Shown here: one piece after another, positions 1-64,000 of the stretch | Layout of the letters: each line of letters starts with the position of its first letter | Position numbering within the stretch: position 1 is the first letter of the stretch | DNA from: Octopus vulgaris | Taxonomy: Eukaryota | Assembly (NCBI GenBank): GCA_951406725.2 | Contig: OX597817.1 | Span: forward strand, 68,696,001 to 68,760,000 | DNA length: 64,000 nucleotides | Reading direction: 5' to 3' | Program-made: the position numbers and the translations under genes | Notes under the pieces: model-generated | What the model was told of the DNA's origin: nothing | The model's input: only the letters and a program-made list of their open reading frames with translations | The model's database searches: none

Positions 1-1222
1 TCCTGATCCACAGTTTCTTCCCTAACCCTCCTCCCAGCCTGGCTTATTCCCCTGCTCTTGCCCATGCTGCTGCACTTGCCCTTACCTCTCCAACACCACT
101 ATCCTCACAAGCACCCATCATCATCCCTATCATATCACTGGCTCCTTTACATGCACTTCTAGCAATGTCATTTACTGCATCTCCTGCTCTTTCTGTCCTT
201 CTCTGTACATCTGCCAAACAGGACACCACTTGGCTGACCAGTTCATAGAACGCCTCTGAGACATTAGACTCGGTAACACCACCCCAGCTTCATGCCATTT
301 CTGGTCTACTGGTCATTCATTACAATACCTGTCTGTGTTTGGATTGTCTTTGCACAGGGGTCATCTGGACTCCTGCCTTCGCTGTGAACAGGAATTAATA
401 TTCTCTCTTTGCTCCTTTGTGCCACATGGACTCAACTCCCTTCCCTTCTTCATCTGACACCCCTCCCCTCATCATCTGACTCTCCTCCTCTCTCATCTCT
501 TCATCTCACACCTACTTCCTCTCTTCACTCCTACCCAACTCTCCTCTCCTGCCCTGACACCTACTTCCCCTCTTCACTCCTACCCATCTTCTCCCTTCAT
601 CATTACCCCTCCATCCCAACCGTACCATCCCAATACAACCCTCTCACACTACCCCTCCCACATCGTCACCCAAACCCCCAACTCACCCTTGCATCCCTAC
701 ACACTAATGCAACCATACCACACACCTGCACACCACAACATACAACACACCACACCACCCTGCACACACTAGCACTAACCACTTCCCAGCACCCACACCA
801 CATCATGACACACCAGACCAAACTACCTTGCACACCCTAGCACCGAAAACTTCCAAGCACCCATACCATCATCCATACACCTACACATGCAAACACTTAC
901 ATACTCTCACATAAACACGCATGCACACATTCCTTGCTCTCCTGTCTCATATAAACACACATACTCTCACATAAACATGCATACACACATTCCTTGCTCT
1001 CCTGTCTTACCACCTCCATCCAGCCAGCTGCCATGATTGACCACGAGCTGCTAAAGCTTTTCTTATTCTCTCTCTATTTATTTTCTCATATTCCTTTCTG
1101 TTGAAGAGTGTAGGCTCAAAATGTAAAAGACTTTCTCACCTTCCTGAGAGTTAAACTAATACACCTGTTTGTTGTTTATACACCTGTCTTCATCTTTTGT
1201 TTTTTTTTTTGTAAATTCCATC
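1..1222 (+). mobile_element. Penelope-like retroelement, 3' part (GIY-YIG endonuclease relic, C/A-rich 3' region, hammerhead-bearing tail, ends in (TA)n)
   Basis: Frame +2, 35-457, reads QPGLFPCSCPCCCTCPYL...FTCTSSNVIYCISCSFCPSLYICQTGHHLADQFIERL*DIR...HF...GHS...EQELIFSLCSFVPHGLNSLPFFI*. This is the PLE Cys linker plus GIY-YIG (VIY...YIGQT) plus terminal P.GLN motif, with one in-frame TGA at 257. The tail 1050-1222 matches 37085-37266. Confidence 0.85.
1093..1130 (+). ncRNA. Decayed minimal hammerhead motif, family A
   Basis: CCTTT CTGTTGA A GAGT-GTAG-GCTC AAAA TG TA AAAGA; a CpG-decayed version of 37130-37167. Confidence 0.55.
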
Positions 1223-1676
1223 TATATATATATATATGTGTGTGTGTATGTATATATATATACACACACGCATACATCCAATGCAAAGAAATAAGTTCCT
1301 CTAATAGGGATGTAAAACATCCAGTTTTCACTGATTAACTGTTCAATACCCAATATACAATATTTAGTAGAAACATTTCTCCAATATGAATAGGTATATA
1401 TACACAATATACAATAATAAAATGAAAATGGTGAGTTCAAATTGACATATGTTAATTATTAACATGATATTATATTATTATGACAATAATATAAAAATGA
1501 TTTCAAATTTCTCATATGTGATTTTCATTTGTTACTTGACAAAATTCTTACCCAAAATATTTCCATAATATGAATTTTATAAATTTATTGTTGGTTTTTG
1601 GGTTTGAATTGAAAGAATTGTAGGGATTTTATTTATATTTAATTTTACATTTTTATATTATTGTAATAATAGTATA

Positions 1677-2083
1677 ATACTCTTTTACTCTTTTACTTGT
1701 TTCAGTCATTTGACTGTAGCCATGCTGGAGCACCGCCTTTAGTCGAGCCAATCAACCCCAGGACTTATTCTTTGTAAGCCTAGTACTTATTTTATTGGTC
1801 TCTTTTGCCGAACTGCTAAGTTGCAGGGACATAAACACATCGGCATCTGTTGTCAAGTGATTTTGGGGGGACAAACACAGTGACACAAACACATACACAC
1901 ACACACATATATATATACATATATACGACAGGCTTCTTTCTGTTTCCGTCTACCAATTTCACTCAATGCTTTGGTTGGCCCGAGGCTATAGTAGAAGACA
2001 CTTGCCCAAGGTGCCATGCAGTGGGACTGAACCCGGAACCATTGGTTCATAAGCAAACTACTTACCACACAGCCACTCCTACA
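1677..2083 (-). mobile_element. tRNA-derived SINE family 1, near full length
   Basis: Reverse complement has A box TGGCTGTGTGG, B box GGTTCAGTCC, a CORE-like CCTTGGGCAAGT, an internal (TA/TG)n and a GTAAAAGA tail; collinear with 23000-23412. Confidence 0.9.
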
Positions 2084-4764
2084 AATTAACATATGTCAAT
2101 TTGAACTCTACGTTTTCCTTTTATTTACATACATACATACATATATATGTATGTATATACATATACATACATATATACTTGCATATATAAATATATGCAC
2201 ATATATACATATATATATAAATACATATGTATGCATATATATATTATATACATATGTGCATACATACACACACACATATACACACACATGTGCACCCATG
2301 CATGTATTTATATTGATATACATATAAACTATACAGATCTGTTAAATAGTACAAAGTTATTTAATTTTTGTTGTACTTTGTTCAATGTGATTTCTGTGCC
2401 AGTAGTTTTTAAATTCCTCCATTCAGCTTTGGTAACAACTGAAGAATAGTAACCATTATAATATCAGCACTGTGACACTCTTTCAGGCTAACTCTCAATA
2501 AAGATTAATGAATGCTGTCTACAGAATTGTCAATTCTAATCAAGTATAAGTGTAATAAGCTAGTTCTTGCTAGCAAATAATTCTATGCAATGGAATGACA
2601 GATGACAATGCTGATAAGATTAACAATATATATATATATATATAAAAAACATACTTAAGATCTCTTCCAGTTTAATATTCTGGACACAGCTAAATTAAAT
2701 TGTTAAGAGACAAATAAATAAGCTAGCATAAAACTATATTGATCTAGTGTTATATGTGATTTCCTTCATGTTTCATTTTATTATTATTATTTTTGTTGCT
2801 ATCATTATTCGTAGTAATAGTAGCATTAGTTTAAAGAATAATTGCAGGTGATAGAAGGCCAATAAGTGACAATGACACATCTGGTATAAGGTAAACAAAC
2901 AGAGTAAGATTAAGATATTTCTATTAAATTTCTAATGATGGAAAATTGATTTCTTTTTTGTCTTTTTTTAATTTTCAGATAACAACATAGTTCGTGTTCT
3001 TCCATATAAGTTTACTTATGCTGTGCTATGCTTATGAAGTTAAGGTGCTGGGATATTGACCTCATGATCATGAATACAAAACCCATTACTGTCACCATTG
3101 TCTTTGAATAAGTCATGTAACTTAGTCTGGAAAATAATATCAAAGAGTCATATTATCAAAGTCTCATTAGCACTTCATATCCAATTAACAAGGACTCCCT
3201 AACGAACACAATCAAACCTCTAATCTTTTCAACCACATTATCTTCTCACACAGCCTCTTTCACGCACAACTACAACAGCCTCTGCTCTTCAGAACTACCT
3301 AGTTTAATAGCACATCTTACCCAGGCTTCTCCATCCATTTGTACCTCCTTCTCCTCCTATCATCTACTTTGTGTCTCCCTTTCTCAGTCGCTACCCACAC
3401 CAACAACCCTTCCAAATATTTTGTCGCTAGAATGCCAACTTTCTAATATTCTCTGACTACCTATGTTTCACCTACATACAAAGACTTGCAGCTGAATTGT
3501 GAGCTGATTAGACAAAAATGCTCTATAGATTTTGTTTTGGTTGTTTACATGCTTAGTTTAAATTCAGTTGAGTCTCACTTTTCTCTTTCATCTTTCTGGA
3601 GTTGTAAAAATGGAGCCCCAGTTCAGGGTTATGAATTGATAAAGATATTAGAAGATTAGATCCTGAATAAGACAATAAACTTCATTTAGGGATGAGACTT
3701 TAACTCAGAGATTCAGGAGTTTGGGGGAGTAAAAAATTACTCCTTTGTCACCACTTCTCTCAGGTCTTCTCTGGCCCAAGGTGGTAGTACCTGTCAAAGG
3801 TCTCAATCATACGTCAGTTAGCAGAAGATGATTTTGGCATACAGAACTTGGTTGGAAGGCTGATCCTCTTAGAAAGGGTTCACATTGACCCACTGGTGAG
3901 AGGATAATCTCTGATGTCACTTGAACCGGTCTTCCTGCCTAATTGTTAAACAGATCCTTTGCCTCAATGATTAACTCAAGAGAGCAACAGTCTTGCAGAG
4001 TAAACTGTAAATAAACCAGTTGAAGAAGGCAACATGAAATCACTACTGTTTCTTACACAAGAAAATCATGAATATTCACTGATGCCTCAAGGCATGGCAC
4101 ACGAAAAGAGAGAACATTGGCAGGTATAAGTATTGATCAGCAAATTGTTTGCTGAAAGTATAAACAAAGCCAGTGGCTTGTTTGGGCTCAAAAGGTCAGG
4201 CTTCTCCCGGCTGAGAAGACACATGCTGAAACCTTATGTCCCAGAATCTCTTGTATTAATGAGTTGAGTGTGTTACGAAAACACAGTCATCATAAAAGCA
4301 AGAAGCACTCCTGCAACATACACAACAGTGACTGTCATATTTAGTGTTTGAATTTACTAAAATGTATCAAGAATAAATATGCAAATCGTTGTTTCAGATC
4401 TCACTGTAGAAAGTGTAAATAATTTTTTTTATTGGGCAAAGTATTTTGTGGCATCTGTCTTGGCTTTTTTGTAATTTGAATGCCCTAATCAGTGTGGTAG
4501 ACTTGTCTATATCTAGTCAATGAGATGGTATCTTTTAAAACTTTACCCCCTCAAAAAGGCAATTTCAAATAACTGTTGTTTTCTTCCATGAAAATTTCTA
4601 GACAAACACTTATCAAAGAAATCACCAGGAGTCATTCATGACCTTATAGCACAAAAAGGTAGGGCAGCTGTTCAAGTTGAACATCAACTGCATTAATGTG
4701 AGGAGATTGGAGGGTCTGGAGAACAGGATTCCATTCTTTTTTTATTAAAGCTCATTCTTTCACC

Positions 4765-5110
4765 TATCTTTAATAGTTTCAGCTCAAGAGCTGCAATCAT
4801 GCTGTGGCACCACTGTTAGTTTTGCTACACTTTCATTATTTGAAATCTCTTCTGATATGTGGCATTTGGTGAATAATGGAGTTTGGTTCATTTTATGTCT
4901 ATTTCACCATACAAGCAGCATAAGTTTGATGAATCTATTATTGTGGCCTTGTTTTCACAGATGATGCCTTGTTTATCATTAAACCATACCTGTTTTATAA
5001 GCAAGGGATCTCTTATTTCACATGGCTTTGAAGGTGCAAAGCCTGAGAATGATTTGTTGATAGAGGGAATGACACATCAAGGCTTGTAGTTAAATTATTG
5101 TTAGAGACGT
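4765..5110 (-). mobile_element. 3' end of a probable LINE sharing its tail with SINE family 1
   Basis: Minus strand ends GGTGCCACAGCATGATTG CAGCTC TT GAGCTG AAAC, versus the SINE tail GGTGCTCCAGCATGGCCG CAGTC AAAT GACTG AAAC; the upstream 300 bp is not SINE body. Confidence 0.45.
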
Positions 5111-5449
5111 GCAAACAAACTTAAACATAAATACACACACACACACGCCAAGTTTCTTTCAATCCCACCTATCAAATCAACTCACACAGCTTTATTCATC
5201 TTGGGGCAGAGCTTTAGTAAAAGATATTCACTCAATGTGCTGTGCAATGACCCTGAACACACAACAGTAAACTTCTTAACTGAAGAGTAAATTTCTTAAT
5301 CACACACCCACTACTGTATCATAAAAATATTGAACTGGGGAGATATCTGATAACTGTTCAAACACAAACCATTCAACTTATATTAGCAAAGAATAAAAGT
5401 ATGTACAAAATAAATTAGTGCAAAGGTCTCTTGAGCAAATGTTTTAAGG

Positions 5450-6085
5450 CTGGATCATTTTAAAGCAAGATCAAGTGGGAATGGTAGTAGGAAATATAAC
5501 ATATTGATAAAGCAATTTATTGAGTTTACACAGTAGCAATGTTATACATTGATTGGCAATAAGCATTGAATTTATGAAGACATTTGAGCCAGCAGTCCAG
5601 TACTTCAAACCTCAACTATTGCTAAATACATGATATATGTTACATTATAACTAGGAAGATTCCATGGAAATATTCTAGGATGTTATAAAGATATTTCTTA
5701 AATTCTTTGAAGATAGTCAAAGGAGGGGAATGTGTCCATGACATTTGCAGATCACACAACGACTTACTGCCATTAATTACAAGGAACATGGACAGACAAA
5801 CTGATAGGCTGCTGGTTATCTGGTCAGAAGTTTAAGGGTTCATATCTTATCAATGTTACCAAGTAGTTTCTACAGTCAGACACTAAACCAAACACCAGCC
5901 CAACATCAAATAAATGATAAAGAGGACAATTATCATATGTTGATGTCATATATATATATATATATATATATGAACAAATTTGGAAAGAATATAATCAATG
6001 CATTCAAAATGTGGGTGTATAGGAGAATGTTAGAAGTCTCATATGAGAAGCATCAGAGAAATGAGTGGGTATACAACAAATTTTT

Positions 6086-6090
<5 letters not shown>
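5450..6090 (+). mobile_element. Highly decayed RTE-type LINE RT and C-terminal relic
   Basis: Fragments MLYIDWQ*AL (FIDxxKAFD-like), FADHT (FADD-like) and INAFKMWVYRRMLEVSYEKHQRNEWV (AFEMWCYRRMLRISW..H.TNEEV-like). Confidence 0.5.
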
Positions 6091-6123
<33 letters not shown>

Positions 6124-6386
6124 GGGCTTCTTTCAATTTCTGTCTACCTAATCCACTTACAAGGCCTTGGTCGACCTGTGGCTATAGCAGAAGACACTTG
6201 CCAATAACGCCTTGCAGTGGGACTGAACTCTCTAAACCACTTAGTTGGGAAACAAACGTCTTAATCACACAGCCATACCTGTGTATCATAATATTGCATT
6301 TTATGGTAATAGGACAAATATTAATAAAGAATCATGTATGAGAAAGAGAGATTTAGAAATAAAAAAAAAGAGAATGTGTTTGTGCT

Positions 6387-6438
<52 letters not shown>

Positions 6439-7044
6439 AGAGAGAGATTGCACAATTATCTTTTTTAATTTCAAAGTATACTCATCTTTATTTTCACTTT
6501 TACTCTCACAATGGGTTTGAGGCAAATAATGTTGATTTATGTTTGTAATGCAACACTTACTGCGTTGTTAGTCTAAGCAGCAATGATCAGATAAGATTAT
6601 AACAATCAGAAAGATAAATGAAAGAGGATCTGTTATAAAATATACATAATGGCAGCTATATTTCATATAAGCTTGACTATAAAACAGCTATGAAGGTAAA
6701 GTGACCGGTATTGAGTGACTATAAAAAAAAAAGAATGCAAGAAGTTTATGTGTCCACATGGTAGGTTCTTTTTTCTTGTTATTTTGTAACAATCGCATTA
6801 TTATGTAATATGAAAGACTTTGTAGTACTTGAAATATATTATGTTATCTTTTTATTATGTGGACAATTTTCAGAACCTGATCCATCTTAAAATATATGTT
6901 GTATACATAAAACACACATACATATATTTATGTATATATATATATAAAGTGTGTGTGTGTGTGTGCTAGCATGGAAGGCAGACATTAAACGATGATGATG
7001 ATGATATAGATACACATAATATATGCATTATGTATGTGTGTGTG

Positions 7045-7093
<49 letters not shown>

Positions 7094-7137
7094 ATATACA
7101 CCATATGTTTGGATGTGCATGTGTATATATATGTATG

Positions 7138-7181
<44 letters not shown>

Positions 7182-7252
7182 CACACACATACATATACAC
7201 CATATGTTTGGATGTGCATGTGTATATACAAAGCATGTATATATATGTATTT

Positions 7253-7289
<37 letters not shown>

Positions 7290-8847
7290 TACACACACAC
7301 ACATATTTATGCATGTATGTATGTTAAAAATCCATAAAATATGAAGTCTGCATTCCATAAAAGGGATTTCAATATTTTTCCCTTGGAAACACACGCATCA
7401 TATTTCATATACATTTTTTTCCAATATTATACTCTATAAATATTTATATTGTATATTTTATATTAAACACCTAGTTGATATGTATCATATAAATATATCC
7501 TTATCATTATTGTTATCATCTCAAATATAATGAAATAAAACAGTACTGTATGCATAATGTGATATAAACATGTTATATGTGTAAGAAGTTAAATGTTCTT
7601 TTTTTATTATTTGGCAAGTTTGGTGGTGTTCAGAATCACCTAACAATTTGTTGAAGAAAACTGGTTTGAACATGAAACATTCCAAATGTGTACATTTTTC
7701 AAATGAAGTATGAATTTTTTTAAAAGAAATCGCTTTTGTTCTGCACACACTGATGAGAATCCAGGGAAATATATTTAAAATTTTGTCTCACAAAATGCAA
7801 CATTTATATATCATTATCATTGTTATGGTCACTGTTTTTAATCTCCGTTTATTCATGCTTGCATGGGTCAGGTAGAATACATTAAAGCAGGTTTTTCTTT
7901 TACAACCTGATGCCCTTCCTGTCATTGACCATCCCCTGTTTCCAAGCAAAGTAATATTTTCTCTACTGCTGGACATATTTTCATAGAAGACTGGAAGTGA
8001 GACACATTGCTTATATGAGACTGATACAAATACACAAACACTCATGTGCATGCACATATACAATGATCTTTCAATTTCTGTCTCCTAAATCCACTTACAT
8101 GCTTTTGATTGGCCCAAGGCTATTACAGAAGACACTTGCCTAAAGACTTGACCTAAAACCACACAGCCATTTTTGTGTCTATGTCTAAGAATTCAAGAGA
8201 GGGCACCACTGAGCTGATAAGGATGCTTTTACTGCCATAAGCAAGTATTTCTTCTTCACGGTAAACTGCTGTGAAATTGCCTTTAGAAGTTAAAATATGT
8301 CACAGGTGACATTACATTTTCTTTAGTCTTTTATATTAGATATCATCACTATCATTTTACACCTGCTTTCCATGCTGGCATGGGTTGTACAGTGAGACAA
8401 AATTTGGCAAGTCAAAGGACAACCTCTTGCTCCAGTGTCCCAGTTTTGCCTGAACCTTCTATGGCAGGATGCCAACCCTAATACCAATTACCTTACAGAG
8501 CATACTAGGTGCATATTTTTTTCATGTCATAGATGCTCTAAATGTTGTCTTGTCCTGTGTTTTAATTAAATTTATTTTTCCATTATAGTACGTCCATCCA
8601 AAGCTTCTCCATAAAATGGCTCTTCAAGTAATATTTATTAATCCACCCTATTGTGTTGCTCTTTGAAATAAAAATATAGATAAACATTTTTACTGCTGTC
8701 TTAGAATTGTGTGGCTCGTCCTGTCATTGGCTGAAATGTCAATGCTATTAGTATTATTTTGTCTTAATTTCTTTGTGCTTACTTAAACATTTATATTTGT
8801 GTCTTAGTTTGAGTTATTTTACTATTGCAATCATTACAATCTCAGAG

Positions 8848-9242
8848 ATTATAGTACGTCCATCCATTTGAATCATTTAATCCACTTGCTGGTGAATCAT
8901 GTCAGTTGTTGCAGTTTATGGTCTCTACAATGTCTGGTTTGTCTTCAATGCTGTTTTCTCCAAGTTCAAACTTCTTCCATCTGTACACGTTGCTTTTGTC
9001 AATGATGTCATCTCCATAAACAACCTGTAGCTTTCTGTGAATATTGGACAGCTGGCAACCATCTTTCATCAAAAACTAATTGAAGGTACACTGGTTCTAC
9101 TAAGAGCTTATTATTTGCCTACAAGCAATAATGTATACTATAGAGGAAGAGTTAGTGTACCAACATGTGCAATTTGAATGATTATGTTAGTTTATAAAAA
9201 ATCATTTCTACTTCTGCATTACTTTCGGTACTACCTCATGTA
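8848..9242 (-). mobile_element. Mariner relic, 5' TIR plus N-terminal HTH
   Basis: Minus strand starts TACATGAGGTAGTACCGAAAGTAATGCAG and encodes FLMKDGCQLSNIHRKLQVVYGDDIIDKSNVYRWKKFELGENSIEDKP. Confidence 0.8.
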
Positions 9243-9459
9243 CATATGCAGATGTGTATTTACACACACACATGCACACACACACACACATGTAAGTATG
9301 AGCCACTGAATTAGAGAGAGAGAGAGAGAGAGAAGGGGTGGTAAGTATCTGAGGTGGCAATATCTGTGTGCAAATGTATAATTATTCATGTGTTTGCAAA
9401 TGTAACTGCTTATGTACTTACATACACTGAGAAATAATAGGGAGATAGATAGATAGATT

Positions 9460-9504
<45 letters not shown>

Positions 9505-10336
9505 AGAGAGAGAGAGAGTGAAGGAGGAATGGAGAGAGAGTGAGAAGGAAGGGGGAGAGAGAAACTATGAATAAGAAGGCAAGTGGATTCTATAGATATT
9601 CTGTAAATAGATGCTGTTTCTGGTCAACTCCACCTCTCATATTTTAATATTGAAAGACGGGAAGCTGTATGAATTGCTAAATGGAATCAATAATCTCATT
9701 TTGGGTGATTTCTATTGAATTGCATTTATCCTGATTGGCAATAATTAAAGGCATTCTCCATCTCAACAAAATGTTTACTCATTATTCGCTTGAATAACGG
9801 ACCTGGTCTTATTGTTCTTTAATTGTTGCTGAAAATTACAGATGATGGAAACTTCAGTTATGGAAAGGACAGTTTTCATCATCATCATCATTATTATTAT
9901 TTTTATTATTGTTGTCGTTATTTCAGCTATTATATCAGTTGTCTTATTATTATTGTGTGATTGCACTGTACAACTCAGAGTAGCTTTGTGCACCTTAGAT
10001 ACGTGTTATCATCATCATCATAATTATTTTAGCTGTTTTATTATTAGTGTGCTTACATTGCACAATTGATAGCAGTTTTGTGCACCCTGGATGTTGCTGC
10101 TATTATTATAAGTGCAGTGAGCTGGCAGAATCTTTAGAGTATTGAATAAACTGCATTGTAGTATTTCATCTGAACTTTTATGTTGTGAGTTCAACTCTAA
10201 CCAGTCAATTTTACCTTTCACTCTTTTGGGAGTCAATAAAGTACCAGTCAAATACAGAGTCCTATGGAAGCAACTAATCACCACCTCAAAAGTGCTGGTC
10301 TTATACCTAAATCACTATCATTATCATCATCATTGT

Positions 10337-10680
10337 GAAGGCACATAGCTCAGTGGTTAAAGCTTTGGGCTCACAATCATGCAGTAGTGAGTTTGATTCC
10401 TGGACAGGGTTGCATGTTGTGTTCTTGAACAAGATACTTTTACTTCACGCTGTTCCAGTTCACTCAGCTGTAGAAATGAGATGCAACATCATTGATGCGA
10501 AGCTGTATCGACCTTTGATTTTTATCTTAGATAACATCGTTGATATGGAAAGGGGAGGAGTGATATACATGCATGACTGCTGGTTTTCCATAAACAACAT
10601 TGTCTGGACTGGTGCCTCGGAGGATAACTTTTTAGGTGCAATTCCATGGTCACTCCTGACTGAAAGGGGTCCTAAATCAT
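10337..10680 (+). mobile_element. tRNA-derived SINE family 3, old copy
   Basis: GAAGGCACATAGCTCAGTGGTTA...GTTTGATTCC...GTTCTTGAACAAGATACTTT...CCAGTTCACTCAGCTG; homologous to 19842 and 46003. Confidence 0.7.
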
Positions 10681-11010
10681 CATCATTATCACAATCAACA
10701 TTCCAGTTTTCTTGCACTATACAACTTTGAGATGTGCTGTACACCTTGGAGTATGTACAAGTTTGAATTTATATTTTCTATTTTATTGAAAGTACTCTGT
10801 ATGATATGTGTGCTGTGTCAGTTTGTGCTATTTTCTCTATATTGTTCATATATGTATAGGTTCAGAGATTTGGTTAAATATTTAACAACATCTTTTTTAA
10901 TAATCTCCCATGATATGGTTATTGGTATTGTTTCTGCTTTAATCCCCCATCATCTGGTTATCTCTATTTTCAGATTTGGATAATTTCTTTATATTATTAT
11001 TCCTTCATTT

Positions 11011-11235
11011 AAGGTGGTGAGCTGACAGATTTATTAAAACACGGTATAAAATTCTTAGTGGCATTTTGTCTGTCACTACATTCTGAGTTCAAATACAATT
11101 GAGGTCAACTTTGCCTTTCATCCTTTTGGGGTTGATAAAATAAGTACCAGTTGAGTACTGGGGTTGATGCAATTGACTTAACCCCTTCCCCAAAATTTCA
11201 TGTCTTGTGCCTATAGGAGAAAGGATTATTATTCT
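11011..11235 (+). mobile_element. SINE family 2 (GAGCTGGCAGAA head, conserved central domain, (ATT)n tail)
   Basis: Central motif GAGGTCAACTTTGCCTTTCATCCTTTTGGGGTTGATAAAATAAGTACCAG. Related copies near 10115, 12240, 27035, 30838, 30978, 31878, 32770, 51135, 61655 (+) and 23891, 63370, 63575 (-). Confidence 0.85.
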
Positions 11236-11431
11236 TCCACTTGAGGATTTTGTTAACACCAGATCATTTAATTAGCTCCCTATCAAATTATGCACCCCCA
11301 GGTAGGCAGTGCTTTCCTGCAGAAAGTACTGTTCCAAAAAGTGTTGATTTTTCTTTTGCAATGTCATGATGATAATGTTACTGAAGATTTTTCATCATCA
11401 CCCAAGTGCCAAAATTATGGAACACTTCACA

Positions 11432-12201
11432 TATGAGGTGGACTAGTTATGTTAAATAAAAAATAATTTATTTACTTAAGTTTTAATATCATCTTCTTTG
11501 AAATAGTCACCTTGTGCAGCAATACACTGGTCCAAGCATTCCTGTTCCTTTTGGAATCTGTTCTGGAAGTTGTTTTCTGTAAGTGAGGCAAGGACCTTCT
11601 GTGTTTTGCTCTGGATCTCAATGAAGGTATTAAAATCGCGACAGGTGCTAAATCTGGTGAATAGGGTGGGTGTGCAAATGATACTATGTTGTTCTGGGTG
11701 AGAAACTCATAAGTGAGAAGAGCTCTGTGAAGAATCTGATTCTTTGCCCTCCACAGATCCAGTCACTTTTGCTGAATGTCCTCCCTCAAACGTTTCAGAA
11801 CATTGCAGTAGAACTCTTGAATGATGGTCTAGCCCTGGGAGACAAGTTCACCGGGGGTGATTCTTATGTCAGATTTTCCACATTGCTTATCATCTTCCAG
11901 AGGTGTTCTTTTACTTTTGAAGGTTCTATGCCACTCAAAACAATGTGTGTGACCCATTGCCAAGTTTAACACAAAATTTCACATTGGCTCCTTGTTCTTG
12001 TCCATGATAAAATTGCAGACTACGGCATACACATGATCACAAAAACACAAATTTCACAACTTGCAAAGTAAACGCAGCAATGCCACTCAGCACACTGCCT
12101 CATGAAGGTTACTGCAAGCTTGCACTGGACATGCAACTCTGTGCTGCCATCTGTTGGCATGCTACAGAACTAGTCTGGAAAGTTTTTGATACCACTTCAT
12201 A
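11432..12201 (-). mobile_element. Internally deleted mariner element
   Basis: Ends TATGAGGTGG / CCACTTCATA (TIR plus TA). Minus strand encodes QEFYCNVLKRLREDIQQK, EFLTQNNIVSFAHPPYSPDLAP and DQCIAAQGDYFKEDD. Confidence 0.85.
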
Positions 12202-12462
12202 ATTGCTTGTCATCCTTTATTCTCATCATCATCCTCCTCAAAGCAGAGAGCTGGCAAAATTCTTAGCACACTCAACATTTCTTTTGATTCTTTATGTTCT
12301 AAGTTTAAATGCTGCCAAGTTGACTTTGCATCTCACCCTTTCTGGGTCAGTAAAATAAGTACTAGTTGAGAACTGAAGTCAGTGTAACCAACTAGCAGCT
12401 CCTCACAAAACTTCAGGCTTTGCACCTATAATTGAAAGGATTATTATTATTATTATTATTAT

Positions 12463-12859
12463 TGAGTGAGAGAGCAGTGCATGCCATCAAAGTGACCCTG
12501 GGGTACAATTATTTGAAACCCAATATACCCATTATGACTACCCATCTGATAAGGGTACACCAGGCACATGCATCACAAGGTTATCTCATATCAAGATAAA
12601 CAGCGCATGACCTTGCAGGTGGGTCCCAATTAGAATTTTCTTCTGGTCGAGTAGCCCATCCCACTCAAAAGGTCCCTGAATAAGGATTGTTTAAGGATGC
12701 TGAATGAACCACCCATGTTGCCAAAGGTGAATTATCCAAACCTCCAAGAATTCCTTTCAACACATGGCTATGATGCTCCCCCACTACTTCTGCTCATGGT
12801 CAGAGATGCACATAACATCAGCCACTAAGGGACATGGTCAACTGGTTAAGGTCAAACAA

Positions 12860-12860
<1 letters not shown>
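12463..12860 (-). mobile_element. Interspersed repeat embedded in (ATT)n, probable non-LTR UTR or non-autonomous derivative
   Basis: Flanked on both sides by (ATT)n; 12588-12780 recurs inverted at 63808-64000, which is also next to ATAATAAT. Confidence 0.7.
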
Positions 12861-12903
<43 letters not shown>

Positions 12904-12909
12904 TATTAC

Positions 12910-12957
<48 letters not shown>

Positions 12958-13238
12958 CATCACCATTATTGTTCAAAGGATACTACATGATAATTTAATT
13001 ATTAGGATACTACAAAACGTAATACATTCTAATTTAATTAACAAGAATGTTATCCCATATTTACGAGACAAGTTCCAATAAATCTCAAGAATCTTAGTAT
13101 TTTTGCAGAACACAGGATGACATTTTTCTGCAGAACACTGATATATATTTCAATTCTAATTCTGCTGAATCACTAAGTCACAGAGCTGCAAACAAACCAG
13201 CAAACATTGTCAATTTGGTAGCGGAACACACAAATATG

Positions 13239-13292
<54 letters not shown>

Positions 13293-14091
13293 TACACACA
13301 CACATACTCATATACAATGGGTCTCTACAAAGTCTGCATCAAACAAAATTCCCTCATAAAGCATTGGTTTGCCAGAGGCTGTCACAGAAGACACTTGTTC
13401 AAGGTGTTGTGCTATGGAACTGAAGCCAAAGCCAAATTTTGTGTGTGTATGTGTGTGCATGCATTTGTGTGTGTATATATGTGTGAATGTGTGTGTGTGT
13501 GTGTGTATGGTATAATGAGTTTTGTAAGATATTTATTCAAGTCCAATAATGAAGCTCAAAAGTAAAGCATTTATCCAAGTAATCCTATACTTCTAAGATT
13601 TCTATTACATATGAGAAACCATATAAGACAAAGAACTGAATAAATTCCATCATAAACAAACTGATAGCCATAAACATATCCTTATATATAGATAGGTGCA
13701 GGAGTGGGTGTGTGGTAAGAAGCTTGCTTCCCAACCACATGGTTTTGGGTTCAATCCCATTGCTCATTGCATGGCACCTTGAGCAAGGGTCTTCTACTAT
13801 AGCCTTGGGCCAACCATTACCTTGTGAGTGGATTTGGTAGACAGAAACTGAAAGAAGCCCATCGAATATATGTGTGTATATATATATAATTATTAGTCTC
13901 TACATACATTACACCATAGCAGTTATTTGCAACTCAGCTTTGTTTTTATCCCCTTTATATCATGAATAGTAATATTACTTAGTACAGTGGTAGACTAACC
14001 ACTGTACATGAAGCTGACTAGATAATGTTAATCTACGTAGAGTTCTAACTCATATTTGTTGTACATATAAGTATACACATGATACACACAC

Positions 14092-14171
<80 letters not shown>

Positions 14172-14344
14172 TACTGAGTCATTAATATTTTCAATAGAAG
14201 CCTTGTTTATGCTAGAGCCTAACCAACAGCTTTAATCACAATCATTTATCTGATCCTACTACATTTTGTGTGTGTGTGTGTGTGTGAGCTGAAACTAGAT
14301 AAAATAAAATAAAATAAAAAATAAAATAAAATATATATGTATAT

Positions 14345-14520
14345 AGTTCAAATTTACAGAAAAATAAAGACAAAGACAGGTGAGGGAAAACTAAGCAGGT
14401 GTATTAGTTTGACACTTGGGAAGAATGGAAAAGTTTTTGACATTTCAAGCCTAAGCACTTTGACAGAAAGGATCATGAGGAAGAAAGTAGAGAGAAAACA
14501 AAAACAATGTGTAGGGATTA
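14345..14520 (-). mobile_element. PLE family A tail, old copy with decayed hammerhead
   Basis: Reverse complement CTTT CTGTCAA A GTGC-TTAG-GCTT GAAA TG TC AAAAA, followed by the AAACTAATACACCTG...GTCTT tail, next to a short TA run. Confidence 0.65.
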
Positions 14521-14556
14521 ATAGTACATGATGAAATGACCAGAAGAAAGAGGCTG

Positions 14557-14602
<46 letters not shown>

Positions 14603-14768
14603 AGGGAGATAGAGATAGAGACAACGATGCAAATAAACAGATAAAACTCCTTGGGAATATACAGAATATGTATACATGTAAATAGATGAAAGCAAAGACT
14701 GAAAATTTTCAGATGATTAACATTCAGGTAAATATATATACATATACATATATATATATGTGTGTATG

Positions 14769-14866
<98 letters not shown>

Positions 14867-14989
14867 CCAACTCATACCAGCATGGAAAACGGACGCTAAA
14901 CGATGATGATGATGATGATGATATATATTGGTGTTAAACTGATGCTATTATTAAATTAATATCTAATTTTTCACCCTCATTTATGAATA

Positions 14990-15717
14990 TATATACATAT
15001 AACATTAAAAATGAACTTTAATCTTGCTTGCTTGCTTGTAATGTTACACAGCCAAAACTAGGACATAATGGGAAAATACTTTGAAAGTAAAGGCCCCTAA
15101 AATGTGAATACAAACGGAATAAAATAAGTTTCATGTAAATCAGACCAGTGGTCATTGAAATATTTGGGGTTTTGGGTGTATAATGAACCAAAACAATGCA
15201 TAATGGGAAAATACTCCAAAATTAACTTAACCTTGAAAGGAAAGAAACTCTGAACTTTCCATTAGACACATTATAATGGGCGAAATACTTTTAAGTGAAA
15301 ATGACTTTAGAAATATGGTAAATATTTCATAAAAGACTCGTTCGTAACCTCGGTGTGAAACAGTTTTTCTCCATATGTTTCCATAGGTTTCTTTCAAGAG
15401 CATTCAATGTAGCTCACCTCCAAAGATTTGGCTTCTATTTCTAGCAAGCCCCGCTACCACGTAACAAATATTTGCAATAAAGGACCTGAAATACCTCTTA
15501 CGTGGTAGCAGGGCATGCAAGAAATAGCAGCCAAATCTTTCCTTTTCTTGGGGAAGGAGCCATTTACATGTGATTTCGATGTCACATTTGTTGAAAACAT
15601 GTGAAATAATGTGGATAAGAAAAAATAAACCCATCAAACACAACTCCATTGCTGGGAAACTCAGACTTTCCCAGTACCTTGAATTATTGGTGACCTAATG
15701 GGCCATGGGTAGTCTAG
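14990..15717 (+). mobile_element. Non-autonomous Helitron-like element
   Basis: 5' ...TAAAAATGAA...(GCTT)n...CACAGCCAAAACTA; 3' decayed hairpin GACCTAATGGGCCATGGGT, then CTAG|T at 15714-15718; internal (C/T)ATAATGGG..AAATACT three times. Confidence 0.5.
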
Positions 15718-15781
15718 TGTTTATATATATTTTTACTCAAATTAAATAGACTCAAAGTAATAGAGGGGAGAAGGAATGGTG

Positions 15782-16003
15782 TTACATGTCCAATAGCTGT
15801 TTCTGGGTGCTTGGAGTTACTTCATAATGTTGGCAGATGTAGTTCACCAAAAATTTGCAACCAGTAATGGAATTAAACAAACATTGGAAAAAAACCAGGC
15901 CTCCTTCTTCAAGAAGTTTTATATGTTTATTTGCATAACTGTATCCATATCTGTGCACTCTTCTGATTTGGTCCTCAGTAAATATTTTGGAGTGTAAATT
16001 CAA
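15782..16003 (-). mobile_element. Possible L1/Tx1-type LINE ORF2 relic
   Basis: KLLEEGGLVFF resembles the post-RT LPK..GGLG motif; no other motif is recognisable. Confidence 0.3.
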
Positions 16004-16132
16004 ATTTTTTTAGCATTACTAAGTATTTTCTATATAGAAATTCTCTTGATCTCCTCTATTCACTCTCTTTCTCTCCCTATCTCTCTCTCTCTCTCTCTCT
16101 CTCTTTATATATACATATACATATACATATAC

Positions 16133-16185
<53 letters not shown>

Positions 16186-16195
16186 CCTATCTATG

Positions 16196-16230
<35 letters not shown>

Positions 16231-16243
16231 TCATATAATTCTA

Positions 16244-16283
<40 letters not shown>

Positions 16284-16644
16284 CTATGTATGTATGCATC
16301 TATCTTTATATATACATTTTATACACAAACACACACACACACATATGTTTGTGTATATCGAACTAATATATTACATATCTATTACACAGACACACTGTGC
16401 ACTATTTAAACTATATAAAGACTAAAACACATTTTTGTGGGGAAGACAGAGTCAACAACATTTTGTCTTTTAGCAAAGATATATATTTTTCTTTTCTGTA
16501 TCAATATTTATCTTATACTTTATTTATGTCTAAGAGCTTTGAGAACTTGAAGTCTAATATGTAAAATATTCTAATTTTAAATTACACTGTACTTATACAT
16601 CTATTATTCATCCCCCCACCACATGCATACCTACAACAGTATAT

Positions 16645-16840
16645 TCTTTTACTTGTTTCAGTCATTTGACTGCAACCATGCTGGAGCACCACCTTTAGTT
16701 GAAAAAATTGACTTCTTTGTAAGCCTAGTATTTATTCTGTCTGTTTTGCTGAACCACTAAGTCACAAGGACATAAACACACCAACATCGGTTGTCAAGCG
16801 ATGGTGGGAGGCCAAACACAGACAAATAACAAATACACAA

Positions 16841-16912
<72 letters not shown>

Positions 16913-17250
16913 AAAATCCATAAAAAAAAAGACAAAAACAGGTGGTGTAGACAACAAACAAATGTATTAGTTTAATACTCGGGAAGTAAAGAAGTCTTTA
17001 ATGTTTCGAGCCTATGCTCTTCCACAGAAAGAAACACAGAAAGGAACAAGGAGAGAAAATAAAGAATGTGTAGTGGCTAGCAACGACGGCCTTCATTCAG
17101 TTTCCATCTTTCAAATCTACTCACAAGGCTTTGATCAGCCTGATGCTATAGTAGAAGACGCTTACTTGATGTGCCATGCAGTGGGACTAAACCCAGAAAC
17201 ATGTGGTTGGGAAGTAAACTTCCTACCACACAGCCACTCCTGCACCTACA
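16645..17250 (-). mobile_element. SINE family 1 interrupted in its internal (TA)n by a PLE tail
   Basis: SINE 3' half 16645-16845, then (TA)n, insert 16910-17083, and SINE 5' half resuming ACGACGGCCTTC to about 17250. Confidence 0.85.
16995..17032 (-). ncRNA. Minimal hammerhead motif, family A
   Basis: Reverse complement TCTTT CTGTGGA A GAGC-ATAG-GCTC GAAA CA TT AAAGA. Confidence 0.65.
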
Positions 17251-17332
17251 TATATTTGGCAGATGTCTTAAAAAAAAATTATTTTTTGTTTATTGTTCCT
17301 TCAGTTATATTTAGAATAACTTTAATGCTTAG

Positions 17333-17730
17333 TCTTTTACTTGTTTCAGTCATTTTGATTGTGACCATACTGAAGTGCTGCTTTGAAGAGTTTTAATTGA
17401 ACAAATCAACCCTAGTACTTATTTTTTAAAAGCTTGGTACTTATTCTGTCGGTCACTTTTGCTGAACTGCTAATGTTATGGAGACATAAACACACCAACA
17501 CTATCAAGTGATGATGGAGGGGCAAACACACACACACAGATATACAAGCACATGCACACATACACACACACATATATGATGGCCTTCTTTCAGTTTCCAT
17601 CTACCAAATTCACCCACAAGACTTTGGTCAGCCTGAGGTTATAGTAGAAGACACTTGCTCAAGGTACCATGCAGTGGGACTGAACCTGAAACCATGTGGT
17701 TGGGAAGCAAGCTTCTTACCACATAGCCAT
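17333..17730 (-). mobile_element. SINE family 1
   Basis: Collinear with 1677-2083. Confidence 0.85.
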
Positions 17731-18162
17731 CATAGTAGACTTTTACAAGTGTTACCAAGTTTGATGAGTGCTGATAACTTTTAAAAGTTTTGCTGACTTC
17801 TACAACAAATACAGCCAACATTTGTAGTAAAAATCACTTGCACTAATTGTTATGACAGGCACAGCTGCCTTTTACAAGGCTAGATGGGCTTACCCAACAA
17901 ATTTAACTACATTATATAAGTGGAGCTAAGTGTATGGGTATGCAGGTATTTTGAAAATATTTCATGGAGTGATGGTAATGTCCTGCATAATTACTGGCTA
18001 CCCTTTGGTAAGGCATAGCACCCATTGAGCCACCCTGCCAGGAATATAGTAAAGTCATCAGACTGTAGCATCATAGATTGTAGAGAGGTAGTGGAGGGCC
18101 CAAGTGAGCTAACAATGCTTCTTACATTGATGTTGAGTGGAAGAATCCTAAAAAAATCAAGT

Positions 18163-18240
18163 CAGGATTGGCTGTGTGGTAAGTTGCTTGCTTACCAACC
18201 ACATGGTTCTGGGTTCATTCCCACTGCATGGCACCACTGC

Positions 18241-18278
<38 letters not shown>

Positions 18279-18503
18279 ATTTGTGTGTTTATGTGTGTCT
18301 GTGTTTGTCACCCCCCAACATCGCTTGACAACCGATGGTGGTGTGTTTACGTCCCCATAACTTAGCGATTCGGCAAAAGAGACCGATAAAATAAGTACTA
18401 GGCTTACAACGAATAAGTCCCTGGGGTCGATTTGCTCGGCTAAAGGCGGTGCTCCAGCATGGCCACAGTCAAATGACTGAAACAAGTAAGAGGGTAAAAA
18501 GAG
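18163..18503 (+). mobile_element. SINE family 1 with internal deletion
   Basis: Head joined directly to the microsatellite and tail; AGTCAGGAT on both sides (18160-18168, 18502-18510) is TSD-like. Confidence 0.85.
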
Positions 18504-18758
18504 TCAGGATCACCAAGCTTTACCAAGAGAGTAACTGCAATGCATCCATAGGGGTGTGTCCGTGGTTGTGTAATCAGTTAATGGAAGATTCAATATGACT
18601 CAAGCTCCCAATTCAAATTCATAATAATGGAATCAGATGGTGATAGAGAATCATAGGAATCCATGAAAGCAGTGAAAATGAAGCTAAGTATAGCTGACTT
18701 TTGAAACAAGTGTAGCTGGCCCTCACAAATGTAATCAATTTTTTTTTCTCAATAACTG

Positions 18759-18956
18759 TACCGTATTTTCTGGCATACAGTTCAACTTAGTATATAGTGT
18801 AAGCGTTCAAACACCATCACCATGTTTCTAAATCCTGCTGCATTTCACATAGAATTTTTGGTCCTCCAAAGTTGTCTTTGTATATATGTCAATCTACCTT
18901 TTATGGCTGTAAATTTTGGTAAGAAAACTTCTACTTGTATGCTGGAAAATGAGGTA
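18759..18956. mobile_element. Tc1/mariner/pogo-type MITE inside a degenerate ~20-bp minisatellite
   Basis: TA-bounded imperfect TIRs TACCGTATTTTCTGGCATACA / TGTATGCTGGAAAATGAGGTA; flanks 18690-19060 carry GTGTAGCTGACTTTCACAA-like units. Confidence 0.65.
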
Positions 18957-19399
18957 GCTTTCACAAGTGTAGTGGAATTCTAGCTGTGTAGCTGACTTTC
19001 ACAACAGATGTAACTGGCTTCCATAAGTGACTTTCACAAGAAGTGTAACTGACTTCTATATTTATGTGATTTGGAGAAGGTAAACAGTAGAAGTGAGAAA
19101 TCCAGAAGTTTTTATTGCTCTACAGGAACACTGCTCATTCATCAACAAAGATAGCACCATCTCTTCAAGTCTTAAATTGCCTTTTAGCTGACAAACTTCC
19201 ACATTATGAAATTCCAATAATAGACAATAAAACTACAGCAGATAGTAATGATAATAAAACAAAATTTAATATGATGTAATATACTGATTGCAAGAGTGAG
19301 TACTTGGATTGAGAAGGTGTATTGCATGACAGTGGTTATTGAAAAATCAATAATGAAGAAAGTACAAAACAACTTTGAATTTATTATTGTTTACTGTAT

Positions 19400-19740
19400 G
19401 ATAAATTTCATGAAGGTTTACATCTGTAATATATAGTAAATTTTTCCCTTTCTGCTGCCATCTATTGCAGCCTCTTCAAAATTCATTTCTAGTGTACTGA
19501 GCTAATTCTTCAAGTGCAGGCCATTGTAGCTGGCAAAATTGTGATGTTGGATGCTGGGGGTTTCATATTTCATCTTTGTCTCCATTATAATGATATTGCT
19601 GAACCAAAATGCAGGCTTCTGAATAGTGCTAATGATTGGAAGATGCTGGATGATTTGGAACTGGTGCATATCTTCTCAAGCCATATTGCAATAATTAAGC
19701 CACAATTCTGATATTATGTATTCTGCTGACAAAGAAACTT
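19400..19740 (+). mobile_element. Possible RLE-endonuclease non-LTR (Hero/NeSL-like) C-terminal relic
   Basis: CRLLNSANDWKMLDDLELVHIFSSHIAIIKP, then (frameshift) DIMYSADKE; resembles LL..A.DW.L..DL....FP..IA.T.LRPDIV..S...K. Confidence 0.45.
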
Positions 19741-19841
19741 TGATTGTTGGGTCATATACCATGGGAGGGCAATATGGAATATGGAGAGGACAAGAATTGT
19801 CTCAGGTTTGAGGATTTTAAGGTAGTGTACAGTGCAAGTCG

Positions 19842-20104
19842 TGGAGGCACGTGGCTTAGTGGTTAGGGTGTCGGCATCATGATTGTAAGATTGTGGTTTT
19901 GATTCCTGGACCGGGCAACGTGTTGTGTTCTTTAGCAAAACACTTCATTTCACATTGCTCCAGTCCACTCAGCTGGCAAAAATGAGTAATGCTGCAATGG
20001 ACTGGTGTCCCATCCAGCTGGGGAAAATATATGCCATGGAAACCGGGAAACCAGGCCCATGAGCCTGGCTAGGCTTTAAAAGGGTGCATTTATTTTATTT
20101 ATTT
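19842..20104 (+). mobile_element. tRNA-derived SINE family 3 with 13-bp TSD
   Basis: A box TGGCTTAGTGG, B-box-like GGTTTTGATTCC, (TTTTA)n tail; TACAGTGCAAGTC at 19828-19840 and 20105-20117. Confidence 0.85.
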
Positions 20105-20639
20105 TACAGTGCAAGTCCCAGAAGCATATGATAAAAATACAAAAGCTGAGAAAGAAAAATATTCTCCAAATGAAATAAAACTAAATACAACTATATACAT
20201 TCATATACACACACACACATATACGTACACACATACATACACACACACACACAAACATACACACACACATACAGAGGAGTGAACAAATGAAAACATGTAG
20301 CTCTCAAGGAATTTGTTTGGAGTTACATGTATTTAATACCACTTTAGCTCAGCTCCATAATGTAAAGAGTGCCTCTGCCACCAAACATCTGATGAGAGGG
20401 ATGTGTCCTATGCAGCTACAAAACTAAATCATGCAGAGCTAAATCAAACAACTATTAAAGAAGAAAGATACGCGTGTGTTTGTGTGTGTGTGTTGGTTTA
20501 TGCTGGATGAATGGGGAGTGCATCCTCAATAGATATGTATTTTCTCTTTTAAATTCTTGGTTTTTAATTAAAAACTAAAAACCAAAACTAAAAATCAAGC
20601 ATTAAAATAAAACATATCTATTGAAAAAAATCTACAATA

Positions 20640-20930
20640 AGGAAAGATATTTTGGGAGATATAAAACATATATCGAATGCTTTGAAAAAAGTAAGAGAAG
20701 TTAAATATATTCTAAAACAAACAACTACCAATAACTGTGTTTATAGGTTTTATGGCTCTTCCCAAATATAACCATGTTAAAAGTGTTATTTCTACAAAAA
20801 GAATTCAAACTGTTGTTTGACTATGCAAACAGAGATATTTTGGACTATCTTCAAAGTATGGCATGTAATCATAACCATAAATGAACTCTTCATTTAAATG
20901 AATATTTCTGATAATTTCATTTATTTTCTT
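20640..20930 (+). mobile_element. Possible PLE GIY-YIG C-terminal relic of a second lineage
   Basis: Frameshifted KNSNCC..LCK..EIFWTI resembles the C-terminal CxLC..EK..I motif of PLE endonucleases; a similarly weak relic lies at about 7530-7760. Confidence 0.3.
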
Positions 20931-21550
20931 ATAATTACATTAATTTTCTTATAAAACAAAATTCAGATAGCCTGAAAATAAATTGAAAATATATTTCATT
21001 TAATAAAAAATAATAATTTGTTCTTATCATTTTTAAGTCTTCATCAGTTTTAATGAATTTCTGTTTTTCTACAAATGGCAAATATTTTTTAACCAATATG
21101 TCTTTCATGTATATGTGTATGTATGTACACACACATACATATACTCATGCACACACACACATCATCATCATCATTATTTAACATTTACTCTCCATACTGA
21201 CATAGGTTGGATAGTTGGAAAGGATATAACAAGTCAGAGGAACACACTGTACACCAATGTCTGTTTAGATATGGTTTCTATGGATGGATGGCCTTCCTAA
21301 TGCCAACAACATTACGGAGAGTACAAAGCACTTTTTTTTTATCATACTAGCACTAGTCTCTTCACAGATTGCAAGACTGAAGGATCTAAAGGGAGCCTTG
21401 TAACTGGAGAATAATAGCAGAGAGAAAGAAGAGATATTTTGTGTGATGATTTCAGGCAAGAGTCGGATAAAATATTCTGAGAGGAACAGATTTACAGATT
21501 TTATAGTTGTGAAAAGATGGCAGGGAAGTGAGTAACAGAGTAGACACAGT

Positions 21551-21592
<42 letters not shown>

Positions 21593-21851
21593 AGACATGA
21601 CTGTGTTGTAAGAAGTTTGCTTCCCAACCACAGGGTTCTGAGTTCAGTCCTACAGCATAGCAGTGTCTTTTATTATAAACCCAAGCTGATTAAAAATCTT
21701 TCGAGTGGATTTGGTAGATGGAAACTGTTCTTTCTCTACACTCTGTATCTTTATTATTCAAAAGTTGCTAGGATATTAAACTGTAAAAGTAGTGGTCTTT
21801 AGTTCAAATCTACTACTAGTGTTTTTGCTATATTATATATATATATGCATA

Positions 21852-21997
21852 CATCATCATCATCATCATCATCATTTAGCGTCCGTTTTCCATGCTAGCA
21901 TGGGTTGGACGGTTCAACTGGGGTCTGTGAAGCTGGAAGGCTTCATCAGGCCCAGTCAGATCTGGCAGTGTTTCTACGGCTGGATGCCCTTCCTAAC
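21852..21997 (-). mobile_element. Retroposon 3' end with (GAT)n tail
   Basis: Reverse complement TTAGGAAGGGCATCCAGCCGTAGAAAC...CCGTCCAACCCATGCTAGCATGGAAAACGGACGCTAAATGATGATG; relatives at about 8345, 21160, 35455, 46357, 49615, 55330, 61030 and 62930. Confidence 0.8.
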
Positions 21998-22247
21998 ACA
22001 CACATACATATATATATATATAAACACACATACATATATATATACACACACATACATATATATATATATATACACATATATATATATATATATACACACA
22101 TACATATATATATATACATACACACACATATATATATATATATATATTTACTCTCCATACTGACATAGGTTGGATAGTTGGAAAGGATATAACAAGTCAG
22201 AGGAACACACTGTACACCAATGTCTGTTTAGATATGATTTCTATATA

Positions 22248-22278
<31 letters not shown>

Positions 22279-22999
22279 CCCTACCTTCTGGTCTTGCCAA
22301 TTCCTATCAAACCGTGTCCAACTCATGCCAACACGGAAAACAGACATTAAATGATGATGATGATGATGATGATGATGATGCTCGATCTGGGTTGGTCTGT
22401 AGCTAAACCACAAAACAACAGCAGAGTTTTCTACATGGTTACTTGGCCTGTTAGATATAGTAACTATTTCTTCCTCATATCACAACCTCCCATCTGAACA
22501 TGAACAAAACAAAAGGACATATTGGACAATGTAGTCCTATAATGCACTGAATAAGATGAGATGGTCATAGCTGGAAATGCAATGATCACAGATCTGCTCG
22601 ATTAGAATTGATCTGCTAGATTAGAAATAAAGCAACAATTAACTGTAAAGGTAAAATATAAGAGATTAATGCTAACATTGCAAGAATTAAAACTCAAACC
22701 AGGGAATCACAATGTATGATGCAATAAAATAATAATAGCCTTCAGGAAAGTATCCACAGTGAGATATTAAGTTATTTAGAAATGCACAAAAGCTGCAACA
22801 ATTGCTACAGATCCCACAAATGGCCCACAAGACCAATTAGGTAATCCTCCCAGTGTGTTAAACCCAGTGCACAGGAAAAAACTGATAGATTTTAACCAGC
22901 TTTGCAACCAGCCATTCGCTGACTCAGGCAAATCTTTATGTTAATTATAATTTTAGATAAGCATTATGGATGGAATGCTTTTCATCATAAATATATTCA

Positions 23000-23412
23000 G
23001 GCACAGGAGTGGCTGTGTGGTAATTAGCTTGTTTACCAACAACATAGTTCCGGGTTCAGTCCCACTGCGTGGCACCTTGGGCAAGTGTCTTCTACTATAG
23101 CCTCGGGCCGACCAAAACCTTGCGAGTGGATTTGATAGACGGAAACTGAAAGAAGCCCATCGTATATATGTATATATATATATGCGTGTGTGTGTTTGTG
23201 TGTCTGTGTTTGTCCCCCTAGCATTGCTTGACAACCGATGCTGGTGTGTTTATGTCCCCGTTACTTAGCGGTTCGGCAAAAGAGACCGATAGAATAAGTA
23301 CTGGGCTTACAAAAGAATAAGTCCCGGGGCGAGTTGCTCGATTAAAGGTGGTGCTCCAGCATGGCCGCAGTCAAATGACTGAAACAAGTAAAAGAGTAAA
23401 AAAGAGAGAGAG
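23000..23412 (+). mobile_element. SINE family 1, full length and young (CpGs retained)
   Basis: A and B boxes, CORE-like segment, internal microsatellite, 3' CAGTC-AAAT-GACTG hairpin and GTAAAAGAG tail. Further copies at about 5140, 6122, 13150, 13694, 21592, 24813, 27418, 33335, 55813, 60268 and 63145. Confidence 0.92.
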
Positions 23413-23890
23413 TCAGGGCTGCCCAACATTTAAACAATAACACAACAAACATCAGCAGCAGTAACACTTTATGATGAGTTGAGAGAACCTCTATGTAATC
23501 ATTTGACTTTCTAGCAATAGCAACTAAATGTCCTTCAAATTACATCCAGTCATTGGGAAAAAACATCATTGTATAATTTAGTCATAGATAAATAAGACAG
23601 TTGGAATGTCATCGATCATAAGTCTGCATAGTCAGAATTTTCCTATATACTAACCACTAACACCATTAAGAAAAAACATTTCATATGACAAGCAAAGAAT
23701 AGGATCCCTATAGTGTCAATTGATTTGCTAGAAACAGTAGATAAATCTTTGAATTACATCCTACCACAAAGGGCAGAATGGGTAATGAGGTACTAGATTT
23801 CATGCACATAGGTAAAAAAAAAAAAATGGAAAGATCTTTCTGTTGAAAGTTCTACTAAAAGCTAAATTACAACAACAACTGGTTGATATT

Positions 23891-24067
23891 GAAATTATGG
23901 GGAAGGGACGAGTTAATTACATTGACCCCGGTGATCAACTGGCATTTATTTTATCAATTCCAAAAAAGTGAAAGGCACAGTTGACCACAGCAGAATTTGA
24001 TCTCAGAACATAAAGATGGATGGAATGTCACTAAGCAATGCTAATGATTCTGCCAGCTCATTGTCTT
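23891..24067 (-). mobile_element. SINE family 2 with 17-bp TSD
   Basis: AACAACTGGTTGATATT at 23874-23890 and 24068-24084. Confidence 0.85.
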
Positions 24068-24299
24068 AACAACTGGTTGATATTAAATAATTGCTTACTG
24101 TATGTTGATTAAGGTAAAACATATGAGGGGAAAATTTCTACAAATACAGTAAAATTTAATGTCCTCAATCTACAGGGTTTGAAATCAAATATACTAAATA
24201 ATAATTATTTTGGAATGAATAATGTGTAGGCTTTAGAACATTTAACTATTTATGATGATATTTTGCCTGTTATATGGCAATTTTCCATAGAAATAATGC

Positions 24300-24695
24300 T
24301 TTTTGAGATGATTTTCTGCATGCACATTTTCAGAATATTATATATATTTTGTGTACTTGCTGTATAATGATAGTGTATATATTTCATGCATGTATTGTAT
24401 AATGATATATATATATTTAGTGTATATACAATATAATGATGTTACATATTATATCACATATATTTTGTGTTACATGCTGAATATGAAATTATATGTAATA
24501 TATACATTTTGTGTATGTGCTATATAATGACATTCTATACATTTTGTGTATATACGATATAATGATATTATATATATTTCGCGAGTATGCTGCATGATGA
24601 TATCATATATCATCTTTCTATTATATATATATTTCATGTATGTGCAGTATGTATATATATTTTGTGTATATTCTGTAAAATGATATTATATGTAT

Positions 24696-24750
<55 letters not shown>

Positions 24751-24770
24751 GCAAGAAATAATATTATATG

Positions 24771-24814
<44 letters not shown>

Positions 24815-25143
24815 CAGGAGTGGCTGTGTGGTAAGAAGCTTGCTTCCTAACCACATGGTTCCGGGTTTGGTCCCACTGTGTAGCACCTTGGACAAGTGTC
24901 TTCTACTAGAGCCTTGGGCCAACCAAAGCCTTCTGTATGGATTTGGTAGACGGAAATTGAAAGAAGTGTGTTGTATATATGTGTGTGTGTGTATGTCTGT
25001 GTCTGTGTCTGCATCTGTCCCCACCACCATTGATTGACAAACGATGTTGGTGTGTTTACATCACTGTAACTTAGCGATTCAGCAAAAGAGACCAAAAGAA
25101 TAAGCAATATATATCATGCATATTTTGTGTATGCGTTGTATAA

Positions 25144-25206
<63 letters not shown>

Positions 25207-25318
25207 AGCGTAGGCTCGAAATGTAAAAGACTTTTTCTATTCCTGAGCATTATACTAATACATCTTTGTTTTGTACACCACTTGTCTTCGTCTTTTGTTT
25301 TTTTCATAAACTTACCCT

Positions 25319-25363
<45 letters not shown>

Positions 25364-25400
25364 TATATACAATCATTTTTTGTATATGCTGTGTAATTAT
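24300..25400. repeat. Degenerate ~35-40-bp minisatellite (ATATTTTGTGTATGTGCTGTATAATGAT-like), interrupted by a SINE and a PLE tail
   Basis: The unit recurs across 24340-24700 and again at about 25115 and 25375, either side of the insertions. Confidence 0.6.
25204..25320 (+). mobile_element. PLE family A tail, 5'-truncated inside the hammerhead, bounded by (TA)n
   Basis: (TA)n-AAGAGCGTAGGCTCGAAATGTAAAAGAC...CTTACCC-(TA)n. Confidence 0.8.
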
Positions 25401-26296
25401 TTTTTCTCAATATGAGAAAATATTTTTTCTCAATATGACAACAGATTCCACGAAAAATTCCTTATAGTATTCTCTAAAATATTGAACGATAAAACAATTA
25501 TCCTAATAAAAGAAAAAAAATCCATCATTGTTCTCCCTTCACCCATTGCCCCTCTGGCAAATCATACAAGTGGTATGCATTGTTGCTGTCAATGTTTTGT
25601 GATTGACAAAAAGAAGTAGCAGCTGCTGAGTGAAGATTTTTGGGATTTGAGTGGTACCCCAGCTTTGATTACAGCTGGAACAGCTTAGAATATTTCACTA
25701 ACTAAATTGAGAAAATTCACTAATTCAATGCGGAACAAAAGAATGTTAATTTTGTCCGTTTTTGAGATTCTGTAATATAACTCATTGAAAACAACAAATG
25801 GAACTGGTAAAATGAACAATAGGAGTGTTTTTGAGGTGAGATTTTGTAGAGGAGGGGAAAAAAAGATGGCTTGGATTCTTTATGGTATGTAATTTGGTAG
25901 CTAAAAATTTCAGAGAAATTCTAGGTACCAAGCAGTTATATATAGGAAACAAGAAACATATAAACCAGACTAGAAATCTCTCTCTATATATGAATGCATG
26001 TATGTGTGTGCATGTGTATCTATATATATGTGTGTGTATACATATACGCACATATATATATATGTAAGTATATATGTATGCATATATATGTATGTATATA
26101 TATATATATATACATATCCACACACACAGAGATATGTGCAGATATGTGTATACACACACATATTTATATATATACATATGCATATATGTGTGTTTGTGTA
26201 TATATATACACACACATATATACATGCATGTATGTATGTATGTATGTATGTATGTACATATATATATACACACACATATACAAGTATGTATGTACG

Positions 26297-26335
<39 letters not shown>

Positions 26336-27815
26336 CCACACATACATATACATTTACAGACATATTCTTTTTTTTTATTGCAACAAAGTAGATCTTGATT
26401 AAAATGGAAAGAGTAACTGAAGTGAGAAGAATACCTACAGCATCTTAAACAGCTCAGAGATTTGCTGGAGCATTGGGCGGTGTTATCAATGTCAGACACG
26501 ATCATAAAAATTGAAATCCCATGTGGTGAAAAGGATTTTTTTTTTATTAATCTGGTCTTGACTAACACTAAGTTGTTGACTAAAAGGTTTCACTTTCATA
26601 TATTTTATTTATAATTTATACCAAAAGAAAAAAGTAAGATATAGCAGTTACTAATCTAGGCTGAATTAGGTCAGATTAATTATAGGAGAAAACTTTCAAA
26701 TTCACATCTCAAAGATTCTTCTGCGTATGCACCTTTGTTGTTGCTGGTTCCAATAAAAGAAAAATATAAACTAAACTTTTCCTATTTTAAACCTTACTTG
26801 TGCATATAATTTTTTTTTTTTGTAGTTCATTTTCAAAAAAGGTACAATATCAAGAACACTGACTTTGGTAAATAACGTGAATACATTTTTTTTAAATGGT
26901 TTTCCTTATATATTTTTTGTCCTTTAATTGGAAACTATTTTTTTATATTTATTACAGCATAAATGGAACAACATATAATTGTGACTAGCCCTATATATTT
27001 AACCGAATATTTACACGCAATTATCTACAGCTTTAAGGCAGTGAGCTGGCACAATCATTAGCACACTGGGTAAAATGCTTAGTGGCATTTAGTCAGTCTT
27101 TATGTTCTGAATTCAAGTTCTGGCAAGGTTGACTTTGCTTTTCATTCTTTCGAGGTCATTAAATTAAGGACCAATGAAACATTGGGATCAATGTAATCAA
27201 CTAGTCCTCTTCCCCAAAATTCCAGGCCTTGTGCCTTCAGTAGAAAGGATTACCGATAGCTTTATCTGCTTTGAGATACACTGTTCCAAAAAAAAAAATT
27301 CTGCTCATGAAGATTCTAAATTCTTATGACATTAACAATGTATCATATGTATGAATACATATACATGTGTGTGTGTGTATGTACAAATACACACCACACC
27401 ACACTCACAGACACACACAGGCATAGCTGCATGGTGGAGAAGGTGACTCCCAAACCTGTGGTTTGGAAGGTTCAGTCCCACTCTACAGTATCTTGGGAAA
27501 GTGGTATCTGCTATATCTCTGAGATGAACAAAATGTTGTCAATGGATTTGCTAGAAAGAAGCATGCTGGGCATGTGTGTGTGTGTATGTAGTATATATAT
27601 ATATATATATTTATATGGAAAGAAGAAGTGTTTTTCCATGCAGGAAAAATATAGGAAAATATGTTTGAGGGTTTGAAAATATGCCTGAAAATTGTTGAAA
27701 CCGGTTTGGTATTTGAATAAATCTATTGCAAAATTAAAAAACAACACATTTTGAGATTCTGTTACCTTTTCAAACCTCAAAAGATTTTATTCCATATATA
27801 TATATATATATATAT

Positions 27816-27926
27816 AACAGAAGCAACACAGCAACTCAAGCGCTAAGAGTTTCTTCCATTGGAACTTATCAAATATGTGCCAATGAATGAAACTTTTGGC
27901 CCTGGAGTCACTCTGTTGCTTCTGTT
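27816..27926. repeat. Palindromic 111-bp element inserted in (TA)n
   Basis: About 47-bp imperfect arms AACAGAAGCAAC...CATTGG / CCAATG...GTTGCTTCTGTT with a 17-nt loop; (TA)n on both sides. Confidence 0.8.
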
Positions 27927-28856
27927 ATATATATATATATATATATATATATACCCATATTTTGAGTTCTATTTTCCCTGTTAGTGTGTATGTGTATATA
28001 CATATATATATATGTGTGTATATATATGTCTGTATATGTGTATGCATAAGTGTGTGCATGTTGCTGTTGCCTTGCCTTTGCAATCAGTGTTCTTCATTTC
28101 CATTCTCCTTGAAAAAACATGTGCGGTCATGAGTAAATATTACCTTGCTGGGAAAAGATGAGGGTTGGTGACACAAAGGGCATCTGGCTACAGAATAATC
28201 TGCCTCAACAAATTCTGTTTGACCCATACTAGGATAGAAAAATGGGTATTAAAAAAATTATGATAATGATCTTATATATATATATATATGTATATGTAGG
28301 TATATATGTATACATATGCACACTTTTATATATAAGTGCATATATTCATATATACATACCTATATGTATATATATATATAGGTATGTGTGTGTGTATATA
28401 TGTATGTATGTGTGTGTGCGTTATATGTATAGAATCACACAGCAGCATATCTTCAGGAACCATTTATTTGGTTTAGCTTACAGTTCCACCTGTTCCACAC
28501 GGCTGCACAAATTTTAGCAGAGACTGTCATATAGTCTTTTGAATCTCCAAGACAAACACAATAATGCTTGCTTGAAGGTTTACTATTTCGAAATCTATAT
28601 ATATGTGAGCAGCAAAAATCTATTTTGGACTTCCAAAACACTTAGATACCGATTTGCTTGTCTAACTGAATTTATCGCCAAAAATAGTTGTTTGTGTTTC
28701 TTGTTTGTGATTAAAGTTTTAGTGTTTTTGCTGCCATTGCAGCTACTGTTGCCATTGTTGGTGAAAATTGTTGTTATTGTTATTGTTGCTGTATATTCTG
28801 TTCACTTATGTAGGTGCCATTGTGTATCAGGTACACACACACATACACACAGAGTC

Positions 28857-28895
<39 letters not shown>

Positions 28896-29973
28896 ACATA
28901 CATAAAAATTGCTCACCTATATGCATTTATTCAACGATGTATTGGCATTCATGTATGAACAACCATACACACACACACCCATGCAAATACACATACATTG
29001 ATACATATATATATATATATGTAAGTGTGTGTGTATATTTCTATATATATATGTATATACGTGTGTATCTATCTATCTATAAACACACACACATATGTAT
29101 ACATATATCGATATATATATATATATGTACACACAAACAGATACACACATATATATATACATATATACACACCCATACACATCTATATACATACATACAT
29201 ACACATGCATGCATGCTCATATACACAGATAAACACACACACACGCATGCATGCACATATACATACATACCCTGCTGTAGTTATTTCTTAGTGAATATAT
29301 ATATATGTAGATGTTTACTTATGTAAAATTCTTTTGCATTCAGAAACTCAGAAGCATGTCTGGAAGTTACAATATATGTGTGTATATTCACAAGAGCATG
29401 CATGTATGTACATGCACACACACGTTAAAAAATACACACACACTCATGCACATATATGTATGTATATGCACATACATACTCTCACGCATACATTTTAACA
29501 AACATCTTTATATGTGTATATGTGGATATATATATATATTCATGCACACAGACACATACACACACCCACAGATACATACATATAAGCACAGGTTCTTAGA
29601 CAGAAAATAAGTAGTTTATTGATTGTGATGTAAGAAGGCATTTAATATCTTCACTCTACTGACACAGATGTTTAACAAGCAGCATATGGATGTGTGAGGA
29701 ACTGTTTCTATGAATGAATAGAAATGTACGTCTTGTGAGAAGCCACACTGGCTTAACAGATAGGTTGTCGGCCTCTTGGCCATAAAGTTGTCAGCTTGCA
29801 TGCCATCATGCCATCATTCCATCAATGCAAAATATTGTAACTCTGAGCAAATAAAAAGCTGAACACTTCTTTTCCTTGACAATCCTCCACCAGCATCGCT
29901 GTTGTAGTAGTATCGAGTTATTTGAAGGAAGGGAGATACATTTCATAAAAGAGGAAGAGAGAGAGAGAGAGAG

Positions 29974-30012
<39 letters not shown>

Positions 30013-30033
30013 AAGAGAGAGAGAGAGAGAGAG

Positions 30034-30070
<37 letters not shown>

Positions 30071-30139
30071 AAAGATATTTTCTTTTATGGCATCAAAGTA
30101 AATGGCAGTTGACAACTGCATCAATGTTCTACAATGCCG

Positions 30140-30690
30140 AGATCAAACTCCAGTTGTGTGTAGGATGGTGTGGATGGTGTGCCTGGGCAGTGTGATATGA
30201 AAAACAGCCTGTTGCCCATGCTATTTGTCCCCCTTCTCCACCTAATTGATGGAGCCAAAGGAACAGTAGGGCTGCTATAGTTTGGCGTCAACACAGTCGC
30301 AGGAGCTGCCAGAACGAAGTTGAGATCAGCATCGAGCTACCTTAGGGGCTCCAACTCCGGATTTTTCCTCGAGGTTTACTCCTGAAGCCTATTCCATGAC
30401 TGGATAAGGCAGCAGTGGAAGTTTGAAATTACAGTTTTTCTTCTCCTAGATGGGCAGCCTTTCTAGGCTGATGAGCCCCAACTACCCAAAGCATTTGGTT
30501 TTAAGGCACCAGAGGCCTGCCTTTGCCCCTTCTCCTGTCTGTAAAAGCAGTTCCGCCACGAGCAGACAGGGAGTTGTTTTTTGGTTGTCAGAGGCTTTTT
30601 GAGACGCCCGCCATTTGGGAGCATTTTGTAGATAGTGGGCGCTTATCCCTACTGCCATCCCGGCTGTGACAACCTTTGGAAAAGACATTA
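30140..30690 (-). mobile_element. GC-richer element resembling an RTE-clade 5' leader (non-autonomous derivative)
   Basis: Minus strand GGGGCTCATCAGCCTAGAAAGGCTGCCCATCTAGGAGAAGAAAAAC...TTTCAAAC resembles RTE 5' UTRs as I recall them (not searched); visibly GC-richer than the flanks; stems GGTTGTCA/TGACAACC and CCTGTCTG/CAGACAGG. Confidence 0.55.
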
Positions 30691-31309
30691 AAAAATATAA
30701 GAATAAGGACAATAGAAATTAAGTACCAGTCAAATACTGGAGTTTATTAAAATGAATGTCCTATCCACCTTGAAACATTTACTGCAGCCTTTGTGCTTAT
30801 GTTAGAAGTCACCATTATCATTATTAGTGTTGATAAAACAGCAAGCTGGCAGAATTGTTAGCATGCTGGGGTCGATAAAATATGTACCAGTTAAGCACTG
30901 GGGTCAATGTTATTGAAATTGCTGGCTCTGCACCAAAATTCGAATACCACTATTATTACCATTCTTAATTAAAAAAATGAGCTGGCAGAATCATTAGTGT
31001 GCCGATCAAAATGCTCGGCAGCATTTCATCCATCTTTATGTTCTAAGTTCAAATTCTACCTAGCTTAGCTTTGCCATTCATCCTTTTGGGGGTTGATAAA
31101 ATAAGTATCTGTTGAGTACAGGGGTCAATGTCATCAACCTACCCCTTCCTCTAAAATTCATTGAAATCCTGGCCTTGTGCCAAAATTTGAATATCACTTT
31201 TATTATCTACTATAATGATACTGTTATATTTTTCTCTGTCACAACATATGAATGAGAAAGGAAAGGGTGATAGATGAATAAGGAAGGAAGGGGTGATGGC
31301 AAACTTGGT

Positions 31310-31545
31310 AGTGGGATGATGGAAATTCTATGGTGAGAAAAAATCAAGCATTGTTTCAACTCTGTTTGAGTATATGTGTGTGTATGTAAAGGGGAGGTAT
31401 GTGAATGTGTGTGTGTGTGTATGTGTGTGCAATGGAAGTGGGATGGTGAACATTCAATGCTGAAAAGAAAAATCAAGCAGAGTTTCAACTCTGTGTGAGT
31501 GTATGTGTGTATATGTACAAGGGAAGTGTATGAATGTTTGCATGT
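31310..31545. repeat. Diverged ~125-bp tandem duplication
   Basis: GTGGGATG...AAAAATCAAGCA..GTTTCAACTCTGT.TGAGT.TATGTGTGT occurs twice. Confidence 0.7.
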
Positions 31546-31550
31546 GTGAA

Positions 31551-31864
31551 CTAGCGTTCTTTCAGTAACAAATGATGATCAATGCCACATCTTAAAAGAC
31601 AACCACTAAATAACATTGATAAGTGTATTAATTTGATTTACCATCCATATTCTATCCTGTATTTAGTCACGTCCAGCTTGAGTCGTACAAGGAAGGAAAA
31701 CTTTAAAATCCTTTGACGGAAACAAGCAGTCAAGAGATATTAGTTGCAGAGAGATTTTTCATAAAATATTTGGTAATTATTAAGCTAAAAAATTGGTTTT
31801 GTACCTTATTTATATATAAATACTATAATTAGCTGTCATTTTTGACAGCACGGGGCCAGTTAGT
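31551..31864 (+). mobile_element. Helitron 3' end with Pif1-family helicase C-terminal relic
   Basis: LAF/SVT...Q (LAFAMTINKSQGQ-like), PVFSHVQL (PVFSHGQL), RKENFKIL and REIF, then hairpin GCTGTCATTTTTGACAGC and TTAG|T (CTAG-like). Confidence 0.65.
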
Positions 31865-32389
31865 TGTTAATAATGCAGCCAGCTGACAGAATCATTAGCA
31901 TGCTCAGAAGCATTACACCTGTCTTCATTTTCTGAGTTCAAATGCCACAGAAGTCAACTTTGCCTTTTGTTTCTTTGACGTCAATAAAATAATTAACAAT
32001 GAGCACAGGGGTTGATATAATTAACTTCCCAACCTCTCACAGTTACTGGTTTTGTGTCAAAATTAGAGACTTCTATGTTTTTGTATTACTTTTTTTATTC
32101 ATATAATTTGCCACAAGGGCATTACATAGAAGGGAAGCTGCAGCCTGGACATAGACATAATGTTATGAAATGACAAATGAAAATGATGATAAATGAGGAC
32201 AACAAGCAACGCCCAACGATTGCTGTTTACCCAAGAACATTGCTCTTTTAAACCTCATACATTTTTCACAGTTCAATATAAAATTAATTTATGAGGCAAC
32301 AAACCTCTTACATTTTTCATAATTCAATAACAAAAATGAGGCACCAAGCCTCTTACTTTTATTTTCAGTTATAAATGTATTACTTTTTG

Positions 32390-32735
32390 CCAGATTCCTG
32401 CTGTGAGAACGTGAGTTGAAACAGATATTGTTATATTTCGGGATAGCCATCTTTTTTTTTTACCAAATAAACATACATAAAATATATTTGTTCTTCACTT
32501 CAGATTTATTATTGTTCTTATTTTATGTCCTTTGTCTGGAAATCTTTCTAAAAAGACTAAACAGAACAGGAGGAGACACATGGGATGGAGAGTCACTGAA
32601 GAGGTCACAGATGCGTGACAAAAGATTTTCAGACAATAGATATAAAATAAGAGCAATAATAAATCTAAAGTGAAGAATGAACCTATTGTGCATGTGTTTA
32701 TTTAGCAGAAAAAAAAGAGCTTCCTGAAATATAAT
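32390..32735. mobile_element. Inverted-repeat cassette, family B (PLE pseudo-LTR-like)
   Basis: About 115-bp arms (32431-32548 versus 32621-32735) around a ~70-bp spacer; same architecture at 59880-60212; a terminal fragment at about 50265-50345. Confidence 0.75.
32592..32635 (+). ncRNA. Minimal hammerhead motif, family B
   Basis: GTCA CTGAAGA G GTCAC-AGATGC-GTGAC AAAA GATT TT CAGACA; GAAA is decayed to AAAA at a CpG, and is intact in the 60061 copy. Confidence 0.6.
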
Positions 32736-33862
32736 AGTAAGAAAATATTATTATTGTTGTTGTTATAAAGAGTGATGAATCCTTAGTGTTGGAACAAAAT
32801 GTGTTGAGGTATTTCTTCCAGGTCTTTACATTCTGAGTTCAAATCCAGCTGGGGTAAGTTTTAACTTTGATCGTAGGATTAATAAAATAAGATACCAGTC
32901 AAGTACGGTGGTCCATTAAATTGACTAACCCCTCCCTCTAAACTTCTACAACAGAAGACACTTATCCAAGGTGCCATGCAGTGGGTCTGAACCCAGAACC
33001 ATGTGGTTGGAAAGCAAACTTCTTACCATATAGCCATGCCTGTGTCTATCAGAATGATTAAGAAAATTATACCTTTAATAGAATGATAAATGGTTGTTTT
33101 ATTTCATGTTAATAAAACTGTTATTATTTTATTCGTAATTATGATTTACTTAAATCGCTTAAACAGAGCATGACATTGAAGGTGTTGAAGTGATATTGTT
33201 ATCGTTAAGTAAGAAAAGATTTGTTTATGATGTTATTGATTGATGATTATCAGAATATAAAGTGATTAGGAGAAAGAAAATATATCCTCGGATGATGGCA
33301 ATGCTGGTTTCAAAAATAAAGTAGCCAATTTAGAGATGCAGGCATAACTGTGCCTGTGTGGTAAGAAGTTGGTAAGAAGTGTGGTAAGAATTTTGCTTCC
33401 TAGCTATGTGGTTCTGGGTTAGTCCTACTGTGTGACACCTTTGGCAAGTCTCTTCTACTATAGCCCTGGGTTGACCAAAGCCTTATGAGTGGTTTCAGTA
33501 GACAAGAACTGAAGAAGCCTGTCACATGTCTATATATATATATATATATATATATGCTTGGTTTCTATGTTGTTAACAGCAAAAACATCATGAGAGGCAA
33601 GGGATGAGTCTGGGGAGCCTGTAACTTGTTTTAAAACATCTATTAATCAAATATTTCAGTGTCAGCAAGGTTTGCTTTCTTCAGGCCATATATAGAGAGC
33701 ATTCTTCTGTACAATTGCAAAGTGGATGGTCACGAAGCTTCAATGATGCATTGATAGTATTTACATCTGGTTTTTCATGTGGGCTTAAGACATCTCTAAT
33801 GGATGCATTCCTTCCATCTCTGCTACTGTAGCTCAATGTAAGGTAGGCTTTACTGGATACTC

Positions 33863-33928
<66 letters not shown>

Positions 33929-34062
33929 GACACACATGTGGGCACACACATATAATGGTAGTTTTAAAGATAATAATAAATAAATATGAAGTTATGTTTA
34001 CACCACTTCAACATGGCTGTTCTGTATGAACCAACGTTACTACCATTTTTTTAACCCCAAGA

Positions 34063-34304
34063 GAATGCCTCCTCTCCTCTAGCTGGTTATTGATGCAATA
34101 GTTACTGCTTTCATCTCTTATGGAGAATTTCTAAATAGGAAGTTGTTCAATGAAAGTGAAGCCCATCTCCTCCATGTATTTTGAATGCCTCCTCTCCTCT
34201 AGCTGGTTATTGATGCAATAGTTACTGCTTTCATCTCTTATGGAGAATTTCTAAATAGGAAGTTGTTCAATGAAAGTGAAGCCCATCTCCTCCATGTATT
34301 TTGA
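34063..34304. repeat. Exact 120-bp tandem duplication
   Basis: 34063-34182 is identical to 34183-34302, with GA microhomology at the junction. Confidence 0.95.
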
Positions 34305-34600
34305 TCAATACTAAGTGCTAATGTATTACATCTTCATCTGATTTGTTTCAAAATATGTTAGTTGTTCTCTCTCTCTCTCTCACACACACACACTGTATGT
34401 GTGCGTGTTTATATGTGCATATGTATGTGTGCATGTATATATGTCCTAGTTGTGACTTTAAACTACATCTAACAGTGGGACTCTGGTTCAGGAGTTCCAG
34501 AGTTTTGAGAATTGTGGAACCACCTCTTAGACACTATTGTTCCCAGATTCACTCTGACCCGGAATACTAACATCTGTCTGGGTCCCATCTATCATATAGT

Positions 34601-34901
34601 GGAGGCACATGGCCTAGTGGTTAGAGCAGTGGACTTGCGGTCGAGGGATTGTGGGTTCGAATCTCAGACTGGGTGATGTGTGTGTTTATGAGCGAAACAC
34701 CTAAGCTCCATGCGGCTCCGGCAGAAGGTAATGGTGAACTTCTGCTGACTCTTTCGCCACAACTTTCTCTCACTCTTTCCTCCTGCATCTTGCAGCTCAC
34801 CTGCAACGGACCAGCGTCCTGTCCAGGTGGGGAACCTATATGCCAAGGAAACCAGGAAACTGGCCCTTATGAGCCAGGCATGGCTCGAGAAGGAACAAAC
34901 A
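34601..34901 (+). mobile_element. tRNA-derived SINE (family 3-related, young) with 11-bp TSD
   Basis: A box TGGCCTAGTGG, B box GGTTCGAATCT; ATCTATCATAT at 34587-34597 and 34902-34912. Confidence 0.88.
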
Positions 34902-35199
34902 ATCTATCATATGTGATAACAGTCCATCTGAGTACAGAGATGTAGAAATACTCTTGGCTGGTATCCAGCATGCAATAGAACCACCAGGAATGAAGAACAA
35001 CTCCTAGCTGTTCTCATAGCATCCTTGTAGGAAATGGAGAGTCTGACGTAAAAGCCATGGTTTCACAAGATTACTGATCAGATATATGTCACCTTGGCCT
35101 CTCACTAGGTACTAAGCATGGAGATTCAGAGAGTGGTACTCATGTTGTACAAGTGTTTATCACTATAATCCAATGACATGCAGATGTTGCTTTGTGGTG

Positions 35200-35450
35200 A
35201 ACTTGATTGTTGTTCTATTTACTGAAAGTCCCATGACAATGGAAAAGTAGTGACATGTGCAAGATTTACACTGTTGCAAGTGCATTGTAGGTTACAACTT
35301 CTATATCTCACCTATGATCCAAACCATGCAGATCAACAATGGGACTGAGGAGTCATCTGAGAGGTCATGGATGGAAAGTCGGAAATGCCATTGACAACAA
35401 GGAAACACAAGGAGACAGCAATCATCTCGTGAAGATGGAGCAGTCACCAT
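35200..35450 (+). mobile_element. RTE-type LINE 3' end (C-terminal zinc-finger relic)
   Basis: 35318-35371 reads SKPCRSTMGLRSHLRGHG, matching the RTE terminal C..C.R.C.S.IGL.SH.R.H pattern. Confidence 0.55.
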
Positions 35451-35639
35451 ATATCATCATCATCGTTTAACATCCATTTTAGATGTTGGCATGGGTTTGA
35501 TGGCTTGACATGGAGCTGGCCAGCTGGGAGCCGTCCACACTCCAATTGTCTGTAGTGGAATGGTTTCTACAGCTGGATGCTCTTCATAACACCAACCACT
35601 TAACAGAGTGTACTGGGTGCATTTTATGTGGCACCAGTA

Positions 35640-35890
35640 TCTGAAAGAACAAGCCTGTACATGTGGAAGACAGCAATTTTACTAAGCTTGACTGCGTATT
35701 TTCAAGTACAGCAAATCACCACATATCATGATCTCTTTTGTCATTTCCTGAGTGAGACCCAGCATCTGAAGATCCTTTCTCATCACGTTATCCCTTGTCT
35801 CCTTGAGTCTGCCCCTTCCACAGGCACCTTTCACAATTAGAGCTTGGAACTTCTTTACACAGCTGTCCTCATCCATACACATCACACACA
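35640..35890 (-). mobile_element. RTE-type LINE C-terminal fragment joined to a (GAT)n-tail segment
   Basis: VMCMDEDSCVKKFQALIVKGACGRGRLKETRDNVMRKDLQMLGLTQEMT (GHV.RM...RGRP.KTW...V.KDL pattern). Confidence 0.75.
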
Positions 35891-36084
35891 CAAACACAGA
35901 TGAGTGAGAGTGCATGGCCTAGTGGTTAAGGTGTTGCACTCATGATCGCAAGATCATGGTTTCAATTCCAAGACCAGATGGTGCATTGTGCTCTTGGGCA
36001 AAACACTTCATCTCACATTGCTCTGCAATCACTTTGACACCTGATACATGGTAGACCATGCACCTGTTCAGGTAACATCTATCT

Positions 36085-36126
<42 letters not shown>

Positions 36127-36248
36127 GAGAGAGCTAAAGTATAGCACATACATTTGATTACTATAAACAAATGATCTATGCAAGTCATTCACCAAAAGCT
36201 GAACACTCATATGTCGTCTTTGATGGGGAAGTCATTCATATGATATAT

Positions 36249-37264
36249 ATCTTCTCTCTTCGCTCTTATACGCCATTTGGTCTCAACTCTCCCCCCCTCC
36301 TCATCTAACCCCCCTCTCCCCCTCCTCACCTATCCGTCCCCCCGACCCCTACTTCTTCAGTCCTTCATCCTTTCACCCCTACTCCCCTTCCCTTCTTCCC
36401 TCTTTCTCCCTCCCTCCTTCCCTCTTCCCCTTCCCTCTGCTCCCTCACTCCCCTTCTCTCTCCCCCTCCCCCTCCCCCTCTTTCCTCCTTCCTCCCCCTC
36501 CTCCTCCCCTTCCTTCTCCCCCTCCTCCCCTCTTCCCCCCTCTCCTTCCCCTCCCCTTCTCCCCCTCTTCTCCTCACTACACCACACGACTTTACACATC
36601 ACATCATATATGATGTGCCATACTAATACATACACCAACTAATACATACTAATACGTACTAATACATACTAATACATACACCAACCCTATACATACACAC
36701 GTCCAGACCCCTCATACGCACTTACACTCTCTCATACACACACACACACACTTATACATACTAATACGTACTAATACATACTAATACATACTAATACATA
36801 CACCAACCCCATACATACGCCTGTCCAGACCTATCCTACGCACTAATACTCTCTCATACACACACACACACACTCACACACACTTATACATACTAATACA
36901 TACTAATACATACACCAACCCTATACATACACACGTCCAGACCCCTCCTACGCACTAATAGCTGGTCATTCAACCCTATTATCAACCCTATTATCTCCCC
37001 TTATTTCGCTCTCGCGTCTCATGTTTGATCTTTGACTTCTGGCCGAAATCAGATCGCCATGTTGATTCGTTAGTTACTGCACGCATTTTTTTTCTCTCCT
37101 TCTTTCTCTGTTTTTTTTCTCTCTGTGTATCTTTCTGTTGAAGAGCGTAGGCTCGAAACGTTAAAGACTTGTTTTATTTATATTTCCTGAGTGCCATACT
37201 AATACAATTGTTTGTTTGTTTTCCACCTGCCTTCGTCTTTTGTCTATTTTCATAAAGCTTCCCG

Positions 37265-37266
<2 letters not shown>
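36249..37266 (+). mobile_element. Young 5'-truncated Penelope-like copy (family A) between TA tracts
   Basis: 36249-36308 reads IFSLRSYTPFGLNSPPLLI*, homologous to the ORF end at 398-457. It is followed by a polypyrimidine tract, (CATACTAATA)n higher-order repeats at 36620-36960, the hammerhead tail and (TA)n. CpGs are retained. Confidence 0.85.
37130..37167 (+). ncRNA. Minimal type-I hammerhead ribozyme motif, family A, best copy (U6 variant)
   Basis: Stem I TCTTT/AAAGA, core CTGTTGA plus A, stem II GAGC-GTAG-GCTC, GAAA, palindromic AACGTT in place of helix III; predicted cleavage after GUU (37162). Confidence 0.7.
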
Positions 37267-37305
<39 letters not shown>

Positions 37306-37490
37306 CTTGATGAAAGGCGAGAGATTAAAAAGACAAGCAAAACATTGAAGGATTTGGTACATTGGAATATAGAGTAAAATTTTTATTTTTATTTAAGTCC
37401 CCAATGAGAAAACAAAAGGTTTTCCCCCCACCAGTTCCAAACCTTTTATGTAACTATCACATTTTATGTGTACGAATAAAAATATATATA

Positions 37491-38070
37491 GGCACATGTG
37501 TGGCTGTCTGGTAAGAAGCTTGCTCCTGAACCACATGGTTCTGGGTTCAGTCCTACTGCATGGCACCTTGGGCAAGTGTCTTCTACTATGGGCTCTGGCT
37601 ATATATATATACACGATAGACTTCTTTCTGTTTTCATCTACCGAATCCACTCACAAGGCTTTGGTCAGCCAGAGACCATAGTAGAAGACACTTGCCCAAG
37701 ATATGTGGTGATTTGCTGTACTTGAAAAGACACAGTCAAGTTTAGTAAAATTGCTGCCTTCCACACAATCAGGCTTGTTCTTTGTGTATGTGTGTATGTG
37801 TGTGTGTGGATATATCTATGCATGTGTCTTTATATCTGTTTGTTTCTCCCCTCCACCACCGCTTGACAACCAGTGTTGGTGTGTTTACTTCCCTGTCATT
37901 TAGCAGTTTGGCAAAAGAGAACAATAGAATAAGTACCAAGCTAAAAAACAAAACAAAACAATGAAGCACTGAGGTTTATGCATTCAACTAAAATTCTTGA
38001 AGGCAGTGCCCCAACATGGTCACAGCCTAATGATTGAAGCGTGTAAAAGGTAAAAGAGAAAAGATAAAAG
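37491..38070 (+). mobile_element. SINE family 1 with internal inverted duplication
   Basis: Head + 37491-37600, inverted segment 37613-37700, tail + 37800-38070. Confidence 0.8.
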
Positions 38071-39514
38071 GTACACTTATGTAACCACCTTTCTTTCTCA
38101 CTGTATTCATGTCTTTCTGTCTCTCTCCATTTACCTCTGCCTGTCTCTTCTTTTGCTTCTCTGTCTTTCTCATTATCTATCTATCTATCTATCTATCTTG
38201 TACCTTTCTCCACAGAGCAGTATAATACCACTATTGGACTCTGAACTGACAACAAACCCACCAAGCAAGAATTCTAACATCTCATGCCACACATTTAACT
38301 TTGGCCAATGCTACACTTCAATAAATCCACTAAAATTAATATGACATTTAAAAAGAAACAAAGCAACCCTAATAGACATTTAACAAACAACAAAAACAAA
38401 ATCATTAAGCAATGAATTACTGAAACAAAATAGAAATATGAGAATAGCAAAAAGAATAATTTATTATATAGAATAATTATTAATAACTTTCTAAACAAGC
38501 AGCAGGAAATGGTAATGAGAAAGATAAGGAAAATATTATGTGTGTTGAAAAACTTTGAAAACAGACCTTACCATTACTGTGAAGAATTATGAAAGAAGTC
38601 ACTTAATATTTTCATTCGTATAGTTATGACATAATTATGCAAAACAAGACTGTCAGGAGTAACATATTACTATTTAGTAATGAGACATAAAAGGAGAAAT
38701 ATATACTCATAATTACTCCAAAAGAATGAGATGGTAGAAACACAAGGAAAATTTAATCACCACATGCATACACATATATACTCACACATGAGTGTCAGTG
38801 TGTGTGTGTATACATATGTATATGTGTATGTGTGTATGTGTGAGTGTATATATATATATGTGTGTGTGTGTGTACATGTGTGTATATACAAGTGTGTGTG
38901 TTTATGTGTATTTATATACATGTGTGTGTGTATATATGTGAGTGTCAATGTGTGTGTCTGAGTGTGTGTGTGTGTGTAAAAGTGAGAGAAAGAAGATGAA
39001 ATTCACATGACTCTTTATTATTCACTATGATCACTTCGACCCATTGTGCACTGGTGACTTGCAGGTGAAATGCTGTAGAAATAGTTGTGGTGCATTGGCA
39101 TATAGCAAGCTGTATACCCAAACATAAAATTATTACTTATGTGTGTGTGTGTGCGCGTGCATACGCATATATTGCAAGTCTTTTTGAAATGTTTCTCTGG
39201 CACAAAATATTTCAGTTAGTGCTATTTCATGTTTGTACACACAGTATAAATGGTAGCACATACATATATATTATGTGTGTGTGTATCTTGACAAGAAGAG
39301 TGAGAAGGGAGAGAAAGAAACTCATGCTCCATATATCAAAACCAACAAAAAGATGACAGTCTACATGAGTTTTGCTTTGGCTGATTGTGATGCAGAGATT
39401 AATAAAGGGAGAGACTTGTACAGACTCATTTTGTCATTTTCATAAATATATCTTCCAAAAGGTATTGAATTCCATGTCAGTTAATGCTTACCTCATGTAA
39501 AACGTGTGTGTGTG

Positions 39515-39563
<49 letters not shown>

Positions 39564-39678
39564 CAACATGTTTTCCACATACATACGTTCACAAACTAAC
39601 ACATCTACCTTATCAGATGTTCACAATCAGACTCTTTATGAGCCAAACTATTATTATTATTATTATTATTATTATTTT

Positions 39679-39751
<73 letters not shown>

Positions 39752-39900
39752 TACATACTTGTATACATACATATATGGATTTGGTAGACAGAAACTGACA
39801 CAAGACAATCGTGTAAATATGTTGGTGTATGATTATATGTGTTTGTGTGCATGCATGTGAATGTGCACATGTGTGTGTATGTGCGTGTTGTGAGTGTGTA

Positions 39901-39933
<33 letters not shown>

Positions 39934-40659
39934 TTATATTTGTGCTTCTCCAAAAATTGCTCAGCTATAAATGGTGATAATGTCATTTCGCTTATCAATA
40001 AGTTGTTCATTGGTTTTTCACCACTGAAGATGTGTGAAACAAGTGACCCTAACACTTAAGGGTTTGCAATTGGACAGGCCTCTATCTACGAAACAATGCA
40101 TCATGAATATATTCATATAACCAATGCTAGCATGAAAAAAACTACTAAAGCTGTTGTTCACAAAATGATCCATACTGATCCTAAAAAGCAGGTGGCAAAG
40201 AATTTAAAACCCCGAGAGGAGTCATATTCTAAATTATATTATAGTGGTGTGGTGTTAAAAAACATAAAAGAGACGATGAGCAAAATTATATTACATTATT
40301 ATATTATTATCAATTCCAGTTTGGATGGCATACTATATATCTTGACTGACTACCTTCATCATCTATAAAAATTGCAATTATTTGTAAATTTGTGCATTTG
40401 AATATGAAAATTGGAGTTTCGGCTGAATAGAGAAATTCAGTTCTAGGCAATTGCTTCTTGTTAGGGCATTCTATTCAGACCAAATGGAAAAAATATTATT
40501 TTCCTAAATTCACCTAGAAAGCATTTCCAGACATACCTTTCCACAGTGAAGTTCAACAATAATGACAGTAATAGAAATGAAAATGTTCTTTGATGGCATT
40601 TCATCAAATATAAGCAAAGAGTGGACACAGTGGATAACTAGATTCTTAAATTACTTTAA

Positions 40660-42505
40660 AAATATGTTACTTAAAGAATAATTAAGCACTTATATAGAAA
40701 AAAAGGTGTTTATATAATACAATACAGTTGCAAAAGATGAACGTGTCATTTGAAAGCCCCTGTATTCTAGAAATATTTTAAAAGTTCAAACCAAAACCTG
40801 ACAGTTGTTTCATTGCTTTATTCAAGATACCACAGTTAATAATTAAATGTGGAAACTACACAGAATTGGAGAGACACTAACTACACCCTTCAGTTTCTGA
40901 TGTTCATATCATACTCCATAAAGTCAATATAGATATTTTGAAATTGGTTCTTCTCAGCAATAACACTGTATCTTGCTGGATTGATGAAACGGAGAAGAAT
41001 ATTGAAAATCTTTTGGGCATAGAACTGCAAAAGACTGTTTTTAGTATATAGTTTGATGAATCAACTGTACAAGACAAAGAGGTTTTATTGATGGCTTATG
41101 TTCATTTTGTTTAAAAAAAAAAGGAAAATCTATGAAGAAAAGCTTTTCTATAAATCATTGCAAACAGATACTAAGGGGACAAACAATTTTCTAAAGTATT
41201 AAATACTTACTTTGAAAATAACAATATCCCTTTTAGCAATATGATAGCATGTGCAAACTGTTGGTGCACTTTCTATGACAGGCTGCTAAGCTTATCAGGT
41301 GTCATATATAAAAGAAGAAAATATCTACTCTATTTGTAATTCACTATTAGTTCATTGTCAATATCTTGTTGTTTAAAAGGCTTAACGAGCTGCTGTCTTC
41401 AAGCTATGCTTTGGTAATTTTTGCTGTTAACAAAATCAAAGCTTAGTTCTTAAACACCACATTATTCTGTCACTTATATGAATGGAATATTGAAAATTTT
41501 GAAACACTACTTCTCAATGCTGAAGGTTGTTGGCTGTCAGAAGGTCTTATTTGAAAGGCTTCTTCCAGCTTTATGACATAATTATTGAATTTTTACTTAT
41601 AATCCAAATGACCAACTGGCAAAAGATAATAGCTATATTTATGGAGACGTAACTTATTTAGCTGCATTTGTGCCAAGTTGTACAGCCTGAATTCTCAAGT
41701 GTCAGAGAATAATTTTAATCTAATATATGAAAAAGAATACAGACAACAGCTTCATAATTAAAATTAAGTTGCACAAGAAAAAGTTTGGTAGAAGGAACTT
41801 TTGGCAGTTCACAGTTATTTATGGATGGTAATCGGAGGACTAACAATATGCGTCTTTGACAATCAAAGGATAAGTTTTCAGAAACAAGTTAACTTGATCA
41901 AACTAAGAATTTCTCACAAGGCAAAACCCCTCATTTATGTGCCAAACAGTAGTACATAAAATCAAATTAAGGGATATCATGAAGAAGTAATAATGACTTT
42001 TGAAAAAACCAAGATATGAGGAAAATATATAGTATGAAATTTCCTTTAGTGTGGAATGAAGCCAAACTATTACTGGTTTTCCATGATGCCTGGTGGGAAA
42101 ATACAATAATGCAAATTTTAAGCAAGAATAGCAGTTGTGCAGTGTGGAGAGTTAAGACTTCTTTTATCAAATTTGGAACCCAATATTGCAAAACTTACTG
42201 CTGGTCATCAACAACAAAGTTTACATCCATAAACCTGCTATAAGAATAATATAGCAGGTTTATGATTAATATAGGAGGTTTATATTATTCTATTTTAATC
42301 ATATTAATAAACAATGTCTACTATCTTGATTATTCTTATTTTAATGATATTATTACTAAATGCACCTTTGTAAGTAAACTAATAAATTAGTTTATGTTCA
42401 TTAATTGTAATTAGAGCTGCTACATAGAGGTAAAAGTTGGAAGTGGATGTAAGCATTAAAAACATTTTAGGCAGGTTTTTAGTAAAAAAAGTTTGGGAAA
42501 GTGTG
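40660..42505 (+). mobile_element. hAT (Buster/Charlie, ZBED8/SCAND3-like) transposase relic
   Basis: Frameshifted motifs IGETL, LSNNTVSCWIDE, FSI*FDESTV, LLMAYVHF, EEKLFYKSLQTDTKG, NNIPFSNMIACA, LLLNAEGCWLSEG and LRLLLSNLEPNIAKL; TIR-like AAAAGTTTGGGAA at the 3' end. Confidence 0.85.
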
Positions 42506-43744
42506 CAATACTAGCACCAAAGGACCAGATGGTTGTGTTAAAATGGGTGGTGGATTAGATCTATTATCCAGGAACATATCAATCTATACTATGATGTTTC
42601 AGTTGACCAAATTTTACCTAGAGAGTATGGGTCATTCTGAGGTTTTGCTTGGAATCACCAAACCAAGGTACTGTATAAGATTACACCTGGAAACATGATT
42701 GTGAATCAAACTTGTTAACCACATAGCCATACTTGTATTATGTACAAAATTTAAAATACAAAATTTCTTATTAACTTAACCATTTTTTTGGCATTTAAAA
42801 TATAATATTATTTAAATTCATTAACAAACTTTCTTTGCTTGTTAAATGTTGGGAAAAAAAATTATCCTCCCTAGACACAAATTGTAATTTGATGTAGTAC
42901 TTAAACTCTAAGTTTAGAAGCTACAGTTTGTGTTAAACCATCACAATGAATAAATGAGACAAATTAGGAATTTTATATTCATTAATTAATGTTGGCCAGG
43001 AAATAGTTACATTTATCATGCAAAAATATTTTAATCTGAATTTTAATATGGGATAATTTCCGGATTTTGATTAAAAAATTGATTATTTTTTGTCCAAATA
43101 TGTTTTTTAAATATTTAAAAATTTTTCATTATCAAATAATATAAATATGTAATAACTATTTCTTCAGAAATGAAGTGATTCTGCAGCAATATAAATACAG
43201 TATCTTCTTTAACTCTTTGTTTTATGTTTCTGGCCAAAATCTGAGAGTAAAAGCTGACCAACTTTTATGCGTGTTCAATAAATGAAGAATCTTCTTGTCA
43301 GTTTTGACAATGATGTCTGCTCATTAAATTACAGTGAAAGAGGATGAGGGTTCAACAGATTAATTGATATTAATCCTCTGGAATCAGAATCTGTATGATG
43401 GTGCATATAATAAACCCAACCTTTTAAACTGAGATTACAATCCATCTGATGGCCCCCACTCCTTTGTACAATTTTCAACCATTCAACTTTACTCACAAGG
43501 GCTGAAGATGAAGACACGAAGAGGACTGAATTCAGAACTTCATCATTGTGAAGTAGTTAACCATTGAGTCTAAAAGATCTAAAGTAACCTCAAGCGGAAC
43601 TGAGTCTGTAAATTAGAACAAGATGAAAATACTCCAGGGAACTATTATTTCTGCTGGAAATAAAGAGCTCGACTCCTGGAGAGAGAATTCCAGATTATCT
43701 GAATCTTGTATATAAAGTACAATACTGCATAGTAGAAGATGTAA

Positions 43745-44056
43745 GCCAATAATGTAGAGGATCTGTGAAGACTAGAAAGAAATGAAGCTAGCATACTTCA
43801 GGACATGGTGTAGTATCAGTGTACATAAATAACACAACACAAATGAACTGAGGGAAAAAACTGGATATGAAGGAAATGGAATGTAGTGTGCAAGAAAGGA
43901 GAGTACGCTGGCTGAGGCATATATGATAGCTATGGGGGATGTCAGCTGTATAAAGAAGTTCTGTTTGCTTAAAGTGAAAGGAGTCTGTGGAAGTGGAACA
44001 TCCTGGAAGAAATGAGATAAAGTGGCAAAGACCGATCTCAAATTACTGAAACTCAT
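43745..44056 (+). mobile_element. RTE-type LINE C-terminal fragment
   Basis: RLERNEASIL...NELREK...VQERRVRW...SCIKK...VKGVCGSG..WKK*DKVAKTDLKLL across frameshifts. Confidence 0.75.
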
Positions 44057-46002
44057 GTATCACCCTGACATGTATCACCCTCTCTTGCAATCAACAAACT
44101 CTTGCTATCCATCTCCCTTCTCTCAATCACTCTCTTGCTTTCATACACACACACAGTTATTCCATTGCTATTACTCATTTTTAACATATATCCCTCTGTC
44201 TCATTTCTCACATTCAATACTCTCTTTTCTATCACCTTATCATTTCTTCTCACTCCATCCTATTGCTGTTCCTTTTATTCCACTAATCCTCTTTCCAATG
44301 ACCAGCATAGTGTTGCCATCAACTGCTCTCTTCTATTCCTGTTCTCTCACTCCAATCACTGTCTTGTTCCCTTCATTTTCTCTCTTCCTTTACTTTCTTA
44401 AACTACTTTTTCTGTCATCATTCTTTCTCATTTTCCACTGTGTTTCTTTCTTTCCCCCTACTTCTCCCCCATCTCTCTCTCCCATTCACTTGCTCAGTCA
44501 GATTGCCCCAAACAAATGGAGACAATGTAGAATAGAGAGGGCTCACGCTTTGGTCTTATGTGGCACAAGACAACTTCACTAGTGTTGGTGCAATGATCAA
44601 GTGAAGTCAGTGTACTCTAAAGAGGCTGGCATGAGAAAGGGCATCCAGACATAGAAACCATACTAAAAATGGAATGTACATATAAGGCATGGTTTCTGAT
44701 CTGTCTAGGGAGGCTGTAACTGTAAGTAAAGAACTGACTTAGACTATAGTGATTCATTCTCTCAATACCAGCATGAAAAATGGATATAAAATGATGGTAA
44801 TAGCTAAAAACATCAATGTCAGCAATAAAAATGAAAACTGGTGCATTTGAACACATTCACAGATTCTTGTGATATTTTTTCAACAATGAGTTACACAGAT
44901 TTGTAAGAGAAATGTTATTCAAACCATTAGAAATATATTGAAACAGTGATTGGTGAATTGGAAACCTGTAACCAATTATGCTACTGTTCCCCTACTGTGA
45001 TGAAAGGTAAGAAACAGACAAAAAAAATGTGTAAAGTATAAATGAAAAATGTGTAAAGTATAGATGAACTATATCGAATAGAAAGAGAGATAGCAGAATC
45101 ATAGCTGGAATGTCTTTCATAATATATATGCTCAGTTAAAACCAAGCCTGGGGCTAACGATGACAACAATAATAGCAACAACATTAACAGCAACAACAAC
45201 TAAAGCTAACCACCCATTAATGAAGGCTGTCGATTACAAAGAGTAGCATAGGAAATTTCAAACATTTGATGTCTGATTTTAATTATTTCGCTTGCATGCA
45301 AAATAATTAGTTTTGCAACTTTGATTAATGATTAAAGCCAATTACTTACATAATGAATCACACACACACACACAATTCATAATGGACTCCAGGTCCTTGT
45401 TTCTATTTCAGAAACATACTTTAAATAACATTATATACATATCTTATTTTACACCCATCCTATTACCCTCATGGCACTTCTTTCATACACGCTTTTGTCA
45501 TTTGTTTCAAGACAAAAGACACAAATAATTTTAAATCCATGTTCAATAGATTTTACTAATATCTGACACTGTTCAATTGACAGGTGTTAAGAAGTTACTT
45601 TGGGTTAAGAAGTTCTTTGTTCTAAAATCAATATTGCACTGTATGTCGAATTGTATGTGCTTGTTGGTGTGTATGTTAAAATATAGGAAGTGTAAACAAG
45701 TTTTAATTTTTAGTACAGAAGCATGACTACAATACAGGTGTGTATGTATTTCATACATGATTGTGCATATGTATATTTGAGTATATGTAATAATACAAGT
45801 GTTGTAAAATGAAACAAAAATATAATTCCCATAACACAAACAGAGTCTGATATAGAACTCAGTACAGTGGGTAAAGCAGATACATACCTTACAGTGTACT
45901 CTGAGTTTTGCCCTTGACAACTGTTGTGATTAGTTGAATTCAAACACAGGATAGATTTATCATTTACTGACATATATATATGTATGTGTATGTATGTGTG
46001 TG

Positions 46003-46310
46003 AGGGCGTGGCTTAGTGGTTAGGGCATTTGGCTCATGATCGTAAGGTTGTGAGTTCGATTCCTGGCGACGCGTTGTGTCCTTGAGCAAGACACTTTATT
46101 TCACATTGCTCCAGTCCACTCTGCTGGCAAAAATGAGTAGTACCTGTATTTCAGAAAGAGCCAGCCTTGTCACATTCTGTGTCATGTTAAATCTCCCCGA
46201 GAACTACATTAAGAGTACATGTGTCTGTGGAATGCTCAACCACTTGCATGTTAATTTCATGAGCAAGCTGTTCCATTGATCATATCAGCTGGGACCCTCG
46301 TCGTCATAAC
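46003..46310 (+). mobile_element. tRNA-derived SINE family 3
   Basis: TGGCTTAGTGG A box, AGTTCGATTCC B box, CCTTGAGCAAGACACTT; further copies at 35910-36240 (+) and 59230-59455 (-). Confidence 0.85.
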
Positions 46311-46318
46311 AGATAAGA

Positions 46319-46406
46319 CTGCACCAGGCTCCAGTCTTATCTGGCAATGTTTCTAAGAGCATCCAGCTGTAGAAACATTGCCAGATAAGACTGGAGCCTG
46401 GTGCAG
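46319..46406. repeat. Perfect 37-bp inverted repeat with 14-nt spacer at the 5' junction of a (GAT)n-tailed retroposon
   Basis: 46319-46355 is the exact reverse complement of 46370-46406. Confidence 0.95.
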
Positions 46407-46586
46407 CCTTCTGGCTTCCCAGATCCCCCGGTCGAACCGTCCAACCCATGCTAGCATGGAGAACGGACGTTAAACGATGATGATGATGATGATGATATAT
46501 ATATATATATAAGGTAAGAAAATAGAGAGTTGAGGATGTATAGTTAATTTATTTGGATCATAATTTGAAGTCAAAATTTAAATACA

Positions 46587-47110
46587 AATAAATTTTTTAA
46601 AGTACAAAAGAAACTAAAAAAGAAACCTACATATGTTTTGAATTTGGCCCCTTCGTATTTCATAATTCGACGCATTTGGGTCAAATCCAAAGTTAAGAAT
46701 TGGTTATCATTTTAAACTGCTTGCGCAGAATCTCTTCATGTTATTTTTTTTTTTGTTTTTATAAAACGAAGGTTACATCTTTCATGAAGGGATTGAAGAA
46801 ACTCAAGAAAACCTACATATGTTTCGATTCTGGCTCCTTAGTAATTCGAAGCATTTGGTCAAATCCAATGTTAAGAATTGGTTATCATTTTAATCTGCAT
46901 GAATCCCTTCAAGAAAAATGTAACCATCATTTTGTTAAAAAAAAAAAGAAAGAAACCTGAAGAGATTCTGCCTCAAGCAGTTTAAATTGAGAACCAATTC
47001 TTAACATTGGATTTGATCCAAATGCTTCCAATTAGGAATTACTAAAAGGCCAGAATTGAAATACATGTAGAGGTTTTTGAGTTTCTTTTGTACTTTTTAG
47101 AAGTTTATTA
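46587..47110. mobile_element. Tandem plus inverted ~210-bp repeat array, family C (PLE pseudo-LTR-like)
   Basis: Minus-oriented copy 46587-46794, partial tandem copy 46795-46897, plus-oriented copy 46902-47110; abuts a PLE RT fragment. Confidence 0.8.
46951..47077 (+). ncRNA. Type-I hammerhead motif with 80-nt insert in helix II, family C
   Basis: AGAAAC CTGAAGA GATTCTG [46971-47050] CAGAATT GAAA TACATG TA GAGGTTT. The sister copy 46808-46833 gives CAGAATC GAAA CATATG TA GGTTTT (palindromic ACATATGT). Confidence 0.65.
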
Positions 47111-47470
47111 GGGCAGGTGTGGGGGTGAGAGCAGATGCATGGTCCATGGAAGTGCTCTGGCAAGGGCAATGTGGATAGTGGTGAGGAGATATCCACGTAG
47201 GACGGAGTGGTGAGCAATGAGTTGAGACTGAGTGTTAAAGTCATGGTTGTCACTGCAGAGCCTGCACAGATGGAGGAATTGGGAATAAGGGATGGAGAGC
47301 TTGGTGTATTTAGGGTGGGAGGAAGAGAAGTTGAGGTATGAGTGTGAGTCTGTATGTTTGTAGTGGATGGAGGTGGTGAGATTGGAGTGATGAATGCTGA
47401 CTGAAATATCGAGAAAGGCGATGGAAAGATTTGACAAAAGAGAGGAAGGAGTCTAGTTGTTTGTGGGTGA
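47108..47470 (-). mobile_element. Penelope-like reverse transcriptase fragment (RT7/thumb)
   Basis: IAFLDISVSI...LTTSIHYKHTDSHSYLNFSSSHPKYTKLSIPYSQFLHLCRLCSD...LRGY matches the PLE FLD...YRKPT...YL..S.HP...K.SIP.SQ.LR..R.CS...RGYP pattern. Confidence 0.88.
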
Positions 47471-47511
47471 AATATATACACACACGCACACACACATTTA
47501 TATATATGTAT

Positions 47512-47624
<113 letters not shown>

Positions 47625-48272
47625 CAGACGGACGGACGGACAGACAGACAGACAGACATATAGATAGATAGATAGATAGATAGATATAACAAAACAGGAA
47701 CATGAAAATATGTTAGCATTATTTATTCTCCATTACACTCGTTTCCTTTGCTAATTACAAATATTTACATGTTAGATAGACTTGTAAGGAATTTACTGTT
47801 ACAGATTCTTCAGACAGAAAAATTTCTAATAGGAAATTCCTTACATGCCTATCTAACATTGTAAATCTTTGTAATTCCTATTACTAAATGAAACATCTCT
47901 AACGGAGAATAAATAATACCAAAACATTTCCACTTGCCTGTTTTATCATACAATAACTTAGCACATAATATTTCCATGATTCCCAATTTTAATAGTATTT
48001 TGACTAACACACAGCAGCAACAGTGACAACATATTGGATTGTAATAATGGAATAAACAGATGTGCACCAGGAGAAAACAGCTGGGATTTACCTGAACTGT
48101 ATAATATTTATATATGTATAATCTTTACTTAACTGAAAATGGTTCAATCAAAACTGATTACTGTTACTTTCAAATATAGTGCACAATATAAAATACAAAT
48201 CTAGAGCTTCATGCTGTTTTTATATTAAAAGTTCATACTGTGATCATTTTCCCCCCTGGTTGTCTTTGAGTG

Positions 48273-48309
<37 letters not shown>

Positions 48310-48325
<16 letters not shown>

Positions 48326-48530
48326 TGCATATATATATACATATATGTACGTACCTACCTCTACATGTATATATACACGCATATATGAGTACAGGACACC
48401 AAAAAAACGTCGAACACAATGAGAAACGAAAACATAGACACAAACCCAAGGAACTGGACATTTTTTTAAACAACAAAAAAATGTTGTACAGGACAATTAA
48501 CACAAAGAAAAACCCCTTCTTCAGTCGACA
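48310..48530 (-). mobile_element. (TA)n-anchored repeat tail, possibly a further PLE tail family
   Basis: Bounded by (TA)n and (CA)n; CpGs retained; minus strand begins GTCGA CTGAAGA AGGGG, then a T-rich tail like family A. Confidence 0.4.
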
Positions 48531-50231
48531 CACACACACATATATATTTATATACACACAAACACACATATTCTGTGTAACATATTATATATATACATAA
48601 TATATATAATAATTATTTGAGGGAATATAAATCTAAACTTACAGGGAAAAAATTTCAATTTAGAAATACTAAATCAAATTTCACACAATATGATATATAT
48701 ATTTATTTTAATATTTATATTATATGTAATTTTCTAGATGGTGTAATTTAATTGTTCATTTTGAATTGATAAAAGGTGGTTGTTTTCTAATTTTATATAT
48801 ATATATATATATAAACACACATATTCTGTGTAAGTCAACACATATCAAATACAACTATTGTCTAGATGAAGATGCCCATTCTTAAAGAGCAAAAACAGTA
48901 GAGGGAGCCACCGGGAGAATTGCAGCTGTTCTCACCTACTCTTACCATCTGTCCTCACAAGCAAGGACACAATGGAAGACATGTAAGGAGTGTAATTCCA
49001 ACTGCTGCAACAAAGGTCCTATATCTGTGGTTCCAAATATTTACTATACACGAAAATAAATTATATATCTTCCCTGTTGAATTAGCAAATTATCACTTCT
49101 CATGCACATGCCTACCTTTCCACTTCTGTATTCTGCAACATTCTCCAACTCATGCATTATTGGTCATCCCCCAGTCTTTATCCATCACTCTTTACACCCA
49201 GCCTTCAACTCCACCCATCCTTCAACCCCACTTAATCCTTATAGTTATTACCAACTTTTTTCTTGCCCACCTGCCCCATCTCTTGCACCTTTATACACTC
49301 TCACATCCCCATCCACTTCTGTTCACACTCACTATTCACATCTACCCACCTTGCACCTTGAGAAACAACCTGGATATCTAATCACACCTTTACAGTTCCT
49401 GCTGATGGTTTTAACAAACACTTCTAAAATATGAGTAGCCATATAGCCCATCTACTGCAAGAACCTGCTCTGCCCCATCCTCTGTCTCTTATTTTAGCTC
49501 TTGTCTCCTAGCATAATGCTAACCCTCCCTCAGGGTACACCTGATGCCTGCTTCGCAAGAGTTTGTGGCATGAAAAAAAAGAAAAAAAGGACATAATACA
49601 AGCCATAAAACTGCTGGCATTAGGAAGGGCATCCAAACACAGAAATCATGGTAAGACAGACACGGGAGCTCAATGCAGTCTCTGCACCCACTGGACCCAT
49701 TGGTTCCTGTTTAAACCATTCCATCCATGCCAGCATTGAACAATGGACATTTAAATAATAATGTCAATGAGGATGGGGAGGATGAAGTGTGCACATAACT
49801 GGATTTGACTTACAGTCAAAATAGCTTTCCTTTCAGTGGCCCAGCATTGATTAAGGGCAACCAGAAACTGAATGACCCTCAGGCTATACTTCACAATATC
49901 CAACTTGAAGATAGATAATCTGAGAAAAACTAAGGAACATCACTCTCGAAGGAGTCTTACAACTTGCTCATTCATTATCTTCAGCTTTTCTATGTCCCGA
50001 CATGCGATTGTGAGATAATCATTGACACCTCTATCCTGGATTCTGCCCCTTTTCACTGACCTTGTTTTTGTTCCTACCAGATTTCTAGCATCTCTCTTCA
50101 ACTATTGGGTCAAGTGCTGTTTTAGTCACTGATTTAGGACAAACAGTCAATCCAAGCAGGTACCAGGTTATTACTGGATTACATGTTACCACTAGTACTC
50201 ATACCAACCTGGCATTATATATTATGTATAC

Positions 50232-50263
<32 letters not shown>

Positions 50264-50583
50264 TTATGAATTGGTGTTGCAGGACTCCTGATGAAAAATC
50301 GTGTGTTGAAACATATTGTTGTATTTCGGGATAGTCACATTTTTTTTTACCATTCCTATATATATATACATATATATATATAAGATAGATAGATAGATAA
50401 ATAGATAGATAGGCAGGCATACAGACATACAGACAGATAGATAGTAGCTGTTAATAACACTTATAATGAAAGGAAGAGAATAATGAGAGCAATTACCTAA
50501 TAATTCTTCAAGATTGAAATAGAACAGGTGTATATGCGTGAGTATATGAATGTGTGCAGAAACGTAAATATGTGCTAGTTAGC

Positions 50584-50621
<38 letters not shown>

Positions 50622-51396
50622 ATCTGGAGAGCAGAATGTGAGCAATTAGCCAATCATCCTTCACGATTAAATTAGAATGGATGTGTGTTTATGAATCTGT
50701 AGAGAGAGATAAGTTTGTGCATAGGAGAGAAAGGGAGAGAGGATTAGAGGAGGGAAATAGAGAGAGAAAGGGAGAAAGGTGGTAATAGATGAATGGAGAG
50801 AAAAAGGTGGGTATTGGAAGGTAGTTTAAAGCAATGCAATTTACTGTGGTGATGAAAGTTCACTGAACCAGAAGTTCACATGTGTGCGTCCCTCCGTATC
50901 ATTTTGTGGGGTGTATCGGTGAGAAAGCAAGCTCTGCCTTCTTCTAGTAGTTGGAAATTCTTGGCAAATGACGATGCATAGGAAATCTACTTGATTAAAT
51001 GAGGAACTAAACTTAATTATCTACCTCTGCACTTTATGATACTCCCTCCGCTTGTATTGATTTGTGATAGGCTATTATTATTATCATTGATATTATCATT
51101 GTTATTATTGATATCATCATCATCATCATCATCAGGGTGACAAGCTGGTAGAATCATTAGCATGCCAGACAAAATGCTTAGCAGCTTTTCTTCTGGTTTT
51201 ATGTTGAGTTCAAATTCTGAGCCAAATAAAATAATTACCAGTTGAGCACTGGGGTTGATGTAATTTATCAGTCACTTCTCCTAAAATTTCAGGCTTTGTG
51301 CTTGTAAGAGAATTCTTCTTCTTCTTCTTCTTATTATTATTCCTATTATTGTTATTGTTGTTATTATTACCACTACTATTATTATTATTATTATTA

Positions 51397-51762
51397 TTAT
51401 TACCTCCACCTTAGCGAAGGCAGACATATTGTTTTCAGTCGTTTTGTTTGTTTGTTTGTGGACAAGATATCTCAAGAAGCGCTGGATGAATTTGGATGAA
51501 ACTTTCAGGGATGTTTGGCCTCATGACTGGCACAAACTGATTAGGTTTTGGGATCGATCTGGTATCAGTCAAGGATTCTGGATTATTTTTCCTATTTTTT
51601 AACTTTATTTTTGGAGGTTGGTCGAATTCATTTTTAGTATTCTCATTTGTGAGAGCAGTTGAGTTTATTTCAGATATTCGCAATTTTAAAATTCATCTCT
51701 GGCTAATTCACTGAGAGGACGTTGGTGTTACCTAGGCAGAGGTTTGCACTCTCTGAGTGCTC

Positions 51763-51765
<3 letters not shown>
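51397..51765 (+). mobile_element. Helentron-associated non-autonomous element (DINE-1/HINE-like)
   Basis: SubTIR-like TACCTCCACC / GGCAGAGGT, (GTTT)n near the 5' end, TGGATGAATTTGGATGAAACTTT core, 3' hairpin GCACTC-TCT-GAGTGC (51746-51760), TT-rich insertion site. Confidence 0.8.
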
Positions 51766-51825
<60 letters not shown>

Positions 51826-51827
<2 letters not shown>

Positions 51828-52068
51828 TTATGTTTGACTTTTGCTTTATATTTGTACAAGATGGCTCCAAGTCTCACCCAGAGACCTCAAGAGACAACAG
51901 GTTGGAAGTTCATGTTGTTGTTATGCCTAGTGTGCCATATATTTGGTTTTTTTTTTAGTGTTGTACTAGTGAATGTCTAAAAAAAAACATACGAAAATTA
52001 TGTTTGTTTTAAAACTTGAGATTACATAGAAAGTATTTTGCGTAGGATATGAGCAGTTCCCATGAGCA
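51826..52068 (-). mobile_element. R4/Dong-like non-LTR 3' end in (TAA)n
   Basis: Minus strand LMGTAHILRKILSM* (R4-clade C-terminal LLGTA.ILRKVL pattern), then a 3' UTR running into (TAA)n; (TAA)n is also on the other side. Confidence 0.75.
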
Positions 52069-52113
<45 letters not shown>

Positions 52114-52145
52114 GATATTTCATGTCTATACATTCTGGGTCTACA

Positions 52146-52283
52146 CAATCACGCCACACATTTCTCTTACCATTGCTCTCTCAGTCCTTCTCAAAACTGC
52201 CATCTCTCTATCTCGCAAACACCATGTCTCACTCCCATACAGCATTGCAGCTCTTACACAACTCCTATAGACCTTTCCTTTCG
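52146..52283 (-). mobile_element. RTE-type LINE post-RT fragment
   Basis: KGKVYRSCVRAAMLYGSETWCLRDREMAVLRRTERAMVREMCGV, uninterrupted. Confidence 0.85.
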
Positions 52284-53288
52284 AAAAAGGCCTCATGAAT
52301 AGCAATGCCTTCTTTATATTCTTTTTGGTTTATCTTGTTCTGATTGCTTAATCCTACACAGTTTGGATCAAACCCAGTGGTTTTTTTTTTACAAACCTCT
52401 CTTCTTTAGCCATTAACATGATTTCTCATCTCAATATTCTGCAGTACTTTGAAAAACCTTTCTGTGTAAATTTTTCTGCTTATATCATTGCTTTCTAGCT
52501 CCAGCATCAATTCTCTCTTCCTTAAGCTAATGTTTCTTCACCTCTCCTATTATTACTATCAGAACAACCATCATTTTCAGTAATGTACTTCCTTAAACTC
52601 TCCACTGGTACTTCAAAGATGAATTGAGCTGACTGCAATAAATGAACCCATAGTATCATAAAAGGAAGCTGATCAAATTTTGCTTTTTATTTTGGGAGTC
52701 AATAAAACAAGGCATCAGTCAGCTCTGGATCAATTTAAACTGACTGCAGATTTGCCCCAAAATATAACAGACTACCACGGTACACAATAAAGCTTAAAAC
52801 ATTCATCCGGTTATTGGGTTCCTGTGGCAAGTGAAATGGCTCACCATTTTGAGTATTTTTCCATTGCATCAATATTATCTTTTTTGTAGCACTTCAAATT
52901 ACTACCAACACAACATGTGCATCCAGTCATTTACTCACTCAAGCACACAAACACACATACATACTATCTCTTTAAATGTGGACCAAATAAAAGAATTCTC
53001 TATCGTTGCATTCTTTCTTTATTTGACTTATGAGTAATTCCACTTTCTGTTCCTTTTTTTACCCTTTTCTGACAAGTTTTAGTGCATCTAAGGCACTGTA
53101 TGCAGTGAGCACTTTATTATTATATTTTCATTATCTCTACCTGTCATTATTTTTTTCCCTTTTTCCCCAATTTTTATATTGGTTCTTCTGGAAGGAGAGA
53201 CCATGCCTATAGCCTTTACTGGTAGCTTTCTCATTCCTCATTTATCTTCTAACTTCCTTTTATCTCTTTGTTTCTACTTCTGCCTATC

Positions 53289-53325
<37 letters not shown>

Positions 53326-53794
53326 CACACACACACACACACACACAAACACTATCATACTTCATATCTAACTTTGTAACATACACATACACACACAAAA
53401 GAACACTCTCTCCTTCTCTCTCTTTTCTCTCTCTCTCTCTCTCTCTCACTACCTACTATATAAGTCCCTACTCCTTTCTCTTCTATAGTCTCACTTATTC
53501 ATCTCTCTCTTCAAGGTTTAGCTTCCTGCTCTTTCTCCACACACACATCATGCTTCCAACATCAGAACTCGCATTTATAATAGGCTAATGTTAAACATGT
53601 CTCAGGAACTCATGAGCAATGGGTAATTTTGTGACACTTTTCATCTTCCATAATAGATGAGATAGGATTCTAATTACCCACATAACTACTTTCCCATCTC
53701 TCTTCAAAAACAAATATAAAATTAAAAACAAAATTTCAGTACCCTCATCCTTGATAACATAATGTGAATTAAACTGCATGCTGTCTCCTACAGT

Positions 53795-53823
53795 TAGTTG
53801 GTTGGTTGGTTTATGGGTGGATG

Positions 53824-53919
<96 letters not shown>

Positions 53920-53948
53920 TTTAAATAGATAGATAGATTGATATTTAA

Positions 53949-53993
<45 letters not shown>

Positions 53994-54002
53994 CAGACAG
54001 GC

Positions 54003-54033
<31 letters not shown>

Positions 54034-54049
54034 TAGATAGATAGATTGA

Positions 54050-54093
<44 letters not shown>

Positions 54094-54095
54094 TA
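53795..54095. repeat. Compound (GATA)n/(GACA)n microsatellite, representative of many simple repeats in the window
   Basis: Direct inspection; others include (ATT)n 12861-12970, (TA)n 14775-14862, (GA)n 29957-30067 and (TA/GATA)n 47525-47685. Confidence 0.95.
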
Positions 54096-54916
54096 GGTGC
54101 AAGGATGTATGCATAGGTGAATGGGCAGGTATGGAAAAGAGAGAGGGAGAGCATAGAGATAGTGAGAGAATGGAGACAGAGTGAAAGAAAGAAGAATAGA
54201 AGAGAGAGAGTTCCTTAATTATATAGGTGCATTACATAAAACTTCAAGCAACATAGGTAGAAATAAAAGGGAAAGGAAGACAGAGAGAGAGAGAGAGAGA
54301 GATTAAAGAGGGTTAAGGTGAGAGGGACCGAGGCAGAAAGTGAGAGAGGAGGAAAAAAAGAAGAGGATTAAAGAAGGGAGAGAAGTAAGTCTCTTAATTA
54401 CTTACTTTACATAGCAAGAGAGATGGGGAAGTGGAGAAATGGAGAGCAAGAGAGAAATTGGGAGAAAGACAATCAAAGTGGAAGAGAGAGAAGAACTGCA
54501 AGCAAGAGAGAGAGAGAGAGAGAGAGGGGAAAGAGAGGAAGAGAGTAAGAACTCCTTGATTATATAGCCACTCTACATAATAACAGTTTTCTAGTTACTT
54601 GATTTACAAAAGTTCATTTTGATTCTTTCTTCTATTTCTCTATTTATATCTACGTCTATTTGTCAGTACGTCTGTCTGACTATCTGTTTGTTTGTCTGTT
54701 TCGCTGTTGCTTTCGTCTCTGGTTTTGGGGAAATGAATTTTTGTTTTGTTGTGTTTCATTTCAGAAACTGTAACAGTATACTGTATATACAAAAAAAAAA
54801 AATATATATATATATATATATAATGGAGTTGATTTATGTTCCTATCATGAATCCTAAATGTAAATGGAATCAAAAGACAACACAATTTTACCATTCTCTT
54901 CTCTATAAATGGCTGA

Positions 54917-54969
<53 letters not shown>

Positions 54970-54974
<5 letters not shown>

Positions 54975-55471
54975 GGTGGTGCGGTAAGTAGTTTGCTTAC
55001 AAGCCATGTAGTCTTGGGCTCAGTTCCAATGTGTTGCACCTTGGGCAAGTATCTTCGGCTATAGCCCTGGCCTAACCAAAACTTTGTTAGTGGATCTGGT
55101 AGACAAAACCTGAAAGAAATCTATTGTTTCTCTCTCTCTCTCCCTCTCTGCCGCCTTACTGGCTCCCTGTGCTGGTGGCACATAAAGAGCACCATCCAAA
55201 CATGGTCAGTGCCAGCCTTCTGTGCTGGTGGCATGTAAAAAGCATCATCCAAACGTGGCTGATGCCAGTGCTACCTGACTGGCTCCCATGCAGGTGGCAT
55301 GTAAAAAGCACCCACTACAGTCTTGGAGTGATTGGCATTAGGAAGGGCATCCAGCTGTAAAAACCTTGTCAAATCAGACTGGAGCCTGGTGCAACTTCCT
55401 TGCTTGCTAGTCCCCAGTCAAACCGTCCAACCCATGCCAGCATGGAAAACGAACATTAAACGATGATGATG

Positions 55472-55472
<1 letters not shown>
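54970..55472 (+). mobile_element. SINE with family 1 head, internal GGTGGCA.GTAAAAAGCACC-type repeats and (GAT)n tail
   Basis: Family 1 head 54970-55120, three internal repeats 55140-55312, then the AGGAAGGGCATCCAGCTG...AAACGATGATGAT tail. Confidence 0.75.
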
Positions 55473-55526
<54 letters not shown>

Positions 55527-56940
55527 TTTTAAGTTGCAAAAACAGCACAAAAACAGCACAAAACTGTCTGACAAATGGGAACGTGAAACACAGAGTAGCA
55601 GTTTTTGTGAAGTTTTTGCAGCTTTAATACAAAAAGCATATTGCTCTACCTTTGGTATTCAAGTATTATTTTCCCCCCTTGTTTTGCGTTTATGTGCTAA
55701 CTCATGTATGTATGTATGTATGTATGTATGTATGCATCACCAGACATCAGTTGAGGACTCTGCCCCACAGATGAATTCAATATGGTGTGTATATGTATAT
55801 ATATATATATATAGGTATTGCTGTGCGGTAAGAAGTTTGCTTCCCAACCACACTGTTCTGGGTTCAGTTCCACTGTGTGGAATCTTGGGCAAGTGTCTTC
55901 TGCTATAGCCTTGAGTTGACCAAAGCCTTGCAAGTGGCTTTTGTGGACAAAAACTGACAGAAGTGCATCATATATATATAGATAGATCTATGTGTGTCTC
56001 TTTAAGTTTGTGTTTGTGTGCTTCCAGCCACTGCTTGACAACCAGTGTTGGTGTGTTTATGTCTCTGTAAATTAGAAGTTCAGCAAAAGATTGATGGGAT
56101 AAGTATCAGTCTTTAAAAACAGAAATAAGTACTAGGGTTGTTCATTCAACTAACAACTCTACAAGGTGGTACCCCAGCATAGCTGTAGTTTAATGACAGA
56201 AACAAGTAAAAGATTGAAGATATACGCATGTGTGTGTGTGCATATTTGTTTGTGCATACCTTTGTCTAGACATCAAGCAATGGTTGTAACCTATCCCTGT
56301 TTCAAAACAATCTGTTTCCAATATGCATCTTCATAAACAATAAAGCATTTTTAAAATCTGATGATGTGCTGTGATATCTTTAGCACTTTTCTCAGTGCGA
56401 TAGAGGACAAAGAAGGTTGAAAAATCATAGCTATAAAGGACAGTCTATTGTAGATTAAACTGGATACTCGCTAGAATAGTGAAGCATTTACTATCTCCAT
56501 CAAAGACATTGAAGATGAATCAGGGTAGGAAACAATTTTTTGTACCTGTTTGAGCAAAAAACAGATGTTATGATAGTTTATTCTTAACACAGTGGGTGCA
56601 CATTATATATGCATATGACTGCTGCTCACATAAACATGAGCGTATGCATATGTGTGTGTGTGTATATATATGTATCTATATATGTATCCATGTATGTATG
56701 TATGTATGTGTGTATGTATGTATATGTATACATGTAATTCTATGAGATGCGTGTCCAAACAAGAGTGTGTACACAATTGTGAAAATATACAGCTATAATT
56801 GTAACATTAGACATGCATATAAATATGCCAATATAAATATGTGTATGTACCCGTGTACATTCATTTGTATAGATATATCCGTATGTAATGCATAAATGTG
56901 TGTGCATGAGACACAGAAAGACAGATAGCAGGGGAGAGAG

Positions 56941-57032
<92 letters not shown>

Positions 57033-57439
57033 AGAGATGGAGAAAAAGACAGACAGATAGAGAGAGAAGCAAAGAGATAAAATGAGTCTGTATGTTTGAC
57101 TGCATTTAAGCAATCTATTTCAGATACAAAACACACACACACATACAAAAAAAATGAATTTAAGGTAAAAAAAAAAAAACCCAACCTGAGAGAATTTCAA
57201 AGCAGTATTGGTTGTTTTATATCAAACAGATGAAACATTTATTGACTAAAGCATGGTCACAGTGCTTGTGATATTTTTATCAACATAATTTTCTGCATGG
57301 TTGTAAAATTATGAAAAAGGCCTGTAGTGTATTTGAAGTATTATTTCATCAGAGCTTCCAAAGAAATGTATTTTTTTCCCCTCTCCTGAGGTGGTGGTAC
57401 ATGGTACATGGGGGAGAAAGAAATACTTCGTTCATATAT

Positions 57440-57489
<50 letters not shown>

Positions 57490-58050
57490 CATTGCTTTCC
57501 ATTGATTTTATTCTACAGCTGTGTCTGTATATATTGTATATATGCGTGTATATGTGTGTTTAGAAATACAAATAGAATATTAACTATGTATAAAATATGT
57601 ACAATATTTTATTTACAATACATAGGAGCAATGTTTCTGTGTGTGTGTGTGTGTGTATTTGTGTATGTGTGTGTGTGTGTGTAGGTTTGGTGATACAAAC
57701 AAGAAAAATAGAACTTAAAACATGAAGATACATATTTTGAAAATTTTTTTAATATTCTTTTATTTTTTTATTAATAATAAATATGTGTGTGTGCATGTAT
57801 GGGTGTGTGCGTGTATGCATGTGTGTGTGTGTGTGCATGTGTGTACAAACAAACAATGGCATGGAAAAAATATTAACTAATATGTATATTAGCTACCAAG
57901 CTTGTTGGATGAATCGTAGACAGACAAATGCAAAAATGAAAAGCCAACAAAAGAAGCCTCTAAGTGGTCACTCGACCTGTGGAAATAACAGCCAACTCTC
58001 TTTCATATTACACCTGATTGACTTAAAAGAAAAAGAAGAGACAGTGGATA

Positions 58051-59170
58051 ACATGAGGTGGTACCCAAAAATAACTGGAAACGTTCTCTATGAGACAAAC
58101 TCATTGTAGTTTAGACTTCTGCTGCTAGAAGGCACTTGATGCATTCTTTAGGCATCAGTCTGCTGACCGGCAGCAGCATGTAGAATCGTACTGCCACATA
58201 GTGTGTCTTTGTTTGACAGTGCTTCTTCCCTGTTCATCAATTTTTGCAGAGGCTGAAACGAATGGACAGCGTGCTTCCGTGAAATTCTGTTTTATGCTGG
58301 GGATGATGTTGGCCGAAACATCAGCTTATAAGGATGCTGCCATGAGCAAAACGCAAGTTTACGAGTGGTCATTTGTCACTTGAAGGCCAATCTTGTTTAG
58401 GGCAACTGGTGACCTCCTGAACAAACGAATGAAAGCATCACGAAAATTCATGACCTGATCTTGGAGGACAATTGCTGAACAATTGACAAACATGTTGATA
58501 TGACTGGTGCCCTGGAGCTCCTGCCAACGAATTTTCACTGAGGAATTGTGAATCAAAAGAGTTGTAGTAAAATTTGCACCTTGCATGCTCACAGAAGATC
58601 ACAGAAGATCACAGGCAGTCATGGCTAAATACATGTCATGAACTGAAAGAAGAGTTGGAAGTTGATCTAGACCTCTTTTTGAAGGTCATCACTGGTGACA
58701 AAAGCTGGTGCTATGGCTACGACCCAGAAACAAAGCAGTAATCAAGTCAATGGAAGCATTCAATATCACCATGCCCCCCAAAAAGTGCATCAAGTGAAAT
58801 CCAATGTCAAGACAATACTGATTTTTTTTATTGATGCAAAAGGAATTGTGCACACAGAATATGTTCCTCCTGGCCAAACTATTAACCAGACATTTTACTT
58901 GGCAGTTCTGAAGCATTTACAAGACGCGATGAGATGAAAATATCCTCCCCAGTGGCAAAGTGAAGAGTGGTGGTTTCATCCCGACAATGCACCTGCATAC
59001 ACTGCCTTGAGTGTGAAACAGTTTTTGACCCAAAATGACAAGACTCCACTTACCCACCCTCCCTATTCACCCAACCTTGCTCCCTGCAACTTTTTTTTGT
59101 TCCTCCAAATGAAAAAGTCCTTAAAGGAAAACGTTTTGCAGATGTGCAAGAGGTGAAGAAAAAAACATGC
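58051..59170 (+). mobile_element. Mariner (D,D34D) transposon relic, most of the transposase, 3'-truncated
   Basis: TIR-like ACATGAGGTGGTACCCAAAAATAAC; motifs QRASVKFCF, MSKTQVYEW, ITGDKSWCYGYDPETKQ*SSQW, IFFIDAKGIVHTEYVPPGQTIN, HPDNAPA, HPPYSPNLAPCNFF and LKGKRF, with stops and frameshifts. Confidence 0.92.
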
Positions 59171-59826
59171 CCCAGCATGGCCACAGTCTTATGAGTGAAA
59201 CCAGATAAAATAATACAATAATTCCAAACACTCATGAGGCAGGTTACCTGGTTTTCATGACATATAAGTGACTGAGATCACAATATTCCTCCTGTACAGG
59301 ACACCAGTCCATTGCAAGCTTACTAATTTAGAGGTCACTGAACTGGAACAATGTGACATGAAATGTTTTGCTCATGAACACAAAGAACTGCCCAGCCCAG
59401 GAATTGAAACCTCAATCTTACAATTATAAATGCAATACGTGAACCACTAGACCTTCATTAATTACCAATACTCAAAGCAGGAAATCGTGAGAAGGAAGTT
59501 CTTGGTCAATAAAGCCTACATTCTGGTAATTTACTCGGCTTTTCATTTCATTTATACAGCAACAGCAGATAAGAAAAGTATCAATGTCATAGAATAGCAT
59601 TTTCTTTCTCCAAGAACATAATAATAAGTGAATATGCCAGAAATATTTTGCATATATGTACACACATATATGTATATACATCAATACATATTACACACAT
59701 ATTTACAATGAGTCAGAGGTAAAACAAAATATATTTTGTTTGACTACAGCTTATAGATCGAATATTTTAGGAAAATTTATATATATATATATGTACATAT
59801 ACATACACACACTTATATATATATAT

Positions 59827-59867
<41 letters not shown>

Positions 59868-59879
59868 TATGAGTTTGTG

Positions 59880-60212
59880 TTGCAAGATTACTGATGTAAA
59901 ACCATGTGTTAAAACTGATACTGTTGTATTCCGGGATGGTCATTCTTCTTTTTTTTTTGGCCAAATAAACACATGCACTGTATATTCGTTCTTCAGTCAT
60001 TTATTACTTTTCTTATTATAATGGACTAAGCAGAACAGGAGAAAACATGAGGATGGAAAGTGTTGCTAAAGAGGTCATAGATGTGTGACGAAAGATTTCC
60101 AGACAATGGACATGAGCTAAAAGAAGAACAGTAATAAACGTGTGAAGAACTAATATATAGTGCATGTATGTATTTGGCAAAAAAAAAATGACCATCCCAA
60201 AATATAACAATA
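59880..60212. mobile_element. Inverted-repeat cassette, family B, second copy
   Basis: Arms about 59922-60017 and 60115-60212; spacer homologous to 32550-32640. Confidence 0.75.
60061..60105 (+). ncRNA. Minimal hammerhead motif, family B
   Basis: TGTTG CTAAAGA G GTCAT-AGATGT-GTGAC GAAA GATT TC CAGACA; the G5-to-A lesion here is intact in the 32592 copy. Confidence 0.6.
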
Positions 60213-60619
60213 TATGTATAAATATGTTTGTGTGTGTGTGTGAGTATGCATGTTCAAGGCTGTGTATAGGTGCAGGCATGGATGTGTGGTAAGAAGTTAT
60301 CTTCTGAACCACATGATACTGGGTTCAGTCACACTGCATTTCACCTATGGCAAGTGTCTTCTCCTATAGCCCTGGGCCAACCAAAACCTTGTGAGAGGGT
60401 TAGGTAGATGGAACCTGAACTGTTGAATGGAAGGCTGTACCTAAATAACCTTCCTTGTACAGCCATGCTTAGTTCTACGCCTATCATTGTTGGTCGAGGT
60501 ATTAGACAGAGTGCTACCAGAATGACTGGGTGCAAGATGTTGCTGAGGTTATTGCCAGCATTGGTAATCAATGGCAACTTTATGTGTACACACACACACA
60601 CACACATTTATATATATAC

Positions 60620-60960
60620 AGATCATGCAACACTGCATGATTGCAAGAAATTAGCTTTGCTTGCAGAGGATTTGTGAAGAATGGAAAGAAATGAAGCAAG
60701 TATATGCTGGATGTGTAGTATTAATATGAACAATAAAGTGCAAATGAGCTGAAGGTAAAACTGAACAGAAGAGGAAGCAGATATTGTGTGTGAAAGAGAA
60801 AGCTGCATTGGAATGGGCATATAATGCATATGCACAGGACAGCTGTATACAGAATGCTCAAACTGAATGGAACCTGTGGAAGAGAGAGAGAGAGAAACAG
60901 AGAAGGACTTGGTACAAAGTAGTGAGAGCTGATCTCAGGCTGTTTGTACTTCATGAAGGA
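60620..60960 (+). mobile_element. RTE-type LINE C-terminal fragment
   Basis: ERNEASI..WMC..., LHWNGHIMHM, GTCGR and RRTWYKVVRADLR across frameshifts. Confidence 0.7.
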
Positions 60961-62191
60961 CATGATAAACAACCATGCTGATTGGTATTAGGCATCATCA
61001 TCATCATCATCATCCCCTCCTCCCTCCTCCTCCTCCTTTAATGTCTGTTTTTCACGTTGGCATGGGTTAGACAGTTTGACCAGTGCTGGCAAGGTGGAGA
61101 GCTGCACCAGGATCCAGTCTGTTTTGTAATGGTTTCTATGACTTAGGATGTCCTTCTTAATGCTGACCACTTTACAGAGTGTGCTGGATGCTTGCTATGT
61201 GGCACCAACACAAGCGCTTTGCTGTGGTGCTGGGAAAAGTGCTTTTTATGTGGCACTGGCACAGGACTCTTGAAAGCCAATCCTCTTCACCAGGAGGAGT
61301 AGCCTTAACATTTCTGCTGTTAATGTGTTTACATCCCCATAACCTAGTGGTTCAGCAAAAGAGACTGATAGAATGAGTAACAAGCTATAAAATAAAATGC
61401 AAGTACTGGGGGCTAATCCATTTGATTAAAAGTTCTTCGAGGTGGTGCCCCAGCATGTCCACAGTCTAATAAATGAAAGAAGATAAAAGATATAAGATGT
61501 GGAAGCTGGAGAAAACTCAACATCTATGGAAGCATGAACAGTTGAATATAAAACTGTGGTAGTGATAGAGGCTGAAGATAATAATATTTGGCAGAAACAC
61601 TTTTGAACTGTACTCCATCTTTGAATGCTTCTCAATATTTCATCAGACAGTTAGTGCAGCAAGCTTGAAGAATCATTACAATGCCAAACAAAATGCTTAG
61701 CAGCAGTTTGTCTGTTTTTACATTCTGAGTTCAAATTCTGCCAAGGTCAAATTTGCCTTTCATCCTTTCAGGATGATAAAATAAGTACCAGTTGAACATT
61801 GGAGTCGATGTAATTGACTTGTCCCTTCCCTTAAAATTGCTAGTATTATGCCAAAATTTGAAACCAATATATCATTAGACAGGAAAGTAATTCAATGATT
61901 GCTTTGATCCTTTTCAACATGGCAAGAGGACCTTTTCATTTTAACTTGTCAAGAACATGACAACCTCACACTAGTGCTGGTACCATGATAAAATGCAGAG
62001 AAACCATTGCCAAAATGAAATTTACGGACAAGATTTGGGTCTCTGACCTAAGAGATCTGCAGCTCCTGATAAGAACTGATTCAGACAGTGATAGCTAACA
62101 AATATCCAACAAACTTTTGCTAGCATGGAAAGTAGACATAAAACAATGATGATGATTATGTATACACATAAGTTATTTATGTGCATCTCTT

Positions 62192-62257
<66 letters not shown>

Positions 62258-62275
62258 TGTGTGTGTATTTATATA

Positions 62276-62316
<41 letters not shown>

Positions 62317-63807
62317 TTGAAGAAAGATTTTCTTAAAAAATTATTAAATGTTTAAAAGAAAATTTTAAAAAACAGAACAGAATGATGCTAACAGTTTGAA
62401 AATTGTATATACATTTATATGTGTGCATACATATACTTATAAACACACAAACACAAGCTTAACACATATTGGGTGTATTAGTGCATATGCATATATATAT
62501 ATGATATTGTTGCACTTTCATACGTGCACCACTTGCCTGCTCTTGTAACCTAAATACCTATTCTAGTGTATAGTTATTGCTATTCCATTAGGTAACTCAA
62601 TATAAACAGATCTATCTATGTACTGAAGCATATTATTTGAGTATTGTTATGGTTGGATGCTTCCTATGCTACTTATCTACTTCTCCATATATTCTTTATG
62701 ATGAGGTATGGTAAGAGCTAAATAACTAACGTTTGTTTTAGCTTCTGATTACTTTGCAGTCAAAAGACAGCGATATGTCTTCAGTCTTTCTTGGAGGTAA
62801 TAATGAGTTGAAGTATTCACAGAAGGTGATAACTGGTATTAGAATTTTTGTTTGGGTTATTTGTTGGTTGTTGGCAGTTTACTTCTCTAGTATCAGGCCG
62901 GTACTTATTTTCTAGATCACCAGACATCATGATCATGATCATCATCATTTTAATGTCTTCTTTTCCATGTTTGCATGGGTTAGACATAATTCTGTGAAGC
63001 AGATATGCTACAGATGGATGCCCTCCCTGTCACCAACCTTCATTTGTATCTGAAGCAGGCAACATTTCCGCATGAGTGGACATAATTGGTGATGAATAAC
63101 TCCACTTGTATGCTTGCGGTACTCATTAGCAACTATCACATGATACTTCTTTCAGTGTCGGTCTGCCAAACCCACTCACAAGGCTTTGGCTGGCCAGTGG
63201 CCTAGGTAGAAGACACCTGGCCAATATGTCATGCAGTAGTATGAACCCAAAACCACATGGTTGAGAAGCAAACTTCTTAACAACTAACCTCTATCTGCAC
63301 CTATGTAAAGTATATCATAATGGTAACAATAACTTCTAGCATAGGTACAAAAACCACAAATATGTGGTTGATGGCTTAATCCAGTATATCCATCCCAATT
63401 CTTGACTGGTACTTCATTTGATGACACCTCCACCCACCCAAGGGATAAAAAGCAAAGCTGATTCCAATGGGTTTTAATCTCAGAATGTAAAGAGTCAGAA
63501 CAAATCCTGCAAGGCATTTTTTCTGAGGCTCTAATGATTTTGCTAATTCACTGATCTCAATGATAATGATAGTAATTCTTTCTGCTGTAGACACAAAGCC
63601 TGAAATCTTTTAGGGGAGGGGGCTGGTCGACTATAATGACCCCAGTACTCAACTGGTACTTATTTGATCAACCTCGAAAGGATGAAAGGCAAAGCTGACC
63701 TCAGTGGAAATCAAACTCTGAAGACAAATGGATAAAACACCCTTAAGCATATTGTTCAATGCACTAATGATTCTGCCAGCATACCACCTTCATGATAATA
63801 ATAATAG

Positions 63808-64000
63808 GAAGAGCATCATAGCCATGTGTTGAGAGGGATTCTTTGGGGTTTGAATAATTCACCTCTGGAAACATGCGTGTTTCATTCAACACCCTTAAAC
63901 AACCCTTATTCAGGGACCTTTTGAGTGGGATGGGTTACTCGACCAGAAGAAAATTCTAACTGGGCCCCACCTGCAAGGTCATGTGCTGTTTATCTTGATA
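63808..64000 (+). mobile_element. Second copy of the 12463-12860 element, running off the window
   Basis: Reverse-complement match to 12588-12780. Confidence 0.8.

Follow-up and report, generated by a model that had tools for sequence, protein, structure and literature searches.

Insertions of Penelope-like elements (PLEs) are described, in the excerpts of the literature drawn on here, as 5'-truncated, often lying beside an inverted 5'-truncated copy, with a tail of 30-40 bp at one end and with microsatellites as targets (PMC8557442). The element studied in the anole cleaves and extends both strands of its target, ribozyme cleavage not being needed, and its reverse transcription starts at two internal sites inside a stem-loop that is AC-rich, the spacing of the two starts giving the tail (PMC11167929). 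The minimal hammerheads carried by PLEs are reported to be of low activity and active only as dimers; their published consensus has A, C or U as the extra core base, with one listed natural case of G, from Nasonia (PMC4209133). The same paper also reports pairs of minimal hammerheads that lie 100-700 bp from each other on opposite strands, ascribed to truncated PLEs, as well as a 5'-truncated PLE whose second motif sits on the other strand. Among cephalopods, 235 Rfam hammerhead loci are given for the giant squid in the consulted text of PMC6962438, and a supplement of PMC13282606 assigns 6.83% of the Octopus vulgaris genome to Penelope-type elements, in 190 families.

We analyzed a 64-kb stretch of O. 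vulgaris DNA (hereafter the window), which is AT-rich, microsatellite-rich animal DNA. The locus at 32371-32735 is read, at a probability of roughly 80%, as an old, decayed head-to-head pair of a ∼245-nt hammerhead repeat, that is, an inverted pseudo-LTR pair of the Penelope type that was likely produced by one insertion. Like the insertions of EN+ Penelope-like elements, as excerpted from PMC8557442 and PMC11167929, it places an inverted 5'-truncated copy beside a direct copy with the 3' ends outward; the family further shares with them (TA)n targets, a tail confined to one end, an AC-rich 3' end and a hammerhead in the sense of the element, ∼100-170 nt inside the 3' end. Unlike those insertions, the octopus unit has no ORF in or near its copies, and its 5' start is recurrent. 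Its tail measures 50-60 nt, against the published 30-40, a length that counts among the evidence against a single insertion of PLE origin.

The repeat unit and its copies

Three sources supplied the evidence at the level of the family: the copies in the window, the contigs that four public runs provide (80% likeness, three species labels) and spurious ORFs of other copies. The contigs show neither RNA ends nor strand nor level; the RNA nature of one run, X20, is a guess, and its profile is similar to those of the DNA runs.

In a self-search of the window, the inverted cassette at 32387-32734 recurred 27.5 kb away, at 59880-60207 (70% identity, E 4e-40), so that the two cassettes of minus-oriented tail followed by plus copy, placed ∼27 kb apart in a first-pass annotation made from the letters of the sequence, are confirmed. 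The first cassette begins near 32371 rather than at 32390, where that annotation had it start, and its arms match each other with an E value of 2e-25 (98 nt at 82% complementarity). Both cassettes (32371-32735 and 59865-60217) are inverted pairs built from one ∼245-nt repeat unit. A third, truncated copy, previously overlooked, was recovered by the self-search and arm alignment at 50262-50352; a profile of the three copies gave no further convincing copy in the window, the next best match having an E value of 0.063. The copies consist of the following parts:

32371-32548, minus strand: left arm of the first cassette, an inverted 5'-truncated copy including the tail, 3' end outward; outer edge approximate (decayed)
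32549-32554, no strand: inversion junction of the first cassette, overlapping the beginning of the plus copy, whose first bases are decayed (32553 A>T in contigs)
32550-32735, plus strand: right arm and loop, a plus copy bounded by the recurrent 5' start and a tail-less 3' end (self-search, contigs, arm alignment)
50262-50352, minus strand: solo 5'-truncated copy, the 3'-most 90 nt, within a (TG)n/(TA)n microsatellite
59865-60021, minus strand: left arm of the second cassette with a tail of ∼50 nt, adjoining (TA)n and stopping before the hammerhead
60020-60217, plus strand: plus copy of the second cassette, with a hammerhead core at 60066 (G5>A) and a predicted cut after 60099

Alignment of five arms gave the layout of the unit, which comprises the start near 32550, the hammerhead HB, an A-rich spacer and the AC-rich 3' end. 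The plus copy of each cassette extends from this start as far as a 3' end that is missing its last 50-60 nt; the minus copy keeps the full 3' end and is truncated on its 5' side. Both plus copies begin GACTAA.CAGAACAGGA, as had been observed, but the start that they share lies ∼4 nt earlier, near 32550-32551.

The copies at 59865-60217 and 50262-50352 have a common outer end, and both abut (TA)n or (TG)n; the remaining one of the three, at 32371-32735, lies in AT-rich DNA that is not a microsatellite. No target-site duplication was seen at the window copies in the arm alignment. A MITE or fold-back DNA transposon with a hammerhead captured by chance would likewise present long inverted arms in AT-rich DNA, as this locus does. 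Such an element is very hard to reconcile with arms that are unequal by 50-60 nt and have no symmetric ends, with a one-armed truncated copy that has the same end, with variable junctions (see below) and with the absence of a duplication in the alignment just mentioned.

Contigs from two other species labels span the right edge of the 32371-32735 copy, so the insertion is considered old. The four public runs contain thousands of related contigs, and the ratio of summed to single-copy depth points to unit copies in the thousands, this ratio itself being no copy number.

The hammerhead in the loop

The loop of the first cassette carries the hammerhead HB, all parts of which lie on the plus strand:

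32592-32634, plus strand: HB, a type I minimal hammerhead (contigs, descriptor scan, folds, published consensus)
32596-32602, plus strand: core, with an extra G at 32603, between A9 and G10.1
32604-32619, plus strand: stem II
32620-32623, plus strand: GAAA, with G12>A at 32620 in the 32371-32735 copy
cut predicted after 32629, plus strand: helix III, AGAUUU; UUC site in the family

Among type I hammerheads, HB is of the minimal sort that PLEs carry, with a cut site predicted from its sequence. With the minimal hammerheads of metazoan PLEs, as far as the excerpted text of PMC4209133 describes them, it has in common CUGANGA followed by one extra base, G10.1-C11.1, a long helix II, a short helix I and an NUH site. 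Its helix III is palindromic with an AU loop III, as in D. virilis in that source; AGAUUU is self-complementary with two G.U pairs, in agreement with the earlier reading of the sequence. It is unlike the published set in its extra base, G, and in a bulged A in helix I. The extra G between positions 9 and 10.1 is present in both window copies and in both readable contigs. As the published consensus, itself an 80% rule, has A, C or U at this place, the G marks HB as a variant; the consulted part of a review states that G as the extra core base was strongly detrimental in a viroid hammerhead (PMC3705267).

The core lesions differ between the two cassettes (G12>A at 32620 in the first versus G5>A at 60068 in the second), as the first-pass annotation had it. 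In the related contigs of the four runs, G is restored at 32620 in 67, 70, 70 and 66% of the depth, and no difference was seen at 32596-32603 among the best 40 of 102 contig difference rows. The canonical consensus core that had been proposed therefore holds with respect to G12, but the extra G between A9 and G10.1 makes it a minimal-PLE variant. Two further details of that proposal are revised. A change of 32614 C>T in 96-98% of the depth gives the family a sixth stem II pair and a GAUG loop, in place of a 5-bp stem with a 6-nt loop; and upstream of the core, where TGTCG had been given, three of the five readable copies (two from the window, three from contigs) have TC(A/G) after a purine run and the other two have TTG. 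At 32629, T>C is found in 79-85% of the depth of related contigs. A family without CUGANGA/GAAA or without stem II had been named as the outcome that would speak against the first-pass reading, and both G12 and stem II are restored in the contigs. P0003, an ORF of another copy, encodes LKRSQ in the frame of the HB core.

In predicted folds stem II is formed with P 0.90-1.0, while helix I is unpopulated in either cassette copy (P at most 0.03), its pairing needing the bulged A. An A at 32595 leaves the 32371-32735 copy without the 1.1-2.1 pair, and the descriptor does not find this copy even when two mismatches are allowed. Since this pair is lost in addition to G12 and the descriptor fails, HB of this copy is likely inactive, judging from its letters. 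With a descriptor set post hoc (at most one core mismatch, stem II of at least 5 bp), 3000 shuffles of the second cassette produced a chance match in 3 cases, and 3000 shuffles of the loop and right arm of the first in 1. Rfam gave no hammerhead at the gathering score, nor in three focused scans with E values of up to 10; in an E-value scan of the whole window, no hammerhead was among the best 150 of 334 rows, nearly all of which were microsatellite hairpins. Decayed minimal hammerhead variants would be expected to escape Rfam.

Inversion junctions and the relation of the arms

The first-pass annotation left two courses for the family, namely that the whole palindrome, ribozyme and hairpin together, is a fixed mobile cassette in which the antisense arm regulates cleavage, or that a Penelope-type hammerhead unit repeatedly forms inverted pseudo-LTR pairs. 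The former would account for the plus-copy start and the outer left end being common to both cassettes, and these two courses differ in what they lead one to expect of the arms and junctions: a unit that moved whole should have arms that group by side. Over the 90 nt common to the four arms, five columns group by locus, one by side (a poly-T gap) and none crosswise, a 5:1:0 distribution that speaks against a fixed cassette. The five by-locus columns amount to four events, three substitutions and one indel, and a 5-nt block is absent from both arms of the 32371-32735 copy and present in the plus copy of the second cassette. Identity between arms within a locus (0.79 and 0.84) is barely higher than that between loci (0.77-0.81). 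Gene conversion could be an alternative source of the by-locus likeness.

The junctions, too, are variable. At least eight contig joints lead from the left arm into the plus copy (8 of the best 12 of 66 rows, from short contigs at 80% likeness), each joining a different pair of points, and none of them equals the junction of the 32371-32735 copy. Their left-arm ends lie near 32444, 32469, 32518, 32524, 32526, 32535 and, in two further rows, beyond the whole hammerhead, and their plus-copy starts near 32551-32555 (two), 32559-32560 (two), 32573, 32576, 32585 and 32587. In all four runs, 1.8-2.4% of the depth at 32531, which includes plain units, continues to 32553. With the two in the window, at least ten different junctions are thus on hand (two in the window, eight in the contig rows listed), and the single fixed junction that had been looked for was not found. 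Inverted pairs of this unit formed separately at many sites, with a variable junction.

It had also been proposed that the arm masks the cut site. The left arm of the first cassette reaches 32548, which lies opposite 32620, and in the predicted fold it pairs with the strand of helix III and helix I (8 of the 10 pairs sampled have P 0.85-1.0), so that masking in silico applies to this copy; in the second cassette the left arm stops ∼15 nt short of the cut site and fails to reach the ribozyme. Because the inversion recurs with a variable junction, the covering of the cut site by the antisense arm is incidental to the 32371-32735 copy. Taken with the arms and the junctions, this leaves a mobile palindrome highly improbable and already largely refuted, and the reading as a unit that repeatedly forms inverted pseudo-LTR pairs is supported.

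The many opposite-strand contig joints at 32545-32548/32610 were not counted as inversions and are read as ordinary units whose parts match different places of the reference. Separately, the contig joints 32603>32580, 32611>32584 and 32610>32550 suggest direct partial-tandem copies besides the inverted ones.

The tail and a motif antisense to the unit

The outer end of the left arm comprises a one-sided tail and, antisense to the unit, a hammerhead-like motif, HA, which the first-pass annotation had missed:

32371-32430, minus strand: tail, a 3' extension of ∼60 nt on the left arm only (the right arm stops opposite 32431)
32390-32445, plus strand: HA, hammerhead-like motif antisense to the unit; also at 59880-59940 (plus) and 50280-50335 (plus)
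32398-32404, 32418-32421 and 32430-32432, plus strand: HA parts in the 32371-32735 copy, namely a decayed core, GAAA and GUU, with a 3-bp helix III

The tail, present on one arm only in both cassettes (50-60 nt), has an A+C content of 59-65% on the sense strand of the unit. Its outer end is the same in the other window copies, and seven of eight spurious ORFs read through the tail and lose likeness there. These ORFs came from a HMMER search with 12 matches, of which eight were short unnamed ORFs, read as other copies of the unit; four multi-stretch matches (P0001, P0007, P0010 and P0012) were dropped, among which P0007 and P0012 are unrelated repeats. An ATG after the poly-A opens a frame of 26 codons to the 3' end of the unit (32370-32450 and 59866-59943, both minus strand) in two of three copies, the third being frameshifted. 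The tail as the start of a parent ORF was dropped, no long protein having been found behind this frame. In seven contigs of run X20, the stretch 32415-32441 is followed by a different spacer, which suggests that other subfamilies share the 3' end.

HA carries CUGAUG, GAAAC, a 3-bp helix III, GUU and six of eight helix I pairs, and the copy at 50288 (plus strand) is the only strict, perfect descriptor match on both strands of the 64 kb. These features raise the possibility of an ambisense mini-retroelement with a different self-cleaving hammerhead on each strand, the core of the second being unusual in its U9 or in two bases inserted at position 7, in which the inverted pair would put both motifs in one transcript and an RNA of ∼200 nt (32433-32629) would be released from host read-through. 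Several observations fit such an element. Of 3000 shuffles of the 91-nt end, 8 gave a one-mismatch match to HA, against 64 of 3000 for a whole cassette; in all four runs the HA and HB bins are ∼5- to 30-fold deeper than the arm between them, the HA bins being the deepest of the unit; and P0003 has the HB core frame and the tail within one ORF.

The core of HA argues otherwise. U replaces the conserved A9 in 9 of 11 HA copies, comprising two of the three window copies and seven of the eight ORFs, the latter read at the protein level: the codon overlapping position 9 is His in seven of the eight ORFs and in the 32371-32735 copy and Tyr in the second cassette, both equivalent to U9. HA was accordingly dropped as a canonical second hammerhead. 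Its stem II consists of only two weak pairs (A-U/G.U), the region is predicted to fold into another hairpin that buries the core, and the 1.1-2.1 pair is missing from two of the three window copies; conservation of HA would be expected anyway of a signal for the start of reverse transcription. An ambisense element is therefore unlikely, HA is likely a relic or a chance resemblance, and the perfect match at 50288 is likely a derived state. From the opposite-strand motifs in the available text of PMC4209133, HA differs in being another sequence rather than a mirror copy and in being without A9.

Retroviroid-like elements, such as the carnation small viroid-like RNA, have hammerheads in both polarities and are of a size like that of the octopus unit. 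The octopus unit departs from them in its non-canonical second motif and its PLE-like pattern of insertion.

Proposed origin and the nature of the template

For the preferred reading, an inverted pseudo-LTR pair of the Penelope type, the following course of events is proposed. A Penelope-like reverse transcriptase/endonuclease would nick both strands of an AT-rich target, and the same RNA would be copied inward from each side; each strand would prime one cDNA, at two start sites, and the two cDNAs would meet at their 5' ends, leaving the hairpin as a by-product of insertion. The templates would have been uncut, since the copies retain ∼80 nt upstream of the cut site. The recurrent start is best read as the 5' end of the RNA, which would represent either the beginning of a full-length element or an independent short transcript.

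The second of these templates would make the unit a non-autonomous mini-element standing alone, in the manner of a SINE or a retrozyme: a ∼245-nt transcript of its own would be amplified through tandem or circular RNA, and Penelope proteins would insert it in trans; the mechanism of insertion would be the same as above and only the template would differ. Non-LTR retrozymes, in the excerpts of PMC7229834 and 10.64898/2026.07.22.740005, resemble the octopus unit in being short and non-coding, in their similar size and type I hammerhead, in a likely derivation from PLEs and in their many dispersed monomers, and the latter source derives animal retrozymes from PLE pLTRs and includes dispersed monomers among them. 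The 5' start recurs in both window cassettes and in two of the eight listed junction rows, an opposite-strand joint at 32555/32589 occurs in three runs, and a joint restarting at 32550, in one contig each of X1 and X20 (among the best 15 of 262 rows), may be a head-to-tail repeat. The lack of a parent ORF is in keeping with such an element as well: none of the 31 window ORFs scanned (of 101) has an RT or GIY-YIG domain, and neither word-index protein searches with the tail and HB frames nor HMMER with the tail frame found a long protein that continues them. For the preferred reading, this lack of a linked RT or endonuclease is evidence on the contrary side, along with the absence of a target-site duplication in the arm alignment, the extra core G and the unpopulated helix I.

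Against a stand-alone element, retrozymes are defined in these excerpts by head-to-tail tandem units and circular RNAs, and the tandem array for which a check had been suggested is absent from the 64-kb window; the inverted pairs with a tail also differ from the retrozyme layout described in 10.64898/2026.07.22.740005. Four of the eight listed junction rows start 20-35 nt further in, like ordinary 5' truncations, and any unit sequence upstream of 32550 would lie outside what this reference can show. A template of this kind is a possible but tentative alternative to the front of a full-length Penelope-type element.

Other searches and neighbouring features

Our literature search found no paper on this family, nor any that describes a PLE end with two different hammerheads. 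One searched supplement file of PMC4209133 holds no octopus example, three short motifs of the unit are absent from the Craig 2021 supplement, and one is absent from the Octopus repeat supplement (PMC13282606). The family may already be catalogued in repeat libraries, the comparison here being with papers and supplements only.

A pattern scan of metagenomes yielded 21 loci, none similar to the unit by blastn, and there were no matches in prokaryote genomes or in viral contigs. Seven of the metagenome loci (L001, L004, L009-L012 and L014) have hammerhead-like cores with a GC-rich stem II, unrelated to the octopus unit; L009-L012 and L014 are near-identical to one another around the motif.

Within the window, the left flank (32166-32365) is a different, lower-copy repeat with an internal 45-nt spaced repeat, deep in runs X1 and X3 and nearly absent from X11. 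Very abundant SINE-like families occupy 32800-33055, 33392-33523, 60265-60419 and ∼45 other intervals, forming one linked cluster; the main dispersed repeats of the window are presumably akin to octopod SINEs, which they resemble. An inverted pair of a dispersed repeat at 12589-12798 and 63791-64000 (210 nt at 88%) has no hammerhead by descriptor. A weak DDE_3 match at 11475-11762 on the minus strand (E 7e-4, below the curated cut-off) is likely a Tc1/mariner remnant.

Significance

On its most likely reading the unit is of little consequence, adding one more hammerhead-bearing family to the Penelope-type elements, which are already abundant in octopus. If HA were to cleave, the two motifs would be the first ambisense ribozyme pair in an animal retroelement within the literature searched, and HA a new core variant. 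Were the ambisense reading true, the unit would be an animal counterpart of the plant retroviroid-like elements, brought to thousands of copies through Penelope proteins, and this would offer an explanation of how inverted PLE insertions are able to remain active. As inverted pairs of the Penelope type, the thousands of short copies, with their fixed 3' end, tail, recurrent 5' start and variable junctions, constitute a natural sample in which the two-strand model of PLE priming could be tested from genome data alone.

Follow-up and report, generated by a model that had tools for sequence, protein, structure and literature searches.

Minimal hammerhead ribozymes of Penelope-like elements (PLEs) have been described as having no activity in monomeric form and little activity as dimers (PMC4209133), and the function of hammerheads in PLEs is stated to be unclear (PMC8557442). 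For the PAc element of Anolis, it was reported that uncut RNA is the dominant template, that the hammerhead cuts only with the element protein and is not needed for in vitro insertion, and that templates remain functional when trimmed to +20, beyond the CUGA core, with core mutants leaving insertion unaffected (PMC11167929). In terms of sequence requirements, positions 7 and 17 are those that hammerheads leave free (PMC7151607), and pairwise mutagenesis gave low activity for all single mutants of CUGA (PMC9901934). A natural hammerhead with C in place of A6, that of phage Bcep176, is active, although slowly in Mg2+ (kobs <0.1 per min), and Mn2+ improves its activity (PMC3088659; PMC7151607).

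Here we analyze a stretch of 64,000 nucleotides of Octopus vulgaris DNA (bases 68,696,001-68,760,000 of contig OX597817.1; hereafter the window) within its 2.8-Gb genome. The motif under study (Table 1) is a hammerhead motif in the pseudo-LTR (pLTR) of a Penelope-like retrotransposon, characterized by RT and GIY-YIG, pLTRs and TA-repeat targets, and its core reads U at position 6.

Motif copies in the window

The initial annotation had proposed a hammerhead family with a U6 core on the basis of five copies. The coordinates and cores that it gave (starting at 37135 and 1098, and at 17027 and 14466 on the minus strand) match the letters of the window, and position 17 reads U/A/U/A/C in these copies as claimed. 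All five copies are present and only four of them bear on U6, as the copy at 25204 starts at A9. Copies with cores at 1098 (G12A), 17027 (G16.2A) and 14466 (G8A, C11.1U, C15.2U) are CpG-decayed and unrepresentative, and the 38 letters of the motif under study are identical to those in both pLTRs of long-ORF elements.

Several other features of the window were observed. Part of the element 3' region (36620-36960) is a ~120-nt tandem duplication of CATACTAATA plus CA repeats, lying downstream of a long C-rich tract into which the ORF stop drifts in young family-A copies (family A being the U6-bearing elements). An RT-thumb remnant of family A (80% protein identity) is found on the minus strand at 47110-47470, the element 3' end not being nearby. 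A very abundant SINE-like repeat of ~225 nt has at least nine copies in the window, one of which lies just 3' of the motif.

Table 1. Coordinates of the hammerhead-like motif, its copies and associated features (window positions unless a locus is named)
Feature	Position	Strand	Remarks
Hammerhead-like motif, minimal type I, U6	37130..37167	+	Window sequence
Stem I (5 bp)	37130-37134/37163-37167	+	Motif 37130..37167
Core C3-A9, CTGTTGA	37135-37141; U6 = 37138, N7 = 37139	+	
Extra A after A9	37142	+	
Stem II (4 bp)	37143-37146/37151-37154	+	Loop GUAG
G12-A15.1 (GAAA)	37155-37158	+	
C15.2-G16.2-U16.1	37159-37161	+	N17 = U at 37162
Predicted scissile bond	37162/37163	+	Motif 37130..37167
5'-truncated copy of youngest family-A PLE	36249..37265	+	89% over 1,057 nt to full element (L146); order: last ORF codons, C-rich and CATACTAA-repeat 3' region, motif, 103-nt tail, (TA)n
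Older copy, core CTGTTGA from 1098	1093..1130	+	G12 to A decay
GIY-YIG remnant	17-445		Upstream of copy 1093..1130
Copy with core CTGTGGA from 17027	16995..17032	-	N17 = U; loop 2 and 16.2 CpG-decayed
Old decayed copy, core CTGTCAA from 14466	14434..14471	-	Stem II GTGC; N17 = C
Copy 5'-truncated at A9 into (TA)n	25204..25230	+	Without position 6; N17 = A
SINE-like repeat copies	22988-23212, 24799-25023, 37480-37722, 55796-56020, others		Window
Family-B U4C motifs	L331:777-814, L332:759-796		

The host element

Some motif copies are preceded by broken fragments of GIY-YIG and of an RT thumb, for which Pfam gave no match; these fragments led to long ORFs, and 20 long-ORF loci were fetched from the genome. 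The motif lies downstream of the ORF in 19 of these loci, and every one of the 28 motifs there carries U6. Eight of the 20 loci have it on both sides of the ORF, 4.36-4.57 kb apart and near the 3' end of each pLTR. Direct repeats forming the pLTRs (0.3-1.4 kb, 82-99.8% identical) were seen in all eight loci examined, and the motif within the pLTR is ~730 nt upstream of the ATG of the next ORF. A 966-aa ORF matched RVT_1 above the cut-off (E 1e-7), and GIY-YIG was detected below the cut-off (E 0.005) in one of two ORFs tested. Homologues of the ORF carry PF00078, PF26215 and PF01541, its best database relatives are PLE-type proteins (52-57% identical), and a CX4CxxC linker is located at residue 836 of the family-A ORF. 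Considering that seven family-A ORFs are mutually 99.2-99.9% identical and that pLTR identity reaches 99.8%, family A has moved very recently. Together with the existence of seven subfamilies (see below), this bears out the earlier suggestion that a natural core variant has been carried through many rounds of transposition.

In all 11 loci measured, copies end at (TA)n, 88-103 nt past N17. Among 90 flank-anchored loci, a recognisable upstream motif was absent for only 23 anchors; therefore, most cDNAs crossed the predicted scissile bond. From the first 100 of 607 rows, all in family A, 35 distinct 5' junctions were read by hand, 10 of them at most 2 nt from the scissile bond and six at one TA of loop 2, either class being explicable by (TA)n microhomology. 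RNA contigs from 4 of 22 listed runs cover this stretch and reveal neither ends nor strand. Motif pairs on opposite strands, 140-520 nt apart, were also observed (L013/L014, L124/L125 and L262/L263); such inverted 5'-truncated copies are a known PLE arrangement.

Genome-wide variation at positions 6, 7 and 17

The 16-mer comprising stem II and GAAA matches the genome exactly at 24,016 sites and its reversed control at none, so the motif cannot be attributed to chance. When the remaining core letters were held fixed over the whole genome (n = 20,091), position 6 was U in 19,249 copies (95.8%), A in 267, and C or G in 575, with C accounting for 91 of the 100 copies listed among the last group. 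As a yardstick of decay, U4 is altered in 428 of 19,677 copies genome-wide (2.2%) versus 4.2% for non-U6. This 4.2% is about half decay and half true minor variation, concentrated in one old subfamily in which non-U6 was read in 15 of 100 listed copies and decayed U4 in 21 of 332. At position 17, G was counted in 149 of 17,583 copies genome-wide (0.85%), exactly as often as an A-to-G change at the adjacent base (149/17,583), and C, with 198 copies, is near the decay level too.

We also assembled a sample independent of the core, comprising 108 copies picked by flank or ORF out of 128 (20 were dropped as truncated or having more than nine mismatches). In this sample, U6 was present in 107 copies, position 7 was A in 35, C in 14, G in 14 and U in 45, and position 17 was A in 81, U in 22, C in three and G in two. 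The extra A was found in all 108 copies, and stem II reads GAGC/GCUC. Within the part of the output covered, a tree based on ~160 aligned letters did not group A6 and C6 copies together, and the genome contains both natural A6 and natural U6 copies whose 38-mers are the same at all other positions.

Position frequencies therefore agree with the initial annotation in most respects: position 7 is free, with all four letters occurring, G is depleted at position 17 and the stems are kept. Its statement that position 6 is always U holds for the motifs at long-ORF loci and as a dominant state of ~96% genome-wide, and is not absolute. Similarly, G17, said never to occur, does exist at the decay level, without forming a lineage. 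The extra A after A9 is confirmed as a constant feature and is not novel, since it equals the published consensus of Penelope minimal hammerheads (PMC4209133), to which a palindromic helix III belongs as well. The palindrome AACGUU, through which an active dimer had been envisaged, has to be given up: this 6-mer exists only where N17 is U (22 of 108 copies), and the palindrome usable by a dimer is ACGU.

Related families in the same genome

A canonical hammerhead pattern gave 16,626 genome matches versus 175 for the control, mainly from two further families, B and C. Family B shares with family A the GAGC/GCUC stem II, a homologous flank and a 60% identical ORF, has a 3-nt loop, and is placed as the outgroup to family A in a short-alignment tree. 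One stem I pair is C-G in family A and swapped to G-C in family B. Because family B copies with U4 carry A6 in 5,511 of 5,596 cases, U6 appears, from this outgroup and the published consensus, to be a derived change in family A. With a sister family that combines A6 with the same scaffold, flank homology and related ORF, family A would descend from a canonical hammerhead.

Family-B elements with intact ORFs (949 aa) read C at position 4. Non-U letters at this position in family B gave 8,530 matches, C being present in 98 of the 100 listed, and in the youngest branch U4C is combined with a stem I mismatch of the U-U type (1,541 exact copies, among which pairs ~6.2 kb apart occur). In the CUGA turn, the sister lineages A and B have thus become fixed for different changes, and both retain C3-G8, G5, G12 and A15.1-U16.1. 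A sister family that keeps A6 and is largely fixed for U4C, with a youngest branch whose stem I is broken, is new here.

Family C is unrelated to A and shares the core and pairing, with different stem sequences. Its minimal hammerhead is canonical and abundant and has a helix II of 6 bp (L162:1495-1545 and similar loci); no ORF was linked to it in the loci examined. At L046:1430-1640, an A6 copy has family-B-like upstream sequence and the loop and downstream flank of family A, and might possibly be a recombinant or an intermediate between the families. We considered the CTGTTGAG family (L221-L224) as a second U6 family and rejected it, as GU is followed by G in its sequence, which folds into a CCACG/CGTGG hairpin. 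This repeat runs CTGTTGAG...CCACGAAACGTGG and has CTGATGA and GAAAC words upstream.

Constraint on the motif

Subfamilies were clustered by flanks alone, using 183 of 220 aligned copies (14 family B copies and 23 gapped or foreign-flanked copies were left out). The majorities of the seven subfamilies differ in two of 28 motif columns versus 35 of 88 flank columns (p = 9e-4), the flank columns including low-complexity sequence that can inflate their variability. Because many of the 183 copies had been fetched through the motif itself, the comparison was repeated with 84 copies picked by flank or ORF, and one or two of 28 motif columns versus 20-25 of 64 flank columns differed (p ~0.002-0.003). 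The two variable motif columns are N7, whose four states exceed the number in any flank column, and N17 (A/U), whereas C3-G8, G5, U6, G12, A15.1-U16.1, both stems and ACGU are kept across all seven majorities. As only these two of 28 columns vary, versus 35 of 88 in the flanks, the pattern indicates that the motif is still constrained, in a hammerhead-like manner. The absence of a G17 lineage, judged from few changes at position 17, does not reach significance by itself. Loop 2 varies as little as the core, a degree of conservation beyond what catalysis requires, and family A is without compensatory changes in stem II.

Predicted folding

The best predicted fold of the 38-mer from the window is a closed hairpin in which U4-G5-U6-U7 pair with A14-A15.1-C15.2-G16.2 (-10.2 kcal/mol; five of 200 shuffles were as good). 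In these models, the U6-A15.1 pairing probability is 0.41-0.99 in natural U6 copies and 0 in A6 copies. The double-hammerhead was also modelled for a pair of natural copies that are identical except at position 6, and was predicted to lie 12.1 (U6) versus 7.3 (A6) kcal/mol above the best dimer. Dimer energies are weak evidence either way, because the calculated gap is nearly gone when N7 is A (7.7 versus 7.3 kcal/mol) and canonical family B copies are predicted to misfold too (gaps of 13.8-18 kcal/mol). Overall, the predictions, which are made without tertiary contacts, only suggest an additional misfold due to U6. When the 146-nt 3' end was folded for long-range structure, the result did not surpass shuffled sequences (z 1.13, 0.73). 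A GAGCG word ~20 nt downstream of the motif (window 37180-37195; L331) is kept in families A and B, and the 3' strand of stem II might pair with it instead.

Class assignment and novelty

Compared with the class core C3 U4 G5 A6 N7 G8 A9, six positions fit and A6 fails (U in 19,249 of 20,091 copies). G12 A13 A14 A15.1 and U16.1 H17 are present and invariant among subfamilies, with G17 at only 0.85%. Helix II of family A opens with G10.1-C11.1 after one extra nucleotide, and helix I has 4-5 bp, (U/C)CUUU pairing with AAAGA. The palindromic 15.1-16.1 segment is ACGU in all subfamily majorities, the dimer itself being modelled. The location in both pLTRs of a PLE and the single ORF with RT and C-terminal GIY-YIG are also as expected. 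The motif is thus predicted to be a variant of the minimal PLE hammerhead, agreeing with it in every tested feature but A6. An alternative register, U3-U4-G5-A6-A7-G8-A9 (37138-37144), was rejected since no helix II can form in it, and the register is set by family B. Rfam covariance models yielded no hammerhead among the four matches in 37100-37200 (E up to 10), nor among 150 listed of 334 matches in a scan of the window letters.

Lunse et al. 2017 is said to be a survey of PLE-associated hammerhead variants. It lies, as does supplement file 1 of PMC4209133, outside our literature search, in which natural A6C, U3-A8 and U4C turned up and neither a natural A6U nor an octopus hammerhead study was found. 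The portions covered of PMC6765202, PMC6155905, PMC544870 and bioRxiv 10.64898/2026.07.22.740005 likewise contain no A6U. The novelty of natural A6U is provisional, as either Lunse 2017 or that supplement could list the variant.

Interpretation

We consider the chances evenly balanced that the motif is a hammerhead in the pLTR of a recently transposing PLE that, with a lineage-fixed A6U, likely folds, cuts slowly, and probably needs a partner copy and the element protein. The template of cDNA synthesis would have to be uncut, or religated, at the predicted scissile bond. Since such a template is required and RT, starting ~100 nt downstream, must cross the site, a slower ribozyme might be tolerated or even favoured. 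Published mutants suggest that U6 would lower activity via lost A6 contacts, and the modelled U6-A15.1 pairing into the closed hairpin may lower it as well, so that an already weak ribozyme would be weakened further. Residual cleavage might free unit-length RNA from tandem read-through transcripts, and residual protein- or dimer-assisted cutting could keep catalytic residues under selection. By analogy, the slow natural A6C hammerhead provides a possible precedent for attenuation (PMC3088659, PMC7151607), and the Anolis PLE hammerhead, needing the element protein to cut and being dispensable for in vitro insertion, is consistent with it (PMC11167929). Against attenuation, A6U may be effectively dead, given the low activity of single CUGA mutants and the weakness of minimal PLE hammerheads already as dimers. 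Moreover, the spread of the youngest family-B branch with U4C and a broken stem I suggests that cleavage is dispensable in this clade.

The low activity of CUGA mutants (PMC9901934) and the broken stem I would also suit a dead hammerhead-derived scaffold, namely a closed hairpin with a GA-rich internal loop that is bound by the ORF protein or a host factor near the RT start; we find this a serious competitor and yet lean against it. Independent fixation of CUGA-turn changes in two sister lineages (A6U; U4C), the invariance of loop 2 and the predicted U4-G5-U6/ACG helix point the same way, and N7 and N17 would be unconstrained in a closed hairpin too. However, C3 and U16.1 are unpaired in that hairpin and yet never change among subfamilies (two sites that are not significant alone), stem I is intact throughout family A, and target-primed reverse transcription of the Anolis PLE works without the 5' half of the hammerhead (PMC11167929). 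The earlier proposal that the motif was repurposed as an RT-recognition structure is likewise unsupported by that element, the one PLE studied in vitro, which belongs to a different PLE clade (PMC11167929).

We regard as doubtful the idea of selection for PLE hammerheads that are off by default, in which U6 would latch the palindrome into the closed hairpin, the sister lineage would do likewise via U4C, and the ORF protein or Mn2+ would open it. The result would be a gated ribozyme timing RNA processing after RT passage, and classes outside CUGANGA would be missed by descriptors. It also seems unlikely that the motif serves a DNA-level or overlapping role (a pLTR promoter element, or an endonuclease or second-strand signal) with its hammerhead resemblance as ancestral baggage. 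The location in the pLTR, ~730 nt upstream of the next ORF's ATG, would fit such a role, as would the invariance of the whole sequence including loop 2 and the lack of compensatory stem II changes in family A. However, the free positions are exactly N7 and N17 only, the unrelated family C shares the core and pairing and not the stem sequences, and stem I has a C-G to G-C swap between families A and B. Full compensation of U6 (by loop 2, the downstream GAGCG repeat, protein or Mn2+), with in vivo activity equal to that of A6 relatives, is very improbable: near-normal rates of A6C hammerheads in Mn2+ (PMC7151607) and the invariance of U6 itself over seven subfamily majorities would agree with it, whereas no compensating change was found, A6 and U6 copies identical elsewhere coexist, and position 6 is more variable than U4 in the old subfamily (15/100 listed versus 21/332).

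Implications and comparison with known systems

Four states occur side by side in recently active related elements of this genome (canonical A6, A6U fixed, U4C fixed, and U4C combined with a broken stem I), thousands of copies representing each of them, and form a natural series. This series and the A6/U6 pairs identical elsewhere make it directly testable whether PLEs need RNA cutting. If U6 cleaves, the known tolerance of the hammerhead core widens; if it does not, this would be a clear case of a ribozyme scaffold outliving its catalysis. In addition, a CUGANGA descriptor misses 19,249 + 8,530 motifs here versus 16,626 found by a comparable canonical pattern, and PLEs called hammerhead-less may therefore be false negatives.

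With regard to domain features alone, the host element resembles Neptune/Nematis EN+ PLEs (PMC8557442) in its single RT ORF, CX2-5CxxC linker (here CX4CxxC), C-terminal GIY-YIG, pLTRs and (TA)n insertion; unlike here, canonical hammerheads are described there. The Anolis Poseidon PLE (PAc; Frangieh et al. 2024, PMC11167929) also has a hammerhead upstream of the RT start, at ~85-92 nt (from +26, +111-118) versus 88-103 nt to the copy end here, and is reported to conserve C3 and G8. It differs in being without a reported position-6 change, in belonging to the Poseidon clade and in the overlap of its motif with the ORF start, and its cleavage has been demonstrated, whereas the family A motif is known here from sequence. 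Among natural core variants, the Bcep176 A6C hammerhead (PMC3088659; PMC7151607) shares a change at position 6, to C rather than U, and is a single phage motif with normal helices, in contrast to ~19,000 dimer-type copies without a stable helix III here. A U4C viroid hammerhead (cited in PMC3088659) likewise has a CUGA-turn change with lower in vitro activity that persists in nature, matching family B; its position differs from U6, and it belongs to a viroid rather than a retrotransposon. The closest likeness in structure is to the minimal hammerheads of Cervera and De la Pena 2014 (PMC4209133), which are also found in both pLTRs, with a short helix I, an extra nucleotide between 9 and 10.1, G10.1-C11.1, GAAA, a palindromic 15.2-16.2 without a loop, and UH, and mostly occur as solo truncated copies. 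However, their consensus as published is CUGANGAH, with U3-A8 as the reported core variant, and their helix II has 7-8 bp, whereas the octopus family A has U6 in ~96% of copies and a helix II of 4 bp.

Follow-up and report, generated by a model that had tools for sequence, protein, structure and literature searches.

Hammerhead ribozymes are common and known in Penelope-like retroelements (PLEs). Loop 2 of these ribozymes measures 3-9 nt in 56 published examples, and the published descriptor admits a maximum of 10 nt (PMC4209133, Fig. S7). The elements form arrays with a partial tandem, an adjacent inverted copy and an optional tail (PMC8557442). In Adineta vaga the pseudo-LTRs (pLTRs) are 193-218 bp long and carry 5' palindromes, and their inverted junctions contain a 15-bp overlap that has been read as a sign of self-priming (Arkhipova 2013, PMC3846280). 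Two reverse-transcriptase (RT) start sites define the PLE tail (PMC11167929), and hammerheads with an open stem II are known among those of type II (PMC3088659).

Here we describe an octopus locus in which a hammerhead motif of the PLE type encloses 80 nt in the place of the short loop 2. The explanation that we favour, with moderate confidence, is that three decayed copies of a likely PLE pLTR carry an ordinary minimal hammerhead, whose 8-bp, GCAA-capped stem II has been interrupted by a probable passenger of about 73 nt.

Three copies of one repeat unit

The window, by which we mean the whole 64-kb stretch of DNA analysed, is animal DNA of 35% G+C in which microsatellites and short dispersed repeats are abundant; its SINEs presumably resemble those of octopus. 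It contains no long ORF, ARAGORN returned 0 matches, and a Pfam search of six window frames gave nothing useful. Self-alignment of the region confirmed the partial tandem plus inverted array that an earlier note had described from the letters, and resolved it into three copies (u1, u2 and inv) of one unit of ~188 nt, with inv lying head-to-head to the others.

46587..46795, minus strand: u1, a full unit, with a 188-nt pLTR-like body (46608-46795) and a 21-nt tail (46587-46607)
46587..46607, minus strand: tail of u1, common to inv and absent at the u2-u1 junction
46796..46905, minus strand: u2, the upstream copy, 5'-truncated and tail-less, running straight into u1
46901..47109, plus strand: inv, an inverted full unit with a 22-nt tail (47088-47109)
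46901..46913, plus strand: inversion junction, lying on the anti-core of inv, where direct and inverted copies overlap (from sequence and alignment)
46755..46767, no strand assigned: palindrome at the centre of the 5' hairpin of u1, containing a TATA-like run

The optional tail of the unit is thus 21-22 nt long; the tails of u1 and inv are identical in 18 of 22 columns and end on the same TTTATT. The sequences of u1 and inv agree in 119 of the 148 columns that run from helix II to the tail, and the fold-back arms of 97 and 70 nt are 82-84% complementary. The palindrome at 46755-46767 lies ~25 nt upstream of the u1 core, and from its sequence it could be a candidate pLTR promoter. No target-site duplication is visible in the sequence around the array, and no further copy of the unit was found in the 64-kb window. 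Searches with exact patterns of the unit gave 0 matches in metagenome contigs and 0 in prokaryote genomes; one exact-pattern match in viral contigs was set aside as a chance match, having no further likeness to the unit. Of 24 sequencing runs listed, 20 contain some of the stretch and 3 at least half of it, with no RNA run among those listed; small shares in other organisms were left out of account. The ~188-nt repeat is likely the pLTR of a PLE.

A decayed hammerhead motif of the PLE type

An intact core is present in inv, and the best kept 3' half of the ribozyme in u2.

46957..47069, plus strand: type I hammerhead relic of inv, with a predicted cut after 47069
46957-46963, plus strand: core of inv
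46964-46970/47051-47057, plus strand: helix II of inv
47058-47061, plus strand: GAAA of inv
47062-47067, plus strand: helix III of inv, mutated
47067-47069, plus strand: GUA of inv
46826-46832, 46822-46825 and 46814-46816, minus strand: helix II 3' strand, GAAA and GUA of u2, with a palindromic helix III

The CTGAAGA core, the 7-bp helix II, the GAAA and the GUA are all present where the earlier note had placed them, and the helix encloses exactly 80 nt as claimed (80 and 79 nt in the two full copies). The palindromic helix III, ACATATGT, occurs in both minus-strand sister copies, and the GUA cleavage triplet in three out of three. The note was likewise right that PLE loops are usually short and that a length-limited search would miss this locus, given the limit of 10 nt on loop 2 in the published descriptor (PMC4209133). 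Since standard descriptors are blind to a long loop 2, such families may be under-counted.

The relic of inv is the only exact-core match in the window with a helix of at least 4 bp and without an extra base, and the motif is expected at 0.01 per shuffled window (200 shuffles), or at 0.053 when the extra base is allowed (300 shuffles). Adding the requirement for UH and for a palindromic helix III lowers the expectation, for this full descriptor, to 0.003 per shuffled window. Each copy has decayed in its own way. In inv the core and GAAA are intact and helix III has two changes; u1 has changes at C3 and G12 and two breaks in helix II; u2 retains GAAA only and has no true 5' half. Of the two true cores, one has C at position 3. 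Base 11.1 of the 7-bp helix II is C in u1 and u2, while inv has a G-U pair; CpG decay would account for what is seen at C11.1-G12, where inv and u1 show the two products expected of it. Neither full copy has an extra base between A9 and G10.1.

Several of these observations could be turned towards a reading without a hammerhead or a PLE, in which the hammerhead-like words would be chance products within a local inverted duplication or within a DNA element of the foldback or MITE-like kind. The ends do form inverted repeats, none of the three copies singly passes the full descriptor with the palindromic helix III, and a relaxed descriptor finds four other matches in the window, for which reason only the strict form counts. 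Rfam gave 0 matches over the window at the gathering score, and no hammerhead stands among the best 150 of 334 E-value matches. We nevertheless consider this reading very improbable, because the full descriptor is so rare in shuffled windows and a composite of the sister copies passes it inside a 200-nt unit. Against it stand also the tail, present at both ends and missing at the internal junction, and the overlap at the inverted junction together with the lack of a target-site duplication.

We conclude that the hammerhead motif is real, and that it is a decayed one of the PLE type in a textbook pLTR array; the array, the tails, the motif and the published anatomy of PLEs together support the earlier proposal of a hammerhead relic in a PLE pLTR. 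It is filed as a variant of the PLE minimal hammerhead rather than as a plain member because its loop 2 is too long and its helix I imperfect. The present copies are predicted not to cleave, owing to the core and helix defects in each, a predicted trap by an anti-core (see below) and a read-through transcript that would fold on itself.

A probable insertion in an ordinary stem II

The earlier note took the 80 nt for a structured, expanded domain. Our results do not bear this out: the opening 10 nt of the loop make up the remainder of an ordinary GCAA-capped stem II, and the rest folds at chance level.

46717..46728, minus strand: CUGC-GCAA-GCAG hairpin of u1, a remnant of a compact GNRA-capped stem II, present in both the MFE and the centroid structure
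46981..47053, plus strand: 73-nt insertion, with CAG repeats at its edges (46978-46980 and 47051-47053)

The hairpin of u1 comes immediately behind the 5' strand of helix II, and inv keeps the same proximal stem with a 5-nt loop. A partner for the proximal hairpin arises by chance at a rate of 0.011 (20000 shuffles), a figure to be read with the fact that the hairpin was noticed post hoc. CAG closes this hairpin and recurs where the distal helix II strand begins, and a CAG-to-CAG deletion yields a stem II of 8 bp that is perfect and capped by a GCAA loop (-12.8 kcal/mol). From the proximal hairpin and the CAG repeats, the loop is best understood as an ordinary stem II with a 73-nt insertion on its 3' side. 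From three copies at one locus, and no family consensus, the insertion can be called no more than a probable passenger.

Folding of the insert does not rise above the level of shuffled sequences. The three copies have z-scores of -0.95, 0.09 and -0.7, and 14 variants sampled from 81 majority variants range from +0.2 to +1.1. The stems CCAAT/ATTGG and TTGGAT/ATCCAA are mutually exclusive because both use TTGG, and the three nested stems of the earlier note were therefore rejected as one structure; the two proposed stems that can coexist are paired in 27 of 30 cells. There are no two-sided changes in the 10 pairs tested, nor in the 23 pairs predicted by RNAalifold; these are weak tests, as no covariation can be expected among three copies of a single event. 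Conservation of the core above its flanks, to which the earlier note had looked, is not seen locally: between the two full copies, identical columns number 20/26 on the core side, 67/80 in the insert and 32/42 downstream. This comparison is a weak one, since the copies likely arose in one insertion event and then decayed neutrally, and copies of such an origin cannot show selection.

These results bear on the possibility that the whole family carries the insert as a structured domain under selection, for example a module for protein binding or tertiary contact, on stem II of a hammerhead that is active and cleaves as a dimer. The insert is compatible with the hammerhead fold, because the long-range helix II closes over it: in isolation, the pair probability at the third pair is 0.96-1.00 in 81 of 81 majority variants. 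The insert is also present in all three copies, short abutting hairpins can be drawn from the two compatible stems, and PLE hammerheads can need the help of protein (PMC11167929). We still regard a structured domain as unlikely in view of the chance-level folding, the absence of any compensatory pair, the proposed stems that cannot coexist, the helix I fault in both full copies and the competing anti-core.

The edges of the insert suggest another origin, that of a spliceosomal intron retained in stem II (74 nt, GT-AG, 46980-47053), the splicing of which would rebuild a compact stem and so gate self-cleavage. Intron retention in DNA copies is a hallmark of PLEs and counts in favour of such an origin. 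GT is found in two of the three copies and AG in two of the three, and the spliced stem (4 bp, one bulge, 3 bp and a GCAA loop) folds at -5.4 kcal/mol. The size is near that of the 75-bp pLTR intron of Drosophila virilis Penelope (PMC2377424), the end of which overlaps the hammerhead of that element, where helix II has a mid-stem bulge (PMC4209133). The signals themselves argue the other way: the donor context GTTTAA is poor and no pyrimidine tract is seen (judged by eye), the branch-like TACTAA lies only ~8 nt from AG, and removal from GT to AG costs one base beyond those lost in the clean CAG-to-CAG deletion. On balance a retained intron seems to us quite improbable. The same low expectation attaches to the switch that would follow from it, in which the unspliced RNA, the form that is copied into DNA, would keep the ribozyme off with the help of the anti-core, and splicing would assemble the compact GNRA-capped ribozyme. 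If true, such a splicing-gated switch would tie intron retention in PLEs to the function of their hammerheads.

Helix I and the dimeric fold

Helix I is imperfect, as the earlier note had remarked of these decayed copies, although decay may not suffice as the whole cause. Both u1 and u2 have two G after the cut site, and only one C precedes the core; the second pair of helix I must therefore be a G-A mismatch unless a G bulges out or C3 is consumed. In u1 the first pair is G-C and the second is the G-A mismatch (inv was assessed by eye), and longer runs of helix I require that a single G stay unpaired or that C3 be drawn in. The fault, common to both full copies, may go beyond decay alone, and the loss of one C in the source copy would explain the fault in register. 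The suggestion that tandem copies allow a dimeric fold stands in principle for one site, at which the u1 core would act with the u2 cleavage site.

An anti-core and a possible origin of the locus

The unit begins with a segment that is complementary to its own catalytic core.

46783..46795, minus strand: anti-core of u1, whose complementarity to the catalytic core and the beginning of helix II extends over 12-13 nt

The anti-core hairpin of u1 has a z-score of -3.37, with only 1 of 200 shuffles as good, while folding of the whole u1 unit is unremarkable (z -0.53). Pair probabilities are 0.67-0.99 at 11 of the 12 positions. In a join of u1 and u2, the presence of the anti-core lowers the probability of helix II from ~0.64 to 0.07, and the cost of opening the core is 6.7 kcal/mol with the anti-core and 5.4 kcal/mol without it. 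The anti-core is thus predicted by these folding models to trap the catalytic core; it may be a regulator, or it may be no more than a scar left by a small inversion at an earlier time.

The arrangement of the three copies was likely produced by a single retrotransposition event. In such an event, a partial-tandem RNA that already contained the insert would have been copied, the new cDNA would have folded back at the place where its versions of the core start and of the anti-core could pair with each other, and by then copying itself as far as the tail it would have produced the inverted copy. A snap-back at the anti-core would account for both ends of inv, the first at the anti-core and the second on the base at which u1 also ends. 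RNA reading through the finished array would form a long fold-back on itself. Transposition in vitro persists in hammerhead mutants (PMC11167929), so the copying of an insert-bearing RNA is no proof of an active ribozyme.

Other PLE-related sequences in the window

Two fragments of PLE coding sequence lie in the window.

47111..47459, minus strand: PLE reverse-transcriptase fragment, Neptune-like, cut at both ends and adjoining the tail of inv
29-454, plus strand: C-terminal GIY-YIG endonuclease from a Neptune-like PLE, decayed; a C/T-rich stretch comes next and reaches to ~1050

The RT fragment is 40-70% identical to 53 proteins among 283 candidates, and the five of these that were inspected have RT and/or GIY-YIG domains and a cysteine linker. 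The label Neptune-like is given by this linker (PMC8557442). A PDB sequence search with the fragment returned weak, unrelated matches only. The fragment probably belongs to a PLE family other than that of the three-copy unit, and as a proof of the clade of the unit it was rejected, since it seems to be another family's. No ORF with RT and GIY-YIG domains was found between the repeats of the unit at the locus. The C/T-rich stretch behind the endonuclease end is followed by a repeat unlike the three-copy unit, which therefore is not the repeat of that family.

This second repeat was aligned at five places (1058-1259, 37092-37302, 14331-14504, 16868-17062 and 25204-25373), the first of them after the Neptune-like endonuclease end. 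It ends in (TA)n and contains a motif like a minimal hammerhead with a short loop, a GAGC/GCTC stem II and a 5-bp helix I; all four copies that keep the core have U instead of A6. Its short-loop motif means that PLEs of this genome carry ordinary short loops. A stricter short-loop scan of the window gave 0 matches outside the locus. A possible decayed hammerhead lies at 55558-55615 on the plus strand, with G8 of the core changed, a weak 3-bp helix II and an 8-bp helix I. Just left of the locus, where two SINE-like pieces meet, 46315-46410 holds 41-bp arms that are 98% complementary and separated by a 14-nt gap.

Comparison with known systems

The literature searched contained no PLE hammerhead with a long insertion in stem II; its coverage is incomplete and long-loop variants may exist, but an insertion of this size is unusual by that measure. 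Should the insert turn out to be family-wide and either structured or spliced, it would offer a handle on what PLE hammerheads do and on why PLEs keep introns. As found, it is one decayed locus.

The nearest counterpart of the motif is the minimal hammerhead of PLEs (Cervera and de la Pena 2014, PMC4209133). Like it, the present motif has a CUGAnGA core, G10.1-C11.1, a helix II of 7-8 bp, a short palindromic helix III and NUH, with copies on opposite strands 100-700 bp apart. It differs in its loop 2 of 79-80 nt, in a helix I that is out of register and in the upstream anti-core. The usual extra base after A9 is also missing here, as it is in a few published examples. In minimal hammerheads of PLEs helix II has 3-8 bp, and helix I has 2-7 bp and abuts C3 and H17. 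D. virilis Penelope (PMC4209133; PMC2377424) shares the palindromic AU-rich helix III, the GG after the cut site and an intron-sized segment tied to the hammerhead. Its 75-bp intron ends at helix I and its splicing is proven, whereas the segment described here lies inside stem II and has weak signals.

Core halves that lie far apart (35-50 nt) are described in an invertebrate PLE as the 'HHR_half_core' of Naiad, including Naiad_Ovul of an octopus (Craig 2021, PMC8557442); the spacing here is 94 nt and, unlike in Naiad, helices II and III are clear. Naiad identity of the unit found no support in a term search of the PMC8557442 supplement, in which three of five short terms of the unit were absent and two occurred once each in unrelated text. 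Four motifs of the unit were also absent from the 5,371 characters of the supplement of an octopus repeat paper (PMC13282606). Animal non-LTR retrozymes (PMC7229834; bioRxiv 10.64898/2026.07.22.740005) resemble the unit in being short, non-coding, PLE-derived and of similar size, with a type I hammerhead. The consecutive units with complete hammerheads that characterise retrozymes are not found here: u2 is truncated, no copy is complete, and instead of a head-to-tail array there are an inverted copy and tails. The canonical contact between loops 1 and 2 is likewise not seen.

As an array, the locus stands closest to the Penelope/Poseidon-type pLTRs of A. vaga (PMC3846280). There are differences, in that no ORF lies between the repeats and no target-site duplication is seen here, and the tail of 21-22 nt compares with ~31 nt in the A. 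vaga arrays and with ~30-40 bp for the optional 3' tail of PLE pLTRs. The likenesses extend over the repeat of ~200 bp, the partial tandem, the optional tail, the 5' palindrome, the head-to-head copy that overlaps its neighbour by ~13-15 bp, and the signature of self-priming. As it stands, the chief value of the locus is that of a clear fossil, in which a cDNA primed itself at the palindrome of a pLTR.
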